Of a DNA stretch of 64,000 nt, positions 1 through 64,000 are shown piece by piece. Origin of the DNA: an uncultured Chloroflexia bacterium (GTDB lineage Bacteria; Chloroflexota; Limnocylindria; Limnocylindrales; CSP1-4). The stretch spans positions 50,489 through 114,488 of the forward strand of contig CAVORL010000006.1 of NCBI GenBank assembly GCA_963698595.1. The letters are read 5' to 3'. Position 1 is the first letter of the stretch, and every line of letters starts with the position of its first letter. Below the pieces are notes generated by a model. The model was not told the DNA's origin. It did no database searches and saw only the letters and a list, made by a program, of their open reading frames with translations. Both the position numbers and the translations under genes were made by a program.

Positions 1-447
1 GTCGGCGAGCACCTTCGAGTAGGAAAGCGTGTCGTCGCCGCCGATCGAGACGAGCGTGTGGATGTCGAGGCGCTCGAGGTTCTCGAGGACGACCGGCGTG
101 AAGTCGTAGGTCCCCTCGGACGTCTCCAGCGAGGCGAGCCGGTCGGCCGGCACGACAGCTGGCAGCTTCCCGGCCCGCATCCTCTTGGGGTTCGTGCGGC
201 TCGAGTGGAGCGCGGTCCCACCCGTCCGGTCGATCGTCCGGGTGTTGACGCGGTCGAGCGGCCGCGCGTAGTCCGGGTCGAGGTCGGGGCCCGGGCGCAT
301 GTGGGTCAGGGCTTCCCAGCCTCGGCGCAGGCCGATGACCTCGAAGCCCAGCTCGGTGGAGCGATAGACGACGCTCTTGATCACGGAGTTGAGGCCGGGG
401 ACGTCGCCGCCCCCGGTGAGGATGCCGATACGGCGCGGACGGGACAT
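1..447 (-). CDS. 6-phosphofructokinase, N-terminal part (gene runs off the window); GGDD motif suggests the PPi-dependent type
   Basis: Manual minus-strand translation from ATG at 447: MSRPRRIGILTGGGDVPGLNSVIKSVV...HSSRTNP...LVSIGGDDTLSYS. It carries the PFK GGD.PGLN and GGDD motifs and is not in the ORF track because it is truncated by the window edge. Confidence 0.85.
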   Translation of the reverse strand, partial: MSRPRRIGILTGGGDVPGLNSVIKSVVYRSTELGFEVIGLRRGWEALTHMRPGPDLDPDYARPLDRVNTRTIDRTGGTALHSSRTNPKRMRAGKLPAVVPADRLASLETSEGTYDFTPVVLENLERLDIHTLVSIGGDDTLSYSKVLAD

Positions 448-635
448 GACGTGGCGCTCCCCTCGGGAATCCCGACGAACGAACGGGACTGGCCTGCTGG
501 CCCCATTCATGGTACCGGCGCTCGCCGGGGCCGGCGGCATGCCACACGCCGCGCCGTGAGGGGCCGGAGGTCACGACGCCCGGCTGGTAGCCCCAGACCG
601 CGTCGGTGGCCGCGTCCACGCGCTCCGCGGGGCGG

Positions 636-1871
636 TCAGCGCCGGTGGCGCACCCGGCCGGGCTTGTGCTGGTGGAGCGGGATGCTGTCGCCACCGCGGG
701 CGTGGATCGGGCGCGGGGGTGTCGCCGGGTCGGGCAAGAAGTCGTCCAGGACCTCGACCGGGATCGATCGCCGAAGGAGCTGCTGGATTGCCCGCAGCAG
801 GTCGACCTCATCGGGGCAGGCCAGGCTGATCGCGATCCCGCTGGCGCCGGCGCGTCCCGTCCTGCCGATCCGGTGGATGTAGTCCTCGGCCTTCGTCGGG
901 AGCTCGAAGTTCACAACGACCGGCAGCTCCTCGATGTCGAGCCCGCGTGATGCCACGTCCGTCGCGACGAGGATCTCCACCTCGCCCGACTTGAAGTCGG
1001 CGAGCGCGCGGATCCGCTCCGCCTGGGTTCGGTCGGAGTGGATCGCGGTGGCGGCAAAGCCGTGGCGTTCGAGCTCGGAGGCAGTCCGGCGCGCGGCGAC
1101 CTTCGTGCGGGTGAAGACGAGGACCTGGCGGAGGTCGTGCTCGACCAGGAGGAACTCCAGCAGGGCGGTCTTGAGCTCGCGGTCCACGGGGTAGAGCACC
1201 TGGCGCACGTCCGGCGCCGTTGCGTTACGCGCCGCGACCTCCACGGTCGCCGGGTTCGCGAGGAACTCCTTCGAAAGGCGCCGGATCTCGTCGGAGAACG
1301 TGGCCGAGAAGAGAAGCGTCTGGCGGCGATTCGGGAGGAGATCCAGGATCCGCCGGATGTCGGGGATGAAGCCCATGTCGAGCATCCGGTCGCCCTCGTC
1401 GAGGACGAGGATCTCCACCTGGCCCAGGTTGGCGGCCCGCTGCCCCACGAGGTCGAGGAGGCGGCCCGGGGTCGCCACGAGCAGCTCGACGCCCGCTCGC
1501 AGCTCCTTGATCTGGGGGTCCAGCGGCACGCCGCCGAAGACCACGGCCGACCGGAGGGCGACGTGGCGGCCGTACGCGGCGGCCATCTCCGCCACCTGCA
1601 TCGCGAGCTCCCGCGTCGGGGTCAGGACCAGCGCCCGCACGGGGTGACGCGCCGGCGAGAACGACGCGTTGGCGTACGGCCTGAGGCGCTCGAAGATCGG
1701 AAGGACGAAGGCGGCCGTCTTGCCGGTGCCGGTTTGGGCGGCGCCCATGAGGTCGCGGCCCTCGAGGATGAGAGGGATCGCCTGGACCTGGATGGGCGTT
1801 GGCGCGGTGAAGCCTTCGTCAGCGACCGCGCGGAGAAGATCGGCCGACAGGCCGAGAGTATCGAATGTCAC
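636..1871 (-). CDS. DEAD-box ATP-dependent RNA helicase (RhlE-like) with basic C-terminal tail
   Basis: Q motif (GFTAPTPIQ), motif I (AQTGTGKT), motif II (here DEGD), SAT, HRIGRTGRAG. GTG at 1871 (VTFDTLGL) is preferred over ATG at 1970, which would overlap the divergent ppk2. Confidence 0.9.
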   Translation of the reverse strand: MTFDTLGLSADLLRAVADEGFTAPTPIQVQAIPLILEGRDLMGAAQTGTGKTAAFVLPIFERLRPYANASFSPARHPVRALVLTPTRELAMQVAEMAAAYGRHVALRSAVVFGGVPLDPQIKELRAGVELLVATPGRLLDLVGQRAANLGQVEILVLDEGDRMLDMGFIPDIRRILDLLPNRRQTLLFSATFSDEIRRLSKEFLANPATVEVAARNATAPDVRQVLYPVDRELKTALLEFLLVEHDLRQVLVFTRTKVAARRTASELERHGFAATAIHSDRTQAERIRALADFKSGEVEILVATDVASRGLDIEELPVVVNFELPTKAEDYIHRIGRTGRAGASGIAISLACPDEVDLLRAIQQLLRRSIPVEVLDDFLPDPATPPRPIHARGGDSIPLHQHKPGRVRHRR

Positions 1872-1881
1872 CGCTGCGCAG

Positions 1882-1887
1882 CATAAT
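1882..1887 (+). promoter_or_regulatory. Candidate -10 hexamer CATAAT upstream of ppk2
   Basis: CATAAT sits about 50 nt upstream of the ppk2 ATG in the divergent intergenic region. No clear -35. Confidence 0.25.
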
Positions 1888-1939
1888 CGATGCAGCACGC
1901 GAGGCCAGCCGCTGCTCGCGGGCCGGCGAGGAGGCGAAC

Positions 1940-2926
1940 ATGGCGAAGCGAAAGCCGGAGGCCGGGACACGCAGCCGGAGGACCGCGCCGCGTGAGCAGG
2001 CGCAGAGCGGCGGGGCCGACAACCCGCCGGCGCGCGGTGCCGCCGGCGGGCGCGAGGGGCGCAATCGCCGCCCGGAGCGGGATGCGCTGTGGATCCCGGC
2101 AGCGGCGCTGGACGCCGGCGGGGTCACCCCGCTCGACGAGGCGGGAAGCGCCCGGATGTCGGCCAAGGCGTACGGGGCCGAGCTGCGCCGGCTCAACGTC
2201 GAGCTCGTGAAGTGGGAGGAGTGGATCAAGGCCCAGGGCCTCAAGGTGGTCGCCATCTTCGAGGGCCGGGACGCGGCCGGAAAGGGCGGCGCGATCAAGA
2301 GGATCGTGGAGCCCCTGAACCCGCGCTACGCGCGCGTCGTGGCGCTGCCGGCGCCGACCGAGCGCGAGAAATCCCAGTGGTACTTCCAGCGCTACGTTGC
2401 CCACCTGCCGGCCGCCGGCGAGATCGTCCTGCTGGACCGGAGCTGGTACAACCGCGCCGGCGTCGAGCGCGTCATGGGGTTCTGCTCAGAGGACGAGTAC
2501 CAGGAGTTCCTGCGCTCCTGCCCCGAGTTCGAGCGGATGCTCGTGCGGAGCGGGATCATCCTCATCAAGTACTGGTTCAGCGTGTCGGACGCCGAGCAGG
2601 AGCGCCGCTTCCAGGACCGCCTCGGCGATCCGACCAAGCGCTGGAAGCTCTCGCCCATGGATGTCGAGAGCCGCTCGCGCTGGATGGACTACAGCAAGGC
2701 CAAGGACGAGATGTTCGCCCACACGGACATCAAGCAGGCGCCCTGGTGGGTGGTTCGCTCCGACAACAAGCGGCGCGCCCGCCTGAACGTCATCAGCCAC
2801 CTGCTGTCGATCGTGCCGTACGAGGACCTGACCCCGGAGCCGATCGTGCTCCCGCCGCGCCAGAAGGACACCGGGTACGTCCGGCCGCCGATGGAGGACC
2901 AGACGTTCATCCCGGAGCCCTACTGA
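1940..2926 (+). CDS. ppk2: Polyphosphate kinase 2 (PPK2) with Arg/Ala-rich N-terminal extension
   Basis: FEGRDAAGKGG Walker A, QWYFQRY, LLDRSWYNRAGVERVMGF, KRWKLSPMD. GAGGAGG RBS lies before ATG 1940. Confidence 0.9.
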   Translation: MAKRKPEAGTRSRRTAPREQAQSGGADNPPARGAAGGREGRNRRPERDALWIPAAALDAGGVTPLDEAGSARMSAKAYGAELRRLNVELVKWEEWIKAQGLKVVAIFEGRDAAGKGGAIKRIVEPLNPRYARVVALPAPTEREKSQWYFQRYVAHLPAAGEIVLLDRSWYNRAGVERVMGFCSEDEYQEFLRSCPEFERMLVRSGIILIKYWFSVSDAEQERRFQDRLGDPTKRWKLSPMDVESRSRWMDYSKAKDEMFAHTDIKQAPWWVVRSDNKRRARLNVISHLLSIVPYEDLTPEPIVLPPRQKDTGYVRPPMEDQTFIPEPY

Positions 2927-3101
2927 GTCAGCGCCGGGCGAGCGCCGCGAGGGCCGTCCGGCGTTCGAGCTCCGGGTCCCGGTCGTCGATCGAGCGCAAC
3001 CCGCCTGCCAGTCCCGGCCGCCCAACAGCGTGCCAAGGGCCCTGGGGCAGCCTGCGCGGTATCCTCGCCTCCTGACACGATGGACCGCAGGAGCGATCGA
3101 G

Positions 3102-3542
3102 ATGGCAAGCAACGAAGAGCGCGACGACGGGCAGGCGCGATCCGAGGAGGAACGCTCGGCGCTGCTGACTGCCTGCGGCCGCATGCTCGGCAGCCTCGGT
3201 CTGCTCATCATCGTGATCCTGCTGCCGGCCACGTTCCTCGTTGTTGCCGCCAACATGGGGCTCGTCGACGCGCCGGGCTGGTCCGGCACGAACAACACCG
3301 TCTTCGCGTTCTTCCTCGTCATCGTGCCGGCAGGGCTCGTGCTCGCGACGGTTCACTTCCTGCTGGGGGGCCTCGTGCTGGCGCGGCGGTTCTGGCCGCT
3401 CGTGGTCGCCGTCCTCCTCCTCTTTGCGGTCGTGACGCTCTTCCCGCTCGGCCTGCGCATCAGTTGGCCGTTCCTCTCCCTCACGCTGCTCTACGCGTCG
3501 ACCCTCGTCCTCGCCGTGGTCCGCCACCGCGAATTCGAGTGA
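3102..3542 (+). CDS. Hypothetical integral membrane protein (about 4 TM segments)
   Basis: Hydrophobic stretches LLIIVILLPATFLVV, FAFFLVIVPAGLVLA, LVVAVLLLFAVV. AGGAG RBS before ATG 3102. Strong GC3 bias. Confidence 0.6.
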   Translation: MASNEERDDGQARSEEERSALLTACGRMLGSLGLLIIVILLPATFLVVAANMGLVDAPGWSGTNNTVFAFFLVIVPAGLVLATVHFLLGGLVLARRFWPLVVAVLLLFAVVTLFPLGLRISWPFLSLTLLYASTLVLAVVRHREFE

Positions 3543-3554
3543 GTGGCCGCGGCC

Positions 3555-3573
3555 CGGCGCCCCGGGGGCGCCG
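3555..3573. terminator. GC-rich palindrome between convergent genes (possible bidirectional terminator)
   Basis: cggcgcccc-g-ggggcgccg, perfect 9-nt arms, located between the stops at 3542 (+) and 3598 (-). No clear U-tract. Confidence 0.35.
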
Positions 3574-3597
3574 CGGGCCGCCGGTCTGCTTCGTGGG

Positions 3598-4599
3598 TCA
3601 GGGCACGAGGACGGCGGTGCCCTCCGGCGACCCCGCGGCGAGGCGCCGAAGTGCGCTCCCGCCCGCGTCGAGCGGGAGAACCTCGACCGCCGTGCGGATC
3701 GGGATGCTCGCGGCGAGGGCGAGGAAGGCGCGTGCGTCCTCGCGGGTGTAGTTCGCCACGCTTCGCAGCCCACGCTCCCACCAGAGATCGTCGTACGCGA
3801 ACGCCGGGACGCCGTCGAGATGGATGGCGTTGACTGCGACGGTTCCGCCCCGACCCAGGGCCCGCAGCGCCGCCACCACGACGCTCCCGGCCGGTGCGAA
3901 CGTCACGGCTGCGTCGAGGGGACCCGGTGGCGCGTCGTCGTAGCCGCCGACGGTCGCCGCACCCAGCGCCAGAGCGCGCTCGCGCTCGCGGGCGGAGCGG
4001 GTGGCGACGTGGACCGTGCAGTCCCAGGCGCGGGCGACCTGGATCGCCAGCGAAGCCGACGCCCCGAAGCCGTACAGCCCGAGGTGGCCCCCGGGGCGGA
4101 TCCCCGAGACGACGAGCGCGCGGTACCCGATGACGCCGCCGCAGAGGAGGGGCGCGGCAGCCACGTCGTCGAAGCCGTCTGGGACGGGGAGTGCGAATTC
4201 CGCCCGCACTGCGATCCGCTCGGCGAACCCGCCGTCACGGTCCCATCCGGTGAAGGTCGCATCCGCGCAGAGGTTCTCGCGGCCCGACCGGCACGCCGCG
4301 CACGTCCCGCACGCTCCTGCCAGCCAGCCGACGGCCGCCCGCGCCCCGAGCTCCCAGCCGTCGACGCCGGGCCCACAGGCCTCGACCCGGCCCACGACCT
4401 GGTGACCGGGGATCGTCGGGAGACGGTGGGGAGCGAGGTCGCCCGCCACGAGCTGGAGATCCGTCCGGCAGACGGCGCACGCCGCGACCCGGATCACGAG
4501 CTCGCCCTGCCCCGGATCCGGATTGGGCACCTCCGCGAGGCGCAGCGGGCCGGGCTCGGCGTCGACCGGCCCGGGAACGTCGACGACGAGCGCTCTCAT
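3598..4599 (-). CDS. Zinc-dependent alcohol dehydrogenase family oxidoreductase (MDR superfamily)
   Basis: MRALVV..., CAVCRTDLQ, GHQVVGRV, structural-Zn cysteine cluster CGTCAACRSGRENLC, GFGASASLAIQ nucleotide-binding glycine motif. The long N-terminal extension of the track ORF was rejected. Confidence 0.85.
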   Translation of the reverse strand: MRALVVDVPGPVDAEPGPLRLAEVPNPDPGQGELVIRVAACAVCRTDLQLVAGDLAPHRLPTIPGHQVVGRVEACGPGVDGWELGARAAVGWLAGACGTCAACRSGRENLCADATFTGWDRDGGFAERIAVRAEFALPVPDGFDDVAAAPLLCGGVIGYRALVVSGIRPGGHLGLYGFGASASLAIQVARAWDCTVHVATRSARERERALALGAATVGGYDDAPPGPLDAAVTFAPAGSVVVAALRALGRGGTVAVNAIHLDGVPAFAYDDLWWERGLRSVANYTREDARAFLALAASIPIRTAVEVLPLDAGGSALRRLAAGSPEGTAVLVP

Positions 4600-4642
4600 G
4601 GCGCGGGGGTGGCCTGCTGCCGCCGCCGGGGACCGCTGCGGC

Positions 4643-5833
4643 TCAGCGGACGGAGACGCTGCCGACGCCGCCGCGGACCCCGATCTCCACGCGGTTCGCC
4701 GCCGTCTCGTAGTCGGGCGACTGCCACGCGTCGCCGGCCGGGGTGCGCGGGAACCGGGCGGTGTCGACGTCGCTGGAGCCCAGGGCGATGGTGGTCCGGA
4801 TGCGGGCCGCCACGCCGTCGGGGACGCGGAAGCGGATTGCGGCGGCACCCCCCTCGGCGTCCACGTGGGTGAAGCCGGCGGCGGCCGGGAGCGTGATTCG
4901 GGTGTCGCTTGCCCCCGTGCGCAGGCGCAGCTCCCCGAGGCGCAGGGCCGACAGGTCGAGCTCGCTGTCCGCGGCCCCCGTCTCGACGCGCAGGCTGAGC
5001 GGCACCTCGCCGGTGAGCCCGATGCGCCAGGTGTACGGGGCACGGTTCCACGAGAGGTTCGACGGGGCGGGGGGTGAGAGGCGCACCCTCCCCGGCGCGC
5101 CCCGCTCCGCCTTCACGCCTCCCTCGCAGGTTCCGTCGACGAGCATCCCCGGGGCGGCCTGAGCGATGGCGAGACGCCCGGCGCCGAACGTCACCATCAC
5201 CTCGGCGTCGGGCGTGCCGTCAAGGCCGAGATCGAGGCGCTCGGAAACCGGCGTTGCCAATCCGGCCGGACCCGCGGGGTGGGCAGGTGGTCGCCGCCAG
5301 GGGCCGGGGATGAGGGCCCCGACGAGGACGATCACCCCGATCCCGACGAGGAGCAGCGGCACGGCCAGGTCGGTGAGCTCCGAGAAGCGCCCGTCGGACA
5401 GGTTGACGACCCCCTCGAAGAAGAGGAAGCCGACGAGGAAGATCACGATCCCGACCGCGAGCGCGCTCAGCCCGCCGCGGAGATCGTCGGCGCGGCGCGC
5501 CAGCAGGCCGTAGAGCGCCAGGCCCAGGCCGACGCCGCCGGGGGCGACGAGCGCCCAGGCATACGCCCAGGTCTGGTAGAGGCCGTAGGTCTCCTGGGCC
5601 GCCAGGACGATTCCCACCATCGTCACGATGCCGCCCACGGATGCCATCCCGGTGCCGCCGGAGCCACCCACCGCGAAGGCGCCGACGAGCAGGGCAACGC
5701 CGGGGAGGATGATCCACGCGGGCCACTCGAGGCGCACGTCGCCGAGCTGCACGAGGAGGGCTGCCGCACCGAGAAGGATCAGCCCGACGCCGATGACGAG
5801 CGCTCCTCGCTGGTGCCGTGCGGTACTGGTCAT
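4643..5833 (-). CDS. Membrane protein with N-terminal multi-TM region and C-terminal LiaF/DUF2154-like beta-rich domain
   Basis: About 6 TM helices followed by a repetitive beta-strand region (LSLRVETGAADSELDLS...LRLRTGASDTRITLP...). The domain call is by resemblance only. Confidence 0.65.
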   Translation of the reverse strand: MTSTARHQRGALVIGVGLILLGAAALLVQLGDVRLEWPAWIILPGVALLVGAFAVGGSGGTGMASVGGIVTMVGIVLAAQETYGLYQTWAYAWALVAPGGVGLGLALYGLLARRADDLRGGLSALAVGIVIFLVGFLFFEGVVNLSDGRFSELTDLAVPLLLVGIGVIVLVGALIPGPWRRPPAHPAGPAGLATPVSERLDLGLDGTPDAEVMVTFGAGRLAIAQAAPGMLVDGTCEGGVKAERGAPGRVRLSPPAPSNLSWNRAPYTWRIGLTGEVPLSLRVETGAADSELDLSALRLGELRLRTGASDTRITLPAAAGFTHVDAEGGAAAIRFRVPDGVAARIRTTIALGSSDVDTARFPRTPAGDAWQSPDYETAANRVEIGVRGGVGSVSVR

Positions 5834-5921
5834 ACATCACCTCTCGCGCCACGCGTGATCGGGCCATGATCGGGCTTCCCGAGCGTTGTCGCAGGGTTGG
5901 TGCGTCACTCCCTGGAACCGG

Positions 5922-6056
5922 CTGCTCGCCACGGCCGTCAGCGGTGTGCATCGCCAGCAGGTCAGCGGCAATCGACCGCGTCCAGGTGGCGGCGGCGATC
6001 TCGGCCGTGGAGCTGTGGCGACTGGCGTAGGCAACGAGCACGCAGGGCGGGCGCAT
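5922..6056 (-). pseudogene. Possible remnant of a flavodoxin-domain gene (N-terminal ~45 codons only)
   Basis: MRPPCVLVAYASRHSSTAEIAAA... resembles the start of flavodoxin-domain proteins. GC3 bias decays after about 45 codons and the frame runs into the neighbouring gene. Confidence 0.3.
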
Positions 6057-6190
6057 CGGGGCTCCTGCCGGGCGGTCCTGGATGGACAGCATGCAGCCCC
6101 GGATCGTGGACCGGCAGAGGCCTCCGGCCCGCGCCCCGCGGGCCGTCCCGACGCTTCTTGGCGGACGCTAGGCTTCGCGACGGAGGTTGC

Positions 6191-7132
6191 ATGACCGGGT
6201 CCCGCGCCGCCCCGCCACTCCTGCTCGTCGCCGCGGGCGCGTCGCGACTCGGCGACGCGGCACGACGCGGGCCATTGGTCGCCGCGGCGGCCGAGGCGAT
6301 CCGTGCCCGGACCGGCGTCGCCCCCGACGTGCAGGTCGCCGTCTCTGCGGGCGCCGGACGGGCGGCCGCGACCGAAGCCGTGGCCGCCGGCGCGCCGCTG
6401 ATCGTCGTCGCCGGCGGCGACGGGAGCGTCCGGGTCGTCGCGAGCGTTGTGGCCGGCACCGGCACTGCGCTCGGGATCGTCCCGGGCGGCACCGGCAACC
6501 TCCTCGCGGCGGCGCTCGGCATCCCCCGCCGGCCTGCCCGCGCCACAGCCGCGCTCGCCACCGCCCGCGAGCGTCGGATCGACCTCGGCCGGGCGTGGCT
6601 CGGCCCCGATCGCGAGCTGCACGTTCCATTCATCGTCGCGGCCGGCGTCGGCTTCGACGCCCGGGTGATGGCGGCGACGACGGAGCGCCGCAAGCGCCGG
6701 CTGGGGATCGCCGCGTACTTCGCCACGGCGACCGCCGTCGCGGCGCGGATCCGGCCGTTCGACGTTCGCCTGATCGTCGACGGTGTCGTTCATGAGACGG
6801 ACGCCCTTGCCGTCCTCGTCGCGAATGCCGGCGAGCTCGTCCCCGGGCTTCTCCGGCCGCGCCTGCCGCTCGTCCCCGACGACGGGGTGTTCGACGTGCT
6901 GGTGGCTCGCGGCCGCGGGGCGGTGGGGGGCTCGCGCGCGGCGCTCGAGCTCCTGCTTGGTCGAGGGATCCACACGGCCATCGGCCCGTATGGCGCCAGG
7001 TTCGTCGCCCGCCGCGTCGAGATCGTGGCGGCCCACGGCGAGCTCGTCGAGGTCGACGGTGACGTCCTCGGCGCGACGCACCTTGCGGCCGAGGTGGACC
7101 CGGGCGCCCTCCGCGTCCTCGTACCCGCCTGA
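6191..7132 (+). CDS. Diacylglycerol/lipid kinase family protein (YegS/BmrU-like)
   Basis: LIVVAGGDGSV and GIVPGGTGNLLA motifs of the DAGK catalytic domain. ATG at 6191. Confidence 0.85.
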   Translation: MTGSRAAPPLLLVAAGASRLGDAARRGPLVAAAAEAIRARTGVAPDVQVAVSAGAGRAAATEAVAAGAPLIVVAGGDGSVRVVASVVAGTGTALGIVPGGTGNLLAAALGIPRRPARATAALATARERRIDLGRAWLGPDRELHVPFIVAAGVGFDARVMAATTERRKRRLGIAAYFATATAVAARIRPFDVRLIVDGVVHETDALAVLVANAGELVPGLLRPRLPLVPDDGVFDVLVARGRGAVGGSRAALELLLGRGIHTAIGPYGARFVARRVEIVAAHGELVEVDGDVLGATHLAAEVDPGALRVLVPA

Positions 7133-7196
7133 CCCGCGCGCCCCGGCCGGCGACGGCCGGCGAGGTGGGACGCCGCCGCGCGCTACCATCCTGACG

Positions 7197-7775
7197 ATGT
7201 CATCCCCACCACTCCCCGCCAGCCTGCCGTTCACCGGTGACCCGGAGGCGGACGCTCTCCTCGCCGCCGATCCGCTCGCTCTCCTCATCGGGTTCGCGCT
7301 CGACCAGCAGGTGACCGTCCAGAAGGCCTTCGCCGGCCCCCTGGAGCTGCGCCGTCGGATCGGCACGCTCGATCCCGCGGCAATCGCCGCGATCGAACCG
7401 GAAGCCCTCGAGGAGGCCTTCCGCGAGCGTCCGGCGCTTCACCGCTTCCCGGCCGCCATGGCGACCCGTGTCCAGGAGCTGTGTGCCGTCGTGGCGCGCG
7501 AGTTCGACGGGGATGCCGCGCGCGCCTGGAGCGATGCCCGCGACGGCGCCGACCTCGAGGCGCGGCTGCGCTCCCTGCCCGGGATCGGCACGCTGAAGGC
7601 GGCGACGCTCGTCGGGCTGCTTGCGAAGCAGTTCGGCGTTCGGCCGCCCGGCTGGGAGGCGGTCGCGCCGTCGTACCCGACCCTGGCCGACGTCGACTCG
7701 GCCGAGGCGCTTGCCCGCTACCAGGAGCAGAAGCGCGCCTGGAAGGCGAGCCAACGGGCAGCGAAGGGCGACTAG
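7197..7775 (+). CDS. HhH-GPD-type base-excision DNA repair family protein
   Basis: LLIGFALDQQV..., helix-hairpin-helix LPGIGTLKAATLVGLL. ATG 7197 is in frame within the longer track ORF. Confidence 0.65.
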   Translation: MSSPPLPASLPFTGDPEADALLAADPLALLIGFALDQQVTVQKAFAGPLELRRRIGTLDPAAIAAIEPEALEEAFRERPALHRFPAAMATRVQELCAVVAREFDGDAARAWSDARDGADLEARLRSLPGIGTLKAATLVGLLAKQFGVRPPGWEAVAPSYPTLADVDSAEALARYQEQKRAWKASQRAAKGD

Positions 7776-8275
7776 GACTCCCGCGCGGGAGCAGGTGCCG
7801 AGCCCGCGACTCCGGCGGCGTTCGTGGACCGCGCCGGCACGCGGGCCGCGTGGACGGCGTCGAAGGCCAGCAGGAACGCGCCCTGGACGATGGTGGCGAG
7901 GCCGTGCCCGCAGGCCGTCGGGCTGCGTCGGCCCCTCCCGGCCGCCACCGCAAGCCCGGTCGCGATATAGGCGACGTCGAGCCCCGCGTTGACCGCGAGC
8001 ACGCGCCGCGTGCGGGCCGCTTCACGGGCGAGGTCATCCGGGTCGACGGGCGGATGTGCGATCAGCCGCGCCGCCCGTGCTCGTCCTGCGACGGCGAGGC
8101 CGGCGTCGATCGCGCCCCACCCGATCGTCTGGGAGCCGAATGCCCGGAGGAAGGGGTTCCCGGTGGCCGCGCCGGCGACGGCCAGCGCGGCCCCTCCGGC
8201 AACGCTGGCCAGGGCCCAGGTGAGCAGGCGGCGAGCGAGGCGAGCCTGGAAGGCGTAGGGCTCGACGGGGGTCAT
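7772..8275 (-). CDS. Hypothetical membrane protein
   Basis: 167-aa ORF with several hydrophobic helices and good GC3. No recognisable catalytic motif. Confidence 0.5.
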   Translation of the reverse strand: MTPVEPYAFQARLARRLLTWALASVAGGAALAVAGAATGNPFLRAFGSQTIGWGAIDAGLAVAGRARAARLIAHPPVDPDDLAREAARTRRVLAVNAGLDVAYIATGLAVAAGRGRRSPTACGHGLATIVQGAFLLAFDAVHAARVPARSTNAAGVAGSAPAPARES

Positions 8276-8373
8276 GATGCCCCGTCCCGCCCGGACGCTC
8301 CAGCGCCTCGCCCCATGAGCCGGCGAACGGGCATCGCCAGGCGGCGCCGAACGATCTCGCGGCCGCTCACGCG

Positions 8374-9045
8374 CTACTCGGTTCCGGAGCCGGCCCCCTG
8401 GAAGCTCCGGATGGCGTCCTGGGCCGTGTTCACGCGCGGATCGCTCGCGTCGGCAAGGCGGACGAACGCCTCGAGCGCCGGAACGGCTTCGTCGGGACGC
8501 TCGAGCCGGGTGCAGGCGGTGGCACGGTTCCAGTGCGCGATTGCCTCCGAGTCATCGACGGCGAGCGCCGCGTCAGAATCGGCCAGGGCGCGCTCGAGGA
8601 GGGCGGTGCGCGCCTCGCGAGACGGTTCCGACTCCGAGAGGCGAAGCAGCGCTCCGCCACGATTGCAGAGTGCCATCGAGTAGCCGGGGTCGATCTCGAG
8701 CGCCTGTCCGTACGCCTCGACGGCGAGGGCATCCGACGTCGGCTCGCAGGCCCGGCCGAGGTTGAATGCCGCGTCTCGCACCAGCCGCCGGTCGGCGCTG
8801 GAGCGGATCACCGCGGCAAAGTCGGGCTTCGCCCGCTCCAGCTCGCCCAGCTCCGCGTAGCACAGCCCCCGGTGGTACAGCGTCTCCGTTCCGCCCGGTC
8901 GCACTTCCAGGTCCAGGTTGAAGAAGCTCAACGCCCGCCCCAGGTTGCCCCGCGAGTACTCGTTCATCCCTCGCGAGTACTCGGTCGCCCCCCGCGTATG
9001 GAAGTTCTCGTCCTCCTTCTCCGCCGACTTCTTCCACCACGGCAT
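8374..9045 (-). CDS. Tetratricopeptide (TPR) repeat protein
   Basis: Repeated A/Y/G-patterned 34-residue units (LYHRGLCYAELGELERAKPDF, ALEIDPGYSMALCNRG, AIAHWNRATACTRLERPDEA). Confidence 0.75.
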   Translation of the reverse strand: MPWWKKSAEKEDENFHTRGATEYSRGMNEYSRGNLGRALSFFNLDLEVRPGGTETLYHRGLCYAELGELERAKPDFAAVIRSSADRRLVRDAAFNLGRACEPTSDALAVEAYGQALEIDPGYSMALCNRGGALLRLSESEPSREARTALLERALADSDAALAVDDSEAIAHWNRATACTRLERPDEAVPALEAFVRLADASDPRVNTAQDAIRSFQGAGSGTE

Positions 9046-9096
9046 CAGGGCTTCCTCCAGTCGTGCATCCGCGCGATGGTACGACGGATAGCGGTC

Positions 9097-9112
9097 GGCC
9101 TCCCGGGAGGCC
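9097..9112 (-). terminator. Perfect 16-bp palindrome ggcctcccgggaggcc downstream of the msrA cassette array
   Basis: Perfect inverted repeat between msrA-end copy A and the TPR gene start. No U-tract, so terminator function is tentative. Confidence 0.3.
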
Positions 9113-9158
9113 CGACGATGTGTGCAACAACGGTCAGCGTGGGACCTCGGGGTCGCGG

Positions 9159-9247
9159 CCCAGCCCGACCGGGCAGGCCACGCCCGTCCCGTGGTCCGGG
9201 CAGTAGCCGTTCGGGTTCCTTGCTGGCGAATGTCCGACTGATCGGTC
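9159..9247 (-). repeat. msrA 3'-end copy A (displaced pseudo-3' end)
   Basis: 9159-9218 is 60/60 identical to 10327-10386, which lies inside msrA. 9219-9247 is about 72 percent identical (21/29) to the flank of copy B. It would encode ...[29 protein letters not shown]. Confidence 0.9.
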
Positions 9248-9278
9248 CTGAGGTCCGGGCCTCGACTCAGCGGCGCCG

Positions 9279-9707
9279 CTAGGGCTGGGCCTCGAGGACC
9301 TGCTTGAGTTTCGCGAAGTCAGTTTCGTACTGCTTCCGTCCGGTGCCGGCGATGAGCGGCCAGAGCAGACGGCTGAACCCGGTCGGTTCGGCCGTGATCT
9401 CGACCCGCGTGCCCCCTGGGACCGTCGCGAAGTCGTACGCAGCCGTGAACGGGACGGGTTTGGTGACCTTGAAGGCGAACCGTCGGTCAGGTTCCCAGGC
9501 GGTCACCGTCCAGGCTGTCGTGACACGCCGGCCCATGGAGGATCGCACCTCCTCACCCGTCGAGCCCACGCCGATCGGCCCATCGGAGGTCACCTTCGCC
9601 TCGATCAGGCCTTGTTGCCAGAGGGTTTCGTTCTCCAGTCTGGCCAGGAATGCGAAGACCTCCTCGACCGGCCGATCAATGATGACGCTCTGCGCGAATC
9701 TCGCCAT
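9279..9707 (-). CDS. SRPBCC (START/polyketide cyclase-dehydrase-like) family protein; cassette 1
   Basis: 142 aa with the typical SRPBCC start (MARFAQSVIIDRPVEEVFAFL...). G-rich RBS, and a candidate -10 CATAAT at 9783-9788 (minus strand). Confidence 0.8.
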   Translation of the reverse strand: MARFAQSVIIDRPVEEVFAFLARLENETLWQQGLIEAKVTSDGPIGVGSTGEEVRSSMGRRVTTAWTVTAWEPDRRFAFKVTKPVPFTAAYDFATVPGGTRVEITAEPTGFSRLLWPLIAGTGRKQYETDFAKLKQVLEAQP

Positions 9708-9848
9708 GGCCCCTCGCCCCCCCTCGCTTGGGCCGCGAGGTCGTGCTTCGCTGCACGTGATCTAGCGGCTCAAACCTGCGGCATTATGCGCCGAAACCGG
9801 GAGCGCGAGGATCGACACGAACGATGTCCGCGAGCCTCGATCCCCCCA

Positions 9849-9931
9849 CCGACCGGGCAGGCCACGCCCGTCCCGTGGTCCGGGCAGTAGCCGTTCGGGT
9901 TCCTCGCGGACGAAGGTATGACTGATCGACC
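9849..9931 (-). repeat. msrA 3'-end copy B (displaced pseudo-3' end)
   Basis: 9849-9902 is 54/54 identical to the matching part of copies A and C. The flank 9903-9931 is related to the flank of copy A (shared GACTGATCG). Confidence 0.9.
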
Positions 9932-9938
9932 GCGGGCT

Positions 9939-10295
9939 TCAGGTCGCCAGTTCGGCCGCCTCTCGAAGCCAGTCGACCACCTGGTCATCGACATCGTTGA
10001 CGCCCTGGATCTCCAGGTGGTGCATCCAGTGCTTCGGTGATGGGTGGACGATCTCCTTGAACCGCTGCGACTCAGCGCGCCGGCCGAGTGCGAACGAGAG
10101 GACCACGTCCGCTCCGGGATGCTTGAGGTATTGCCCAGGGACCCAGAGATAGGCGAAGCCGCGCAAGCGATGGAAGGCAACTTGGCTCTTCGATGTGCGG
10201 ACCTCGACCGGTCCAAGGGCCTCGAGCGCCGAGTGGACACGCTCGAAGACCGCAAGGGCGACCGGATTGCCGGCGAGCAGCTCCTCGGGTTCCAC
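9939..10295 (-). CDS. DUF5655-like small protein; cassette 2
   Basis: 118-aa ORF starting at a GTG 9 nt after the msrA stop. Resembles DUF5655 (VEVRTSKSQVAFHRLRGFAYLW). Family call is from memory. Confidence 0.65.
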   Translation of the reverse strand: MEPEELLAGNPVALAVFERVHSALEALGPVEVRTSKSQVAFHRLRGFAYLWVPGQYLKHPGADVVLSFALGRRAESQRFKEIVHPSPKHWMHHLEIQGVNDVDDQVVDWLREAAELAT

Positions 10296-10304
10296 CAGCC
10301 AAGT

Positions 10305-10985
10305 CTAGTCGGCAGCGGATCGCACTCCCAGCCCGACCGGGCAGGCCACGCCCGTCCCGTGGTCCGGGCAGTAGCCGTTCGGGTTCTTGTCGAGGTACTG
10401 CTGGTGGTAGTCCTCGGCGTAGTAGAAGGGGGTCGCGTCGGCGATCTCCGTCGTGATCGCCCCGTGGCCGGCCGCCGTCAGGCTCGCCTGGTACGCGTCG
10501 CGTGAGGCTGCGGCCGTCGCGCGCTGTCCGGCGTCGAAGACCTGGATCACGGAGCGGTACTGGGTCCCGCGGTCATTGCCCTGGCGCATCCCCTGGGTGG
10601 GGTCGTGATGCTCCCAGAAGACGCGGAGCAGCTCGGCGTAGGTGACGAGCGCCGGGTCGAAGACGACGCGGACCACCTCCGCGTGGCCGGTCCGCCCCGA
10701 GCAGACCTCCTCGTAGGTGGGATTCGGGGTGAAGCCGCCGGCGTAGCCGACGGAGCTCGAGATCACGCCAGGCGTCTGCCAGAAGGTCTTCTCGGCGCCC
10801 CAGAAGCAGCCCAGGCCAAAGACGGCCTCCTGCGCGCCGTCGGGGAGCGGGCCGGCGAGCGGCGTGCCAAGGACCGTGTGCCGGTCCGGGACGGCCATCG
10901 GCTCGTCCCGCCCGGGAAGGGCGTCGGCGGGGGAGGGGAGGGTCTGCTTGGTGTTGTCGGCGAACAGGATGTCGAGGATGCCCAA
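10305..10985 (-). CDS. msrA: Peptide-methionine (S)-S-oxide reductase MsrA
   Basis: [10 protein letters not shown] active site, [51 protein letters not shown] start at 10985 with GGAG 7 nt upstream aligns with the E. coli MsrA N-terminus (SPADALPGR). Confidence 0.9.
10327..10386 (-). repeat. msrA 3'-end copy C (the functional end of msrA)
   Basis: Encodes [20 protein letters not shown] inside msrA. Identical to copy A over 60 bp and to copy B over 54 bp. Confidence 0.9.
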
Positions 10986-11307
10986 GGGTGTGCTCCGTGC
11001 GGCTACCGGGATCGTAGCAAGTCGAGCGTGACGCGCTGATGACCGGATCCCCCGGGGGGGGCCGCAGTGGCGGTCGCACCCCGCAGGGGCGACCGCGGCC
11101 CCCACCGGCGACGCGGGCCGCCCGGGGTGGAGAGGACCCCGACCTGGTCATGCGTGCGCCAAGCCCGCCCGATCGGACGCGCAGCGTCGCGGTTGGCTGC
11201 CGCGGCCGTGCCCGTGGTTACGGTCGGTGCCCTCGGTCCGCGCTGTCGTCCGGAGGCGCGAGCGCGGCCGGCCGCGCAAGGCAACGACGCGGAGGGCGCG
11301 GGGCCGG

Positions 11308-11508
11308 TCAGTCGAAGTCGAAGATCCCGCGGCCGGCAGAGAACTGCAGCACGAGCCCGCAGCCCTTGCAGATCCTCAGCACGAGCTTGTGGCTCGTGAT
11401 GCCCCAGCGCGAGTCCATGCGGCCCTTCTGCTGGTCGAACTGGGTCCCGCCGCAGAGCGGGCACTTCAGCACGGGCCGGGCGGCCTCCTCGGCGCGTTCC
11501 CAGGTCAT
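11308..11508 (-). CDS. Small zinc-ribbon protein (66 aa, two CxxC pairs)
   Basis: MTWERAEE...KCPLCGGTQF...ICKGCGLV. Strong AAGGAG RBS before ATG 11508. Confidence 0.65.
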   Translation of the reverse strand: MTWERAEEAARPVLKCPLCGGTQFDQQKGRMDSRWGITSHKLVLRICKGCGLVLQFSAGRGIFDFD

Positions 11509-11542
11509 GTCCAGCTCCTTCCCGCACCGAGGCGAGGTTGTC

Positions 11543-11974
11543 TCACGGGTGCTCGTCCCCAGGCGATGCCACCGGGACGACGAGCGTGGCGAAGAGGTGG
11601 TCCAGCATCGCCGCCGGGTCTGCCGTGAGGCCAGTGTGCGCCTCCGACGGCTGGATGATCGTCGACGAGGGCGCCACGAGCCAGTGATAGCGCTCCGGCT
11701 GCGCAAGGGCGGCGATCGGCCCTCCGGCCGGGTTGCCGGCCGCGATCTTCTCGATCGCGTCGAGGTGCGACCAGACGTCCGCCGGGCAGCAGGTTGGGTC
11801 AAGGGCCTGAAGGCGCGCCTCGTCGAGGGCGACGCGCGCCCCGAGGAACCGCTTCGGCCGGCAGAGCAGGACGATCCCGGCGTTCATCGATTCGCCGCGG
11901 TCGACGCGCGGCACGACGCGCACGATGGCGTACGCGAAGGGGTGGAGCGCGGGATCAGGCGCCGGTGCGGGCAC
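11543..11974 (-). CDS. DUF3037 domain protein
   Basis: FAYAIVRVVPRVDRGESMNAGIVLLC... resembles DUF3037. The GTG 11974 start is tentative and overlaps the upstream kinase gene by 20 nt. Confidence 0.65.
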   Translation of the reverse strand: MPAPAPDPALHPFAYAIVRVVPRVDRGESMNAGIVLLCRPKRFLGARVALDEARLQALDPTCCPADVWSHLDAIEKIAAGNPAGGPIAALAQPERYHWLVAPSSTIIQPSEAHTGLTADPAAMLDHLFATLVVPVASPGDEHP

Positions 11975-12743
11975 GCTCTGCCTCCTCCACGAATGCCCGC
12001 GGGGCATCCAGCCGTGCCCGCAGGTAGTCGACGTAGGCCCGTCGATTGTCCGCCACCGAGGCGAAGGTCGGATCCCCGTCGAGCCACGCGTCGGGGACGG
12101 CGTCGACAAGCTGGCCCAGGAGGTCGTCGCTGACGAGCGGCGCGAGGCGGGCATCGGCCTCCTCGATCGAGCCGGCGAACGGCAGCAGCACGTGGTCGCG
12201 GACCTGCGGGAACGGGCGCGAGGAATGCGCCGGATCGCGGGTCGCGTCGGCCCAGCGGTGGTGCACGTACAGCGCTGCGCCGTGGTCGATCCCGTGGAGC
12301 CGGCGGTGCCAGACGAGAAGGTTCGGATTGCGCGGTGTCCGGTCGACATTGAGCGTGAGCGCGTCGAGCCACACGAAGGCGGCAGCGAGCTCGGGATCCG
12401 GCGCGGGCCCGACCGCGGGCGCGAAACCGAGTGCCCCCGGCAGGAAGTCGACGCCGAGGTTGGTCCCCGGGGATCGATCCAGGAGCTCCTTCACCTCCCA
12501 GTGGGGCTCACCGGCCGCGAAACGCGAGTCGAGCTCGACGAGCACCTGCTCGGGCACGGGCAGGCCCAGCGCCCGGGCCAGCTCGCCGACGATCACCTCG
12601 GCGACGAGCGCCTTGGGGCCCTGGCCTGCGCCATGGAACTTGACGACGTAGAGGCCGTCGTCGTCCGCCTCGCACAGGCCGGGGAGGGAGCCGCCTTCGC
12701 GGAACGGCGTGACGTAGCGAGTCGCGGTGACGGTCCGAAGCAT
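11955..12743 (-). CDS. HipA-like (HipA-family) serine/threonine kinase, short form
   Basis: GGSLPGL...YVVKFHG, catalytic-loop-like LTLNVDRTPRNPNLL and HGIDHGAAL. 262 aa, without the HipA N-terminal domains. Confidence 0.7.
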   Translation of the reverse strand: MLRTVTATRYVTPFREGGSLPGLCEADDDGLYVVKFHGAGQGPKALVAEVIVGELARALGLPVPEQVLVELDSRFAAGEPHWEVKELLDRSPGTNLGVDFLPGALGFAPAVGPAPDPELAAAFVWLDALTLNVDRTPRNPNLLVWHRRLHGIDHGAALYVHHRWADATRDPAHSSRPFPQVRDHVLLPFAGSIEEADARLAPLVSDDLLGQLVDAVPDAWLDGDPTFASVADNRRAYVDYLRARLDAPRAFVEEAERARTGA

Positions 12744-12817
12744 CGGGTGGAGTGTACGGGCCGACTCCGTCGGGAGTGTCCCCGCGGGGCCGCGGGGCCG
12801 CGGGACGTGACCCCGCC

Positions 12818-14005
12818 TCAACCCTTCACCACGCCCAGCGGGGCCAGGCGGCGGACCGGCCGGACCAGGTCGGCCGAGGCCGCCATCACCGCCTCGATGT
12901 CCTTGTAGGCGAACCCGCCCTCCTCGGCAACGGCGCGCCGATCGCCGGCCAGCAGGACGATGCCCGCGGCACACATGGCGTCGAGGACGGTCGCCGGCGC
13001 TCGCGCCTTCCGGGCCGCCGTCCGGCTCATCGCGCGGCCCGCCCCGTGCTGGCAGGTCTCGAACGCGGCGGCGTTCCCGAGCCCGACGCCGACGTAGGAG
13101 GCGGTCTCCATGCTGCCCGGCACGAGCACCGGCTCGCCGGCTCGGGCGCGGACGGCGCCCTTGCGATGGACGAACCCCGTCCGCGGTGTGCCGGCCACGA
13201 CATGTGTCTCGCGGGCAGCGTCGTTGTGGTGGATGTCGACCGTGCGCGCGAAACGGCCGATGCGGGTGTGCGCCCCGAAGGCCCGCTCGACGGCGTCGAG
13301 CATCCGCGAGCGGTTCACCTCGGCAAACCGCCGGGCGTACGTCATGGAGGCCCAGTAGGCCTCGAACTCGGGAGAGCCCTCCCGCAGGTAGGCAAGCTCG
13401 CGGTGGGGGAGCGGGTCGCCGCGCGCGAGGTTGCCGGCCAGGGCCCGCCGCTGGAACGCGTCGCAGATCGCCTTGCCCAGGCTCCGCGAGCCGGAGTGGA
13501 GCATCACGCAGACCTGCCCGTCGGCGTCTCGCTGGACTTCGACGAAGTGATTCCCGGATCCCAGCGTGCCCAGCTGGTCGATCCCCCGCGCCCACCATGC
13601 GGGCTCGATCGAGGGCGGCCGCTCGAGGCCGATCTCCAGCTCGGCGCGCCCGTGGTCGACGGGCCGCGGCTGGCTCCTCGTCCCGGTCGGCACCGCCCCC
13701 TCGATCGCCTCGAGCACCGCCCGCAGGCCGCGCCGTCCCAGGGAGGCGACCGTGAGGTCGGTCTCGGCGAGGGAGACTCCGCAGCCGATGTCGACGCCGA
13801 TCGCGTACGGGACGACCGCGGCCTCGGCGAAGAGGACGCCGCCGATCGGCATCCCGTAGCCGGCGTGGACGTCCGGCATGAGTGCCACGTGGTCGATGGC
13901 GAACGGCAGCCGTGCGAGATTGATTGCCTGGTCCAGCGCCGAGGGCTCGACAGCGGGAGCCCATGAATGGATGGGCACGCCGCCGGGGACCGGGATCACC
14001 TGCAT
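12818..14005 (-). CDS. rtcB: RNA 3'-phosphate splicing ligase RtcB
   Basis: MPDVHAGYGMPIGG, GVDIGCG, LGSGNHFVEVQ, HSGSRSLG, CQHGAGR, GGFAYKD. ATG at 14005. Confidence 0.9.
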   Translation of the reverse strand: MQVIPVPGGVPIHSWAPAVEPSALDQAINLARLPFAIDHVALMPDVHAGYGMPIGGVLFAEAAVVPYAIGVDIGCGVSLAETDLTVASLGRRGLRAVLEAIEGAVPTGTRSQPRPVDHGRAELEIGLERPPSIEPAWWARGIDQLGTLGSGNHFVEVQRDADGQVCVMLHSGSRSLGKAICDAFQRRALAGNLARGDPLPHRELAYLREGSPEFEAYWASMTYARRFAEVNRSRMLDAVERAFGAHTRIGRFARTVDIHHNDAARETHVVAGTPRTGFVHRKGAVRARAGEPVLVPGSMETASYVGVGLGNAAAFETCQHGAGRAMSRTAARKARAPATVLDAMCAAGIVLLAGDRRAVAEEGGFAYKDIEAVMAASADLVRPVRRLAPLGVVKG

Positions 14006-14181
14006 GCTGTCGAGGGTAGGCCGGGCGCTGCCCGCTGGCGAGGGGCGAGGCGCCCGAATGTGGGCGTGCCCGCCGGAGGGTCCGGGTCGGGCCTCAGCGA
14101 GCGCGTCGGGCGTGGCGCAGGCGAGCCCGGACCTTGGCCGGATCCGGAGTGGTCGGGCTGGCTCGGCGGCGCCCATGGGGG

Positions 14182-15312
14182 TCAATCGCCCAGACAGGTC
14201 CCGACGTGCCGGGCGGTCGCGATCCAGGAGTGGTCGACCGGGACCGTCTTCCGGTGCCCGGCCACCTCGTTGAGGGCCACCGCCCTGGTTCCGTCACCCC
14301 GAGCGGCCACCATGACGCCGTACCTGCCGGCCGCCACGAGGTCCGCGGCGGCGCTCCCCAGGCGAGTCGCGAGAAGCCGGTCGACGGGAGATGGCGTCCC
14401 GCCTCGCTGGATGTAGCCCAGGATGGAGAGGCGCGACTCGAGGCCGGTCAACTGCTCCAGCTCATGGGCCAGGCGGAGCGTGTTCCCCAGGTGCTGGCTC
14501 TCCAGGAGCGCGATCTCGGCGCGCGCCGCCTCCTTCTCCGCCGGGTCGTCGGCCCGGTCGGCCCGCCCCTGGGCCGCACCCAATGCGGCGGCGTCCTCGA
14601 CGCTGCGAGCTCCCTCGGCCACCGCCACGATGCTGAAGTTCGTGCCCCGCCGGACCCGGTCCTTGATCGCGGAGGCGACGCTCGCGACCTGGTAGGGGAT
14701 CTCCGGGATGAGGATGACGTCGGCGCCGCCGGCGAGCCCCGCGCCGAGCGCCAGCCAGCCCGCCCGGTGCCCCATCACCTCGGTGACGATGATCCGGTGG
14801 TGGCTGTGGGCCGTGCTGTGCAGCCGGTCGATCGCGTCCGTCGCGATCTCCAGGGCGGTCGCGTAGCCGATCGTCGCGTCGGTCGCCGCGAGGTCGTTGT
14901 CGATCGTCTTGGGGATCGTCAGGACGTTCAGGCCGGCCCGCTGGAGCCGGAGGGCGTTCTTGGCCGTGCCCCCGCCCCCCAGGCAGACGACCGCGTCCAG
15001 GCCGGCCTCCCTGACGGTCGCCGCGATCGCGTCGGTCATGTCCCGGACCTCGCCCTCGACGAGCATCCTGTGGGGCTTGTCGCGGCTGGTGCCGAGGATC
15101 GTGCCGCCGACCGTCAGGATGTTGGAGAGCGTCGTCGTGTCGAGGTGGACCGACCGGTTCTCCGCCAGGCCGCGGAACCCGTCGCGGAACCCGACGAGCT
15201 CCATCCCATGTGTGCTGATCGCGGCCTTGCCGAAGCCGCGGATCGCCGCGTTGAGGCCGGGGCTGTCGCCGCCCGCGGTGAGGATTCCGACGCGGCGTGG
15301 TTTCACCATCAC
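14182..15312 (-). CDS. pfkA: 6-phosphofructokinase (PfkA family) with an internal insertion and an atypical GGGG motif
   Basis: [43 protein letters not shown]. coli VIGGDGS corresponds here to CLGGGGT. Confidence 0.9.
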
Positions 15313-15460
15313 GGAATCCTACGCCGGGCGTTCCCGCCGCGTGAATGCACGGCGTCGCACTCGGACCAACCGGGCCGGCCACCGGGACGGCACCAGGTCG
15401 GCGGCTGAACGCGGCACGCCGCGGCGCTGGCCGGATCCCGACCGGGCGGGCCCGTGAGGA

Positions 15461-18400
15461 TCAGCTGCAGCCGCTCGTGGAGCCGCAGTTGAGGCACTTG
15501 TAGCAGCTGCCGTTGCGGACCATGATCGAGCCGCAGTCCATGCAGGACGGGGCGTCCTCCTGGATCGTGAAGGCGGTCCGTTCCGCGCCCAGCGAGGCTG
15601 CCACCGCGCTCGCGGCGGTCGTCCTCCCGTTTCCGTTGCCGTTGGCGTGGCCGTTCTTCGCCGGCTTCACGACGGTCACGTCGATCCTGCCGCTCGGTGC
15701 CGGCGGCTCGGCCTTTGCGGGGGCGGTGGCAACCGCCGTGGCCCTGGGGGCCGGGGGCTCCGCCGAGGCGTCGACCGCGGGGGGCGCGGTCGCCTCATCG
15801 ACTGCCAGCGGACCCTCCTCCGCCTCGGGGGCGTAGGCCGTGGCCGGGCTGCCGAAGGCGAACGGGGCGGCCGGGACGATGTTGCCGCGGTCCTGGATCC
15901 CCAGCGCGGCACGCTCGTCGCCGCCCAGGAAGCGGCTGCCGAGCCAGCGGAAGATGTAGTCCACGACGGACTTCGCGATCGGGATCTCGCTGTTCCCGGT
16001 GAACCCCGACGGCTCGAAGCGGACGTGGGCGAACTTGTTCACCAGGTCCCGCAGCGGCACGCCGTACTGGAGGGCGAGGCTGATCGCGGTGGCGACGGTG
16101 TCCATGAGTCCGGAGACCGTGGACCCCTCCTTGGCCATCTTGAGGAAGATCTCGCCCGGCTGGCCGTCGGGGTAGAGGCCGACGGTGATGTATCCCTCGT
16201 GGCCGGAGATCTCGAACTTGTGGGTCACCGCGGTCCGCTCGGCCGGGAGCCGGTGGCGATGCGGCTTGACCGCCTCCTCCTGGGCCACGGAGAGCTGCTT
16301 CCGGAGCTCCGCCACGAGCTCGCTCGCCTCCTTCGTCTCGTCGTCCGTCTTGAGCCTGCTGGTGCTGAGCGGCTGGCTTCGCTTGCTGTTGTCGCGGTAG
16401 ATCGCGATCGCCTTGAGACCGAGCCGCCAGCCCTCCAGGTAGATCTGCTCGATCTCCTCGACCGTCGCCGTCTCCGGCATGTTGACCGTCTTGCTGATGG
16501 CACCCGAGAGGAACGGCTGGACCGCCGCCATCATCCGGACGTGGCCCATCGGCAGGATGGAGCGGGTGCCGTTGCGCGGCTTGAAGGCGCAGTCGAAGAC
16601 GCTGAGGTGCCCGGGCCGGAGGCCCGGCGCCCCCTCGATCGTCTCGCGCTCATCGATGAAGGCCACGATCTCCTCGACCTGGGTCGAGGTGTACCCGAGC
16701 TCGCGGAGGGCGCCCGGGACCGTGTTGTTGACGATCTTGAGGTAGCCCTCGCCGACGAGCTTCTTGTACTTGACGAGCGCGATGTCGGGCTCTATGCCCG
16801 TGGTGTCGCAGTCCATCATGAACGCGATCGTGCCCGTCGGGGCCAGCAGGGTGGTCTGCGCGTTGCGGTAGCCGTGCTGCTCGCCGAGCTCATAGGTCTC
16901 GTGCCACAGCTCGCGGGCCGTGGCCAGGAGCGGGGCGGGGACCGCGTCGGAGGGGATCCCGCGGGCCGCGTCGCGGTGCATGCCGATCACGTGCATGAAC
17001 GGCTCGCGGTTCTTCTCGAACTCGATGAAGGGGCCGCCGTGGTCACGGGCGATGACGGCGCTCTGGCGGTACGCCTCGGCGGTCATGATCGAGGTGAGGG
17101 CGGCGGCGTAGGCCTGACCCTCCGGCGAGTCGTAGGCGAGGCCGCGGCTCATGAGGAGCGCGCCGAGGTTGGCGTAGCCGAGACCCAGCGGCCGGAAGCG
17201 GTGGCTGTTCTCCTCGATCTTCGGCGTCGGGTAGCTCGCGTTGTCGACGAGGATCTCCTGCGCGGTGATCGTCACGCGGCAGGCATGCCGGTAGGCGTCG
17301 ATGTCGAGCTCGCCGTCCTCGCCCACGAACTTCATGAGGTTGACCGACGCCAGGTTGCAGGAGGTGTCGTTCAGGAAGCTGAACTCGGAGCACGGGTTGG
17401 TCGCGTACTGGCGATCCGAGGCGGAGACCGGGTTCCACGCGTTGATCGTGGTGTCGTACTGGATGCCGGGATCGCCGCAGACATGGGCGGCCTCCGCCAT
17501 GCGGCGGAAGATCTCGCGGGCGTGGTGGGTGTCCATTGGCGCCCCGCCGACGACTGCGTGGGTGGTCCACTCGCCGTCGGTCTCGACGGCGCGCATGAAC
17601 TCGTCGGTCACGCGGACGGAGTGGTTCGCGTTCTGGAAGAAGACGCTGGCGTAGGCCTCGCCGGTGAACGACGGGTCATAGCCCTGCTCGATGAGGGCCC
17701 ATGCCTTCTGCTCCTCGAGCTTCTTGCTGTCGATGAAGTCGAGGATGTCGGGATGGCCCGCGTCGAGGATCACCATCTTCGCCGCGCGGCGGGTCTTGCC
17801 GCCCGACTTGACGACGCCCGCGAAGGAGTCGTAGCCCTTCATGAAGCTGACGGGTCCGGACGCCGTCCCGCCACCGGCCATCTTCTCGCGCGAGGAACGG
17901 ATCGGGGAGAGGTTGGAGCCGGCACCGGAGCCGAACTTGAAGAGCATCGCCTCGGTCTTCGCGAGGTCCATGATGCTGCTCATCGAGTCCTGCACGGAGT
18001 TGATGAAGCACGCCGAGCACTGCGGCTTGGCCTCGATCCCGACGTTGAACCAGACCGGCGAGTTGAAGCTCATCTTCTGGTTCACGAGGAGGTGCGTCAG
18101 CTCGGCGGTGAAGGCCTCGAGATCGTCGCGCGTCGCGAAGTAGCGCTGGGTCTCCGCCCAGGCCGCGATCGCGAGGACCACCCGGTCGATGAGCTGGCGG
18201 ACGCTCGTCTCCCGCTCGGGCGTGTTGAGGTGGCCCCGGAAGTACTTGCTGACGACGACGTTCGTCGCGAGCTGGCTCCAGGCGGCCGGGACCTCCACGT
18301 CCTTCTGCTCGAAGACGAGCTTGCCGGACTCGTTCCCGATCGCCGCGGTCCGGATCTCCCACAAGGTCTCGTCGTAGGGGTGGACGCCGGGCCGGGTCCA

Positions 18401-18658
18401 GAGCCGCTCGAAGGTGAGCCCGCGGTTGCCCTCCCCGGTGAAGCGGAGGGCGGCCATGGCGGCCGCAGAGGCCTCATCCGCGCGCGCTCGGATGGCCGCG
18501 GCATCGGCGAAGGCGGCCTCGGTCCGCGCCGTGACGGCCTCGGCGCTCCCGTGCGGCACGCCGGCGGCGCGCGCCGCGCCGGACGCGGCCTTGCGGGCCT
18601 TGGCGGGCTTGGCGTCCTGGGGGAAGACGGGGACGACGTCGTGGACGACTCGGGCCAT
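15461..18658 (-). CDS. nrdJ: Adenosylcobalamin-dependent (class II) ribonucleotide reductase NrdJ
   Basis: 1065 aa. TNPCSEF catalytic Cys region, Ala/Pro-rich linker and C-terminal Cys4 ribbon (CMDCGS...CYKCLNCGS). ATG 18658 is preceded by GGAAGAGGAG. Confidence 0.92.
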   Translation of the reverse strand: MARVVHDVVPVFPQDAKPAKARKAASGAARAAGVPHGSAEAVTARTEAAFADAAAIRARADEASAAAMAALRFTGEGNRGLTFERLWTRPGVHPYDETLWEIRTAAIGNESGKLVFEQKDVEVPAAWSQLATNVVVSKYFRGHLNTPERETSVRQLIDRVVLAIAAWAETQRYFATRDDLEAFTAELTHLLVNQKMSFNSPVWFNVGIEAKPQCSACFINSVQDSMSSIMDLAKTEAMLFKFGSGAGSNLSPIRSSREKMAGGGTASGPVSFMKGYDSFAGVVKSGGKTRRAAKMVILDAGHPDILDFIDSKKLEEQKAWALIEQGYDPSFTGEAYASVFFQNANHSVRVTDEFMRAVETDGEWTTHAVVGGAPMDTHHAREIFRRMAEAAHVCGDPGIQYDTTINAWNPVSASDRQYATNPCSEFSFLNDTSCNLASVNLMKFVGEDGELDIDAYRHACRVTITAQEILVDNASYPTPKIEENSHRFRPLGLGYANLGALLMSRGLAYDSPEGQAYAAALTSIMTAEAYRQSAVIARDHGGPFIEFEKNREPFMHVIGMHRDAARGIPSDAVPAPLLATARELWHETYELGEQHGYRNAQTTLLAPTGTIAFMMDCDTTGIEPDIALVKYKKLVGEGYLKIVNNTVPGALRELGYTSTQVEEIVAFIDERETIEGAPGLRPGHLSVFDCAFKPRNGTRSILPMGHVRMMAAVQPFLSGAISKTVNMPETATVEEIEQIYLEGWRLGLKAIAIYRDNSKRSQPLSTSRLKTDDETKEASELVAELRKQLSVAQEEAVKPHRHRLPAERTAVTHKFEISGHEGYITVGLYPDGQPGEIFLKMAKEGSTVSGLMDTVATAISLALQYGVPLRDLVNKFAHVRFEPSGFTGNSEIPIAKSVVDYIFRWLGSRFLGGDERAALGIQDRGNIVPAAPFAFGSPATAYAPEAEEGPLAVDEATAPPAVDASAEPPAPRATAVATAPAKAEPPAPSGRIDVTVVKPAKNGHANGNGNGRTTAASAVAASLGAERTAFTIQEDAPSCMDCGSIMVRNGSCYKCLNCGSTSGCS

Positions 18659-18943
18659 GCTGCGTGTGCTCCTCTTCCGGGAGGGCGGCTCGCCGCCCTG
18701 GTCCCGGTCCCTGCCCGCGGCGCGACGCGCGCCGCCCTGCTCGTGGCGGTCCGCCCGCCCCTCCATCCGCGTGCTCCTCCCGTCCGACGAGCCGGGCGTG
18801 GGCCCAATTCACCGGTTCGGTGCACCTGCGCCCCTGTCGCTCCCACGCGATCCGCGGCGCGGCGGTTGCCCCGCCAGGCGTTCCCCCGACCCTCCGCCGA
18901 AGGTCCCCGACAAGGGCCTGTCCGTCCGGAAGGCGGTCCCAGA

Positions 18944-18972
18944 ACTGTATCGCGGGAAGGGTGTCGCGTCAA
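18944..18972 (-). promoter_or_regulatory. Candidate nrdJ promoter (TTGACG -17 nt- TACAGT)
   Basis: On the minus strand, TTGACG (18972-18967), a 17-nt spacer, then TACAGT (18949-18944), immediately downstream of the NrdR boxes. Implies a leader of about 280 nt. Confidence 0.4.
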
Positions 18973-18978
18973 CGCCAA

Positions 18979-18996
18979 ACCACAACATGTTGTGGT
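18979..18996. promoter_or_regulatory. NrdR box 1 (perfect palindrome ACCACAACATGTTGTGGT)
   Basis: 18-bp perfect palindrome upstream of nrdJ, an AT-richer island in GC-rich DNA. Fits the NrdR-box pattern of paired 16-bp palindromes. Confidence 0.6.
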
Positions 18997-19009
18997 GCTT
19001 TGGGTGGAC

Positions 19010-19028
19010 CAACAACTACATGTTGTGG
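19010..19028. promoter_or_regulatory. NrdR box 2 (CAACAACTACATGTTGTGG, imperfect)
   Basis: Shares the CATGTTGTGG half-site with box 1. Centres are about 33 bp apart. Confidence 0.5.
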
Positions 19029-19244
19029 ACGAGATGGTCCGGCGGCACGACGCGTCGACAGCCGGCCGGCACCCCGTGGACGCCCGGCGGACCTGCGTGC
19101 ACGGCCGGTTCGGCGCCGGTGGCGGCCCCCGCACGCGCGGTGGGGACGGGCATCATACCGCACGGATGTTCGAATAACCGGTCCACCGGAAGAGGGACGA
19201 GAGCCGCCGGCCGATCCTGCCGGCGAGCCCGGCCATCACCGATC

Positions 19245-20510
19245 TCAGGTCGGGACGTGCGCCCCCGGCTCGCGCTCCTCGATGGCCCAGTGAATCCCCC
19301 AGCGGTCCATGGCGGCCATGTACGGGTCGGGATCCAGCTGCTCCGGGACGTAGACCCCGGCCCCGCCCCAGTCGCCGCGGGCCAGAAGCTCCAGGGCAAG
19401 CACCGGGTTGAAGCCGGTCTGCAGGGCGACGGCCTGCAGACCGAAGCTCGCCCACGACTCCTCGCCGACGGTCTTCTGGTACAGGTACACCTCGCGCGGC
19501 GCGCCGTCCTTGCGGCCGATCGCCCACGTCCCGACGATCGCCCGGCCCTTCATCCGCTCGCCGACCTTCGCGGGGTCGGGCGTGAGAGCCGTGACGACAT
19601 CGCGCGGGGCGACCTCGACGCCGCCCACCCGGATGGGCTTCGTGGAGTCGAGGCCGACCGCGTGGAGGACCCTGAGGATGTTGATGAAGTCGGAGCCGAG
19701 GGCGTACTTGAAGGTGGCCTTCTTGACGGCCGGTATCCCGCGCGGCATGAGGACGACTTCCTCATGCTCGACGTTGACGCATTCGATGGGGCCGATCCCC
19801 TCCGGGAAGACGAACGCCTCGGGGCCCGAGAACGGCTCCGTCGTGTAGTGGCCGCCGCGAGCGACGTCCCAGATGAGCGGCGGGTTGAGGCACTCCTCGA
19901 TCGTCGTCCAGATGCTGAAGACGGTCGCGAACGCGTAGCCCTCGATGTGCAGGTCGCCACCATCCCGAACGTGCAGCTCGTCGATCTCGTCGAACAGGTG
20001 CTTGCCCGCGTACGCCGCGAACACGTCGGTGAGGCCCGGGTCCATGCCCAGGCCGAGGATCGCCAGCCGCCCGGCGGCTCGCCAGGCCTCGTGCTGCGGG
20101 AACTGGTAGTCGCCGAGCTTGACGCCGGGCGTCGTGAACGGGGTCGTGGGGTGAGGTTCCGACAGGCTGACGGCCATGTCCAGGTAGTCGGCTCCGGCGG
20201 CGAAGGCGCCGTCGAAGATCGAGGGGACGAAGCGCGGGTCCGCCCCGTTGACCACGATGTCGACGCCATGCTCGCGGGCGAGCTGGGTCACGAGCTCCGG
20301 CTTCGCGGCATCGACGACGGCGGCGGGGAAGCGTGCGGTGGCCGGGGCATCGGCCGGCCCGCCCCCGAGCCGCGACTGGACGAGCCGGGCCCGCTCGATG
20401 TCGTAGTCGGCCAGGACCATCCGCTCGAGCCACGGCGTGTCGGCGCTGAGCTTCGCGATCGCCTCGCCGACCGTGCCGACGCCCACGAGGAGCACCTTGA
20501 GCTGTTTCAC
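19245..20510 (-). CDS. Saccharopine dehydrogenase family NAD(P)-binding protein
   Basis: VLLVGVGTVGEAI Rossmann motif. Overall resemblance to saccharopine/homospermidine-type dehydrogenases, 421 aa. Confidence 0.8.
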   Translation of the reverse strand: MKQLKVLLVGVGTVGEAIAKLSADTPWLERMVLADYDIERARLVQSRLGGGPADAPATARFPAAVVDAAKPELVTQLAREHGVDIVVNGADPRFVPSIFDGAFAAGADYLDMAVSLSEPHPTTPFTTPGVKLGDYQFPQHEAWRAAGRLAILGLGMDPGLTDVFAAYAGKHLFDEIDELHVRDGGDLHIEGYAFATVFSIWTTIEECLNPPLIWDVARGGHYTTEPFSGPEAFVFPEGIGPIECVNVEHEEVVLMPRGIPAVKKATFKYALGSDFINILRVLHAVGLDSTKPIRVGGVEVAPRDVVTALTPDPAKVGERMKGRAIVGTWAIGRKDGAPREVYLYQKTVGEESWASFGLQAVALQTGFNPVLALELLARGDWGGAGVYVPEQLDPDPYMAAMDRWGIHWAIEEREPGAHVPT

Positions 20511-20666
20511 GGGAGACCTCCGCGGCTGACGCTGCGCCGGGACGCTGGCCTGTAGGGTGCCACGCGGCCACGGCTCCGGCCGGCGTGTTGCGCCGGGCGG
20601 CCTCGGGCTTTCCGTGCGGTGGCACAGGCCCCTGCGGGCGGGCCCGCGTCACGCGCGGCGCGGGCC

Positions 20667-21209
20667 TCAGGCGGGCCGATGGCCGCGCTTCGGGTTGCCT
20701 CGCTTCTTCGTGGCGCCGCGTCCGGGCTTCCAGCGTCGCCCCGCGTCGTCGGGCCCGGTATCGTCGTCCGGCGCACGTGGCGACGTGGGCCGTCCGGCGG
20801 CCGGCGCCGCCAGGCGCTGCCGCGAGAGCCGTCCGGCGATCCACGCGGTCCGGGCAGTCCGGGAGCCCGCCGCCCGCAGGCTGCCCGCGAGGGCAATGTC
20901 GTCCGTCACGACGAGCGTGCCCTCCGCGGCCGCGCCGACGAGGTGAACGAGAAGGGCGTCGGCCGAGCGCCGCCCGGAGTAGCGCACCTCGATCCCGGAC
21001 GTGAGGCGGCGGTTGATGCCGCCGGGCGGTGGCGAGCCGTCGAGCACGAGCATGACGCTCACGCCGGCCGGCACGAACGCGCGCAGGCGCCCGATCACCG
21101 CCGCCGCCGGCAGCGGGCCCCCGGCGCGGTCAAGGGCGTGGAGCAGGTTGGTCCCGTCGATGAGGAGGCGCGTGGCGCCGGCGAGCGGGTCCGTTGCGGA
21201 GCGGGGCAT
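20667..21209 (-). CDS. NYN/YacP-like (PIN-related) putative ribonuclease with basic C-terminal tail
   Basis: LLIDGTNLLHAL..., VMLVLDG, SADALLV, LVVTDDIAL pattern of YacP/Rae1-type NYN domains. Tail KPGRGATKKRGNPKRGHR. Confidence 0.65.
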   Translation of the reverse strand: MPRSATDPLAGATRLLIDGTNLLHALDRAGGPLPAAAVIGRLRAFVPAGVSVMLVLDGSPPPGGINRRLTSGIEVRYSGRRSADALLVHLVGAAAEGTLVVTDDIALAGSLRAAGSRTARTAWIAGRLSRQRLAAPAAGRPTSPRAPDDDTGPDDAGRRWKPGRGATKKRGNPKRGHRPA

Positions 21210-21241
21210 GGGGTGATGGTACGTCGCCGCGCAGTCCGGGC

Positions 21242-21247
21242 TACGAT
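21242..21247 (+). promoter_or_regulatory. Candidate -10 TACGAT, 7 nt before the HAD hydrolase ATG (leaderless-type)
   Basis: TACGAT-tcgcccg-ATG, with no room for an RBS. Confidence 0.3.
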
Positions 21248-21254
21248 TCGCCCG

Positions 21255-22139
21255 ATGCTCCTCCTCGTCGATCTCGACGGTGTCGTCTACCGCGGTGCCG
21301 CGCCGATCCCCGGCGTGGCAGCCGTCCTCGCCGACCGCGCCGCGCGCGGTGACACGGTCGTCTACGTCACGAACAACTCGATGCACTACCGGGCCGACTA
21401 CGTGACCCGTCTCGGCGGCATGGGGGCGCCCGTCACGGCCGACCGCGTCGTGAGCTCGGCGCGGGCGACGGCACTGTACCTGGCCGACCCGCGGCTCCAC
21501 CCGCCCGTGCGTCGCGTCCTCGTCGTCGGCGCCGGCGGCCTCGAGCGCGAGTGTCGCGATGCGGGGCTCGATGTCGTGGTCGCGGCGCATGCGGCGTCGC
21601 GCCAGGCGCGCGAGGGCATCGACGGGTGGGAGGCGGCCGGGCGACCCGACGCGGTCGTGGTGGGCCTGGACCCCCAGTTCACCTACCAGAAGCTGGCCGT
21701 GGCGGTCGACTGCGTGCACCAGGGTGCACGGTTCGTGGCAACGAACCGTGACCCGATCTATCCGACGGAACGGGGGGGCCGGCCGGGTGCGGGGTCGATC
21801 GTCGCCGCCATCGAGGCCGGGTCGCAGGTCACGCCCATCTCGATCGGGAAGCCGGCGCCGCTCCTGCTGGAGCTCGCGATCCGGGCCGCCGGCGAGGGGC
21901 TGGCGCGGGACGACGCCGTCATGATCGGCGACGGGATTGCCACCGACCTGGCAGCGGCAAACGGCCTCGGCATCCCCTGCGTCCTCGTGCTCACCGGAGT
22001 GACGACCCGGGCCCAGGCGGAGGTCCTTCCCGCGGACGGGCGCCCGGTCGCGCTTGTCGCCGACGCCGCGGAGCTCGCGGCGGCGCTGGAGCGGCTGGCG
22101 GAGACGGCGGCGCGGCGCCACGACGCCCCGGGAGCGTAG
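21255..22139 (+). CDS. HAD-IIA family hydrolase (NagD-like sugar phosphatase)
   Basis: LLLVDLDGVVY (DxDG motif I), VTNNS, GKP, MIGDGIATDL. Confidence 0.85.
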   Translation: MLLLVDLDGVVYRGAAPIPGVAAVLADRAARGDTVVYVTNNSMHYRADYVTRLGGMGAPVTADRVVSSARATALYLADPRLHPPVRRVLVVGAGGLERECRDAGLDVVVAAHAASRQAREGIDGWEAAGRPDAVVVGLDPQFTYQKLAVAVDCVHQGARFVATNRDPIYPTERGGRPGAGSIVAAIEAGSQVTPISIGKPAPLLLELAIRAAGEGLARDDAVMIGDGIATDLAAANGLGIPCVLVLTGVTTRAQAEVLPADGRPVALVADAAELAAALERLAETAARRHDAPGA

Positions 22140-22255
22140 TCCGCCCATCCGGCGGCACGCCCGGGCCGCACCACCAGGAGAGATTGCCGCACAATGGCGG
22201 CACCTCGCCCTGCCGGCCCCTGCCGCCGGATCCCGCCCGGGGGATGCACCGACCC

Positions 22256-23209
22256 ATGTCCACCGTCCTCGTCAGCGGCGCCTCCGGCTTCGTCGGCAGC
22301 CACGTCATCCCCGAGCTCAGCGGCGCGGGCCACCGCGTCGTCGCGCTCGTCCGCACCCCGAAGGCCGGGGAGACGGTCGTGCGCCGCCTTCCCGCCGAGC
22401 AGGCGGCCCGGGTGGAGCTCCGTGTGGGCGATGTCCTCGACCCGTCGACCCTCTCAGCCGCGCTCGCCGGCGTCGACGCGGTGGTTCACCTCGTCGCCAT
22501 CGCGCGCGACTGGAACGGGGGGAAGGACCTCCTGGGTGTCAACCTGGGCGGCACGCGGAACCTGCTCGCCGCAATGCAGGAAGCGGGCGTGCGACGGATC
22601 GTCCACCTCGGCGCCCTCGGCGTGGAGGATCGCGAGAACCTGCACTACGCCAAGAGCAAGGCGCGAGCGGAGCAGGCCGTCCGCGCGAGCGGCCTCGACT
22701 GGACGATCCTGAAGCCGTCGCTGCTGTTCGGGCCGCGGGACGGGTTCTTCAACATCGTGGCCGACCTCGTCCGGATCCCGCTGCCGCTCGTGCCCGTGCC
22801 GGGCGACGGGAAGAGCCGCTTCCAGCCGCTCCATGTCGGCGACCTGGCGCTGTGCGCCCGCCTCTCGGTGGAGAGGCCGGAGACGATCGGCCGTGCCTAC
22901 GAGCTCGGCGGCCCGCGCACCTGGACGTACCGCGAGATCACCCTCGAGGTGGCGCGAGCCCTCGGGAAGCGCCGCCTGGTCATCCCCGTGCCGGTCCCCC
23001 TCATCGGGCTGGTGGCGTGGATGGCCGAGTCCCTGCGCCTGCGCTTCTTCCCCGTCGCCACCGACCAGCTCCGCCAGCTGGCGCTCGACAACGTGGGCCC
23101 GCACGACGGCGTCCAGCGCGCCTTCGGCTTCGTTCCGCGCACAATGGAGGGCGAGCTCCTGTACCTGCGCAACCCGGGGAAGCGCCAGGAGCCGACGCCC
23201 GCCACGTAG
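22256..23209 (+). CDS. NAD(P)H-binding atypical SDR (NDUFA9/NmrA-like) oxidoreductase
   Basis: VLVSGASGFVGSHV glycine motif, YAKSKARAE (YxxxK), LKPSLLFGP. Confidence 0.85.
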   Translation: MSTVLVSGASGFVGSHVIPELSGAGHRVVALVRTPKAGETVVRRLPAEQAARVELRVGDVLDPSTLSAALAGVDAVVHLVAIARDWNGGKDLLGVNLGGTRNLLAAMQEAGVRRIVHLGALGVEDRENLHYAKSKARAEQAVRASGLDWTILKPSLLFGPRDGFFNIVADLVRIPLPLVPVPGDGKSRFQPLHVGDLALCARLSVERPETIGRAYELGGPRTWTYREITLEVARALGKRRLVIPVPVPLIGLVAWMAESLRLRFFPVATDQLRQLALDNVGPHDGVQRAFGFVPRTMEGELLYLRNPGKRQEPTPAT

Positions 23210-23226
23210 GCGGGCCGGGAGGTAGC

Positions 23227-24186
23227 GTGCGCCGCAACGCCATCGTGCTGGCCTGGCTGGCCGCGGCGATCGTCATCGCCCTTGGCGCGGCGGGGATCGT
23301 GGAGGCGCTCGACCACCTCCCCGGCGGAGCGGGGCGACCGGAGCTCACGTCGTCGGCCGACGGCACGGTCGCGCCCGACCTCGACGCGGCATCCGATGAG
23401 CTGGCGGACCTCATCGGTGCCGTGGGAGTCCTCGGCGACGACGGCCGGTCCGCGCTGGCCGCCCTCGTGGCCCGCAACAGCGCCGAGCTCGAGGCCGACA
23501 TCGGCGCCGGCACGCTGCAGCTCGACGCCATCGACGCCGCCGCCGCGCGCCTCGCGACGCGCTTCGCGGCGAGCCCGCTGACCGCCTCGGACCGGGCCAT
23601 GCGCTACTCCCCCGTCACGATCGCCCGCTTCGAGGCCCTCCGGTCGGCCCTCCCCGCGGTCGAGCCGATCCGGGCCGCCTGGGAGCGGCTGGCCGGGGGA
23701 GTCGTGCCGGCCACCGAGCTGACTCGGCACCTGCTGGCGCACGACGAGATCGCAGGCGCCGCGATCCAGCTGGGGGGCGCCGGCACGTACGATGAGGCCA
23801 TCGCTCGCATCGACGACGCGAGCGCGGAGCTGGCATCGGCACGCACGATCCGCGACCGGCTGGCGGCAACCGTCGACGTGGCGACCCTCGACACATGGAT
23901 TGCCCGCAACGCGGCCTACGACGACGCCCTGCGCGACCTGTGGGGCGCCCTCCGGGAGTCCGGTGAGCGGGTCACCGACGCGGTCCGCGAGGCGGCCGCC
24001 CGGGAGCGGACGGCCAAGGACCTCCTGCCCCCCGACGCACGGGCGCTCGTGGTGATCCTGGGGGACGTCGCCCGCGGCGGGCTCAACCAGGCCGTGATCA
24101 CGATCGAGGACGCGCGCGGCCGGCTCCTCGAGGCCGCGTCGCTCGCCGCGGCCCCGCTCGCCGGCACGCCCATCCCGGTTCCCTGA
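23227..24186 (+). CDS. Hypothetical membrane-anchored, alpha-helical protein
   Basis: GTG 23227, one N-terminal TM (IVLAWLAAAIVIALGAAGIV), then an Ala/Asp/Leu-rich region. This is the C-terminal third of a 710-aa track ORF whose upstream part overlaps the SDR gene out of frame. Confidence 0.5.
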   Translation: MRRNAIVLAWLAAAIVIALGAAGIVEALDHLPGGAGRPELTSSADGTVAPDLDAASDELADLIGAVGVLGDDGRSALAALVARNSAELEADIGAGTLQLDAIDAAAARLATRFAASPLTASDRAMRYSPVTIARFEALRSALPAVEPIRAAWERLAGGVVPATELTRHLLAHDEIAGAAIQLGGAGTYDEAIARIDDASAELASARTIRDRLAATVDVATLDTWIARNAAYDDALRDLWGALRESGERVTDAVREAAARERTAKDLLPPDARALVVILGDVARGGLNQAVITIEDARGRLLEAASLAAAPLAGTPIPVP

Positions 24187-24263
24187 CCGCGGCTAGACTT
24201 GGGCGAGCGTCCGGCCGGGCGCCGGGCCCGCGGCGCCGCAGTCTCACGGGAGCCGTTGTTCGC

Positions 24264-25778
24264 ATGCAGCTGCGCGTCGTCACCGATCAGCCCTGGGACG
24301 TCGCCGCCGACGTCCTCGCCATCCCCCTCGCCGGCGAATCCGACCTCGACGGTCCGTGCGGCGAAGTCGACCGCCGGAGCGGCGGGGAGCTGCGTTCCCT
24401 CGTCACGTTCGGCGAGGTCTCCGGGAAGCGCTACGCCACGGCTCTCGCCGGGGCCGGCGACCTCGCGGCCGGGCGTCTTCTCGTCGTCGGGACGGGACCG
24501 CTCACCGAGGTCGATCGCGAGACGGTCGTCCATATCGGGGCCACGATCGAGCGCCGGCTCGCCGGGCGCGAGGTGCGGCGCCTGGCCGTCTGGCTCGGCG
24601 ATCTCGGCGGCGCGATCGAGGGGGGGCCCGAGATCGCGGCGGAGCTCCTGGCACGCGGCGTCGTGGAGGGCGGCTTCGACCCCGCCGCCATCTACCGGGC
24701 CGCGCCGGACGCGTCGCCCCCGGCCCTCGACGAGCTGATCCTCGTCGCGCCCGGTGCGGATCGGACGGCGCTCGCGGCAGCCGCGGCGCGGGGCGTCGTG
24801 ATCGGGGAGGGGACGAACCTCACCCGGCGGCTCGCCAACCGGGCGGCGAACGACGTCAGTCCCGAGGTCCTTGCCGAAGAGGCCCGCGCCATCGCCGCCG
24901 CACACGGCCTGTGGGTCGACGTCGTCGACGAAGTCCGGGCTGCGGAGCTCGGCATGGGCATGTTCCTGGCGGTCGGGCGCGGGAGCGCCAACCCCCCGCG
25001 AATGATCGTCCTGCGCTCGGGACGGGAGGGTGAGAAGGACGCCCTCGGGCGCCACCTCGCCCTCGTCGGGAAGGGCGTCTGCTTCGATTCAGGCGGCATC
25101 TCCATCAAGCCCTCCGAGAGGATGGAGGAGATGAAGATGGACAAGACGGGTGCCTGCACCGTGCTCGCGGCCGTCGCGACCGTGGCGCGCCTGGCCCCCG
25201 GAACGCCGCTCCTCGCCGTGGCGCCAGCGGTCGAGAACATGCCCGGCCCGCACTCGACGCGGCCGGGCGACATCGTGACCGCGCTCAACGGGAAGACGGT
25301 CGACGTCATCAACACCGACGCCGAAGGGCGCCTCATCCTGGGTGACGCCATGACCTACGCGGAGCGCCTTGGAGCCACCCACGTGGTCGATGTCGCCACC
25401 CTCACCGGCGCCGTGGGCCGCGCCCTGGGTCACCTCGTCGCCGGCGGCTTCGGGGCGCCGCAGGCCTGGTACGACCAGGTCGCCGCCGCGGCGGACCGCG
25501 CCGGCGAGCGCCTCTGGCAGATGCCGCTCATCGAGGAGTACTGGGCCGAGATGGACAGCTGGTACGCGGACATGTCGAACGTCGGGTCCTCGGCCGAGGG
25601 GGGCCTCATCCGCAGCGCCCTCTTCCTGCGCCAGTTCGTCACGGTCCCCTGGGTCCACCTCGACATCGCCGGAACGGCCTACTTCCGCAAGGCCCTGCCA
25701 TGGGCGGCCCGCGGCGCCACGGGCTCGTCGACGGCCACGCTCGTGGAGCTCGCCCTGGCCGGGGCCGGCCCGGCGTAG
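24264..25778 (+). CDS. pepA: Leucyl aminopeptidase (M17)
   Basis: VGKGVCFDSGG, NTDAEGRLILGD signature, DIAG. Confidence 0.92.
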   Translation: MQLRVVTDQPWDVAADVLAIPLAGESDLDGPCGEVDRRSGGELRSLVTFGEVSGKRYATALAGAGDLAAGRLLVVGTGPLTEVDRETVVHIGATIERRLAGREVRRLAVWLGDLGGAIEGGPEIAAELLARGVVEGGFDPAAIYRAAPDASPPALDELILVAPGADRTALAAAAARGVVIGEGTNLTRRLANRAANDVSPEVLAEEARAIAAAHGLWVDVVDEVRAAELGMGMFLAVGRGSANPPRMIVLRSGREGEKDALGRHLALVGKGVCFDSGGISIKPSERMEEMKMDKTGACTVLAAVATVARLAPGTPLLAVAPAVENMPGPHSTRPGDIVTALNGKTVDVINTDAEGRLILGDAMTYAERLGATHVVDVATLTGAVGRALGHLVAGGFGAPQAWYDQVAAAADRAGERLWQMPLIEEYWAEMDSWYADMSNVGSSAEGGLIRSALFLRQFVTVPWVHLDIAGTAYFRKALPWAARGATGSSTATLVELALAGAGPA

Positions 25779-25795
25779 CGGGGCGGCGACGCCCG

Positions 25796-26503
25796 ATGGG
25801 CTCCGAGACGTTCACGTTCCTGATCGTCGACGAGCGCCTGCTCGCGGTGGTCCTGGGCATCGCCGGGGCCGCCTGGGGCTTCGCCGCCGACCGGATCGGC
25901 GCCCGCTGGCCGGTCCACGAGGCCGAGGTCGACGAGGGCGGGGCAGTCTCTCGCGCGGCCGGCTGGGTGCGTCCGGTCGACTGGCGCACGGTCGTCGTGG
26001 TCGCCCTGGGTGGCGTCTCGCTCGGCGCGCTCGCCCTTCGCTTCGACGAGCTGGTGCCGCTCGTGCTCTTCGGGGCATTCTTCGCCGCGCTCACGCTCCT
26101 GCTCGCCACCGACCTCGATCAGCGGCTCCTCCCCGACGTCATCACGCTTCCCGCGATCCCGATTGCGCTGGCCGTCTGCCTCCTGGGGCTCAATCCGCTC
26201 GTGCCCCTCGGCGCGCTGCCCGGGGCGCTCATCGCCGCGATCGCGATCCCCGCGTTCCTTTTCGTGGTGGCGATCCCGTTCGGGGCCGGGGCGATCGGCA
26301 TCGGCGACCTGAAGCTCCTCGTCACCGTGGGGCTGCTGACCGGCCTGACGCGGGCCGTGACCGGCGTCGTCGTGGGAGCCCTGGTGGCCGGTGTCGTGCT
26401 CGTCGCGCTCCTCGCGGCGCGCCGGATCACGCTGCGCACGTACGTCCCGTTCGGGCCGTTCCTCATCCTCGGGGCGTACTGGGCGGTCCTCGTCATCGGC
26501 TGA
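25796..26503 (+). CDS. Prepilin peptidase family (A24) membrane aspartic protease
   Basis: ATDLDQRLLPD and GIGDLKLL catalytic-Asp motifs. Polytopic membrane protein. Confidence 0.8.
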   Translation: MGSETFTFLIVDERLLAVVLGIAGAAWGFAADRIGARWPVHEAEVDEGGAVSRAAGWVRPVDWRTVVVVALGGVSLGALALRFDELVPLVLFGAFFAALTLLLATDLDQRLLPDVITLPAIPIALAVCLLGLNPLVPLGALPGALIAAIAIPAFLFVVAIPFGAGAIGIGDLKLLVTVGLLTGLTRAVTGVVVGALVAGVVLVALLAARRITLRTYVPFGPFLILGAYWAVLVIG

Positions 26504-26539
26504 CCCGAGAGTCCTGCTGGCGGGTTGGCGGCCGAGGAG

Positions 26540-26545
26540 TAGAAT
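26540..26545 (+). promoter_or_regulatory. Candidate -10 TAGAAT upstream of the M23 peptidase gene
   Basis: TAGAAT about 130 nt upstream of ATG 26673, in the 170-bp intergenic region. Confidence 0.3.
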
Positions 26546-26672
26546 TCGCGCCAGCCGGGTCGTCCCGAGGCGTGCCCACTTCGGACGGCGAACCCACCGG
26601 CGGGATGGACACCGCCACGGCGCCCGGGAGCGCCCAACGGAGCACCGCTCGCACGATGATGTCGCCAGCTTG

Positions 26673-28052
26673 ATGGGCCGCCCCACGCCCCGCGTTGCGG
26701 GATGGACGCCGCGCAGCCGCCGTGCCCTGCCGGGCCGACCCGGTGCGCGCGCGGGCCGGCTCGTCCTGGCCTTCCTTGCGATCCCGCTGCTCGTCGGGCT
26801 CGCCGGCCCGCCGAGCGCGCGCGGCGACGAGCTATCCGACGCCGTGGCGCGCCAGAAGGCGCTTGCCGCGCAGGTCAAGCAGCAGCGTGCCGAGGTCAGC
26901 CGCCTCAGGGAGCTCCAGGGCGGGCTCGCCCAGGAGATGGCGTCCACGCAGACCGCGCTGAACGGGATCAACACGAACCTCGCCCAGACCAGGGAGCGGA
27001 TCTCGCGCATCGGGGCCCGCGTCGTCGAGGTCCGGGCCATCTACGACGACCTCGTGGCGCAGGTCGCGCTCCTCGACCGCCAGGTCGTCGCGATCGAAGA
27101 GGAACAGGTGGAGAAGGCGCAGGAGCTGCGCGATCGTCGAGACCTCCTGGCCGCCCGGATCCGCGAGGCGTACCGGACCGACCGAACGACCATCGTCCAG
27201 GCGTTCCTCTCCGCCGGCACGTTCACCGACCTTCTCCAGGACGTCGGCTCCTACCTCGACCTCGGCGATCAGGACCGGGAGCTGGCCAGCCGGATCGAGG
27301 CCGATGCGCGGACCATCGCGGCGCTCCGGGCGCTCCTCGTGGACACGCGGTCAGCGCGGGAGGAGCTGCGGGCGGTGACCCTGGCCCAGAAGAAGCAGCT
27401 GGACGCCCGGATGCGCGACCTGCGCGAGGCTCGGGCGCGCCTGGCGGAGCTCCAGGACGAGACCGAGCGCCAGCTGGCGATCCAGCGCGCAGCCTTCGCC
27501 AAGATGGCGTCGAGCAAGAGCGCCATGCAGGCTGCCATCGCCAGCAACCTCGCGGCGCAGAAGAAGCTCGCGGGACGGATCGAGAGGATCGTTGCCCGGC
27601 AGCGCAGCCGTGGGAACATCCCTTCCCAGTACAACGGGACGCTGCGCTGGCCCATGGCCGGGACGCTGACCCAGGAGTTCGGGTGCACCGGGTTCTCGTG
27701 GGAGCCTCCGGTCGGCAGCTGTGCCCACTTCCACCAGGGGATCGACCTCGCCGCGCCGATGTACACGCCGATCAGGGCCGCAGGCGACGGTGTCGTCGTC
27801 TTCGCGGGCCCGAACCCGTGGGACCCGTACCCCAAGGCGTGGATCGTCATCATCGCCCACAGCGAGTCGCTGCAGACGTGGTACGCCCACGTCGACAACG
27901 CCGTCCGCCCCCCTGCCGTCCTGGCCGGGGAGCACGTGTCCGCCGGCCAGGTCGTCGCCTACATCGGGATGACCGGGCGGACGACCGGCCCGCACCTCCA
28001 CTGGGCGGTGATGTCCAACGGCAGCTTCGCCAACCCGCGCCTCTTCCTCTGA
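26673..28052 (+). CDS. Coiled-coil M23 family metallopeptidase (EnvC-like murein hydrolase or activator)
   Basis: Signal/TM, long heptad-rich coiled coil, C-terminal [11 protein letters not shown] and GPHLHWAV (HxxxD / HxH). Confidence 0.85.
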
Positions 28053-28184
28053 CGCGCTCGTCGCCCGGTGCCCCGACGCTGGCATGCGGCGCGCGGGAGC
28101 CGGGTCGGGCCGATCCCCCGTGGTAGCATCGAATGCGGGCATCCCGCCTCCCACCCTGCCCCCGCCGGCACACGAGGACGGTCG

Positions 28185-29534
28185 ATGAAGCGGACCTTTG
28201 CGGTGATCCTGGCCGGTGGCGAGGGCGCGCGGCTCTCCATCCTCTCGGAGAAGCGGGCGAAGCCGGCGGTGCCGTTCGGGGGGAAGTTCCGGATCATCGA
28301 CTTCGCCCTCTCGAACTGCGTCAACTCCGACATTGACAACGTGGCCGTCCTGACCCAGTACAACCCGCGCTCTCTCTCCGACCACATCGGCTCGGGCCGA
28401 CCCTGGGACCTCGACCGCAGCGTCGGCGGCGTGCGGATCCTCCCGCCGTACATCGGGCGCGGGAAGACGAGCGAGTGGTACCGGGGAACCGCGGACGCGG
28501 TCCTCCAGAACATGTCCGTGGTGGACCAGTCGCCCGGCGACGCCGTCGTCGTCCTCGCCGGCGACCACGTCTACAAGATGGACTACTCGCCCTTCACGAG
28601 CTTCCACCGTCGGCGCCGCGCCGACGTGACGATCGCGGTTCGTCGCGTGCCGCTCGCCGAGGCCACCCGGATGGGCATCCTGGCGATGGATGAGTCGGGC
28701 CGGATCACCGAGTGGCAGGAGAAGCCGAAGCAACCCAAGTCCGACCTCGCGAGCATGGGTGTCTACGTGTTCAGCAAGCGGGCCCTCCACAGCTGGCTCG
28801 ATGCGGACCATCCCGACTTCGGGACCGACGTGATCCCGGCGATGATCGAGGGCGGCGCGCGCGTCTACGGCTACCGCTTCGACGGGTACTGGCAGGACGT
28901 GGGGACGATCCACAGCTACTGGGAGGCCAACATGGCCCTCCTCGAGGATCGCCCGGAGCTGGACCTGTACGACAAGGAGTGGTTGATTCACACTCGCTCC
29001 GAGGAGCGGGCGCCGGCCAAGATCGGGTCCACCGCCCAGGTCCACCGCAGCCTGATCAGCCACGGCTGCCAGGTCGAGGGGATGGTCGTGAACTCCGTCC
29101 TCTCGCCGGGCGTGGTCGTCGGCGTGGGTGCCGTGGTCCGCGACTCGATCCTCATGTTCGACACCGTCGTGCGGCCCGGCGCGGTCATCGACCGGGCGAT
29201 CCTCGACAAGGAGGTCACGGTCGGCCCGGGCGCGATCGTCGGTGAGGGCAGCGACCTCGGCATCGCAAACCGGACGTCACCGAGCCACCTGAGCACGGGC
29301 ATCACGATCGTCGGCAAGCGCGCCATCATCCCTCGCGGCGTGCGGATCGGGCGCAACGTGAGGATCGACCCCGACGTCCGGGCATCCGATTTCACGGGCC
29401 GCTCGATCGAGTCGGGCGCCACGGTGACCCGCCGCGAGGGACGCCCGCGGAGCCACCGGAAGGCGTCCCCGGCGCCCGCCGGCCCGAGCGTTGGCGTCGC
29501 GTCGGCCAGCGGGAAGCGCTCCGACTCGGCCTGA
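28185..29534 (+). CDS. glgC: Glucose-1-phosphate adenylyltransferase
   Basis: [42 protein letters not shown], left-handed beta-helix C-domain, plus a basic tail of about 50 aa. Confidence 0.9.
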
Positions 29535-29604
29535 CCAGCCGACCTGGGCCTGATTCCGCCCCGGCGTCCATGCATCTCGCGTCTCCCGACCGACGCGGCC
29601 CTGC

Positions 29605-29610
29605 TACGAT
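29605..29610 (+). promoter_or_regulatory. Candidate -10 TACGAT, 6 nt before the pncB ATG (leaderless-type)
   Basis: TACGAT-cgccga-ATG. The predicted +1 coincides with the A of the start codon. Confidence 0.35.
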
Positions 29611-29616
29611 CGCCGA

Positions 29617-30648
29617 ATGAGGCTCCAGCCGCATCGCCCGTCGCACGAGATCCTGTCCGGCGAGTCGGCCGACGTCTACTTCGCGCGCGCGACCCGGATC
29701 CTCGAGCGGGAGGGCCTCGACCCCATCGTGGCGATGGAGATCTTCAGCCGGGGTCAGGGTGTCCTGTGCGGCATCGACGAGGCGAAGAACCTCCTGGCTC
29801 ACGTGCTGCAGGACGCCGACCCCGGCGAGGTGCTCGTCGAGGGGCTCGACGACGGGGACCTCTTCGCGCCGAAGGAGGTCGTCCTCCGGATCCGGGCCAG
29901 ATACCGCGTGTTCGGCCTCTACGAGACGGCGATCCTCGGCATGATGGCCCAGGCGACTGGCTGGGCAACGGCCGCGAGGGAGTGCGTCGAAGCGGCTTCC
30001 CCGCAGCCCGTCATCAGCTTCGGGGCCCGCCACGTCCACCCCGACGTCACCGACGTGCTGGACTACGCGGCGATCGTCGGCGGCTGCGTCGGTGCCTCCA
30101 CGCCCGCCGGGGCCCGGCTCGCGAACCTCAACCCCACCGGGACGATGCCCCACTCGCTCGTGCTCATCCTCGGCGACACCCTGCGGGCGGCGCAGGCGTT
30201 CGATCGCGACCTGGAGGCCGACGTGCCCCGGATCGTCCTCGTCGACACGTTCAAGGACGAGGCGGAGGAGGCACTCCGCGTCGCCGACGCTCTCGGGGAG
30301 AGCCTGTACGGCATTCGCCTCGACACCCCGTCGGAGCGAGGTCGCGTCACGGCGGATCTCGTCAAGGAGATCCGGGCCCGCCTGGATCAGGCGGGCCACG
30401 GCCACGTGAGGATCGTGGTCTCCGGCGGCCTCACGCCCGAACGGATCCGCCACTTCAAGGAGCAGACGGCGCCCGCCGACAGCTTTGCCGTGGGAAGCTA
30501 CATCTCGGGGGCGAGCCCCGTCGACTTCACGGGCGACATCAAGGAGATCGACGGGCGGCCGATCGCCAAGCGCGGCCGGATACCGGGAGTCACCCCCAGC
30601 CCGAGACTGAAGGTGGTGGACCTGTCCTCGTGGCGGAGCGGCGCCTGA
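29617..30648 (+). CDS. pncB: Nicotinate phosphoribosyltransferase (short, archaeal-type)
   Basis: SGESADVYF, FGARH, TMPHSLV, VDTF, GIRLDTP, VSGG motifs of type II PRTases. Confidence 0.85.
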   Translation: MRLQPHRPSHEILSGESADVYFARATRILEREGLDPIVAMEIFSRGQGVLCGIDEAKNLLAHVLQDADPGEVLVEGLDDGDLFAPKEVVLRIRARYRVFGLYETAILGMMAQATGWATAARECVEAASPQPVISFGARHVHPDVTDVLDYAAIVGGCVGASTPAGARLANLNPTGTMPHSLVLILGDTLRAAQAFDRDLEADVPRIVLVDTFKDEAEEALRVADALGESLYGIRLDTPSERGRVTADLVKEIRARLDQAGHGHVRIVVSGGLTPERIRHFKEQTAPADSFAVGSYISGASPVDFTGDIKEIDGRPIAKRGRIPGVTPSPRLKVVDLSSWRSGA

Positions 30649-33209
30649 GCGGCCCGACGCGCGCCGACGTCCTCACCTGGGCCGAGGCGACGGCCCGGGC
30701 CGGGCGCGTCGGCCGGATCGCGTCCACGCTCGAGCTGGACCTCCTCGCCGGCGGCTCCACCTACCGGGGGCTGGCACGCCTGCGCTTCCCGGTGACAGGC
30801 GAGGGCGACCTCTTCCTCGACTTCCGGGGTGGGACGGTCGAGCGCCTCGTCGTCAACGGGCGCGAGCTCAGCGCAGAGCGTCCGGAGCATCGGATCCTCC
30901 TGCCGGGCGCCGCGCTCGCCCCCATGACCGAGGTCGAGGTCGCGTACGAGAACGCCTTCGACCACGGCGGCGACGGGTTTCACCAGTTCGTCGACCCGGA
31001 GGACGGTGCGGAGTACCTCTACTCGAACTTCGAGCCGTTCGAGGCGCACCGGCTCTTTCCCTGCTTCGACCAGCCGGACCTGAAGGGCACGTACGAGCTG
31101 ACGGTCCGGGCGCCCGGGGATTGGGTCGTGATCGCCAACGCGCTCCCCGCCTCCGCGGTCCCGCTGCCCGACGGGCGCCGGGAGCACCGTTTCGCGCCGA
31201 CGCCGCCGATCTCCACCTATCTCGTCGCGGTGATCGCCGGGGCATACGAAGGCGTCCGGACGCTCCACCGGGGGACGCCGCTCGGGATCTGGAGTCGCCG
31301 TTCGCTCGCGCGCTTTGTCGACCCGGACGAGATCTTCGAGGTGACGAAGCAGGGGATCGACTACTACAGCGCCCTGTTCGACCACCCCTTCCCCTTCGCG
31401 AAGTACGACCAGATCCTCGTCCCGGAGTTCAACTCCGGGGCCATGGAGAACGTGGGTGCCGTCACGTTCAGCGAGAGCTACGTGTACCGCGACTCACCCA
31501 CCGACACGCAGCGCCTGACGCGCGCCGAGACGGTGCTCCACGAGCTCGCCCACATGTGGTTCGGTGACCTCGCGACGATGCGCTGGTGGGACGATCTCTG
31601 GCTCAACGAGAGCTTTGCCACGTACGTCTCCCACCTCGCCCTCGCCGAGGCGACGCGCTTCGACGGGGCCTGGCGCGCCTTCCACGCAGACATGAAGCGC
31701 TGGGGGTACCAGGCCGACGCGCGCTCGACGACCCACCCGATCTCGGGCGTCGTCCCGGACACCGATGCGACCTTCTACAACTTCGACGGCATCACCTACG
31801 GCAAGGGCGCCTCGGTCATCAAGCAGCTCGTGGCGGAGATCGGACCCGAGGCCTTCCGGGCCGGCCTGCGCACCTATTTCCGGCGCCACGCCTGGGGCAA
31901 CGCGACCCTGGCGGACTTCCTCGCGGCGCTCGAGACCGGAGCCGGGCGCTCCCTCGGCGACTGGTCCCGCCGCTGGCTGGAGGCCGCGTCGCTCAACACG
32001 ATCGAGGCCTCCTGGACCGCTCGCGACGGCCGGATCGAGCGCCTCCAGCTCACCCAGGAGGCGCCGGAGGATCATCCGACCCTCCGCCCGCATGCGCTCG
32101 CGGTCGCGCTCGTGCGGGCCGGTGACGAGGGGGCCGCGGAGGTCGAGGTGGTCCCGGCGCGCCTGGATGGGGCGGAGGCCTGGATCGACGAGGCCGTCGG
32201 CCGCCCGGCGCCCGATCTCGTCTTCCCGAACCACGGCGATCACGGGTATGCCCGCGTGCTCCTGGATTCCGCCTCCCTGGCGGCCGTGCCGCGCATCCTG
32301 CCCCGCCTGGCGGACCCGCTCCTGCGCCAGCTCATCTGGGGGACGCTGTGGGAGATGGTGCGGGGAGCACGCTTCTCATCCCTGGAGCTCCTGGAGCTCG
32401 TGCGGACCCATCTCCCGGCGGAGAGGGACGACCAGATCGTGCAGGCTGCGCTCGACGCCGCGCGCGGCGCGCTCGTGCGCTACGTGCCCGAGGAGCTCCG
32501 GCTGGACGAGGCGCGCCGCTTCGTGGCAGTGGCGCTGGGAGCGCTGGACGGGTTGCCGACCGGGGACCTGCGCACGCTCTGGCTGCGGGCCGCGATCGCG
32601 GCCGCGGCGGAGCCGGCTGACGTCGTCGCGGTAGGACGGGCCGTCGACGGGGTCCCGGGGCTGCCGGAGGTCCGGGTGGACCGCGAGATGCGCTGGTCCG
32701 TCGCGGCGCTCGCCGTGGCCCACGGCCTGCCCGGCGCCACGGACCGCCTGGCGGCCGAGCGGGCGGCCGATCCCTCCGACCGCGGCGTCCGTGAGGTCGT
32801 GCGGGCGGAGGTCGGTGCTCCCGACCCCACCGTGAAGGCCGCGGCATGGGAGCGGATCCACGGCGAGGGCTACGGATCGTTCCACCTGACGCAGGCGGCC
32901 ATGCGGGGCTTCAACCACGCCCACGAGGCCGGGCTCCTGGAGCCCTACGTGGACCGCTTCTTCAGTGCGCTGCCGGCCGTCGCGGCGGAGCGCGAGCACG
33001 CGTTCGTCCGGGCGTACGTGTCGGCCCTCTTCCCGTCCTACCGGCCCGAGGCCGCTCTCGTGGAGCGGGCCCGGGCGCTTGCCGACGCCGAGGGATCCTC
33101 GCTGCCGAGCCTGCGGCGGCTCCTCACGGAGGCGGCCGACGACATGGAGCGGGCCGTCGTCTGTCGCTCGTTCGCGACGCTCCGCGCCCGGTCCCGGACC
33201 CGCGCCTGA
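30630..33209 (+). CDS. pepN: Aminopeptidase N (M1)
   Basis: GAMEN, HELAHMWFGDLATMRWWDDLWLNESFA (HExxH-18-E). GTG 30630 overlaps the pncB stop. Confidence 0.9.
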   Translation: MAERRLSGPTRADVLTWAEATARAGRVGRIASTLELDLLAGGSTYRGLARLRFPVTGEGDLFLDFRGGTVERLVVNGRELSAERPEHRILLPGAALAPMTEVEVAYENAFDHGGDGFHQFVDPEDGAEYLYSNFEPFEAHRLFPCFDQPDLKGTYELTVRAPGDWVVIANALPASAVPLPDGRREHRFAPTPPISTYLVAVIAGAYEGVRTLHRGTPLGIWSRRSLARFVDPDEIFEVTKQGIDYYSALFDHPFPFAKYDQILVPEFNSGAMENVGAVTFSESYVYRDSPTDTQRLTRAETVLHELAHMWFGDLATMRWWDDLWLNESFATYVSHLALAEATRFDGAWRAFHADMKRWGYQADARSTTHPISGVVPDTDATFYNFDGITYGKGASVIKQLVAEIGPEAFRAGLRTYFRRHAWGNATLADFLAALETGAGRSLGDWSRRWLEAASLNTIEASWTARDGRIERLQLTQEAPEDHPTLRPHALAVALVRAGDEGAAEVEVVPARLDGAEAWIDEAVGRPAPDLVFPNHGDHGYARVLLDSASLAAVPRILPRLADPLLRQLIWGTLWEMVRGARFSSLELLELVRTHLPAERDDQIVQAALDAARGALVRYVPEELRLDEARRFVAVALGALDGLPTGDLRTLWLRAAIAAAAEPADVVAVGRAVDGVPGLPEVRVDREMRWSVAALAVAHGLPGATDRLAAERAADPSDRGVREVVRAEVGAPDPTVKAAAWERIHGEGYGSFHLTQAAMRGFNHAHEAGLLEPYVDRFFSALPAVAAEREHAFVRAYVSALFPSYRPEAALVERARALADAEGSSLPSLRRLLTEAADDMERAVVCRSFATLRARSRTRA

Positions 33210-33267
33210 GCAGCGCGATCCGGCCCGAGGGAGGACTCCTCCGTCGATCCGTGGCAGGATCGCCGGC

Positions 33268-33744
33268 ATGGACGACCACCCACGCGGCGGTCCCGCGCGA
33301 CCCGACCCCCCGCCCGGGGACGAGGACGCGGGCACGCACGCCGACAGCGGAGCTCAGCACCCCGACGACCCGGAGAGCGCCTACGAGCTGCTCCAGCGGG
33401 GCCAGGCGCTGCTCGCCCGGCGCCACCACGCCCAGGCCGCGGTGGTCCTCGCCCGGGCCGTGCGCCTCGAGCCCGGCCGGGGGTCGATCCTCGAGCCCCT
33501 CGGGCGGGCCTACTTCATCAGCGGGCAGGTGGAACGGGCGGCGGACACGTTCGAGGCACTGCTCGAGGTCGACCCGTCCTCGCATTACGGCCACTACGCG
33601 CTGGGTCGCGTCCTCATGCGGTTGGGTCGCACCGATGCTGCCCGCACGCACCTCCGCCTGGCCGTCGCGCTTGCGCCGGACAGCCGGCTCTACCAGGGCG
33701 GCCTGCGCCGTCTGGGGGGAACCGGAGTGGAACGCCAGACCTAG
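33268..33744 (+). CDS. TPR repeat protein with acidic N-terminal region
   Basis: ATG 33268. TPR-like units (AVRLEPGRGSILEPLGRAYFISGQVERAADTFEALLEVDP..). Confidence 0.65.
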   Translation: MDDHPRGGPARPDPPPGDEDAGTHADSGAQHPDDPESAYELLQRGQALLARRHHAQAAVVLARAVRLEPGRGSILEPLGRAYFISGQVERAADTFEALLEVDPSSHYGHYALGRVLMRLGRTDAARTHLRLAVALAPDSRLYQGGLRRLGGTGVERQT

Positions 33745-33777
33745 CCGGCGGGTGCCACACCGGCCGTGGCCGGGGTT

Positions 33778-33798
33778 CCGCCACGCCGCCCGTGGCGG
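33778..33798. terminator. Hairpin ccgccacg-ccgcc-cgtggcgg between convergent genes
   Basis: Perfect 8-bp stem and 5-nt loop between the stops at 33744 (+) and 33821 (-). Confidence 0.35.
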
Positions 33799-33820
33799 GG
33801 CGCAGCTTCGCGCCGGCTCC

Positions 33821-34468
33821 TCAGGGCGCCGCACCTGATTCGAGGAGGCGCGCCACCCAGAAGATCCCGACGAGCGACTTCGCGTCGCCGATCTCGCCGC
33901 GCTCGGCCGCGGCGAGCGCGGCGCGCCAGGGCACGCGGACCAGCTCCAGCGCCTCGTCCTCGTCGGGCTCGAGCCGATCCTCATCGGCCGGTACCAGGTC
34001 GGTGGCGAGGTAGAGGACCATCCGCTCCGTCGCGAAGCCGGGAACGGTCCAGAACTCGCCCACGCGCACCCACCGACCCGCCCGGCACCCGGTCTCCTCC
34101 TCCAGCTCCCGCCGGGCGGCACCGTCAGGATCCTCGGTCGCGCCGGAGGCCGGGTCGCGGTCGAGCGTGCCGGCCGGGATCTCCAGGAGGACGCGGCCGG
34201 CCGGGTGGCGGTACTGGCGCACGAGAAGGATCCGCCCCTCGGGATCGAGGGCCACGATCGCCACGGCACCCGGATGGACCACGACCTCCCGACGCGAGCG
34301 GTGGCCGCCGGCGCGCTCGAGCGTGTCCAGCCGGAGCTCCAGGAGCCTGCCTTGATGAACGACCTCGGAGGCGACGAGGTGCTCGTCGAGCGGGTCGGCG
34401 ACCGCGCCGGGAAGGGAGTCCCGGTCAGGGTTGGGATGCGGTTCGGGGAGGGGCTCACGGTCCGGCAC
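33821..34468 (-). CDS. NUDIX hydrolase (ADP-ribose pyrophosphatase-like)
   Basis: Nudix box GAARRELEEETGC. GTG 34468 start is tentative. Confidence 0.8.
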   Translation of the reverse strand: MPDREPLPEPHPNPDRDSLPGAVADPLDEHLVASEVVHQGRLLELRLDTLERAGGHRSRREVVVHPGAVAIVALDPEGRILLVRQYRHPAGRVLLEIPAGTLDRDPASGATEDPDGAARRELEEETGCRAGRWVRVGEFWTVPGFATERMVLYLATDLVPADEDRLEPDEDEALELVRVPWRAALAAAERGEIGDAKSLVGIFWVARLLESGAAP

Positions 34469-34592
34469 GGAGGCAGTATCGCGGAGCGGCCGGGGACGCG
34501 CGAGCCGGGCACGCGAGGGCCGGGCCCGTGGCGGGCCCGGCTCTGAGCGGCGGTGCAGGCCCGGCGACCGCGCTGGGCCGCCGGACTCCCGG

Positions 34593-35699
<1,107 letters not shown>

Positions 35700-35914
35700 G
35701 CCCCGCTCCTCTCCCCGCCGGGTCATCGCGGGCTCCTGCATCACGGCCGTCTGGGTGGCGCGGACGAGCCCCGTACGAGGTGCCGGCTCAGGTCGAGCCG
35801 ATCGTAGCACCCGGCCGCAGCGAATCAAGGCCGAGGGGGGGCGCGGGAGCGCGGAGGGCGCGGGGCCGCGCTTTGATCCTCGGCGGCGTCGCGCCCGTGG
35901 GCGGCCCGCGCCGC

Positions 35915-36700
35915 CTACAGGGGGACGGCAAAGGCCAGGACGACGAGCGTCGCGGAGGCCGCGATCTCCACGACCCCGACCTGGACCGGGCGCAGCGCGC
36001 GGGCAGTCCCGGCGCGCCGGCGCTCGACGATGGGGAGCGCGACCGCGCGGGCCGTGAGCGCGGCGAAGAAGACAGCGTACGGCCAGGGGAGGATCACGGC
36101 GGTGAGGACCGTAGCGGCGGCATGGAACCCGACCGAGAGGGCGGCGAAGCCCCGGTTGCCGCGCTGGCGGATGACGGAGCGGACGACGAAGACGGTGCCT
36201 GCGAGGTAGCCGCCGGCCACGAGCGTGGCGCGCGCGACCGTGTCGAGCTCCCATGAGCCCGCCACGAGGGCCGCTGCCGGCACGAGCGTCAGCGCGATCG
36301 CCGCCTGGGCGAGGCTGTTGACGAGGTCCCGGGGCGACCCGTGTCGAGCCCCGCCGAACACCAGGGCCCCCATCGGCACGACGACGACGGCGGCCACGGC
36401 GAGCTCCGGGAAGGTGCGCAGGAGCGCCAGCGACGAGGCCGACAAGATGGCCGCGTACGCCGCCAGCGAGGGGATGAACGAGGGTCGCCTTCGGGCGCGA
36501 AGCCAGGCCTGGGCCGTGGCCGCCGCGAGATACCCGCTGACGGCGGCGATCGCAAGGGCGACGTGCCACCCAGACGGGGCCGTGACGGCGATGCCCAGGA
36601 GGAGGGGCACCGCGAGCATCGCCCAGGCGCCGTGTTGCCGGGGGAACCACAGCCGGACCGGGGCGCGCCCGGACGCCGCACCGGGGGCCGACGAACTCAC
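35915..36700 (-). CDS. YwiC-like family membrane protein
   Basis: PRQHGAWAML N-terminal motif typical of YwiC-like proteins, about 8 TM helices. GTG 36700 start is tentative. Confidence 0.55.
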   Translation of the reverse strand: MSSSAPGAASGRAPVRLWFPRQHGAWAMLAVPLLLGIAVTAPSGWHVALAIAAVSGYLAAATAQAWLRARRRPSFIPSLAAYAAILSASSLALLRTFPELAVAAVVVVPMGALVFGGARHGSPRDLVNSLAQAAIALTLVPAAALVAGSWELDTVARATLVAGGYLAGTVFVVRSVIRQRGNRGFAALSVGFHAAATVLTAVILPWPYAVFFAALTARAVALPIVERRRAGTARALRPVQVGVVEIAASATLVVLAFAVPL

Positions 36701-36777
36701 GGCTCGCGCGCGGCAGAAGCGCGGGGCGCCGAGGCGGGCATCCCGACCAGCGCCCGGCCGAGCCCCCGCGCCCCGAG

Positions 36778-36813
36778 CCGGGGCCGCGCCCCGCGCCGGG
36801 GCCGCGCCCCGCG
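36778..36813. repeat. Perfect tandem duplication of the 18-mer ccggggccgcgccccgcg
   Basis: Two identical adjacent units, each containing a GGGGC/GCCCC inverted repeat, in the gap between the response-regulator stop and the YwiC-like gene. Confidence 0.8.
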
Positions 36814-36824
36814 CCGGAGCTGCC

Positions 36825-37520
36825 TCACGCGTCGGCCGCGATGAAGCGATAGCCCAGGCCGCGCTCCGTGCGGATGTACCTCGGGCGGTCACGGTCGTCG
36901 CCGAGCTTGTCCCGGAGGCGTCGGACGTAGACTCGCAGGTAGTCGACCTCGTCCACGTATTCCCGGCCCCACACCTTGGCCAGCAGCGTGCCGTGCTGCA
37001 GGACATGCCCGGAGTTCCTGACGAGGTGATACAGGAGCTTGTACTCCGTCGGCGTCAGGTCCATCCGGTGTCCGCGGAGGCGCGCCTCCTGCTTGGCGAA
37101 GTCGACCTCGAGGTCCAGTGCGCGAAACGACGGCGCCCGGCTCGTCGGTGCCGGCATGTCGTGGCGGCGCAGAACGGCCCGGACGCGGGCCATGAGCTCG
37201 AGATGGTTGAACGGCTTCGTGACGTAGTCGTCGGCACCCAGCTCGAGACCCTTCACCTTGTCCATCGCATCGTCGCGGGCAGTGAGCATGACCACCGGGA
37301 CGTCGGAGAAGTGGCGAATCTCGGTGAGAGCGCGGTAGCCGTCCATGCCGGGCAGCCCGATGTCGAGGAGGACGGCGTCCGGGTGCATTCGCTCGACGAT
37401 GTCGAGGGCCTCCTCGGCCGTCCCGGCTCCGAGCACCTCCACGTCGCGCCACTGGAGCATGAAGCCGAGGCGGACGGATTCGACGACATCGGGCTCGTCG
37501 TCGACCACGAGGATCCGCAT
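36825..37520 (-). CDS. OmpR/PhoB-family response regulator
   Basis: Receiver domain (VVDDEPD, LLDIGLPGMDG, DDYVTKPF) and winged-helix domain (LTPTEYKLL..., RGLGYRF). Confidence 0.9.
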   Translation of the reverse strand: MRILVVDDEPDVVESVRLGFMLQWRDVEVLGAGTAEEALDIVERMHPDAVLLDIGLPGMDGYRALTEIRHFSDVPVVMLTARDDAMDKVKGLELGADDYVTKPFNHLELMARVRAVLRRHDMPAPTSRAPSFRALDLEVDFAKQEARLRGHRMDLTPTEYKLLYHLVRNSGHVLQHGTLLAKVWGREYVDEVDYLRVYVRRLRDKLGDDRDRPRYIRTERGLGYRFIAADA

Positions 37521-38521
37521 CAGTCGACGTCGGCCGGCCCGTCGGTGGGCACCACCAGGGTGAACCTGCTTCCCTCGCCCGGGACGCTGGCGACGTCGAT
37601 ACGTCCTCCGTGGGCCTGGGCGATGGCGAGGGCCGTCGGGAGGCCAAGGCCGACGCCGTGCGTGTCGCGGTCGTTGCGACCCACGAAGAACCGCTCGAAG
37701 AGCCGCGGCTGCTCGTCCGGCGGGATCCCGGGGCCGTCGTCCTGGACCGACCAGCTCACCTCTTCGTGGTCCCGTCGGACCCGGACGAGGGTGCGCCCGC
37801 CGATCGGGCTGTATTTCACGGCGTTCGAGAGGAAGTTCACGAGTGCCTGCTCGAGGCGTCGATGGTCAGCGTACGGGCGGATCGGCTCGGGCGGGCCCTC
37901 GATCACGATGACCTGGCGGCGCTCCGAGGCCAGTGGCGCGACCGACGCCACCGCGCCGCGGGCCAACTCGAGGGCATCGAACCGCCGGAGCTGAAGGACC
38001 ACCTCGCCCGTCCGGAACCGGGCGATCTCGAGGATGTCCCCGACGACACGCTGCATCCGGTCCGCGTTTCGCTCGATCACCGAGAGGAGCGCGGTCAGCT
38101 CGGCGTCCGACGGGCTCGTCGTCGGGGCACGGAGCACCCCGACGCAGGTCCGCACCGCGGTCAGTGGCGTGCGGAGCTCGTGGGCGATCGTCGAGAGGAG
38201 GTCGGTTCGCAGCCGTTCCAGCTCGGCAAGCCGCGCGGCGACGGCTTCGGCCGCGAGGCCACCTCCCTGCATCGTGCGGCCGAGGCTCGTGAGGACGTGG
38301 ACGCGAGCGTCGCCGTTCTGGCGCGCGACCCGCACGAGGCCGAGCCCGGCGAGCTCCCCGAGCAGATCTGCCGCTCGGGATGCCTCGACGTAGGCGCCAA
38401 CGGCCCCGAAGCGCTCCGAGAGCCCGCGCGGTGTGACCGCGTCGCCGACGAGGCTGAGCGCCGCCGTGGCGAGCGGCGACGGGGAGGAGGCAGCGCTCGC
38501 GGCAGGATCCATCGCGTACAT
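37520..38521 (-). CDS. Sensor histidine kinase (HisKA + HATPase_c) with no transmembrane segment
   Basis: H-box STIAHELRTPL, N-box LVNFLSNAVKY, DDGPGIP, GVGLGLPTA. Its stop overlaps the regulator start (ATGA). The N-terminal ~90 aa are soluble. Confidence 0.85.
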   Translation of the reverse strand: MYAMDPAASAASSPSPLATAALSLVGDAVTPRGLSERFGAVGAYVEASRAADLLGELAGLGLVRVARQNGDARVHVLTSLGRTMQGGGLAAEAVAARLAELERLRTDLLSTIAHELRTPLTAVRTCVGVLRAPTTSPSDAELTALLSVIERNADRMQRVVGDILEIARFRTGEVVLQLRRFDALELARGAVASVAPLASERRQVIVIEGPPEPIRPYADHRRLEQALVNFLSNAVKYSPIGGRTLVRVRRDHEEVSWSVQDDGPGIPPDEQPRLFERFFVGRNDRDTHGVGLGLPTALAIAQAHGGRIDVASVPGEGSRFTLVVPTDGPADVD

Positions 38522-38606
38522 GACCACGCGAGGATACGCCCGGGCGCCGGTCACGGCCGGACGGGCGAGGTTGGGGGTGACGTCGGCGCCCCGCCGGCGC
38601 CTCTCA

Positions 38607-38900
38607 TCAACCGGCGACGGCGACGAGCTCGGCGCTAGCGGCCGCGACCGCCGGAACCGCGGACGGTTCGCGGACCAGCGGCTCGATGAGGACGCGTCCC
38701 CCGACGGGCCCGGCGACAGCGTCGACGGTCGGCTCGACGAGCTCGAGCGACGGTGTCGGCGCCGCGAGGTCGTACGAGCACATGCACGGGCCGTCTGCGG
38801 CGCAGCCCGCGCAGCAGAACGAGAGTCCAATGTGGAACACGGGGTGAGCCGCGATGACGTGGTCGCAGGTTGCGCAGGTGAACGTGTGCGTAGTTGGCAT
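38607..38900 (-). CDS. Small cysteine-rich protein, TRASH/YHS-like putative metal-binding motif
   Basis: MPTTHTFTCATCDHVIAAHPVFHIGLSFCCAGCAADGPCMCSYD: CxxC-x16-CCxxC-x5-CxC. 97 aa, directly upstream of the kinase. Confidence 0.5.
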   Translation of the reverse strand: MPTTHTFTCATCDHVIAAHPVFHIGLSFCCAGCAADGPCMCSYDLAAPTPSLELVEPTVDAVAGPVGGRVLIEPLVREPSAVPAVAAASAELVAVAG

Positions 38901-39022
38901 CGGATCCCTCGAGCGGTGCTCCTGGCCGGTTCCGGCGTGCTTGGGGCACGTCCTCCGGCCGTTGGCACGGGCGCTAGGTCGCCATCGTCGACTCGGCACC
39001 TGAACGCGCCGGGGAACGGCCA

Positions 39023-39085
39023 TGAACGATCCGTGAACATTCGCAACGTTGCCGTACCTGTAGCGCAACTTGACCGCAATGTTCA
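39023..39085. promoter_or_regulatory. AT-richer island with nested repeats in the divergent gdh / Cys-rich-gene intergenic region
   Basis: TGAAC-n6-TGAAC direct repeat (39023-39038), perfect palindrome GCAACGTTGC (39043-39052), and inverted repeat TGAACATT...AATGTTCA (39034-39041 / 39078-39085). Confidence 0.35.
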
Positions 39086-39192
39086 TGCGGCGTTCATGGA
39101 TGTCCATCCCGAAGGTTGCGGGCATGTGAGAGGCTGCGCCGATGCGGACCCGAGCCGGCATCGGCTGGCCCCGCCCCGACACGGAGCCACGC

Positions 39193-40482
39193 ATGACCGA
39201 GCCGACCACCCGACGCCCCGGCGTCCGCACGGCCGCTCCTGGAGCCGGTGCCCTGGCGGCCGCGCTCACCCAGTTCGACGCCGCTGCCGATCACCTCGCA
39301 CTCGACCCCGGAGTCCGCGAGATCCTCCGCGCCCCGCAGAGAGAGCTCGTCGTCCGGTTCCCGGTCCGACTCGATGACGGGCAGGTCCGCGTCTTCACCG
39401 GCTATCGCGTCCAGCACTGCCTTGCCCGCGGGCCGGCGAAGGGCGGCCTGCGATTTCACCCATCGACGGACCTCGAGGAGGTCCAGGCGCTTGCGATGTG
39501 GATGACGTGGAAATGCGCCCTGGTGAACGTTCCCTTCGGGGGCGCAAAGGGGGGCGTGACCTGCAACCCGCGCGAGATGAGCCAGCGGGAGCTGGAGGCG
39601 CTGACTCGGCGCTTCGCCACCGAGCTGGAGGTCCTGATCGGCCCCGAGTCGGACATCCCGGCGCCGGACGTGGGAACGAACGCCCAAACGATGGCCTGGA
39701 TCATGGACACGGTCTCGATGCACCGCGGCTTCTCGGTTCCCGGCGTCGTCACCGGCAAGCCGGTCGCGATCGGAGGCTCCATGGGCCGCGCCGACGCGAC
39801 CGGCCAGGGGGTCGTCTACACGATCGAGGACGCCGCCGGCCGGGTGGGATTCGCGCTGCGCGGTGCGACGGTCGCGGTGCAAGGCTTCGGCAATGTCGGC
39901 GAGGCGGCCGCCCGGATCATCGAGGCTGCCGGCGCTCGGGTCGTGGCGATCACCGACCTTGGAGGCGGCGTGTACTGCGAGGCCGGCCTGGACCTGCCGT
40001 ACCTGCGCACCTACCTGCGGGCGCAGGGGACGCTCGTCGGTGCCCCGGGCACCCGCCCGATCGACAACGACGAGCTCTTCGCGCTCGACGTCGACATCCT
40101 CATCCTTGCCGCCATGGAGGGCCAGATCACGGCCGAGAACGCGGGCCGCGTCCGGGCCCGGATCCTCGCCGAAGGGGCGAACGGGCCGACGACGCCGGAG
40201 GCGGACCCGATCCTCGAGGCGAACGGGGTGACCGTGATCCCCGACATCCTGTGCAACTCGGGCGGGGTGATCGTCAGCTACTTCGAGTGGGTCCAGAACC
40301 GTGACGCGCACTTCTGGGCGCCCAAGATCATCAATGCCCGCCTCCGCGCAGCGATCCTGGAGGGGGCGGCGACCGTGTGGGAGCGCGCCGCCCGCGACGG
40401 CATCGGTTCGCGCCGCGCCGCTCATGCAATCGCCGTCGAACGCGTTGCGGAGGCCTCGATGCTTCGCGGCATCTACCCGTAG
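39193..40482 (+). CDS. gdhA: Glutamate dehydrogenase (Glu/Leu/Phe/Val dehydrogenase family)
   Basis: PAKGGLRFHP, VPFGGAKGG, GFGNVG Rossmann motif. GGAG RBS before ATG 39193. Confidence 0.9.
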   Translation: MTEPTTRRPGVRTAAPGAGALAAALTQFDAAADHLALDPGVREILRAPQRELVVRFPVRLDDGQVRVFTGYRVQHCLARGPAKGGLRFHPSTDLEEVQALAMWMTWKCALVNVPFGGAKGGVTCNPREMSQRELEALTRRFATELEVLIGPESDIPAPDVGTNAQTMAWIMDTVSMHRGFSVPGVVTGKPVAIGGSMGRADATGQGVVYTIEDAAGRVGFALRGATVAVQGFGNVGEAAARIIEAAGARVVAITDLGGGVYCEAGLDLPYLRTYLRAQGTLVGAPGTRPIDNDELFALDVDILILAAMEGQITAENAGRVRARILAEGANGPTTPEADPILEANGVTVIPDILCNSGGVIVSYFEWVQNRDAHFWAPKIINARLRAAILEGAATVWERAARDGIGSRRAAHAIAVERVAEASMLRGIYP

Positions 40483-40662
40483 GGCCAGGCGCCGGGCACG
40501 CGGTGCGCGCGTCCTCCCCGGCGGCCTGCCTCGCCCCCTTCGACCTCCCCTGCCAGGGGCCCGGCCGCTCACACCCGGCCGGGCCCCGTCCTCGCGGGCC
40601 CGCACGGGTCCCACGGAGGACGAGCGGGCGGGGGGCACTGAGGGGCCCGCGACCCCGCTCGG

Positions 40663-42054
40663 TCAGCCGGCGGTCAGGAGCCGCAGGGCCGCCTCCATCC
40701 GGGCGTCGGGAGCGAAGTTCCGTGAGTGGAACGAGCCCGCGAGCTCCTGGAGATCGGCGAGGCTCCGCCCCCTGAGGTGGCCGACGACCTCGGCCAGGAG
40801 CTCGCGCTGGAAGTCGCGGTCGGCCTCGCTCGCCACCCGGAAGCGGCGCTTGGCCGAGAGCGGCAGGATCCCGTCGATCTCATCGACGTAGCGCGCGCGC
40901 GCGGCAGCGGCGCGCGAGGCGCGGTCGGCCACCCCCGCCTCGCGCAGGAACTCCATCCACGGCGTGCCGTCGCGCATGGCGAGCAGGCCCATCGCCCGAA
41001 CGTCCTTGTAGTGCCACAGGTTCCAGTGGAGCCCGTCGGCGTTGGCCCGGCGGATCACCGCCTCGAGCATCGACCGCTGGGCGTCGACCTGGGACGCCGA
41101 GCCCGTCCAGTAGTTGATGCCGAACTCGCCGAGGAAGACCGGCCGGGCAATCCGCTCGTTGTCCGGGCGGACCTCGAAGCCGGTCTGCTGGAACAGGTAC
41201 GCCTCGTCGATCGCGACGCCGTCGTGCAGCCCCGGGAACTCCCCGACGACGCGCAAGGGGGCCGTGTACTGGTGGTAGAAGTGGAACGCCGCCATCACCT
41301 GGGGGTCGTCGAAGATGTCCGCCGCGATCGCCCCGAGGTCCGTGGCGTGCGAGTCCCCGTTCACGATCACGACGTGGTCGGGATCCTCCCGCCGGATCGC
41401 CGCGAGGCACGACCTCGTGAACGCGTTCATCCGCTCGACCTGGCGCGGGTGGGTCGTCACCGGCTCGTTGAGGATCTCGTAGCCCAGCACCGCCGGCTCG
41501 TCGCGATAGCGCCGGGCGATCTCGCCCCACAGGGCCGCCGTGCGGTCCTGGAAGTCCCGCACGTCCCACAGCAGAACCTCGCCGTCGGCGCTCCCGGCGT
41601 TCCAGTCGGCCGCCTGGCACCCCGGCGCCGCGTGGAGGTCGAGCAGGACGTAGAGGCCGTGGCGGCCGGCCCAGCCGACCACGCGATCGATCAGCGCGAA
41701 GCCGGCCTCATGGTACTGGCCTGGCCGCCAGTCCGACTCGAGGTGACGGTAGTCGAACGCGAGCCGGACGTGGTTGAAGCCCAGGGAGCGAAGGTAGGCG
41801 AAGTCCCCCTCGTCGAGATAGGCGTCCATGTACGCGTCCCAGAACGCCCTCTCGGCGGCCTCGCCGAGCAGATCCCGGAACGACCGGCGCATCACGTGGT
41901 CCACCTGGGGCAGGCCCACCATGAAGTGTTCCAGCATCATCCAGTTGCCGAGCCCGATCCCCCTCAGCGCCACCGGCGCCCCGGCGGCAAGGATCCGACG
42001 GCCGTCCAGCCGGAGGAAGGGGAGGCCGGCCGTCCCGGCACCTCGATCTGACAC
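40663..42054 (-). CDS. Glycoside hydrolase family 5 (beta-glucanase/cellulase-like), apparently cytoplasmic
   Basis: GFNHVRL, YEILNEP (acid/base Glu), later FLGEFG (nucleophile region). No signal peptide seen. Confidence 0.8.
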   Translation of the reverse strand: MSDRGAGTAGLPFLRLDGRRILAAGAPVALRGIGLGNWMMLEHFMVGLPQVDHVMRRSFRDLLGEAAERAFWDAYMDAYLDEGDFAYLRSLGFNHVRLAFDYRHLESDWRPGQYHEAGFALIDRVVGWAGRHGLYVLLDLHAAPGCQAADWNAGSADGEVLLWDVRDFQDRTAALWGEIARRYRDEPAVLGYEILNEPVTTHPRQVERMNAFTRSCLAAIRREDPDHVVIVNGDSHATDLGAIAADIFDDPQVMAAFHFYHQYTAPLRVVGEFPGLHDGVAIDEAYLFQQTGFEVRPDNERIARPVFLGEFGINYWTGSASQVDAQRSMLEAVIRRANADGLHWNLWHYKDVRAMGLLAMRDGTPWMEFLREAGVADRASRAAAARARYVDEIDGILPLSAKRRFRVASEADRDFQRELLAEVVGHLRGRSLADLQELAGSFHSRNFAPDARMEAALRLLTAG

Positions 42055-42174
42055 GTTCGCACCTCGGAGATCCCCGGCCTGCCGGTTGGACCCGCGTTTG
42101 CGGAGGTCCAGTGCTGATCGGCCTTCGCCCCCGAATCTAGCACCCGGCGCGGCATGAACCGCGGCTCAAGATCA

Positions 42175-42188
42175 TGTGAGCGCTCTCT
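42175..42188. promoter_or_regulatory. LacI-family operator candidate 1 (TGTGAGCGCTCTCT)
   Basis: Contains the perfect palindrome GAGCGCTC with a central CG. Related to the symmetric lac operator core GTGAGCGCTCAC. Confidence 0.5.
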
Positions 42189-42200
42189 TGACAAGCCCTC

Positions 42201-42206
42201 TAGAAT
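42201..42206 (+). promoter_or_regulatory. Candidate -10 TAGAAT for the binding-protein/permease operon
   Basis: TAGAAT lies between the two operator candidates. Confidence 0.35.
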
Positions 42207-42218
42207 GGCCTGCAGGAG

Positions 42219-42234
42219 CGTGAGAGCGCTCCCA
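42219..42234. promoter_or_regulatory. LacI-family operator candidate 2 (CGTGAGAGCGCTCCCA)
   Basis: Same GAGCGCTC palindrome, in inverted orientation relative to site 1 (GAGAGCGCTC shared). Centres are 46 bp apart. Confidence 0.5.
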
Positions 42235-42381
42235 TCCACAGCCAGACGTGACACGCCCGTGCGCCACGAGCCTCCGTTGCGCGGGAGATCGCGGCCAGTC
42301 GGTGGCCGCCGGGCAGGTCCACGTCGGCCCGTTGACCAGGGCGAGGTCCCTCGCTCAACCAGGAGGAGCCAGACAGCAGAC

Positions 42382-43728
42382 ATGCGCAAGCTCATGATCC
42401 TGCCCGTCACGTTGATGGCGCTGGTCGTCGCCGCGTGCGGCGGCGGTGCGACCACGGCGCCGGCCACCCCAACCGGACCCGAGCCGAGCGGTGCCGCGCC
42501 CACCAGCGCCCCGGCCCTGTCGGGGACCCTCAAGGTCCTCATCCACCAGAACCCGCCCCTCGTCGACTTCATGACCGCGTTCAACGAGACGTTCCAGGCG
42601 GCGAACCCGGGCGTCACGGTCGACATGTCGGTGGTCAACGCGAACGACCTCCCGACGAACGTGCTGACCCGCCTGACCGCCGGCGACGTCGACATCGTGG
42701 TCCCGTCGCTCACCGGCCTGTCGAACCAGGTCCAGCCGTACATGACCGACGTCGTCCCGGTGGGCTGGCAGCAGGAGGCTGACTCCGGCCTGCTCATGGA
42801 CATCACGGACCAGCCGTTCGTCCAGAACTTCGATCCCACGGCCATCGCCGACGGCTCGACCTACAACGGCAAGGTCTATTCGATCAACCTCGGTCGCGTC
42901 GCCTACGGCGGCCTCTACTACAACAAGGACCTCTTCGCCGCCAACAACGTGGCGGTCCCGACGACCTGGAGTGAGCTCGTCGCGGCCTGCCAGACGTTCA
43001 AGGCTGCCGACATCCCGTGCATGACCGCCGGCGGCAAGGACGGCTGGCCCGTCTTCGTCGGGGCGTTCGGCCTCGCCGGCACCGCCTTCCCGGACCAGGC
43101 CGCCCTCGTGCAGGGGCTCTGGGAGGGCACCAAGAAGTGGACGGACGCCGACCTCGTCGCGCTCGCGTCCAAGTACCAGATCTACGATCGCGACATGATG
43201 GAGGCGGGCGCCAGCGGCCTCGCCGGCGACGCGGCCCCGGGACGCTTCGCCTCGGGCGCGGTCGCCATGCAGGCGGGCGGCAGCTGGTACGCGGCAGCTA
43301 TCGAAGCGGCCCAGCCGGCGTTCGAGTGGGGCTACATCCCCTTCCCCGGCAGCGACAACGCGGCCGACAACCAGAACATGTTCGGCAAGTACGACATGGG
43401 CTTCTCCATCGCCGGCAACGCGCCCAACAAGGACGCCGCCGTGGCGTACCTGACGGCCTTCTCCGAGCCGGCCAACTACCAGGCGTTCGCGAACGCGGTC
43501 GGGTTCATCCCGACCCAGCCGGGCGCCACGCTCGACACGGCGATCGGCCAGGAGCTCGCGCCGTATCTCGAGAACTTCAAGGTCGGCTTCGAGCAGTACT
43601 GGATCGCTCCCAAGGGCGCAGGCGCGCTCGCAGCGGGCGTGATCCTGAACAACATGTTCAAGCCGTTCGGCACCTACGACGACCCGACGGCAGCCGCTGA
43701 AAAGGCGCAGTCGGACCTCGGCAAGTAG
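42382..43728 (+). CDS. Sugar ABC transporter substrate-binding lipoprotein (family 1)
   Basis: Lipobox LVVAAC after MRKLMILPVTLMA. AGGAGGA RBS. Typical CUT1 binding-protein length and composition. Confidence 0.88.
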   Translation: MRKLMILPVTLMALVVAACGGGATTAPATPTGPEPSGAAPTSAPALSGTLKVLIHQNPPLVDFMTAFNETFQAANPGVTVDMSVVNANDLPTNVLTRLTAGDVDIVVPSLTGLSNQVQPYMTDVVPVGWQQEADSGLLMDITDQPFVQNFDPTAIADGSTYNGKVYSINLGRVAYGGLYYNKDLFAANNVAVPTTWSELVAACQTFKAADIPCMTAGGKDGWPVFVGAFGLAGTAFPDQAALVQGLWEGTKKWTDADLVALASKYQIYDRDMMEAGASGLAGDAAPGRFASGAVAMQAGGSWYAAAIEAAQPAFEWGYIPFPGSDNAADNQNMFGKYDMGFSIAGNAPNKDAAVAYLTAFSEPANYQAFANAVGFIPTQPGATLDTAIGQELAPYLENFKVGFEQYWIAPKGAGALAAGVILNNMFKPFGTYDDPTAAAEKAQSDLGK

Positions 43729-43830
43729 CGCTCTGGCGCCAGCCAGATCCTCGTGTGAGGTGGAGCCCCCGGCCCTTCGGGGTCGGGAGCTCCATCACTC
43801 CAGCACCGCGGACCCAGGGAGGATGGCTTC

Positions 43831-44757
43831 GTGAGGTACCACTTCGGCGGCGGGCTGTCGAGGGCCGCGCCCTACGCGTTCCTGGCTCCCGGCATCTTGC
43901 TCTACGTGCTGATGGCGCTGGGCCCGTCCCTGGCGACGGCCGTCCTCTCCTTCACCGACGCGACGGGACTGCCGAACCTCCCCATCAACTGGGTGGGGCT
44001 CGAGAACTACCGGGAGTTCCTGACGCTCGGGGCCGCGGCACAGCAGAACCTCGACGCGATCATCCGCACCTTCATCTTCTGCATCTCCGTGACGGTCGTC
44101 CAGTTCACCCTGGGCCTGGTCGTCGCGGTCCTCCTCAACCAGAAGCTGCACGGCACGAAGTTCTTCCGAACGCTGTTCTTCCTGCCCGTCATCCTCGGCG
44201 TCACGATCCAGGGTCTCATGTGGACCCTGTTCCTGTACCCGCTCGGCGGCCCGATGCAGTCCGTCCTCGGGTTCTTCGGGCTCGAGTCGCAGTTCCTGGG
44301 CGGCCAGCCGATGGAGGCTTTCGCCTGGGTCATCGTCGTGCAGATCTGGTCGAACCTGGGCATGACGATCGTGATCTTCATCGCCGGCCTCGCCACGATC
44401 CCGAATGAGGTCTACGAGGCGTCCCGGATCGACGGCGCCAGCCGCTGGCAGGTCTTCCGGGAGGTGACCTGGCCACTGCTCACCCCGACCGTCAACACGA
44501 ACCTCATCCTCACCATCATCGGCTCGCTGCAGGCCTGGCAGCTCTTCCTCGTGCTCACCGGCTACAAGGAGGGCACCCAGGTGATGGGCTACGTCGTCTA
44601 CGCGACGGCCTTCGGGGCGGCGTCCGGCGGCTCGGCCTCCAGCTTCCGCCAGGGCTACGGCGCGGCCGCCTCGATCGTCCTGTTCGCGATCGTGCTCGTG
44701 ATCGGGCTCACGACCCAATACCTGCTGCGGCGGAGAGAGGCTCGGTTGCTGGGATGA
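43831..44757 (+). CDS. Sugar ABC transporter permease (MalF/UgpA-like)
   Basis: 6 TM helices. EAA-loop-like region EASRIDGASRWQVFREVTWPLL. Confidence 0.88.
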   Translation: MRYHFGGGLSRAAPYAFLAPGILLYVLMALGPSLATAVLSFTDATGLPNLPINWVGLENYREFLTLGAAAQQNLDAIIRTFIFCISVTVVQFTLGLVVAVLLNQKLHGTKFFRTLFFLPVILGVTIQGLMWTLFLYPLGGPMQSVLGFFGLESQFLGGQPMEAFAWVIVVQIWSNLGMTIVIFIAGLATIPNEVYEASRIDGASRWQVFREVTWPLLTPTVNTNLILTIIGSLQAWQLFLVLTGYKEGTQVMGYVVYATAFGAASGGSASSFRQGYGAAASIVLFAIVLVIGLTTQYLLRRREARLLG

Positions 44758-45641
44758 CGACCTCCATGACTCCCACCCCGGTCAACCCTCCCCTCGAGCG
44801 GCCTCAGCAGGTTCCGTACGTGCGAGGACGGCGCATCGACGCCGGCCGCGTGGCGGCCTACGTCTTCCTGATCGCGCTCGCGATCGTCTACCTCGCTCCC
44901 ATGCTCATGCTCGTGCTCACGGCGGTGAAGACGCTCCCCGACTTCAGCAAGAGCCCGGTCGGGCTGCCCACGACGTTCGCCCTCGAGAACTTCGCCGAGG
45001 CGTGGGACAAGGCGAGCTTCCCGCGCTACCTCTTGAACACCATCCTGTACACGGTCTCGTCGACCGTGGTGTTCCTCATCAGCGCGACATTCCTCGCGGT
45101 CGCGATCGCACGGCGCTTCGTCCGCGGCGGCGGGCTGCTCTTCACGATGTTCCTGATCGCGCTGTTCCTGCCGCCGGCGCTGATCCCGCAGTTCCAGCTG
45201 ATCCTGCGCCTCGGCCTCTACAACAACCCCATCGGCTACATCATGCTGTTCCTGGTGAACCCGATCGGGATCGTGATCCTCGTCAACTACATCCGGACCA
45301 TCCCGATCGAGCTGGACGAGGCCGCCGCGATCGAAGGCTGCGGCTACGTCCGGTACGTGCTGCAGATCATCCTTCCGCTGGCCATGCCGGCGATCGCGAC
45401 GGTGGCCGTGCTGCACGCCATCGGTGTCTGGAACGAGCTGATCCTGGCGACGATCTACCTGACCTCGTCGGACCTCTACCCGATCACGCGGGGCCTCATC
45501 GTCTTCAACGGCGTCTACGGCAACAACTGGCCCGTGCTGGCGGCAGCCGTCCTGATGATCGCGGCCCCCATGGCCCTCTTCTTCGTCTTCATGCAGCGCT
45601 ACATCATCGGCGGGGTCACCGCAGGGGCCGTCAAGGGCTAG
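44754..45641 (+). CDS. Sugar ABC transporter permease (MalG/UgpE-like)
   Basis: EAA loop DEAAAIEGCGYVRYVLQIILPLAMP. ATGA overlap with the upstream permease. Confidence 0.88.
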   Translation: MTTSMTPTPVNPPLERPQQVPYVRGRRIDAGRVAAYVFLIALAIVYLAPMLMLVLTAVKTLPDFSKSPVGLPTTFALENFAEAWDKASFPRYLLNTILYTVSSTVVFLISATFLAVAIARRFVRGGGLLFTMFLIALFLPPALIPQFQLILRLGLYNNPIGYIMLFLVNPIGIVILVNYIRTIPIELDEAAAIEGCGYVRYVLQIILPLAMPAIATVAVLHAIGVWNELILATIYLTSSDLYPITRGLIVFNGVYGNNWPVLAAAVLMIAAPMALFFVFMQRYIIGGVTAGAVKG

Positions 45642-45667
45642 CCTGACGCCCTACCCTCGATGCTCCG

Positions 45668-45691
45668 TCCCGGTCCCGGTCCCGGTCCCGG
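45668..45691. repeat. Hexanucleotide microsatellite (TCCCGG)x4
   Basis: Four perfect tandem units in the permease-lacI intergenic region. Confidence 0.85.
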
Positions 45692-45795
45692 CGGACCCAC
45701 GGCTCGCGCCGGGCCCCGTCGGGCCGGACCACATCTGGAGCCCGCCGCGCGCGTCGCGTGACGCGCGGGGCTCTCCGCATCGCGAAAGGAGACCG

Positions 45796-46956
45796 ATGGC
45801 ACCGAGGCCGCGGACCCCGGGCAACGCTGGCAGGACGGCGACGGTGGAGGACGTCGCGAGGCTGGCCGGCGTCTCCCGGGCGACCGTCTCAAGGGTCGTC
45901 AACGGGAGCCCACGAGTGCATCCCGAGACTCGCGTCACGGTCACCCGGGCCATCGAGGAGCTGCGCTACGTGCCGAACCCGGCGGCGCGGGCGCTGATGA
46001 CGCACCGAACCGACTCCGTCGGGGTGGTGGTCCTCGAGTCGGCGAGCCGGCTCTTCGAGGATCCCTACTTCGGCCAGCTCCTGCTGGGGATCAGCGCGGG
46101 CCTTGCCGACCGCGAGGTGCAGCTCGTCATGCTGATCGCGCAGTCTCCCCGCGAGGAGGATCAGCTCGAGCGCTACATCGCGGCCGGGCACGTCGACGGG
46201 GTCATGGTGATCGGTCCCCGAGGGAACGACGAGCTCCCGCGGCGTCTCGTCGCCCGGGACGTCCCGGTCGTCGTGAACGGCCGACCCTCGCTGGCAAGCC
46301 TCCCGCCCGGCCAGCGGCAGATCAGCTACGTGGATGTCGAGAATCGGCAGGGCGCGCGGTCCGCCGTGGACCATCTGGCGGGCAGCGGCCGGCGCATGAT
46401 CGCGACGATCCACGGCCCGCTCGACCTGTCCTCTGGGCGCGACCGCCTGGAGGGCTACCGGGATGGCCTCGCGGCCGCCGGCCTGGCCGTCGACGCCGGG
46501 CTCGAGGCGGAAGGCAGCTATCGAGCCGCCGTTGCCGCCGAGGCCATGCGCACGCTGCTGGAGCGACGCCCGGAGCTCGACGCGGTCTTCGTGGCCTCGG
46601 ACTCGATGGCAGCCGCCGTCATCGGCGTGCTGCTCGACGCGGGGCGCCGCGTCCCCGACGACGTGGCGGTCGTGGGCTTCGACGACTCGTCGGTCGCCAT
46701 GGCGGTCCGGCCCACGCTGACGACCGTCCGCCAGCCGATCACCGGGATGGGACGCGAGCTGGCCGAGCTTCTGATGCGCCAGATCCGGGACCCGCAGGGT
46801 GCCCCGAGCCGCGTGATCCTGCCGACGGAGCTCGTCGTCCGCGAATCGAGCGCCCCTCCGGCGGGGAAGCGCGCCGGAGGGGCGGACGGCCGGACGGGCG
46901 CAGTGATCCTCGGCGCACTGCCCGCGGCGAGCGGCGCTGCCATCTCCGGCGGATGA
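45796..46956 (+). CDS. LacI family transcriptional regulator
   Basis: HTH TVEDVARLAGVSRATVSRVVNG. Periplasmic-binding-protein-like effector domain. AAAGGAG RBS. Confidence 0.9.
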   Translation: MAPRPRTPGNAGRTATVEDVARLAGVSRATVSRVVNGSPRVHPETRVTVTRAIEELRYVPNPAARALMTHRTDSVGVVVLESASRLFEDPYFGQLLLGISAGLADREVQLVMLIAQSPREEDQLERYIAAGHVDGVMVIGPRGNDELPRRLVARDVPVVVNGRPSLASLPPGQRQISYVDVENRQGARSAVDHLAGSGRRMIATIHGPLDLSSGRDRLEGYRDGLAAAGLAVDAGLEAEGSYRAAVAAEAMRTLLERRPELDAVFVASDSMAAAVIGVLLDAGRRVPDDVAVVGFDDSSVAMAVRPTLTTVRQPITGMGRELAELLMRQIRDPQGAPSRVILPTELVVRESSAPPAGKRAGGADGRTGAVILGALPAASGAAISGG

Positions 46957-49260
46957 CTGGATCGCCGCCCACGCAGGAGCGCCTCGTCATTCCGCGCGCC
47001 GCGTGGCGCTGCCCCATCGGTGGGGCCCCCGCCGATCCCGGGCGCCCGCGGGTCTCGCACGAGGTCCTCGTCGACGACGGGCCCTGGGGCGGCGTGCCGC
47101 TCGGCGGCATGGGCTCCGGGAGCATCGGCCGGACGCCGCGTGGCGACTTCGCTCGCTGGCACCTGGACGTGGGCACGCACCGCTTCGAGTCGATCCCGGC
47201 CTGCCAGTTCTCCGTGTTCGTGGCTGGCGGCGGCCGGTCGAGCGCGCACGCCCTGAGCGCCATCCGGCCGGCCACCCTGGCCTCCTGGGGCTGGGATCTC
47301 CCCGTCGGGGCGGGCACCTACCACGGCCTCTATCCGAACGCGTGGTTCGAGTACGACTGGGACGAGCTGCCCGTCCGCCTCGTGCAGCGCCAGTTCTCGC
47401 CGGTCATTCCGGGCAGCTACCGCGAGAGCAGCTACCCGGTCGGGCTGTTCGAGTGGCAGGTCGAGAACCCGGGCCCCGATCCCGTGACCGTCGGGCTCAT
47501 GTTCACGTGGCAGAACCTCGTCGGTCGGGGCGCCGGTCGCGACCTGCAGGGCGGCCACCGCAACCGGGCGATCCGCCGGGACGGGCTGACGGGGGTGGTC
47601 CTGGCGGGGCCTGACGATGCGGCGGACGAGGCCTGGGCCGGGACCTTCGCCATCGTGGCGGAGGAGACGGCGGGGCTCGGGCTCAGCGTCCGCAGCCGGT
47701 TCGCGGCCGACGACGGCGCCGACGTCTGGGCCGACTTCGCGGCCGACGGGAGGCTCGACGACGTCGACGACCCGACGCCGGCCCGGCCCGGGGAGCCGAT
47801 CGGCGCTGCGCTGGCCGCGACGTTCGAGCTCCATCCGGGCGAGGTCCGGAGCATCCCCTTCGCGCTCGCCTGGGACCTCCCGGTCGCCGAGTTCGGGTCC
47901 GGTCGCCGATGGCATCGGCGCCACACGCGCTACTTCGGCACCGCGGGCACGGCCGCCTGGCAGATCGCAGCCGAGGGCCTCGCCCGGCGAGCCGAGTGGC
48001 AGGCCGCCATCGACGCCTGGCAGGCACCCATCCTCGCCGACCTCCACCGGCCCGACTGGTACCCCGGCGTCCTTCTCAACGAGCTGTACTACCTCGTCGA
48101 CGGCGGCACGCTGTGGGCGGACCGCGAACCGGGCGGGGAGCGACCGGGAGACATGGGCCGGTTCGCCCTGCTCGAGTGCTTCGACTACCCGTTCTACAAC
48201 ACTCTCGACGTCTACTTCTACGCCTCGTTCGCCCTCGTCACCCTGTGGCCCGAGCTCGCGAAGCAGGTGATCCGCGACTTCGTGGCCACCGTCGACGTCG
48301 ACGACCCGGAGGACGTCCCGGTCTGGGCGACCGGCGGCCGCGCCGTCCGCAAGCGCGCCGGGGCGCTGCCCCACGACGTCGGCGGTCCGGCCGACGACCC
48401 GTTCGTCAAGCTGAACCACTACCACCTCCAGGACGTGAACGGCTGGAAGGACCTCAACTGCAAGTTCGTCCTGCTCGTGTGGCAGTCCGTGGCCCTCCTG
48501 GGAGACGAGGACCTGTGCCACGTGGCCTGGGCAGGCGTCGTTCGCGCCCTGCGCTACCTGGCCGCCTTCGACCGCGACGGTGACGGTCTTCCCGAGCACG
48601 ACGGCGTGGCAGACCAGACCTACGACACGTGGCCGATGCTCGGTCCGAGCGCCTACGGCGGCTCGCTGTGGCTGGCGGCCCTGCGAGCGGCGATCGCGAT
48701 GGGCGAGCGGGTGGGGGACGCGGAGACCGTCGCCTGGCTGCGGGACATCCTGCGGCGTGCCCATCCTGCGTTCGAGGAGAAGCTGTGGGCCGGCTCGCAC
48801 TACCGCTACGACGCCGGCGGTGACGCCTCCACCAGCTCGATCATGGCCGACCAGCTGGCGGGCCAGTGGTGGGCCGACGCCACGGGCCTCGGCGAGATCG
48901 CGCCGGAGGAGCATGTCCGGAGCGCGCTCCGGACCATCTTCGACATGAACGTCCGCGGGTTCGACGACGGCCACATGGGGGCGGTCAACGGGATGCGCCC
49001 GGACGGGACGGTGGATGTCTCCAGCGAGCAGTCCCAGGAAGTGTGGATCGGCACCACGTACGCGCTGGCCGCGTTCATGGCGTCTCGCGGCATGCTCGCC
49101 GAGGCATGGCAGACGGCCTCCGGCGTCGCGCGCGTCGTCGAGGAGCGCGGCTACCGCTATCGGACGCCCGAGGCGTACGACGTCGACGGGAACTTCCGGG
49201 CCACCATGTACCTGCGCCCGCTGGCGATCTGGGCGCTCGAGCGGGCACTCGGCGACGGCC

Positions 49261-49268
<8 letters not shown>
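46953..49268 (+). CDS. GH116 family beta-glucosidase (GBA2/non-lysosomal glucosylceramidase type)
   Basis: GGMGSGSIGRTPRGDFARW, YHGLYPNAWFEY, FTWQN, later (alpha/alpha)6-type region. ATGA overlap with the lacI stop. Family call is by resemblance. Confidence 0.75.
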
Positions 49269-50258
<990 letters not shown>

Positions 50259-50262
<4 letters not shown>

Positions 50263-53200
50263 GCCCGTCTGCCAACCCGAACCAGGCGTCCACCACGTCC
50301 CACCAGGCCCCCGACACCGCCGTGAGCGGTGGGTTCGAGTCGCTGGGCGATGAGCGGTTCGCCGTGATCCGCGACGTCGACCGGATGGCGCCGTTCCTCA
50401 TGAACGTCGTGACGGACAGCGACCTGTGGCTCTTCGTCGGCTCCAACGGACCCTTCACCGCCGGGCGCCGGAACCCGGACCGGGCGCTCTTCCCGTACCA
50501 GACGGCGGACAAGATCCTCCGTCACGCCGACACGAGCGGCGCGCTCACGATCCTGCACGTGACCCGCGGCGAGCAGACCGCCCTCTGGGAGCCCTGGGCC
50601 GATGGACGGCGCGTCCACCGCGTCACGCGGAACCTGTACAAGAGCGTGGCCGGAGAGACGCTCGTCTTCGAGGAGGTCAACCACGACCTAAGTCTCCGCT
50701 TCCGCGCGACGCTCACCGGCTGCGGCCGGTTCGGGCTGGTGCGGGACGCGGAGCTGGAGAACCTTGCCGCCGATCCTGTCGAGGTGCGCTACCTGGACGG
50801 CTGGCACCAGGTGATCCCACCCGGCGTGACCGAGGAGGTCTGGGCCCGGCTCAGCTACCTCGCCGCCGGGTACATGCGACACGAGCGCATCCCCGGCACG
50901 ACGCTGGCCATCTACACGCTCAACGCCGCCATCTCGGATCGACCGGAGCCGTCCGAGTCGCTCCGCGTCGCCGGCGCCTGGTCGCTCGGCCACGCCGACC
51001 CGGTCATCCTCCTGAGCGAGGGCCAGGTGGCGGCGTTCCGGCGTGGGGAGGAAGTGCATCCGGAGCACGAGGTCCGGGGCGAGGTGGGCGCCTATCTCGT
51101 GGCCGGTGCCGTGCGCCTCGAGGGCGGCGCCCGCGGCGCATGGTCGACGGTGGGCGACACAAGCCTGGACCATGCCGCCGTGGTGGATCTCCGCGCCAGG
51201 CTCGCTGCGCCCGCGCCGCTCGAGCAGGAGCTTCGCGCAGCGGTGGCCGACAATCGGGCGGGGATCCGGCGACGGATCGCCGGGGCCGACGCCCTGCAGC
51301 AGACCGCCGACGAGGCGGCGACGGCCCACCAGGTCGCCAGCGTCCTCTACAACTCCATGCGGGGCGGGACGTTCGACGCCGACTACACGGCCCCGGTCGC
51401 GGACGTTGCCGCGTACCTCCGGGACCACAGCCCCGCCGTGCACGCGCGCCACGCCGACTGGCTGGCCGGTCTCCCATCCACGATGGACCTGGACCAGCTC
51501 GTCGTGGCGGCCGCCGGTCGGAACGACCCGCACCTGGAGCGCCTGCTGCGCACCTACCTGCCGCTCACCTTCAGTCGCCGCCACGGGGACCCCAGCCGCC
51601 CCTGGAATCGCTTCAACATCCGGCTCCAGGACGAGGACGGGCAGCCCGTCTACTGGTACGAGGGCAACTGGCGCGACATCTTCCAGAACTGGGAGGCCCT
51701 GGGCCAGAGCTATCCCGGCTACCTCGAGCGGTTCATTGCCGTCTTCCTGAACGCGACCACGGCGGACGGCTACAACGCGTACCGGATCACCCGCAACGGG
51801 GGAGACTGGGAGGTCCCCGACGAGCGCGACCCGTGGAGCCACATCGGGTACTGGGGTGACCACCAGGTCATCTACCTGCTGCGTCTTCTGGAGAGCTTCG
51901 AGCGGCGGGCGCCGGGCGCCCTCGCCGCGCGGTTCGGGGATCTTGACTATGCGTACGCCCAGGTCCCGTACCGCATCGCGCCCTTCCGGAGCCTGCTGGA
52001 GGATCCACGCACCACGCTCACCTTCGACGAAGCCCTCCACGCGTCGCTCCTGGCGCGGGCCCACGAGCAGGGCATGGACGGGAAGCTGATGCTCGACGAG
52101 AGCGGAGACGTTCTCCGCGTCTCGCTCCTCGAGAAGCTGCTGGTGCCCCTCCTGGCGAAGCTGACCAACCTGGTCCCCGGCGGGGGGATCTGGATGAACA
52201 CCCAGCGACCCGAGTGGAACGACGCCAACAACGCCCTCGCGGGGTGGGGCATCTCCGTCGTCACCGTGGCGGCGATCCACAGCCACCTGCGGTTCCTGGC
52301 GGCGGTTCTCCCCGGCGCCGGGGACGCACCCGTGTCGGCCTCGGTTGCGCGCCTGCTGGACCAGGTGTCGGCCAGCCTCGCGGACGCCGTGGGCCCGCTC
52401 GACGACGAGCGGCGGTTCGCGACCATGGCCCGGCTCGGCGAGGCCGGTGAGGCGCACCGGGCCGCGGTCTACGCCGGCGAGCTGGGCACGCGTGAGCCCC
52501 TGTCGTACGCGTCGGTGCGCGCCCTGCTGGACGCTGCCCTGCCGGTGATCGAGGAGACGCTCCGCTCGAACCGCCGGCCGGACGGGCTCTACCACAGCTA
52601 CAACCTCCTCAGCCTGGACGGCGAGCGGGCGAGCGTGGGACGCCTCGGGCCCATGCTCGAAGGGCAAGTCGCCCTCCTCGAGTCCGGCTTCCTGTCCGAG
52701 GAGGAGGCCCTGGGCGTGCTGCGGGCGCTGAGGTCGAGCGGCCTGTATCGCGAGGATCAGCGGACGTACATGCTGTACCCCGATCGCGAGCTGACGCCGT
52801 TCCTCGCCCGGAACACCCTGGAGGGTCCACCGCCGCTGCAGGACCCGCGGCTGTTCGTCGCCGACCGGCTGGGGGGCTGGCACTTCCAGGCCGATCTCAG
52901 CACGCTGGCAGACGTCGAGCAGGTGCTCGACCTGGCCGCGGCCGATCCGGCCACCCGCGAGGTCGTTGCGGACCTCTGGCGAACGACGTTCGGCCACCGC
53001 GAGTTCACGGGCCGGAGCGGCACCTTCTTCATGTTCGAGGGCCTGGGATCCATCTTCTGGCACATGGCGTCCAAGCTCAGGCTTGCCGTCCAGGCCACGC
53101 AGCGGCGGGCGGAGGATCCCGTCGCAGCCGCCGAGCTGGCTCGCTTCCACGACGAGGCCCGGGACGGCCTCGGCTTCACGAAGTCGCCGGACGTCTTCGG

Positions 53201-53648
53201 GGCGTTCCCGACGGACACCCACTCGCACTCGCCCCGGCACCGGGGCGCCCAGCAGCCCGGCATGACCGGCCAGGCGAAGGAGGACATCCTCGCCCGCTTC
53301 GGCGAGCTCGGGGTGGAGGCCGTCGGCGGCCGCCTGCGCTTCGAGCCCCGCCTCCTGCACCGGGCGGAGTTCCTTGGCGCCCCTCACCGGTTCTCCTACC
53401 TCGGCCTCGGCGGAACACCGGAGACGTGGGACCTCCCGGCGAAGAGCCTCGCGTTCACGTACTGCCAGGTGCCGGTCTGCTACCGGCTCGGCGAGGCCCC
53501 GAGGATCGAGCTCGAGCTGCGTGACGGAAGGCTGGAGGCGATCGAGGGGGTCGAGCTGGGAGTCGAGGCCAGCGCGGACATCTTCGCGCGGCGGGGAACC
53601 TACCGGCGGGTGACCGTCACGCTTGAAGGGTCCACCGTCCGGGGATAG
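50259..53648 (+). CDS. Large (1129 aa) uncharacterised protein; putative GH94-clan-like glycoside phosphorylase
   Basis: Uninterrupted ORF with strong GC3, translationally coupled (GTGA) to GH16. Motifs NWRDIFQNWEAL and RPEWNDANNALAG resemble the RDxxQD and DWND motifs of GH94-type phosphorylases (from memory). Confidence 0.7.
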
Positions 53649-53717
53649 GCGGGCGGTGCGCGGTCATCAGCTGCCACCCGGTCAGCTCCCACCCGGCGAG
53701 CGTCAACCCAGCTCGCG

Positions 53718-54614
53718 TCAACCCGGCGGCGTTGCACCACCCCGGTTCGGAGCGGGGGCGGGACGCGCCATGGCCGGCGGCGCGACGAGCACGGAGCAGG
53801 GAGCGTGCTCGACCACGTGCCGCGAGACCGAGCCCATCAGGAGCCCCCGGACGGCTCCCCGGCCCCGGCAGCCCACGACGACGAGGTCGGCGGCCCGCGT
53901 GCACGCTTCCTCGACGATCGCGCGCCCCGCCACTCCTGACGGGACAGAGGTGTCGGCCGTGAGCCCGGCGTCCCGGAGGCGCGCCGTCGCGTGGTCCGCG
54001 ATGAGGGCAGCCGCGTCGCGCGCGAGGGCCGTCGACCCGGTCCCCGCCACCACCACCACCGTCACGTGCGCACCCGAGGCGAGCGGGTAGGCAGCGATCA
54101 CGTCCATCGTCTCCGCGGCGTGCGGCGATCCGTCGACGGCGAGGACGACGCGGCGGGGCGCGCCGATCGGCGGGCGAGCCACCAGCACGGGGCAGGGCAC
54201 CTTCCCGAGGAGGGCCAGCGCCACGCTTCCCAGCAGGAGCGACGGGAGCCCGCCTCTGCCCAGGGGACCGACGACGAGGAGGTCGACGCGGAGCTCGCGG
54301 GTCGCCGCGGCGATGACGGCGGCCGGGGGGCCGCTCCGCACGACCTGGCGGACCGGCGTCTGCCAGGCTCCCAGCCGGGCTCCGGCGGCCTCGACTTCGC
54401 CCCGGGCGGCAGAACGCTGGGCTGTCCAGGCGTCACTCAACAGCAGATCGAGGTCGCGGCCCTGCCGGCGCCGCAGCCGATGGAGCGTTGCCTCGTCGAC
54501 CTCGGCCACCGAGAGGAGGACGAGCTCGTCGGCGGCCGTGAGTGGCAGGCAGGCGGCGAGCTCGAGGGCGATGCTGGCATGGTCCGACCCGTCGAGCGCC
54601 ACGAGGATCCGCAT
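53718..54614 (-). CDS. Tandem universal stress protein (two UspA domains)
   Basis: MRILVALDGSDHA...LLVVGPLGRGG...PCPVLVA, then VVLAVDGSPHA...LVVVGCRGRG...SVSRHVVEHAPCSVLVA. An alternative ATG at 54665 is possible. Confidence 0.8.
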   Translation of the reverse strand: MRILVALDGSDHASIALELAACLPLTAADELVLLSVAEVDEATLHRLRRRQGRDLDLLLSDAWTAQRSAARGEVEAAGARLGAWQTPVRQVVRSGPPAAVIAAATRELRVDLLVVGPLGRGGLPSLLLGSVALALLGKVPCPVLVARPPIGAPRRVVLAVDGSPHAAETMDVIAAYPLASGAHVTVVVVAGTGSTALARDAAALIADHATARLRDAGLTADTSVPSGVAGRAIVEEACTRAADLVVVGCRGRGAVRGLLMGSVSRHVVEHAPCSVLVAPPAMARPAPAPNRGGATPPG

Positions 54615-54832
54615 CGGCGCCCGCGCCGCGGGGCCCTGCGCCTGGTCGCGCGCATCCTGGTGCATGGCTCGCCTCCCGGGCCCCGGCAGCCGCCGGGAGC
54701 GCCTGCGCGGATGGGTGCCCGCCACCAGCGTAACGTGCCCGAGATCGCGGGAGCGGGCCGAACGCCAACCCAGGGCCGCCGGCGGCGCTGCCCGGTCGCG
54801 CCTGCCCCATCGGGCAGATCCTCGAGCGCCCG

Positions 54833-55984
54833 TTGACGCAGCGCCCCGGCCTCGGCAGCATCGCGGAGGACGGGCAGACAGGGGGCGACGTGATGGGCGA
54901 CCGTCAGGCAGCCAGGGACGCGCTCCAGGGCGACGGGGAGCTGGAACGCTCCCGCACCCGCGACGCGAGCGGCCGCACGCCGTCCGGAGCGTTGCCCGCC
55001 GGAGCGGCGCACGCGGAGGCGGCGCACGCCGGACTGCCGGTCGCCGCGCTCCTCGGGCTCCAGCGTGCGGCCGGCAACGCGGCGGTCGTCCAGCTGCTCC
55101 GCGGATCCGGCCCGCCGGCGGCCCCGGAGCCGCCGTCCTGGCGGCCGGAGGAGCGCGAGGAGGCGGCTGGCCCGCTCGAGGTCGCGCCGGCCCCCGACGA
55201 GCTCGTCGGCAACGTGCCGGCGCTCGAGGAGGGCGAGCGGCCCACCCGGGCCGAGCGCGCGGAGAAGCGGGCCGAGGGTGACGTCTCGATGCCCGTCGCC
55301 GAGGAGGACGTGGCGATCGGCGGCGGTGGCCTCCCGGTGTCCGGCGCGGCCCCGGCGGTCGGCGCGGGCCCGGCGGCGGGCAGCTTCGTCGACGGTGGGC
55401 GGGCCGACACGATCCCCTTCGGCGACGCGGAGGAGCACGGCCTCGACGCCGTCGGCGGCGACCTCGACCCCGGCACCGAGGACCTCCGGCCGCGCATCTT
55501 CGTCGCCGGCGGGAGGACGGGGAACGTCGCCTGGGGCGGGGGAGCCGGCGCCGGCCCGCACGGCAACCAGGAGTCGGGCAGCGCCGAGATCGTCAAGCCG
55601 GAGATCGAGACGAGCTGGGGCGGCGTCTTCACGAACGCCGACGCCTGGGTCAAGGAGGGGACCGGCACCGTCACCGTGAAGCGGGACTACGTCTCCAGCA
55701 GCCCGGGCGACCAGGGCAACGGCTGGTACGTCACGGACAAGGCCGCCGCGGGCCTGGAGCGCCACGAGCAGCGCCACGTCTCGCAGTCGCGCTCGGTCTA
55801 CGCCGACAAGATCCAGCCGATGCTCGACCGGATCCTCAACAGCTACACCTACGGCAAGGGGAAGGTCTACAAGTCGGTCGACGCCGCGGCGCTCGTGCAG
55901 CGCTACGTCGACTGGGCCTCGTCGGTGAAGGGCTTCGACGAGGACGACAAGGCCTGGAACGGGAAGGGTGGCCAGGTCGACTAG
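54833..55984 (+). CDS. Hypothetical protein with LQRxxGN leader motif and an HExxH motif (DUF4157/polymorphic-toxin-like); frame continues past a TAG
   Basis: LLGLQRAAGNAAVVQLL, later LERHEQRHV. The start is uncertain (TTG 54833 or ATG 54893). 36 further in-frame, high-GC3 codons follow the TAG at 55982. Confidence 0.55.
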   Translation: MTQRPGLGSIAEDGQTGGDVMGDRQAARDALQGDGELERSRTRDASGRTPSGALPAGAAHAEAAHAGLPVAALLGLQRAAGNAAVVQLLRGSGPPAAPEPPSWRPEEREEAAGPLEVAPAPDELVGNVPALEEGERPTRAERAEKRAEGDVSMPVAEEDVAIGGGGLPVSGAAPAVGAGPAAGSFVDGGRADTIPFGDAEEHGLDAVGGDLDPGTEDLRPRIFVAGGRTGNVAWGGGAGAGPHGNQESGSAEIVKPEIETSWGGVFTNADAWVKEGTGTVTVKRDYVSSSPGDQGNGWYVTDKAAAGLERHEQRHVSQSRSVYADKIQPMLDRILNSYTYGKGKVYKSVDAAALVQRYVDWASSVKGFDEDDKAWNGKGGQVD

Positions 55985-56208
55985 GAAGACCAGCACTCGC
56001 CCAACTTCCCGCGCCAGATCGGCGCGGGGAAGGTCACCGGCAAGGAGTTCCAGAACCGCCTCAAGATGCCCACCGAGGAAGATCCGCCCGAGTAGGGGAA
56101 CGGACTCCGGCGACGGCCGGGAGCGGCGAGCGTCGATACCCGGATGCCCGTCGCCCGCCCAGCCCGTTCCGCCGGGCCGCGCTCCGCGCCGGTCACTGGT
56201 GCGGGAGG

Positions 56209-56285
56209 TGGGGTGGCCTACGGGGCTTGAACCCGTAACCTTCGGAGCCACAATCCGATGCTCTGCCGATTGAGCTAAGGCCACC
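56209..56285 (-). tRNA. tRNA-His (anticodon GTG) with encoded G-1 and CCA
   Basis: Manual fold: G(-1), acceptor GTGGCCT/AGGCCAC, D stem GCTC/GAGC, anticodon stem TCGGA/TCCGA, loop TTGTGGC, T arm ACGGG-TTCAAGC-CCCGT, discriminator C, CCA. Confidence 0.9.
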
Positions 56286-56500
56286 GCGGTCGCGGCACGC
56301 GCGGGACCGGGCGGGCCCGGTGCGCGTGGGACGGGCGGAGTATACGCGACGGGGCCGTGACGCCTCGGGTCCCGGCAGCACGCCCGGGGTCTCATGAGCT
56401 CCCGGTACGCGGACACCGGATCCCGGCCGTTCACGACCCGGACGGCCTAGACTCGACCCGGCGACCGAGCGGCGATGCCTGCCGGTGGACGAGGGCTGAC

Positions 56501-57862
56501 GTGGTCATCTGTGGCGAATGCGGCGGGCAGAACGAGAGCGGCGCGACGCGCTGCGCGACGTGCCACGTGCCCCTTACGTCCGACGGCGCCCGGGCCGCGC
56601 CGCCCTCGCCGGCTGCCGAGCACCACGAGCCGCCGCCGGCGCGGGCCACGCCGGCCGTCGTCGGGGCGCTGGACGAGCTGACCCGCCGGGTCGCAGCCGG
56701 GCAGGATGTCGTGTTCTGCCTCGACGTGCGCAACGACGGGCCGACCGCGGATCACCTCCGGATCGAGGTGCTGGGCGACGCGGCCGCGTGGGCAGACGTC
56801 ACCCCGTCCACGCTCGACCTGCTCCCCGGGGCGTCGGCGGCGGTCAGCATCCGCTTCCATCCGCCACGTGGCACCGGCGGGCCCGCTCGCAGCGTGGACT
56901 TCGCGGTCGCGATCCACTCCGCGGAGCACCCCGACGCCACCGCCATCGAGCTGGGCGTCATCGAGATCGAGCCGGCCGGCGCGGCCGGAGCCGAGGCGGG
57001 CGTCTCGGCGGGGCGCCGTCGCATCTCGTCCCTGGCGGCCACGGTCGGGGCCGTGGCCCTCGTCCTGGTCGCCGCCGGGGCAGTCATCCTCGCCGGCTCT
57101 GCCCTCGGCCCCGGGTCGTCGCCGGCGGCGGTCGCCGCGACCACGCCGGCTGCCACGCCCGTGCCCGGCGCGACGTCCTCGCCGGCCGCCACGCCCCTTG
57201 CGAGCGCGACGCTCGTGCCGGCGGAGCCCTCGGGGGGCCCGGGCGCCCCCGTCGCCTGGTGGCAGGACGCCTACGATGCCGCCACCGCCCGTGGGATCGT
57301 CCTCGGCGCCGAGGTGGCCGAGGGCACGACCGACGAGAGCCTCCCGTACGCCGAGTTCACGAACGGGTCTGTCGTCCAGCGGGTCTACGACGCGTACTGG
57401 CTCAGCGACGAGATCTGGGGTGCCTGGAAGGCGCTCGGTGGCGGCCCCGGCCCGGCGTCGAACCTCGGCTACCCGGCGAGCGCCCTGCTGGGCCCGAATC
57501 CCGCCGAGCGCCGCCAGCTGTTCGACGACGGCGCCGTCTACTGGACGCCGTCGGCAGGCGCCCACGCCGTCTCCGGCATGACCTGGAGGTGGTGGAGGAC
57601 GCTCGTCGAGCAGAGGGGTGGCGACGTGGAGCTGCCCGCGGGATCCGGTCTCGTCGATCCCCTGGGCCACCCGACGAGCGAGGTCCGCAGCGACGCGAGC
57701 GGATCCTGGATCGAGTTGGAGAACGGGATGCTCGGCGTGGCCGTCGGCGGCGACGGCTGGGCCTGCGCGTACGCCGGTCCCGCCGGCGGCCTGCCATCGT
57801 GCGCCGAGCTCGGCCGGGATCCCGCGACGCCCGCCCAGCCCACGGCGACGCCCGCGCCCTGA
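56501..57862 (+). CDS. Zinc-ribbon / beta-sandwich / single-TM / LGFP-like repeat protein
   Basis: N-terminal CGECGG...CATC, a CARDB-like segment, TM AATVGAVALVLVAAGAVILAG, Pro/Ala/Thr linker, C-terminal repeats with LGYPAS and LGHPTS. GTG 56501 start is tentative. Confidence 0.6.
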   Translation: MVICGECGGQNESGATRCATCHVPLTSDGARAAPPSPAAEHHEPPPARATPAVVGALDELTRRVAAGQDVVFCLDVRNDGPTADHLRIEVLGDAAAWADVTPSTLDLLPGASAAVSIRFHPPRGTGGPARSVDFAVAIHSAEHPDATAIELGVIEIEPAGAAGAEAGVSAGRRRISSLAATVGAVALVLVAAGAVILAGSALGPGSSPAAVAATTPAATPVPGATSSPAATPLASATLVPAEPSGGPGAPVAWWQDAYDAATARGIVLGAEVAEGTTDESLPYAEFTNGSVVQRVYDAYWLSDEIWGAWKALGGGPGPASNLGYPASALLGPNPAERRQLFDDGAVYWTPSAGAHAVSGMTWRWWRTLVEQRGGDVELPAGSGLVDPLGHPTSEVRSDASGSWIELENGMLGVAVGGDGWACAYAGPAGGLPSCAELGRDPATPAQPTATPAP

Positions 57863-57904
57863 TCCTCCCGCCTTCGCGCGCCGGCCAGAGTCCGGAATCG
57901 AACC

Positions 57905-58426
57905 CTACTCGGCGACCGGTTTCAGGTCCTCGTCCCAGGCCCACCCGTCGATGTCGGGAGGCTCGTAGCCCAGGATCGTGAGGGCGTGCCGGACCTGGGT
58001 CCGGTGCTCGCCGCCGTGGTCCAGCGCCTGGGTGAAGATGACGACGGCGCGGATGCTGACCGGCTCACCGCGGAACGCCGTGTCGATGATCTCCCCCGGA
58101 GCGTATTGCCCGGCGAGCTCGATGAGCGCCTGCCCGGACGCCTGGGCGCGGCGCCGCAGGACCCGGACCGACGGAGCGAGAGCCTCGGGCGGCATCGGTG
58201 GGTCCGGCTCGTTTGCGGCGGGTCCCCGAGGCGACGGCTCGCGACGCAGCCGCGACACGTAGCGTTCCTCGGCCTCGACAAGGTGGCGGAGCGTGGCGCC
58301 GAGCCCGCCGTAGGTCCCCTGGGTCACCCATTCGAGATGGTCGGGTGGGAGCCCTTCGCAGGCGGCAAGGAGGCGATCGGTGGCCCACGCGTGGTGGCGG
58401 AAGAGCTCGACAAATCCAGCGTCCAT
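57905..58426 (-). CDS. DinB family protein
   Basis: LFRHHAWATDRLL, LRHLVEAEERY, ALDHGGEHRTQV (His triad pattern of the DinB four-helix bundle). Confidence 0.8.
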   Translation of the reverse strand: MDAGFVELFRHHAWATDRLLAACEGLPPDHLEWVTQGTYGGLGATLRHLVEAEERYVSRLRREPSPRGPAANEPDPPMPPEALAPSVRVLRRRAQASGQALIELAGQYAPGEIIDTAFRGEPVSIRAVVIFTQALDHGGEHRTQVRHALTILGYEPPDIDGWAWDEDLKPVAE

Positions 58427-58505
58427 GCGGTGAAGCGTACCTCCCCGCCCGCGCCGGAGGACGGCCCGGCGCGCGTCCCCGGGTCCAGACCGGGACCACC
58501 GTCCG

Positions 58506-59516
58506 GTGGGGGCACGGGACCATCGCGCGAGGGATTCCGGCCCCCACCGAGAGTACGGTCCGGAGGTGACTCGCCGTCAGCCCCAGCGCACGCCCGCCGG
58601 CCGCCTCGCGGCCTTCGTTGCGGCCGCGTTCCTCGGCATGACGATCGGCGCCTTCGCGGTGCCGTCGCCGGCCGCCGCGTGGGCCGGCAGCAGCTTCAAT
58701 GCCTCGTCCGAGGCCGAGCTCCTCCAGCGCACGAACCAGGCGCGCGCGAGCGCCGGCCTGCGGGCCCTCAAGGTCGACTCCAAGCTCGTGTCGATCGCCC
58801 GCTGGCGCAGCAAGGACATGATCGTGCGGGACTACTTCGACCACTCGATCCCCGGCAGCGGGGATGTCTTCCAGGTCCTCCAGGGCGATGGCTACTGCTT
58901 CAAGGTGGCCGGGGAGAACATCGGCTGGAACTCGTACCCGGACGACGTCGCCACGCAGGCGGTCCATACCCAGTTCATGAACTCCGCCGGCCACCGCGGC
59001 AACATCCTGGGCAAGGCCTGGGACGTCATCGGGATCGGTGCGTACAAGGGCAAGACCGAGAAGAAGATGTGGACCGTCCTCTTCGCCGACAAGTGCGGCG
59101 GCACTGCCACCGCGACGCCGAAGCCCGCGCCGAAGGCCACCCCGAAGCCGACGCCGAAGCCGCGCGCCACCCCCAGGCCTGCGCCGGGCCCGGCAACCAC
59201 CCCGAAGCCCGCGCCGAAACCGAAGGCCAGCCCGCGGGCGACCCCGGCTCCCACCCCCGAGCCGGCGCCCGAGTCGACGCCCCTGCTGGTGCGGGTGGCA
59301 TTCGCCGAGCCCGACGACGACGCGCCGCGCGGCCTCGTGCTCGAAGCCGGAGGCGTCGCACTCGTCGAACGTGGCGAAGAGCGGGATTTGGCCGGGGACC
59401 GGCCGTCCCCCGGCCAGACCTACCGCGTCCTGGACCCGGTCGGAGTCCCGTCCCCCGCACGAGGACTCCTCGACGGGCTGGGCGGCGCGATTCTGCGCTT
59501 CCTCTTCGGCGCGTGA
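58506..59516 (+). CDS. Secreted CAP/SCP (PR-1-like) domain protein with Pro-Lys/Thr-rich linker
   Basis: Signal-like LAAFVAAAFLGMTIGAFAVPSPAAA. CAP domain (NQARASAGL..., GENIGW, MNSAGHRGNIL). TPKPAPK repeats. An alternative GTG start at 58566 is possible. Confidence 0.75.
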   Translation: MGARDHRARDSGPHREYGPEVTRRQPQRTPAGRLAAFVAAAFLGMTIGAFAVPSPAAAWAGSSFNASSEAELLQRTNQARASAGLRALKVDSKLVSIARWRSKDMIVRDYFDHSIPGSGDVFQVLQGDGYCFKVAGENIGWNSYPDDVATQAVHTQFMNSAGHRGNILGKAWDVIGIGAYKGKTEKKMWTVLFADKCGGTATATPKPAPKATPKPTPKPRATPRPAPGPATTPKPAPKPKASPRATPAPTPEPAPESTPLLVRVAFAEPDDDAPRGLVLEAGGVALVERGEERDLAGDRPSPGQTYRVLDPVGVPSPARGLLDGLGGAILRFLFGA

Positions 59517-59616
59517 GCCCGGCCGCCTCGCCGGCGGTCATCCGCGACCCGGGCCGGCGCTACACTCGCCCCCCGGCGGAGCGTTCCGGCACCGCCCCGA
59601 CCGAAGGAGCCGCCTG

Positions 59617-60369
59617 ATGCCGCCCATCCTCGAGGCACACGACCTCGTCCGGAGCTATCGGATGGGCGGCGTGGACGTCGATGCCGTCCGCGGCGTGTCC
59701 CTGGCGGTCGAGCCGGGCGAGTTCGTGGCGGTGATGGGCCCGTCGGGCTCCGGCAAGAGCACGCTCCTCCACCTCCTGGGAGGCCTGGACCGGCCGACCT
59801 CGGGCGAGGTCGTGCTCGACGGCGCGGTGGTGAGCCGGCTCGGCGACGATGAGGCGACGAAGCTCCGGCGGGCGAAGACCGGCTTCGTCTTTCAGTTCTT
59901 CAACCTCATCCCCATCATGTCCGTGCGCGAGAACGTGGCTCTGCCCTTCACGATCGCCGGACGGGACCCGGGCGGACGCGAGGAGGCGGCGGCCATCAGG
60001 GACGTCCTGGAGGCCGTGGACCTCGCTGCTCGCGAGAAGCATCGGCCCGACGAGCTCTCCGCCGGGGAGCAGCAGCGCGTGGCGCTGGCCCGGGCCCTCG
60101 TGCACCGGCCGGCGCTGCTGCTGGCCGACGAGCCGACGGGCAACCTCGACTATGCGACGGGGACCGAGATCCTCGACATGCTCTGGCGCCTGGGTGCCGA
60201 GCGTGGCCAGACCCTCGTGCTGGTGACGCACGACGCCAAGGCCGCCGCCTACGCCGACCGCGTGCTCGTGCTCCACGACGGCGCGATCCGCGACGAGATC
60301 GTCCTCGGCCGGCGCGAGGACCACTCGGCCGGCGCCCTCATCGCCCGTCTCGCCACCCTGGGGCTCTGA
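59617..60369 (+). CDS. ABC transporter ATP-binding protein (MacB/LolD/FtsE type)
   Basis: GPSGSGKSTLL, FVFQFFNLIP, LSAGEQQRVALARAL, LLADEPTGNLD. GAAGGAG RBS. Confidence 0.9.
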   Translation: MPPILEAHDLVRSYRMGGVDVDAVRGVSLAVEPGEFVAVMGPSGSGKSTLLHLLGGLDRPTSGEVVLDGAVVSRLGDDEATKLRRAKTGFVFQFFNLIPIMSVRENVALPFTIAGRDPGGREEAAAIRDVLEAVDLAAREKHRPDELSAGEQQRVALARALVHRPALLLADEPTGNLDYATGTEILDMLWRLGAERGQTLVLVTHDAKAAAYADRVLVLHDGAIRDEIVLGRREDHSAGALIARLATLGL

Positions 60370-60372
60370 GAG

Positions 60373-62898
60373 GTGCGCGCCGTCGCCGCGCTCGCCCGCC
60401 GGAGCCTCCTGGCCCGGCCGCTCCGGGCGTTCCTCACGGTCGTCGGCATCGCCCTCGGCACGGGGGTCCTCGTCGCCGGCCTGATCCTCAACGGGGCGCT
60501 CGACGCGGCGGTGGAGCGAAGCGCGCACGACGTGTTCGGCCGCGCCGACCTGCGCGTCGCTGCGCTCGAGGAGCAGGGCCTCTCGCCGGAGACGGTCGCC
60601 GCGATCGCGATCGCACCGGGCATCGCCACCGTTGCCCCGACCCTGGAGCGCCGCACGTATCCCCTGCCGGACCTGGCGAGCGGCGCCGGGACGCTGCCCG
60701 AGCCGCTGACCGTCGTCGGCATCGAGCAAGCCGCCGAGCCGGCGGTCCGCGAGCGGCCCCTTGCGGCGGGGGAGCAGCTGGGCACCGGCGACGACCACGG
60801 GGCGCTCGTGTCGGCCGACCTCGCCCGCGAGGACGGCCTGAGCGTTGGATCGACGATCACGTTGCTTGGAGACCCCAGCTCGGACCCGGTGGCGCTGCGC
60901 GTCGTCGGCGTGCTTGCCGTGACTCCGGGCGATCCAGACCCGGCCGGGCGCAGCGCCGTCATCGCGCTCGAAACGGCCCAGCGGCTCTTCGCCACGGATC
61001 GCGTGAGCGCCGTGGACGTCCTGCTGGCGGATCCGGCCGGTGGGCCGGCCGCGATCGCCGGGCTCGAGGCGCGTCTGGTGGGCGAGCCGTACACGATCAC
61101 CACGCCTGCCGAACTCGTCACCGCCCTCGAGGCGGCCACCGGCGAGATCCGGGCAGCGATCGCCCTCGTCGCCGCCGTCGCCCTCTTCGGCGGCGCCTTC
61201 CTCATCTTCAACACGCTCTCCATGACGGTCGCCGAGCGCGCCCGCGACGTGGGGCTGCTCCGCGCGGCCGGGATGACCCGGCGCCAGGTCGTCCTGATGG
61301 TGCTCGTGACGGCGATCCACCTGGGGGTCGCCGGGGTCCTCCTCGGGCTCATTGCAGGGGTCGGCCTCGCGGCCGGCGCGGTCGTGGTCCTCGGCGGCGG
61401 CACCCTCGTGCTCGACGAGCTCCAGGTCCCCGCCGCCGCGCTCGCCCTCGGGACGGCGCTCGGCTTCCTCGTGACGGCGGCGGCAGCCGTCGAGCCCGCG
61501 ATGCGGGCCGGGGGCATCTCGCCCGTGGCAGCGCTCCGGCTCCGCGTCGACCAGGGGGCCGCCCTGCGCGCGCGGCTGCGCTGGCTCCTCCTCGTCTTCG
61601 TCGCGGTCGGTCTCGTCGGGCTGTTCCTGTGGCCGGGGGCGGCTGCCGGCCAGGCGGGCCTGCTCCGGCCCCTCGCGGTCTTCGCGCTCCTGCTCGGCGT
61701 CGCCCTCGCCGCGCCGTTCGTGGCGGGGCCGCTCGGCCGGCTCGTCGGCCTGCTCGCCGCGCCGTTCCTGCCCACGGAGGAGCGCCTGACACGGGGGTCG
61801 CTGGTCCGCGATCGGAGCCGGACCGCGCTCACCGTCGGGTCCCTCGCCGTCGCCCTGGCGGTGTTCGTCGCGCTGGCCGGCGTCGCCGGATCCACGCGCC
61901 TGGCAGCCACCGCGTGGCTGACCGACGTGGTGCCCGGGGAGCTGCTTCTCACGTCCATCCGCCCGGTTGCGGCCGACGAGTCGGCTCCCGGCGAGATCGC
62001 CGGCCTGCCCGGTGTCGCGCGGGTGAGCCCGCTGGGGCGCTTCTCCGTCGCCCTCGACGGCGCGCGCGCCGACGCGGCCGCGGTGGTCGGGGCAGACCTC
62101 CTTGCCGACGGCCGCCTCCGGTTCGTCGAGGGCGATCGCACGGGGGCGCTCGGCGCGCTCGACGCGGGGGGCTCCGCGATCGTCCCGCGCAGCGTGGCCG
62201 AGCAGCGGGGGATCGGGGTCGGGGCGAGCCTCGAGCTCCTCACCGGCGCCGGCGCCGTCGAGCTGACAGTGGCGGGGGTTGCCGAGCGCACGATCCCGGG
62301 CGACGCGGGCGAGGCGATCCTCGTGGGCTGGCCAGACGCAACCGAGTGGCTCGGCGTGCTCGGCGCGGACGCGTTCGCGGTCCGCTTCGAGCCGGGCGCC
62401 GACGCGTCGGCGCGCCCCGCGGTCGATGCCGCGGCGCGCGGCTACGCGCTGGAGCCTGCGACGCTCGAGGAGGCCGCCGGCGCAATCGGCGCTTCCGTGG
62501 ACCGACGGGCTGCCCTCTTCGCGGCGCTCGCCGCGGTGGCCGTCGTCGTGGCCGCGCTCGGGATCGTCAACACGCTGGCGATGAACGTCCTGGAGCGTGT
62601 TCGCGAGCTGGCGCTCCTCCGCGCGACGGGGCTCACCCGGCGCCAGGCGTGGCGGCTCGTCGTCCTCGAGGCGGCGATCCTCGGGGTCGTCGGGGCGCTC
62701 CTCGGCGCCGGGGCGGGACTCGCCGCCGGGGCCGCGCTCGTCGGTCTGGCCGGTGGCGGCGGCGCCCCGTTCGATCCGCCGTGGGCTGTCGCCGGGGCCG
62801 CGCTCATTGGTGGCGTCGTCCTCGCCGTGCTTGCCGCGCTCTATCCGGCCCATCTCGCGGCCCGCGTGAAGATCGTGCCGGCGCTCGGCCGCGACTGA
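60373..62898 (+). CDS. FtsX-like ABC transporter permease with two FtsX domains (MacB-type, 841 aa)
   Basis: Two 4-TM FtsX modules, each preceded by a large extracytoplasmic domain. GTG 60373 lies 3 nt after the ATPase stop. Confidence 0.85.
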   Translation: MRAVAALARRSLLARPLRAFLTVVGIALGTGVLVAGLILNGALDAAVERSAHDVFGRADLRVAALEEQGLSPETVAAIAIAPGIATVAPTLERRTYPLPDLASGAGTLPEPLTVVGIEQAAEPAVRERPLAAGEQLGTGDDHGALVSADLAREDGLSVGSTITLLGDPSSDPVALRVVGVLAVTPGDPDPAGRSAVIALETAQRLFATDRVSAVDVLLADPAGGPAAIAGLEARLVGEPYTITTPAELVTALEAATGEIRAAIALVAAVALFGGAFLIFNTLSMTVAERARDVGLLRAAGMTRRQVVLMVLVTAIHLGVAGVLLGLIAGVGLAAGAVVVLGGGTLVLDELQVPAAALALGTALGFLVTAAAAVEPAMRAGGISPVAALRLRVDQGAALRARLRWLLLVFVAVGLVGLFLWPGAAAGQAGLLRPLAVFALLLGVALAAPFVAGPLGRLVGLLAAPFLPTEERLTRGSLVRDRSRTALTVGSLAVALAVFVALAGVAGSTRLAATAWLTDVVPGELLLTSIRPVAADESAPGEIAGLPGVARVSPLGRFSVALDGARADAAAVVGADLLADGRLRFVEGDRTGALGALDAGGSAIVPRSVAEQRGIGVGASLELLTGAGAVELTVAGVAERTIPGDAGEAILVGWPDATEWLGVLGADAFAVRFEPGADASARPAVDAAARGYALEPATLEEAAGAIGASVDRRAALFAALAAVAVVVAALGIVNTLAMNVLERVRELALLRATGLTRRQAWRLVVLEAAILGVVGALLGAGAGLAAGAALVGLAGGGGAPFDPPWAVAGAALIGGVVLAVLAALYPAHLAARVKIVPALGRD

Positions 62899-63042
62899 CC
62901 GCGGCCCGCCGGCGACCGTCCCGTGCCGCCGACGTGTGAGCGGATCGATCCCGGCGCCGACTCTTCGACCGGCCGCCGGGCGGCGCGCTGCTAGACTCCA
63001 CGAAGCGCGGCCGTATGTCGCCGACCGGGGAGACGCAGATCG

Positions 63043-63756
63043 ATGAGCCTGGCGACCGAGCGCCTCAACCGGCTGCCCGCGGCCGAGCGCGGGATCACGA
63101 TCGGGGACTTCCTCGTTCCCATCGTGGTCGGCGAACGCATCAGCACGCGGGCGAGGCACCTTGCCCTGGTCGGCGTCGGCGCCATCCTCATCGCCCTGGC
63201 CGCGAACGTCCAGGTCGTCCTGGCCGGCCAGTCGTTCGTTCTTCCCGGGGATGTGAGGATCACGCTCCCGAACTCACCCGTCCCGATCACGGCGCAGACG
63301 TTCTCCGTCCTTCTCGTCGGCGGAGCGCTGGGCCTGCGGCGCGGCGTCCTGGCCGTGGGCCTGTACCTTGCGCTGGGCCTTCTCCTGCCGATCTATGCGG
63401 GGGGGGCCTCGGGCCTCGACACCTTCGTCTCGCGCGACGCGGGCCAGTGGGTGCTCGGCGCCACCGGCGGATACCTGCTCGGCTTCCTCGTCGCGGGTGC
63501 CCTCGTCGGTCGACTGGCGGAGCTCGGGTGGGATCGACACGTCGGCGGAGCCGTGGCGGCGATGCTCGTCGGCAACTTCGCGATCTACGCGATCGGCATC
63601 CCCTGGCTCATGGCCGCGGCCAGCTTCGACGTCGGGACGGCGGTCTCGAAGGGCCTGGCTCCCTTCATCTTCGGCGACATCCTCAAGCTGGCGCTGGCCG
63701 GGATCGTCTTCCCGGTTGCCTGGTGGGTCGTCGGCCGGCGCACCGGCGAGCGATAG
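63043..63756 (+). CDS. bioY: Biotin transporter BioY (ECF S-component) with N-terminal extension
   Basis: PVPITAQTFSVLLVGGALGLRRG, GGYLLGFLVAG, PFIFGDILKLALAG. Confidence 0.8.
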   Translation: MSLATERLNRLPAAERGITIGDFLVPIVVGERISTRARHLALVGVGAILIALAANVQVVLAGQSFVLPGDVRITLPNSPVPITAQTFSVLLVGGALGLRRGVLAVGLYLALGLLLPIYAGGASGLDTFVSRDAGQWVLGATGGYLLGFLVAGALVGRLAELGWDRHVGGAVAAMLVGNFAIYAIGIPWLMAAASFDVGTAVSKGLAPFIFGDILKLALAGIVFPVAWWVVGRRTGER

Positions 63757-63822
63757 CCCCGGCAGCTCCTCGCGTCGTCTCCGTCACGGGGCGGCGCGCC
63801 GGCTCGCCGCCACCGCGCCGCC

Positions 63823-64000
63823 CTACAGGGTCCGCGGGAAGCGTGGAGCCAGGCGCATGGTGAGGTCGGCCGGGTCGACCGCGTCGAGCGCGGCCAGGAG
63901 GGCCCGCGTCGAGCCGAGCCCGCCGCGGCGCTCGTCCAGATAGCCGCGCAGGGCAGCGAAGAAGGCCTTGTCGCCGGTTCGCCGGCGGATCGTGTCGAGG
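63823..64000 (-). CDS. C-terminal end of a gene running off the window (possibly an M1-family peptidase C-terminus)
   Basis: Manual translation ...LDTIRRRTGDKAFFAALRGYLDERRGGLGSTRALLAALDAVDPADLTMRLAPRFPRTL*. The GD.AFF.ALR.Y pattern is common in M1 peptidases. Only 58 codons are visible. Confidence 0.4.
   Translation of the reverse strand, partial: LDTIRRRTGDKAFFAALRGYLDERRGGLGSTRALLAALDAVDPADLTMRLAPRFPRTL

Follow-up and report, generated by a model that had tools for sequence, protein, structure and literature searches.

In the window (the whole 64,000-nt stretch analysed here), the last nucleotides of msrA recur twice downstream of the gene, and a small unrelated gene lies between each copy and the next. 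This arrangement raises the question of what carries single genes to the end of a conserved enzyme gene, and how the gene that is hit keeps a working end.

Three copies of the msrA end and two cassettes in the window

By exact string match, the 64-kb window contains three copies, and no more, of a 53-nt core (AACCCGAACGG...CCCGGTCGG), at 9165-9217, 9849-9901 and 10333-10385, all of them on the minus strand; none was found in 100 shuffles. This bears out the three same-strand copies described in the sequence-only reading, whose identities to copy C (60/60 for copy A and 54/54 for copy B) were both reproduced. The msrA-end repeat is the sole long direct repeat in the window. Also present in the sequence as claimed are a 9-nt gap between the msrA stop codon and the GTG start of the DUF5655 ORF, a 16-bp palindrome and, within the core, a direct repeat (CCGGGCAG, twice) and the inverted repeat CCACG/CGTGG. 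Domain matches gave the same gene assignments (msrA, DUF5655, SRPBCC and TPR). The features are as follows.

10305..10985, minus: msrA, peptide methionine sulfoxide reductase, the platform gene (PF01625, E = 7e-63)
10333-10386, minus: copy C, core within the working msrA end (identity with copy A spans 10327-10386)
9903..10326, minus: cassette 1 (DUF5655), made up of msrA tail, spacer, ORF and left arm
10305-10326, minus: msrA tail of cassette 1, VRSAAD and stop codon
9939-10295, minus: DUF5655 ORF (PF18899), GTG start
9903-9927, minus: left arm of cassette 1, GATCAGTCATACCTTCGTCCGCGAG
9849-9902, minus: copy B, pseudo-end core, 54/54 identical to A and C
9219..9848, minus: cassette 2 (SRPBCC), made up of tail, 5′ region, ORF and left arm
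9708-9848, minus: tail of cassette 2, ...GGGATCGAGGCTC (G-I-E-A), with 5′ region
9279-9707, minus: SRPBCC/Polyketide_cyc2 ORF (PF10604)
9219-9243, minus: left arm of cassette 2, GATCAGTCGGACATTCGCCAGCAAG
9159-9218, minus: copy A, distal pseudo-end, 60/60 identical to copy C (10327-10386)
9097-9112, no strand: perfect 16-bp palindrome GGCCTCCCGGGAGGCC behind the stop codon of copy A
7772..9045, minus: remaining islet between msrA and the conserved flank, TPR and DUF6992 genes
8374-9045, minus: TPR gene
7772-8275, minus: DUF6992 gene
7150..7775, plus: convergent HhH-GPD-like gene, which is conserved and borders the variable region on the right (synteny to L001 and L002 by tblastn)
5897-7132: DAGK_cat, beyond HhH-GPD (Pfam)

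The MsrA of the window, 226 aa as called, is 100% identical to P0001. The earlier description of cassettes bracketed by repeats holds as an architecture and has to be redrawn in its units: a cassette consists of an msrA tail, a gene and an arm of ~26 nt, and the core of 54-60 nt is the shared recombination region. The left flanks of copies A and B are indeed ~77% alike (20/26), with GACTGATCG common to both; they are not the decayed msrA end they had been taken for, since the same stretch is a conserved arm in several genomes. Copy A runs on into the tail GLGRDPEVPR and a stop codon (to 9134), which resembles the ...APEG tails, likewise before a stop, of relatives P0007 and P0010, and it is probably an earlier working msrA end. 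The palindrome behind it may be the old msrA terminator hairpin; a consensus terminator scan gave no match at 9097-9112 because the palindrome has no T run. No pseudo-end was found behind the TPR and DUF6992 genes. Over the cassettes G+C is 63-67%, against 72-78% in the flanks. An exact look-up found neither cassette protein on record, so their source species is otherwise unsampled.

Cassettes move between genomes behind msrA

An empty site is preserved in L088/89 (MsrA 86% identical), where the msrA stop codon is followed by 44 nt and then by the convergent HhH-GPD gene, with DAGK and flavodoxin genes beyond. The TPR and DUF6992 genes are missing from the L088 site, and gene order in both L088 and L110, in which DUF6992 also adjoins HhH-GPD, agrees with HhH-GPD as the right border. 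The islets behind msrA differ again in L001, L083 and L110, so that relatives hold no single fixed arrangement, as the idea of repeated integration had implied. Upstream of msrA the genes vary as well (AF_2407, DJ-1, NUDIX, LemA, trypsin).

Nor is the core confined to this locus. In other bacteria from soil and groundwater, cores and both cassettes occur in L081, L090, L097, L099, L100, L105 and L107/8, always behind msrA or a pseudo-end; in a metagenome scan with a 32-mer of the core, only two contigs matched, L081 and L082. DUF5655 with the same tail and a spacer of 9-10 nt before its GTG start recurs in L090, L097, L099 and L107, followed by the same arm in the first three and by none in L107. 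In L100-104 the unit directly behind msrA is SRPBCC, again with its G-I-E-A tail and its ...GCAAGG arm, and in L105 the SRPBCC ORF is followed by an arm and a pseudo-end. Positions are not fixed: DUF5655 comes first in the window and in L097 and last in L099 and L107, and SRPBCC heads the array in L100 and takes second place in the window. Between genomes, cassette genes are far more alike than the host msrA. For the window against L097, identity is 64% aa and 74.7% nt in MsrA and 81% aa and 86.3% nt in DUF5655; against L100 it is 62% aa and 71% nt in MsrA and 84% aa and 82.7% nt in SRPBCC. Closer MsrA relatives (81-88%) have neither cassette. The cassettes are thus mobile between genomes.

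To survey displaced ends we used an nhmmer profile of msrA ends, since earlier regex/k-mer and blastn-short self-match screens missed most duplicated ends. The profile returned ~24 extra ends at 14 independent loci, all of them downstream of msrA and on the msrA strand, with up to six pseudo-ends behind a single msrA. The loci with pseudo-ends include the Actinomycetota L026, L056 and L058; the ORF of the L026 insert looked by eye like a methyltransferase, a label that was dropped, as the frame tested had no Pfam match. Two cassettes are present in the window, at least six in L107 and at least two each in L083, L100 and L099. Larger units exist (2.8 kb in L058; 2.4 kb with five genes in L099), and some cassette genes lie on the opposite strand. 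Cores are alike within a genome and different between genomes that hold the same cassette.

Cassette polymorphism, which had been expected, is present between close strains: the near-identical L107 and L108 differ by one replaced cassette. They are 95.6% and 99.1% identical on its two sides, and the breakpoints fall in repeats, the right one inside the core, where homologous recombination would put it. The five L107 pseudo-ends all encode TGVKLPDDFVVTPLQYVD and a stop codon, and the variable sites in their tails are synonymous in 10/10 cases (P about 8e-7). As all tail differences are synonymous, each end once served as the working msrA end; older ends have been serially displaced.

These data bear directly on whether the repeats are a local tandem duplication, vertically inherited and fixed, or an assembly artefact that joined strain variants at a shared k-mer. 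Short perfect repeats could in principle be produced in either way. To the left of each repeat, however, stands a unique non-msrA arm, so real molecules must contain arm and core together, and the repeat lengths of 54 and 60 nt fit no single k. Independent short-read and long-read assemblies, contigs of 230-584 kb included, show the same architecture, which disposes of the artefact against which the earlier reading had cautioned, and distant genomes have the cassettes that close ones lack. Duplication or artefact is already contradicted, and we regard it as very improbable.

A common junction in msrA and the proposed agent of exchange

Insertion is site-specific. All pseudo-ends lose msrA similarity at the same nucleotides, AAG-AA / CCC in msrA (codons K/NP of ...YHQQYLDK/NPNGYC...). 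In L018 and L081, the working msrA turns into a foreign low-GC end exactly at that point, and the native msrA end is found behind one inserted gene. On the other side of the junction, the arm AGTCGTACMTTCGCCCG is common to four unrelated cassettes (DUF5655, DUF2750, SRPBCC and SnoaL); a second arm family, ...GCTGACCTGTCTGAG, occurs in L083, L107/8 and L110.

We favor the reading that the msrA-end array consists of small mobile cassettes, inserted by serial site-specific integration at AAG-AA/CCC through a recombinase acting in trans, and we give it a probability of about 0.55. A cassette would bring a replacement msrA end (core, tail and stop codon), one gene and an arm of ~26 nt. Insertion would join the incoming end to msrA, so the enzyme would stay intact; the previous end would be displaced downstream and left behind the cassette's arm as a pseudo-end; and repeated rounds would stack cassettes, the newest adjoining msrA. 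In the window, the most likely order is the original end (copy A), then the SRPBCC cassette, then the DUF5655 cassette. Repeated integration into the msrA 3′ end by units that each carry a replacement end was the central proposal of the sequence-only reading, and it is supported, having stood up to the comparisons with relatives above.

The recombinase would be encoded elsewhere, and its substrates would be the msrA site and "arm + core" sites. The expected circle junctions would read ...GATCAGTCATACCTTCGTCCGCGAGG + core + AGTGCGATCCGCTGCCGACTAG... for the DUF5655 cassette and ...GATCAGTCGGACATTCGCCAGCAAGG + core + TGGGGGGATCGAGGCTC... for the SRPBCC cassette, and deletions would yield msrA + core + SRPBCC tail and msrA + core + CCGCGACCCCGAGG; neither circles nor products of excision were seen. 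The three identical cores would reflect recent exchange or gene conversion. On the negative side, copy C joins a host-type core to a cassette-type tail. A crossover confined to the left junction would not give this combination, and later gene conversion or a second crossover point is therefore needed.

Sites of large serine recombinases are ~40-bp imperfect dyads around a non-palindromic crossover dinucleotide, and their attP half-site motifs lie ~5 bp further out than those of attB. Read after the fact, the msrA junction may have a comparable layout.

10368..10401, minus: proposed attB-like site within msrA, imperfect dyad GCAGTA-N22-TACTGC, read post hoc

The putative crossover AA (10384-10385) falls within 1 nt of the center of this dyad, and CAGNNGTA, by the same post hoc reading, lies 20 nt from the junction in msrA and 25-26 nt from it in both arm families.

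The main rival to site-specific integration is RecA-driven exchange, which would move end-gene-arm blocks between genomes and shuffle or delete them within arrays by homologous recombination alone. The nearly invariant msrA coding stretch and the pseudo-end behind each cassette would be portable homology arms, and the cassette arms would go back to one or two ancient duplications, of which decayed remnants have been passed on with each cassette. There is suitable homology: across the junction ~45 nt of the window match L097 with a single mismatch, at an overall msrA identity of 75%, and the window core offers 54-60 nt of perfect identity, even if 54 nt is close to the shortest length that RecA exchanges efficiently. 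The L107/L108 breakpoint in the conserved core and the likeness of cores within but not between genomes, a pattern of concerted evolution, point the same way. So does the roughly neutral evolution of the arms, whose identity of 66-83% compares with 76-86% at third codon positions among DUF5655 cassettes; the arms evolve no slower than those positions and thus give no direct sign of selection, though the comparison covers the DUF5655 lineage only and is uninformative. What speaks against RecA alone is the junction itself. Two arm families and the single insertions in L018 and L081 break at the same nucleotides, whereas homology-limited crossovers should scatter, and the two sides of the L018 and L081 junctions are too dissimilar for exchange unless the donor already had the whole structure. 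Nor can RecA join the same arm to unrelated genes, that is, make new cassettes. On this balance we consider homologous recombination alone an unlikely explanation, and we continue with site-specific integration.

Searches for the enzyme were negative. Pfam found no recombinase or transposase domain in ORFs across the whole 64-kb window, only housekeeping genes (ORFs were picked by GC3 in 73% G+C sequence, and gene calls are imperfect), in agreement with the earlier remark that none lies near the array. Recombinases beside other copies, which the sequence-only reading had suggested seeking, did not appear either: tblastn with phiC31, Bxb1, L5 and lambda integrases and XerD against 1.1 Mb of related loci gave nothing at E <= 0.05, a search of limited sensitivity and sampling with five seeds only. 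Both results are also what RecA alone would give. A viral contig scan with the core, a degenerate core, the arm and two other msrA-end types gave no relevant match, and the whole array had no blastn match among plasmids and phages. Two candidates for a parent element were rejected: a viral match in L106 was a chance match in a low-GC ORF, and in L116 the msrA at the edge of the provirus belongs to the host, and behind it stands a ComM/YifB-like ORF (by eye) and no integrase.

Relation to known gene-capture systems

In the library of papers searched, there was no description of msrA as an integration site or of msrA-end cassette arrays. The sequence-only reading had held that the array could not be assigned to any described system; there is in fact precedent for stacked units that lack an integrase and lie between copies of a gene's 3′ end. 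One example is ICESt1/CIME at the 3′ end of fda in Streptococcus thermophilus. Another is the ssrA islands of Dehalococcoides, in which tandem units lie between repeats of the gene's 3′ end, a conserved motif that does not match the gene stands left of each repeat, and 16/31 units carry an integrase, about half being without one (McMurdie et al. 2011, PMC3146451). The msrA arrays resemble these accretion arrays in their tandem units behind one conserved gene, bounded downstream by same-orientation direct repeats of the target 3′ end; in a conserved element-side motif that abuts the repeat (here the arm AGTCGTACMTTCGCCCG and the second family); in their many integrase-less units; and in their occurrence in Chloroflexota. 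They differ in that the repeat is a protein-coding end and a working replacement of ~60-90 nt, compared with 20 bp of tmRNA, and in that the units are mostly single genes of 0.5-0.7 kb and not islands of ~10 kb. None of the ~24 units has an integrase or a recognizable fragment of one, unlike ordinary accretion arrays, and this, with the failure to find a recombinase, speaks against a site-specific model.

The same comparison suggests that the units might be debris, integrase-bearing islands or prophages at the msrA 3′ end that have decayed to one gene between att repeats. The integrase-less units of accretion arrays normally arise by such decay (PMC3146451), tycheposon remnants are a parallel, and the bigger units in L058 (2.8 kb) and L099 (2.4 kb, five genes) would fit it. 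Against it stand the lack of any integrase remnant just noted and the lack of a relevant msrA-end match in viral contigs, phages and plasmids. Moreover, five genomes share the combination of tail, 9-10-nt spacer and DUF5655, and four of these have the same arm as well, which independent deletions would not reproduce. We think decay improbable.

Integrons have a tyrosine recombinase gene, intI, next to attI, and attC sites that fold as imperfect hairpins (R''-L''/L'-R'). Like integrons, sedentary chromosomal ones included, and CALINs (integrase-free clusters of attC sites), the msrA arrays hold small, mostly single-gene cassettes separated by a repeated site of ~85 nt; new cassettes enter beside a fixed platform, any one genome has homogeneous repeats, cassettes common to several genomes differ in order between them, and the cargo consists of small binding or detoxification-type proteins and DUFs. 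The arrays lack an intI by the platform and an R/L box layout. Single-strand DNA folds of arm plus core, on both strands, gave z of -0.56 to +0.21 against shuffles (about 0), and hence no attC-like hairpin. Their platform is formed by the coding end of a housekeeping gene, for which every cassette has to bring along a functional end, and some cassette genes lie on the opposite strand. The label "integron-like" used in the sequence-only reading therefore suits the cassette array shared in differing orders; membership among integrons falls with the missing attC fold and adjacent intI.

Xer-dependent modules (IMEX, pdif) are bordered by a 28-bp dif-like site composed of a XerC arm, a 6-bp spacer and a XerD arm. 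The repeats here are direct and 54-90 nt long, and comparison by eye with the dif consensus revealed no dif-like layout at the junction or core. An Rfam search for a known RNA family gave just a chance NEAT1 match (E = 0.39). Polymorphic toxin loci (cdiA-CT/cdiI, rhs) carry orphan C-terminal modules with alternative toxin domains and cognate immunity genes. They are alike in that displaced 3′ fragments, each with a small gene, are arrayed downstream and retain a conserved upstream piece, but the displaced ends here all encode the conserved MsrA terminus, and the cargo (SRPBCC, DUF5655, DUF2750, SnoaL and similar) is unrelated and not made up of immunity genes. With tycheposons and additive flexible genomic islands at tRNA genes (Hackl et al., bioRxiv 2020.12.28.424599; Methylophilaceae fGI-2, PMC10872708), the arrays share successive integrations at one site that push older material distally and partial copies of the target 3′ end scattered through the island; those islands have tyrosine recombinases, replication genes, tRNA targets and kilobase lengths.

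We therefore raise, tentatively and as somewhat short of an even chance, the possibility of a distinct, undescribed gene-capture system, widespread among Chloroflexota of soil and groundwater and represented in Actinomycetota, in which the coding 3′ end of msrA serves as an integron-like platform and what moves is the free-standing single-gene cassette and not a decayed island. Each cassette would bear within its recombination site a selected, functional spare gene end, and would move via a dedicated distant recombinase or via host recombination functions alone.

Among systems that stockpile cassettes of one gene each, integrons are, to our knowledge, the only one that is well understood, and Actinomycetota and most Chloroflexota have few or none of them. 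A cassette-stacking system independent of integrons would give genes a new path between soil lineages that are abundant, high in G+C and among the least tractable bacteria, a path anchored on the end of a conserved enzyme gene, with every insertion repairing the gene it hits. Should RecA alone suffice, a conserved coding block would act as a portable homology arm for transfer between distant taxa. The target of a recombinase would be defined to about 35-85 bp, and the enzyme could serve as a genome-engineering tool. Extra msrA ends on the msrA strand are a simple sequence signature by which flexible genes can be located in metagenomes.

Repeats and genes behind msrA in the window

The sequence-only reading had described three same-strand copies of the msrA 3' end, one within working msrA (copy C) and two downstream (copies B and A). 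A string search of the window confirmed this: the 53-nt core AACCCGAACGGCTACTGCCCGGACCACGGGACGGGCGTGGCCTGCCCGGTCGG was found exactly three times in the 64 kb, always on the minus strand, where the chance expectation is none. Copy A equals copy C over 60 nt (60/60), copy B is identical over 54 nt (54/54), and this repeat was the only long direct repeat within 64 kb.

Window features behind msrA
5897-7132, DAGK_cat gene, same gene as in L088/L089
7150-7775, HhH-GPD gene, same gene as in L088/L089
9097-9112, 16-bp palindrome, read from sequence
9165-9217, minus, 53-nt core (copy A)
9849-9901, minus, 53-nt core (copy B)
10333-10385, minus, 53-nt core (copy C)

The left flanks (26 nt) of A and B were ~77% alike and matched the corresponding msrA positions only loosely. 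Pfam and the sequence also bore out the proposed gene order, that is msrA (PF01625), DUF5655 starting 9 nt past the msrA stop, SRPBCC/Polyketide_cyc2, the palindrome and TPR. G+C was 63-67% across the DUF5655 and SRPBCC cassettes versus 72-78% in the surroundings. The TPR gene contains a 21-nt tandem duplication (81% identity, 8948-8989), with a repeated ...EYSRG... motif near the protein N-terminus. Within the SRPBCC cassette, GGCGCATAATGCCGC (9778-9792, minus strand, 5' region) is like the XerC-binding arm of dif, GGTGCGCATAA; the likeness is probably chance, since no matching XerD arm follows.

Variation at the site and shared cassettes

Neither cassette protein had a match in the exact-match index, and the source species is otherwise unsampled; the nearest MsrA proteins (81-90% identical) came from uncultured Chloroflexota. 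The sequence-only reading had proposed comparing the region downstream of msrA among relatives, and we found presence/absence variation there. In L088 and L089 (MsrA 86% identical), 44 nt separate msrA from a convergent HhH-GPD gene, beyond which lie DAGK_cat and flavodoxin. Given this empty site, window 7776-10304 (DUF6992, TPR, SRPBCC, DUF5655) is extra. The same spot held DUF2750 and a secreted-protein gene in L083-86, five other genes plus DUF6992 in L110, and a 3.2-kb islet in L001. Reading by eye assigned GYD-like, ABM-like and OsmC-like ORFs to this last islet (6594-9765, closest species representative), which also contains an ORF of 417 aa. No pseudo-end (an extra msrA 3' end downstream of the working gene) was detectable in it, and therefore variation at the msrA spot does not always come with the repeat signature.

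Both cassettes recurred elsewhere. DUF5655 was found in L090 (87% aa), L097 (81%), L099 (80%) and, more distantly, L107, and in each case begins with GTG after an msrA-type tail (the msrA end after the core) and a spacer, ACTYGR..., of 9-10 nt to its left. On its right, L090, L097 and L099 have the arm SGWTCAGTCGTMCMTYCGCSCGYGGAC (the ~26 nt flanking the next core) and then a further msrA-like end; in L107 it is last in the array, with no arm after it. Its cassette comes first in the window and in L097; in L099 and L107 the gene lies 2.4 kb and 8.4 kb behind msrA. Similarly, SRPBCC sits directly 3' of msrA in L100-104 (84% aa), with the left G-I-E-A tail (GGGATCGAGGCTC) and right arm ...CCSGCAAGG of the window. 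In L105 (78%), an arm and a pseudo-end again come after it. These recurring flanks define the unit as tail, gene and arm, with the core between units as the shared part.

Identity of window genes to their counterparts
L097: MsrA 64% aa, 74.7% nt; DUF5655 81% aa, 86.3% nt
L100: MsrA 62% aa, 71% nt; SRPBCC 84% aa, 82.7% nt

Both cassettes were absent from genomes with MsrA 81-88% identical. Since the accessory genes are far more alike than the conserved MsrA, and at the same few msrA nucleotides, these comparisons indicate horizontal movement with site specificity. Furthermore, a single cassette distinguishes L107 from L108, a pair of long, closely related contigs: they are 95.6% identical through the end of the first pseudo-end and 99.1% identical onward from within the second, and the stretch between is 0.5 kb in one versus 1.6 kb with two genes in the other. 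Compared with L108, the working msrA end of L107 (~1620-1650) is frameshifted by 1 nt (...CCAGACCACGGACGGGCGTG...); either the long-read assembly is in error here or msrA is inactivated in this strain. Small ligand-binding/detoxification-type proteins dominate the cargo of longer arrays (L100 6001-10165; L107 2200-10357), namely SnoaL, glyoxalase, DinB, DLH, pterin-4a dehydratase, YecM, META and DUF1269; a guanylate cyclase is also present. This resembles typical integron cassette content.

Displaced ends, the junction and the proposed mechanism

We searched all retrieved loci by nhmmer with a nucleotide profile of the msrA 3' end. Without exception, the extra ends lay downstream of msrA and on its strand; they amount to ~24 pseudo-ends at 14 independent loci, counting a decayed L097 copy identified by eye.

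Pseudo-ends per locus
Window, L083-86, L090, L099, L100-104: 2
L018, L026, L056, L058, L081, L105, L110: 1
L107/L108: 6, spanning 9 kb

Four of the 14 loci came from the 80 species representatives spanning many phyla, three of them Actinomycetota (Rhizohabitans and two Pseudonocardiaceae). In L056, a Pseudonocardiaceae MAG, a 35-aa HepT-like toxin fragment (6673-6780, Pfam E = 8.5e-4) lies behind msrA; beyond it comes a pseudo-end of low GC, YHQ*YLHHNKNGYCGLGGTGVCL (6799-6865). This type of terminus, typical of Gammaproteobacteria, would point to a donor from another phylum.

Five pseudo-ends of L107 all code for TGVKLPDDFVVTPLQYVD*, and 10/10 variable sites in 57 nt are synonymous, stop-codon choice included (~25% expected for random changes, P ~8e-7). 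Selection for the MsrA terminus therefore acted while these copies diverged. Each pseudo-end was thus once a working msrA end, as serial displacement predicts, in contrast to the decay expected after local duplication. Local duplication is excluded, and so is an assembly artefact, which the sequence-only reading had named as a way for its proposal to fail. In L018 and L081, working msrA changes to a foreign, lower-GC end, and one inserted gene separates it from the native high-GC end downstream; the displaced end of L081 is 47/48 identical to the window core.

In all pseudo-ends, the good msrA match ends at one place, AAG-AA/CCC (K/NP of ...YHQQYLDK/NPNGYC...). Two arm families lie left of this junction: AGTCGTACMTTCGCCCG, behind DUF5655, DUF2750, SRPBCC and SnoaL cassettes, and ...CAGCAGTAGGCTGACCTGTCTGAG, in L083, L107/8 and L110. 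Both resemble diverged HQQYL-coding sequence with 5-6 extra nucleotides, and the msrA junction is at most 1 nt from the centre of an imperfect dyad, GCAGTA-N22-TACTGC. In large serine recombinase systems, attP half-sites lie 5-6 bp further out than attB; the msrA dyad recalls attB, and the arms recall such attP half-sites. Because the reading is post hoc, we treat this as a lead only.

As the sequence-only reading had noted, no recombinase was in view: Pfam on ORFs spanning all 64 kb gave housekeeping genes only, Pfam results for related islets contained none, and tblastn with five recombinases found no match in 1.1 Mb of related loci. The viral contigs, plasmids and phages searched gave no relevant match.

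In the best-supported explanation, cassettes without an integrase would insert one after another at the msrA junction by site-specific integration, each supplying a replacement end, with a recombinase encoded elsewhere acting in trans. The empty site, shared cassettes and selected pseudo-ends support repeated integration with replacement ends, the interpretation first made from the sequence. In the window, the original end would be copy A, which ends in GLGRDPEVPR*, a tail similar to the ...APEG* type of relatives; SRPBCC would have entered next, and DUF5655 after it. The perfect window cores point to recent exchange or gene conversion; those of the older arrays L083, L099 and L100 are diverged.

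Three observations sit less easily with serial integration: in copy C a cassette-type tail follows a host-type core, the breakpoint between L107 and L108 falls within the core, and arms evolve at a roughly neutral rate within one cassette lineage. They leave RecA-driven exchange standing as the main rival, with the near-invariant coding block and pseudo-end serving as portable homology arms; even the window and L097 have ~45 nt with one mismatch in common. Against RecA, however, independent arm families and single insertions break at identical nucleotides, and one arm was gained by unrelated genes. A weaker rival has ordinary integrase-bearing islands decaying, but the same tight unit occurs in five genomes and 0 of ~24 cassette units keep any integrase.

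Known systems and chromosomal context

The msrA-end array is real, and its architecture matches site-specific accretion arrays with integrase-less units. Among described systems the nearest, likewise in Chloroflexota, is the Dehalococcoides ssrA islands: 20-bp copies of the ssrA 3' end bound tandem units, a conserved 15-bp motif left of each repeat does not match ssrA, and a serine recombinase is present in 16/31 units and absent from 15 (PMC3146451). Tycheposons and additive tRNA islands leave partial-target repeats similar to the msrA pseudo-ends. Integrons are alike in scale and cargo, but two of their defining features, an adjacent intI and the attC fold of the repeat, were tested and did not hold. 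The repeat also matched no Rfam family. Unlike all three, the msrA arrays use a protein-coding end as platform, each cassette brings a spare end that is functional and under selection, each unit contains one gene, and no recombinase-bearing member was found. In the literature searched, msrA was not described as an integration or cassette-array site. There is a substantial chance that this is a distinct system.

Upstream of msrA, HipA_2 kinase, DUF3037 and small zinc-ribbon (AF_2407-like) genes form a block (11308-13964, minus strand), also upstream of msrA in L084 and L110, and may serve in signalling or as a toxin-antitoxin-like module. Two phosphofructokinase (PF00365) genes, 14 kb apart (1-570 and 14182-15318), and a class II (B12-dependent) ribonucleotide reductase (15461-18808), an enzyme also upstream of msrA in L110, are ordinary core genome and confirm the chromosomal context.
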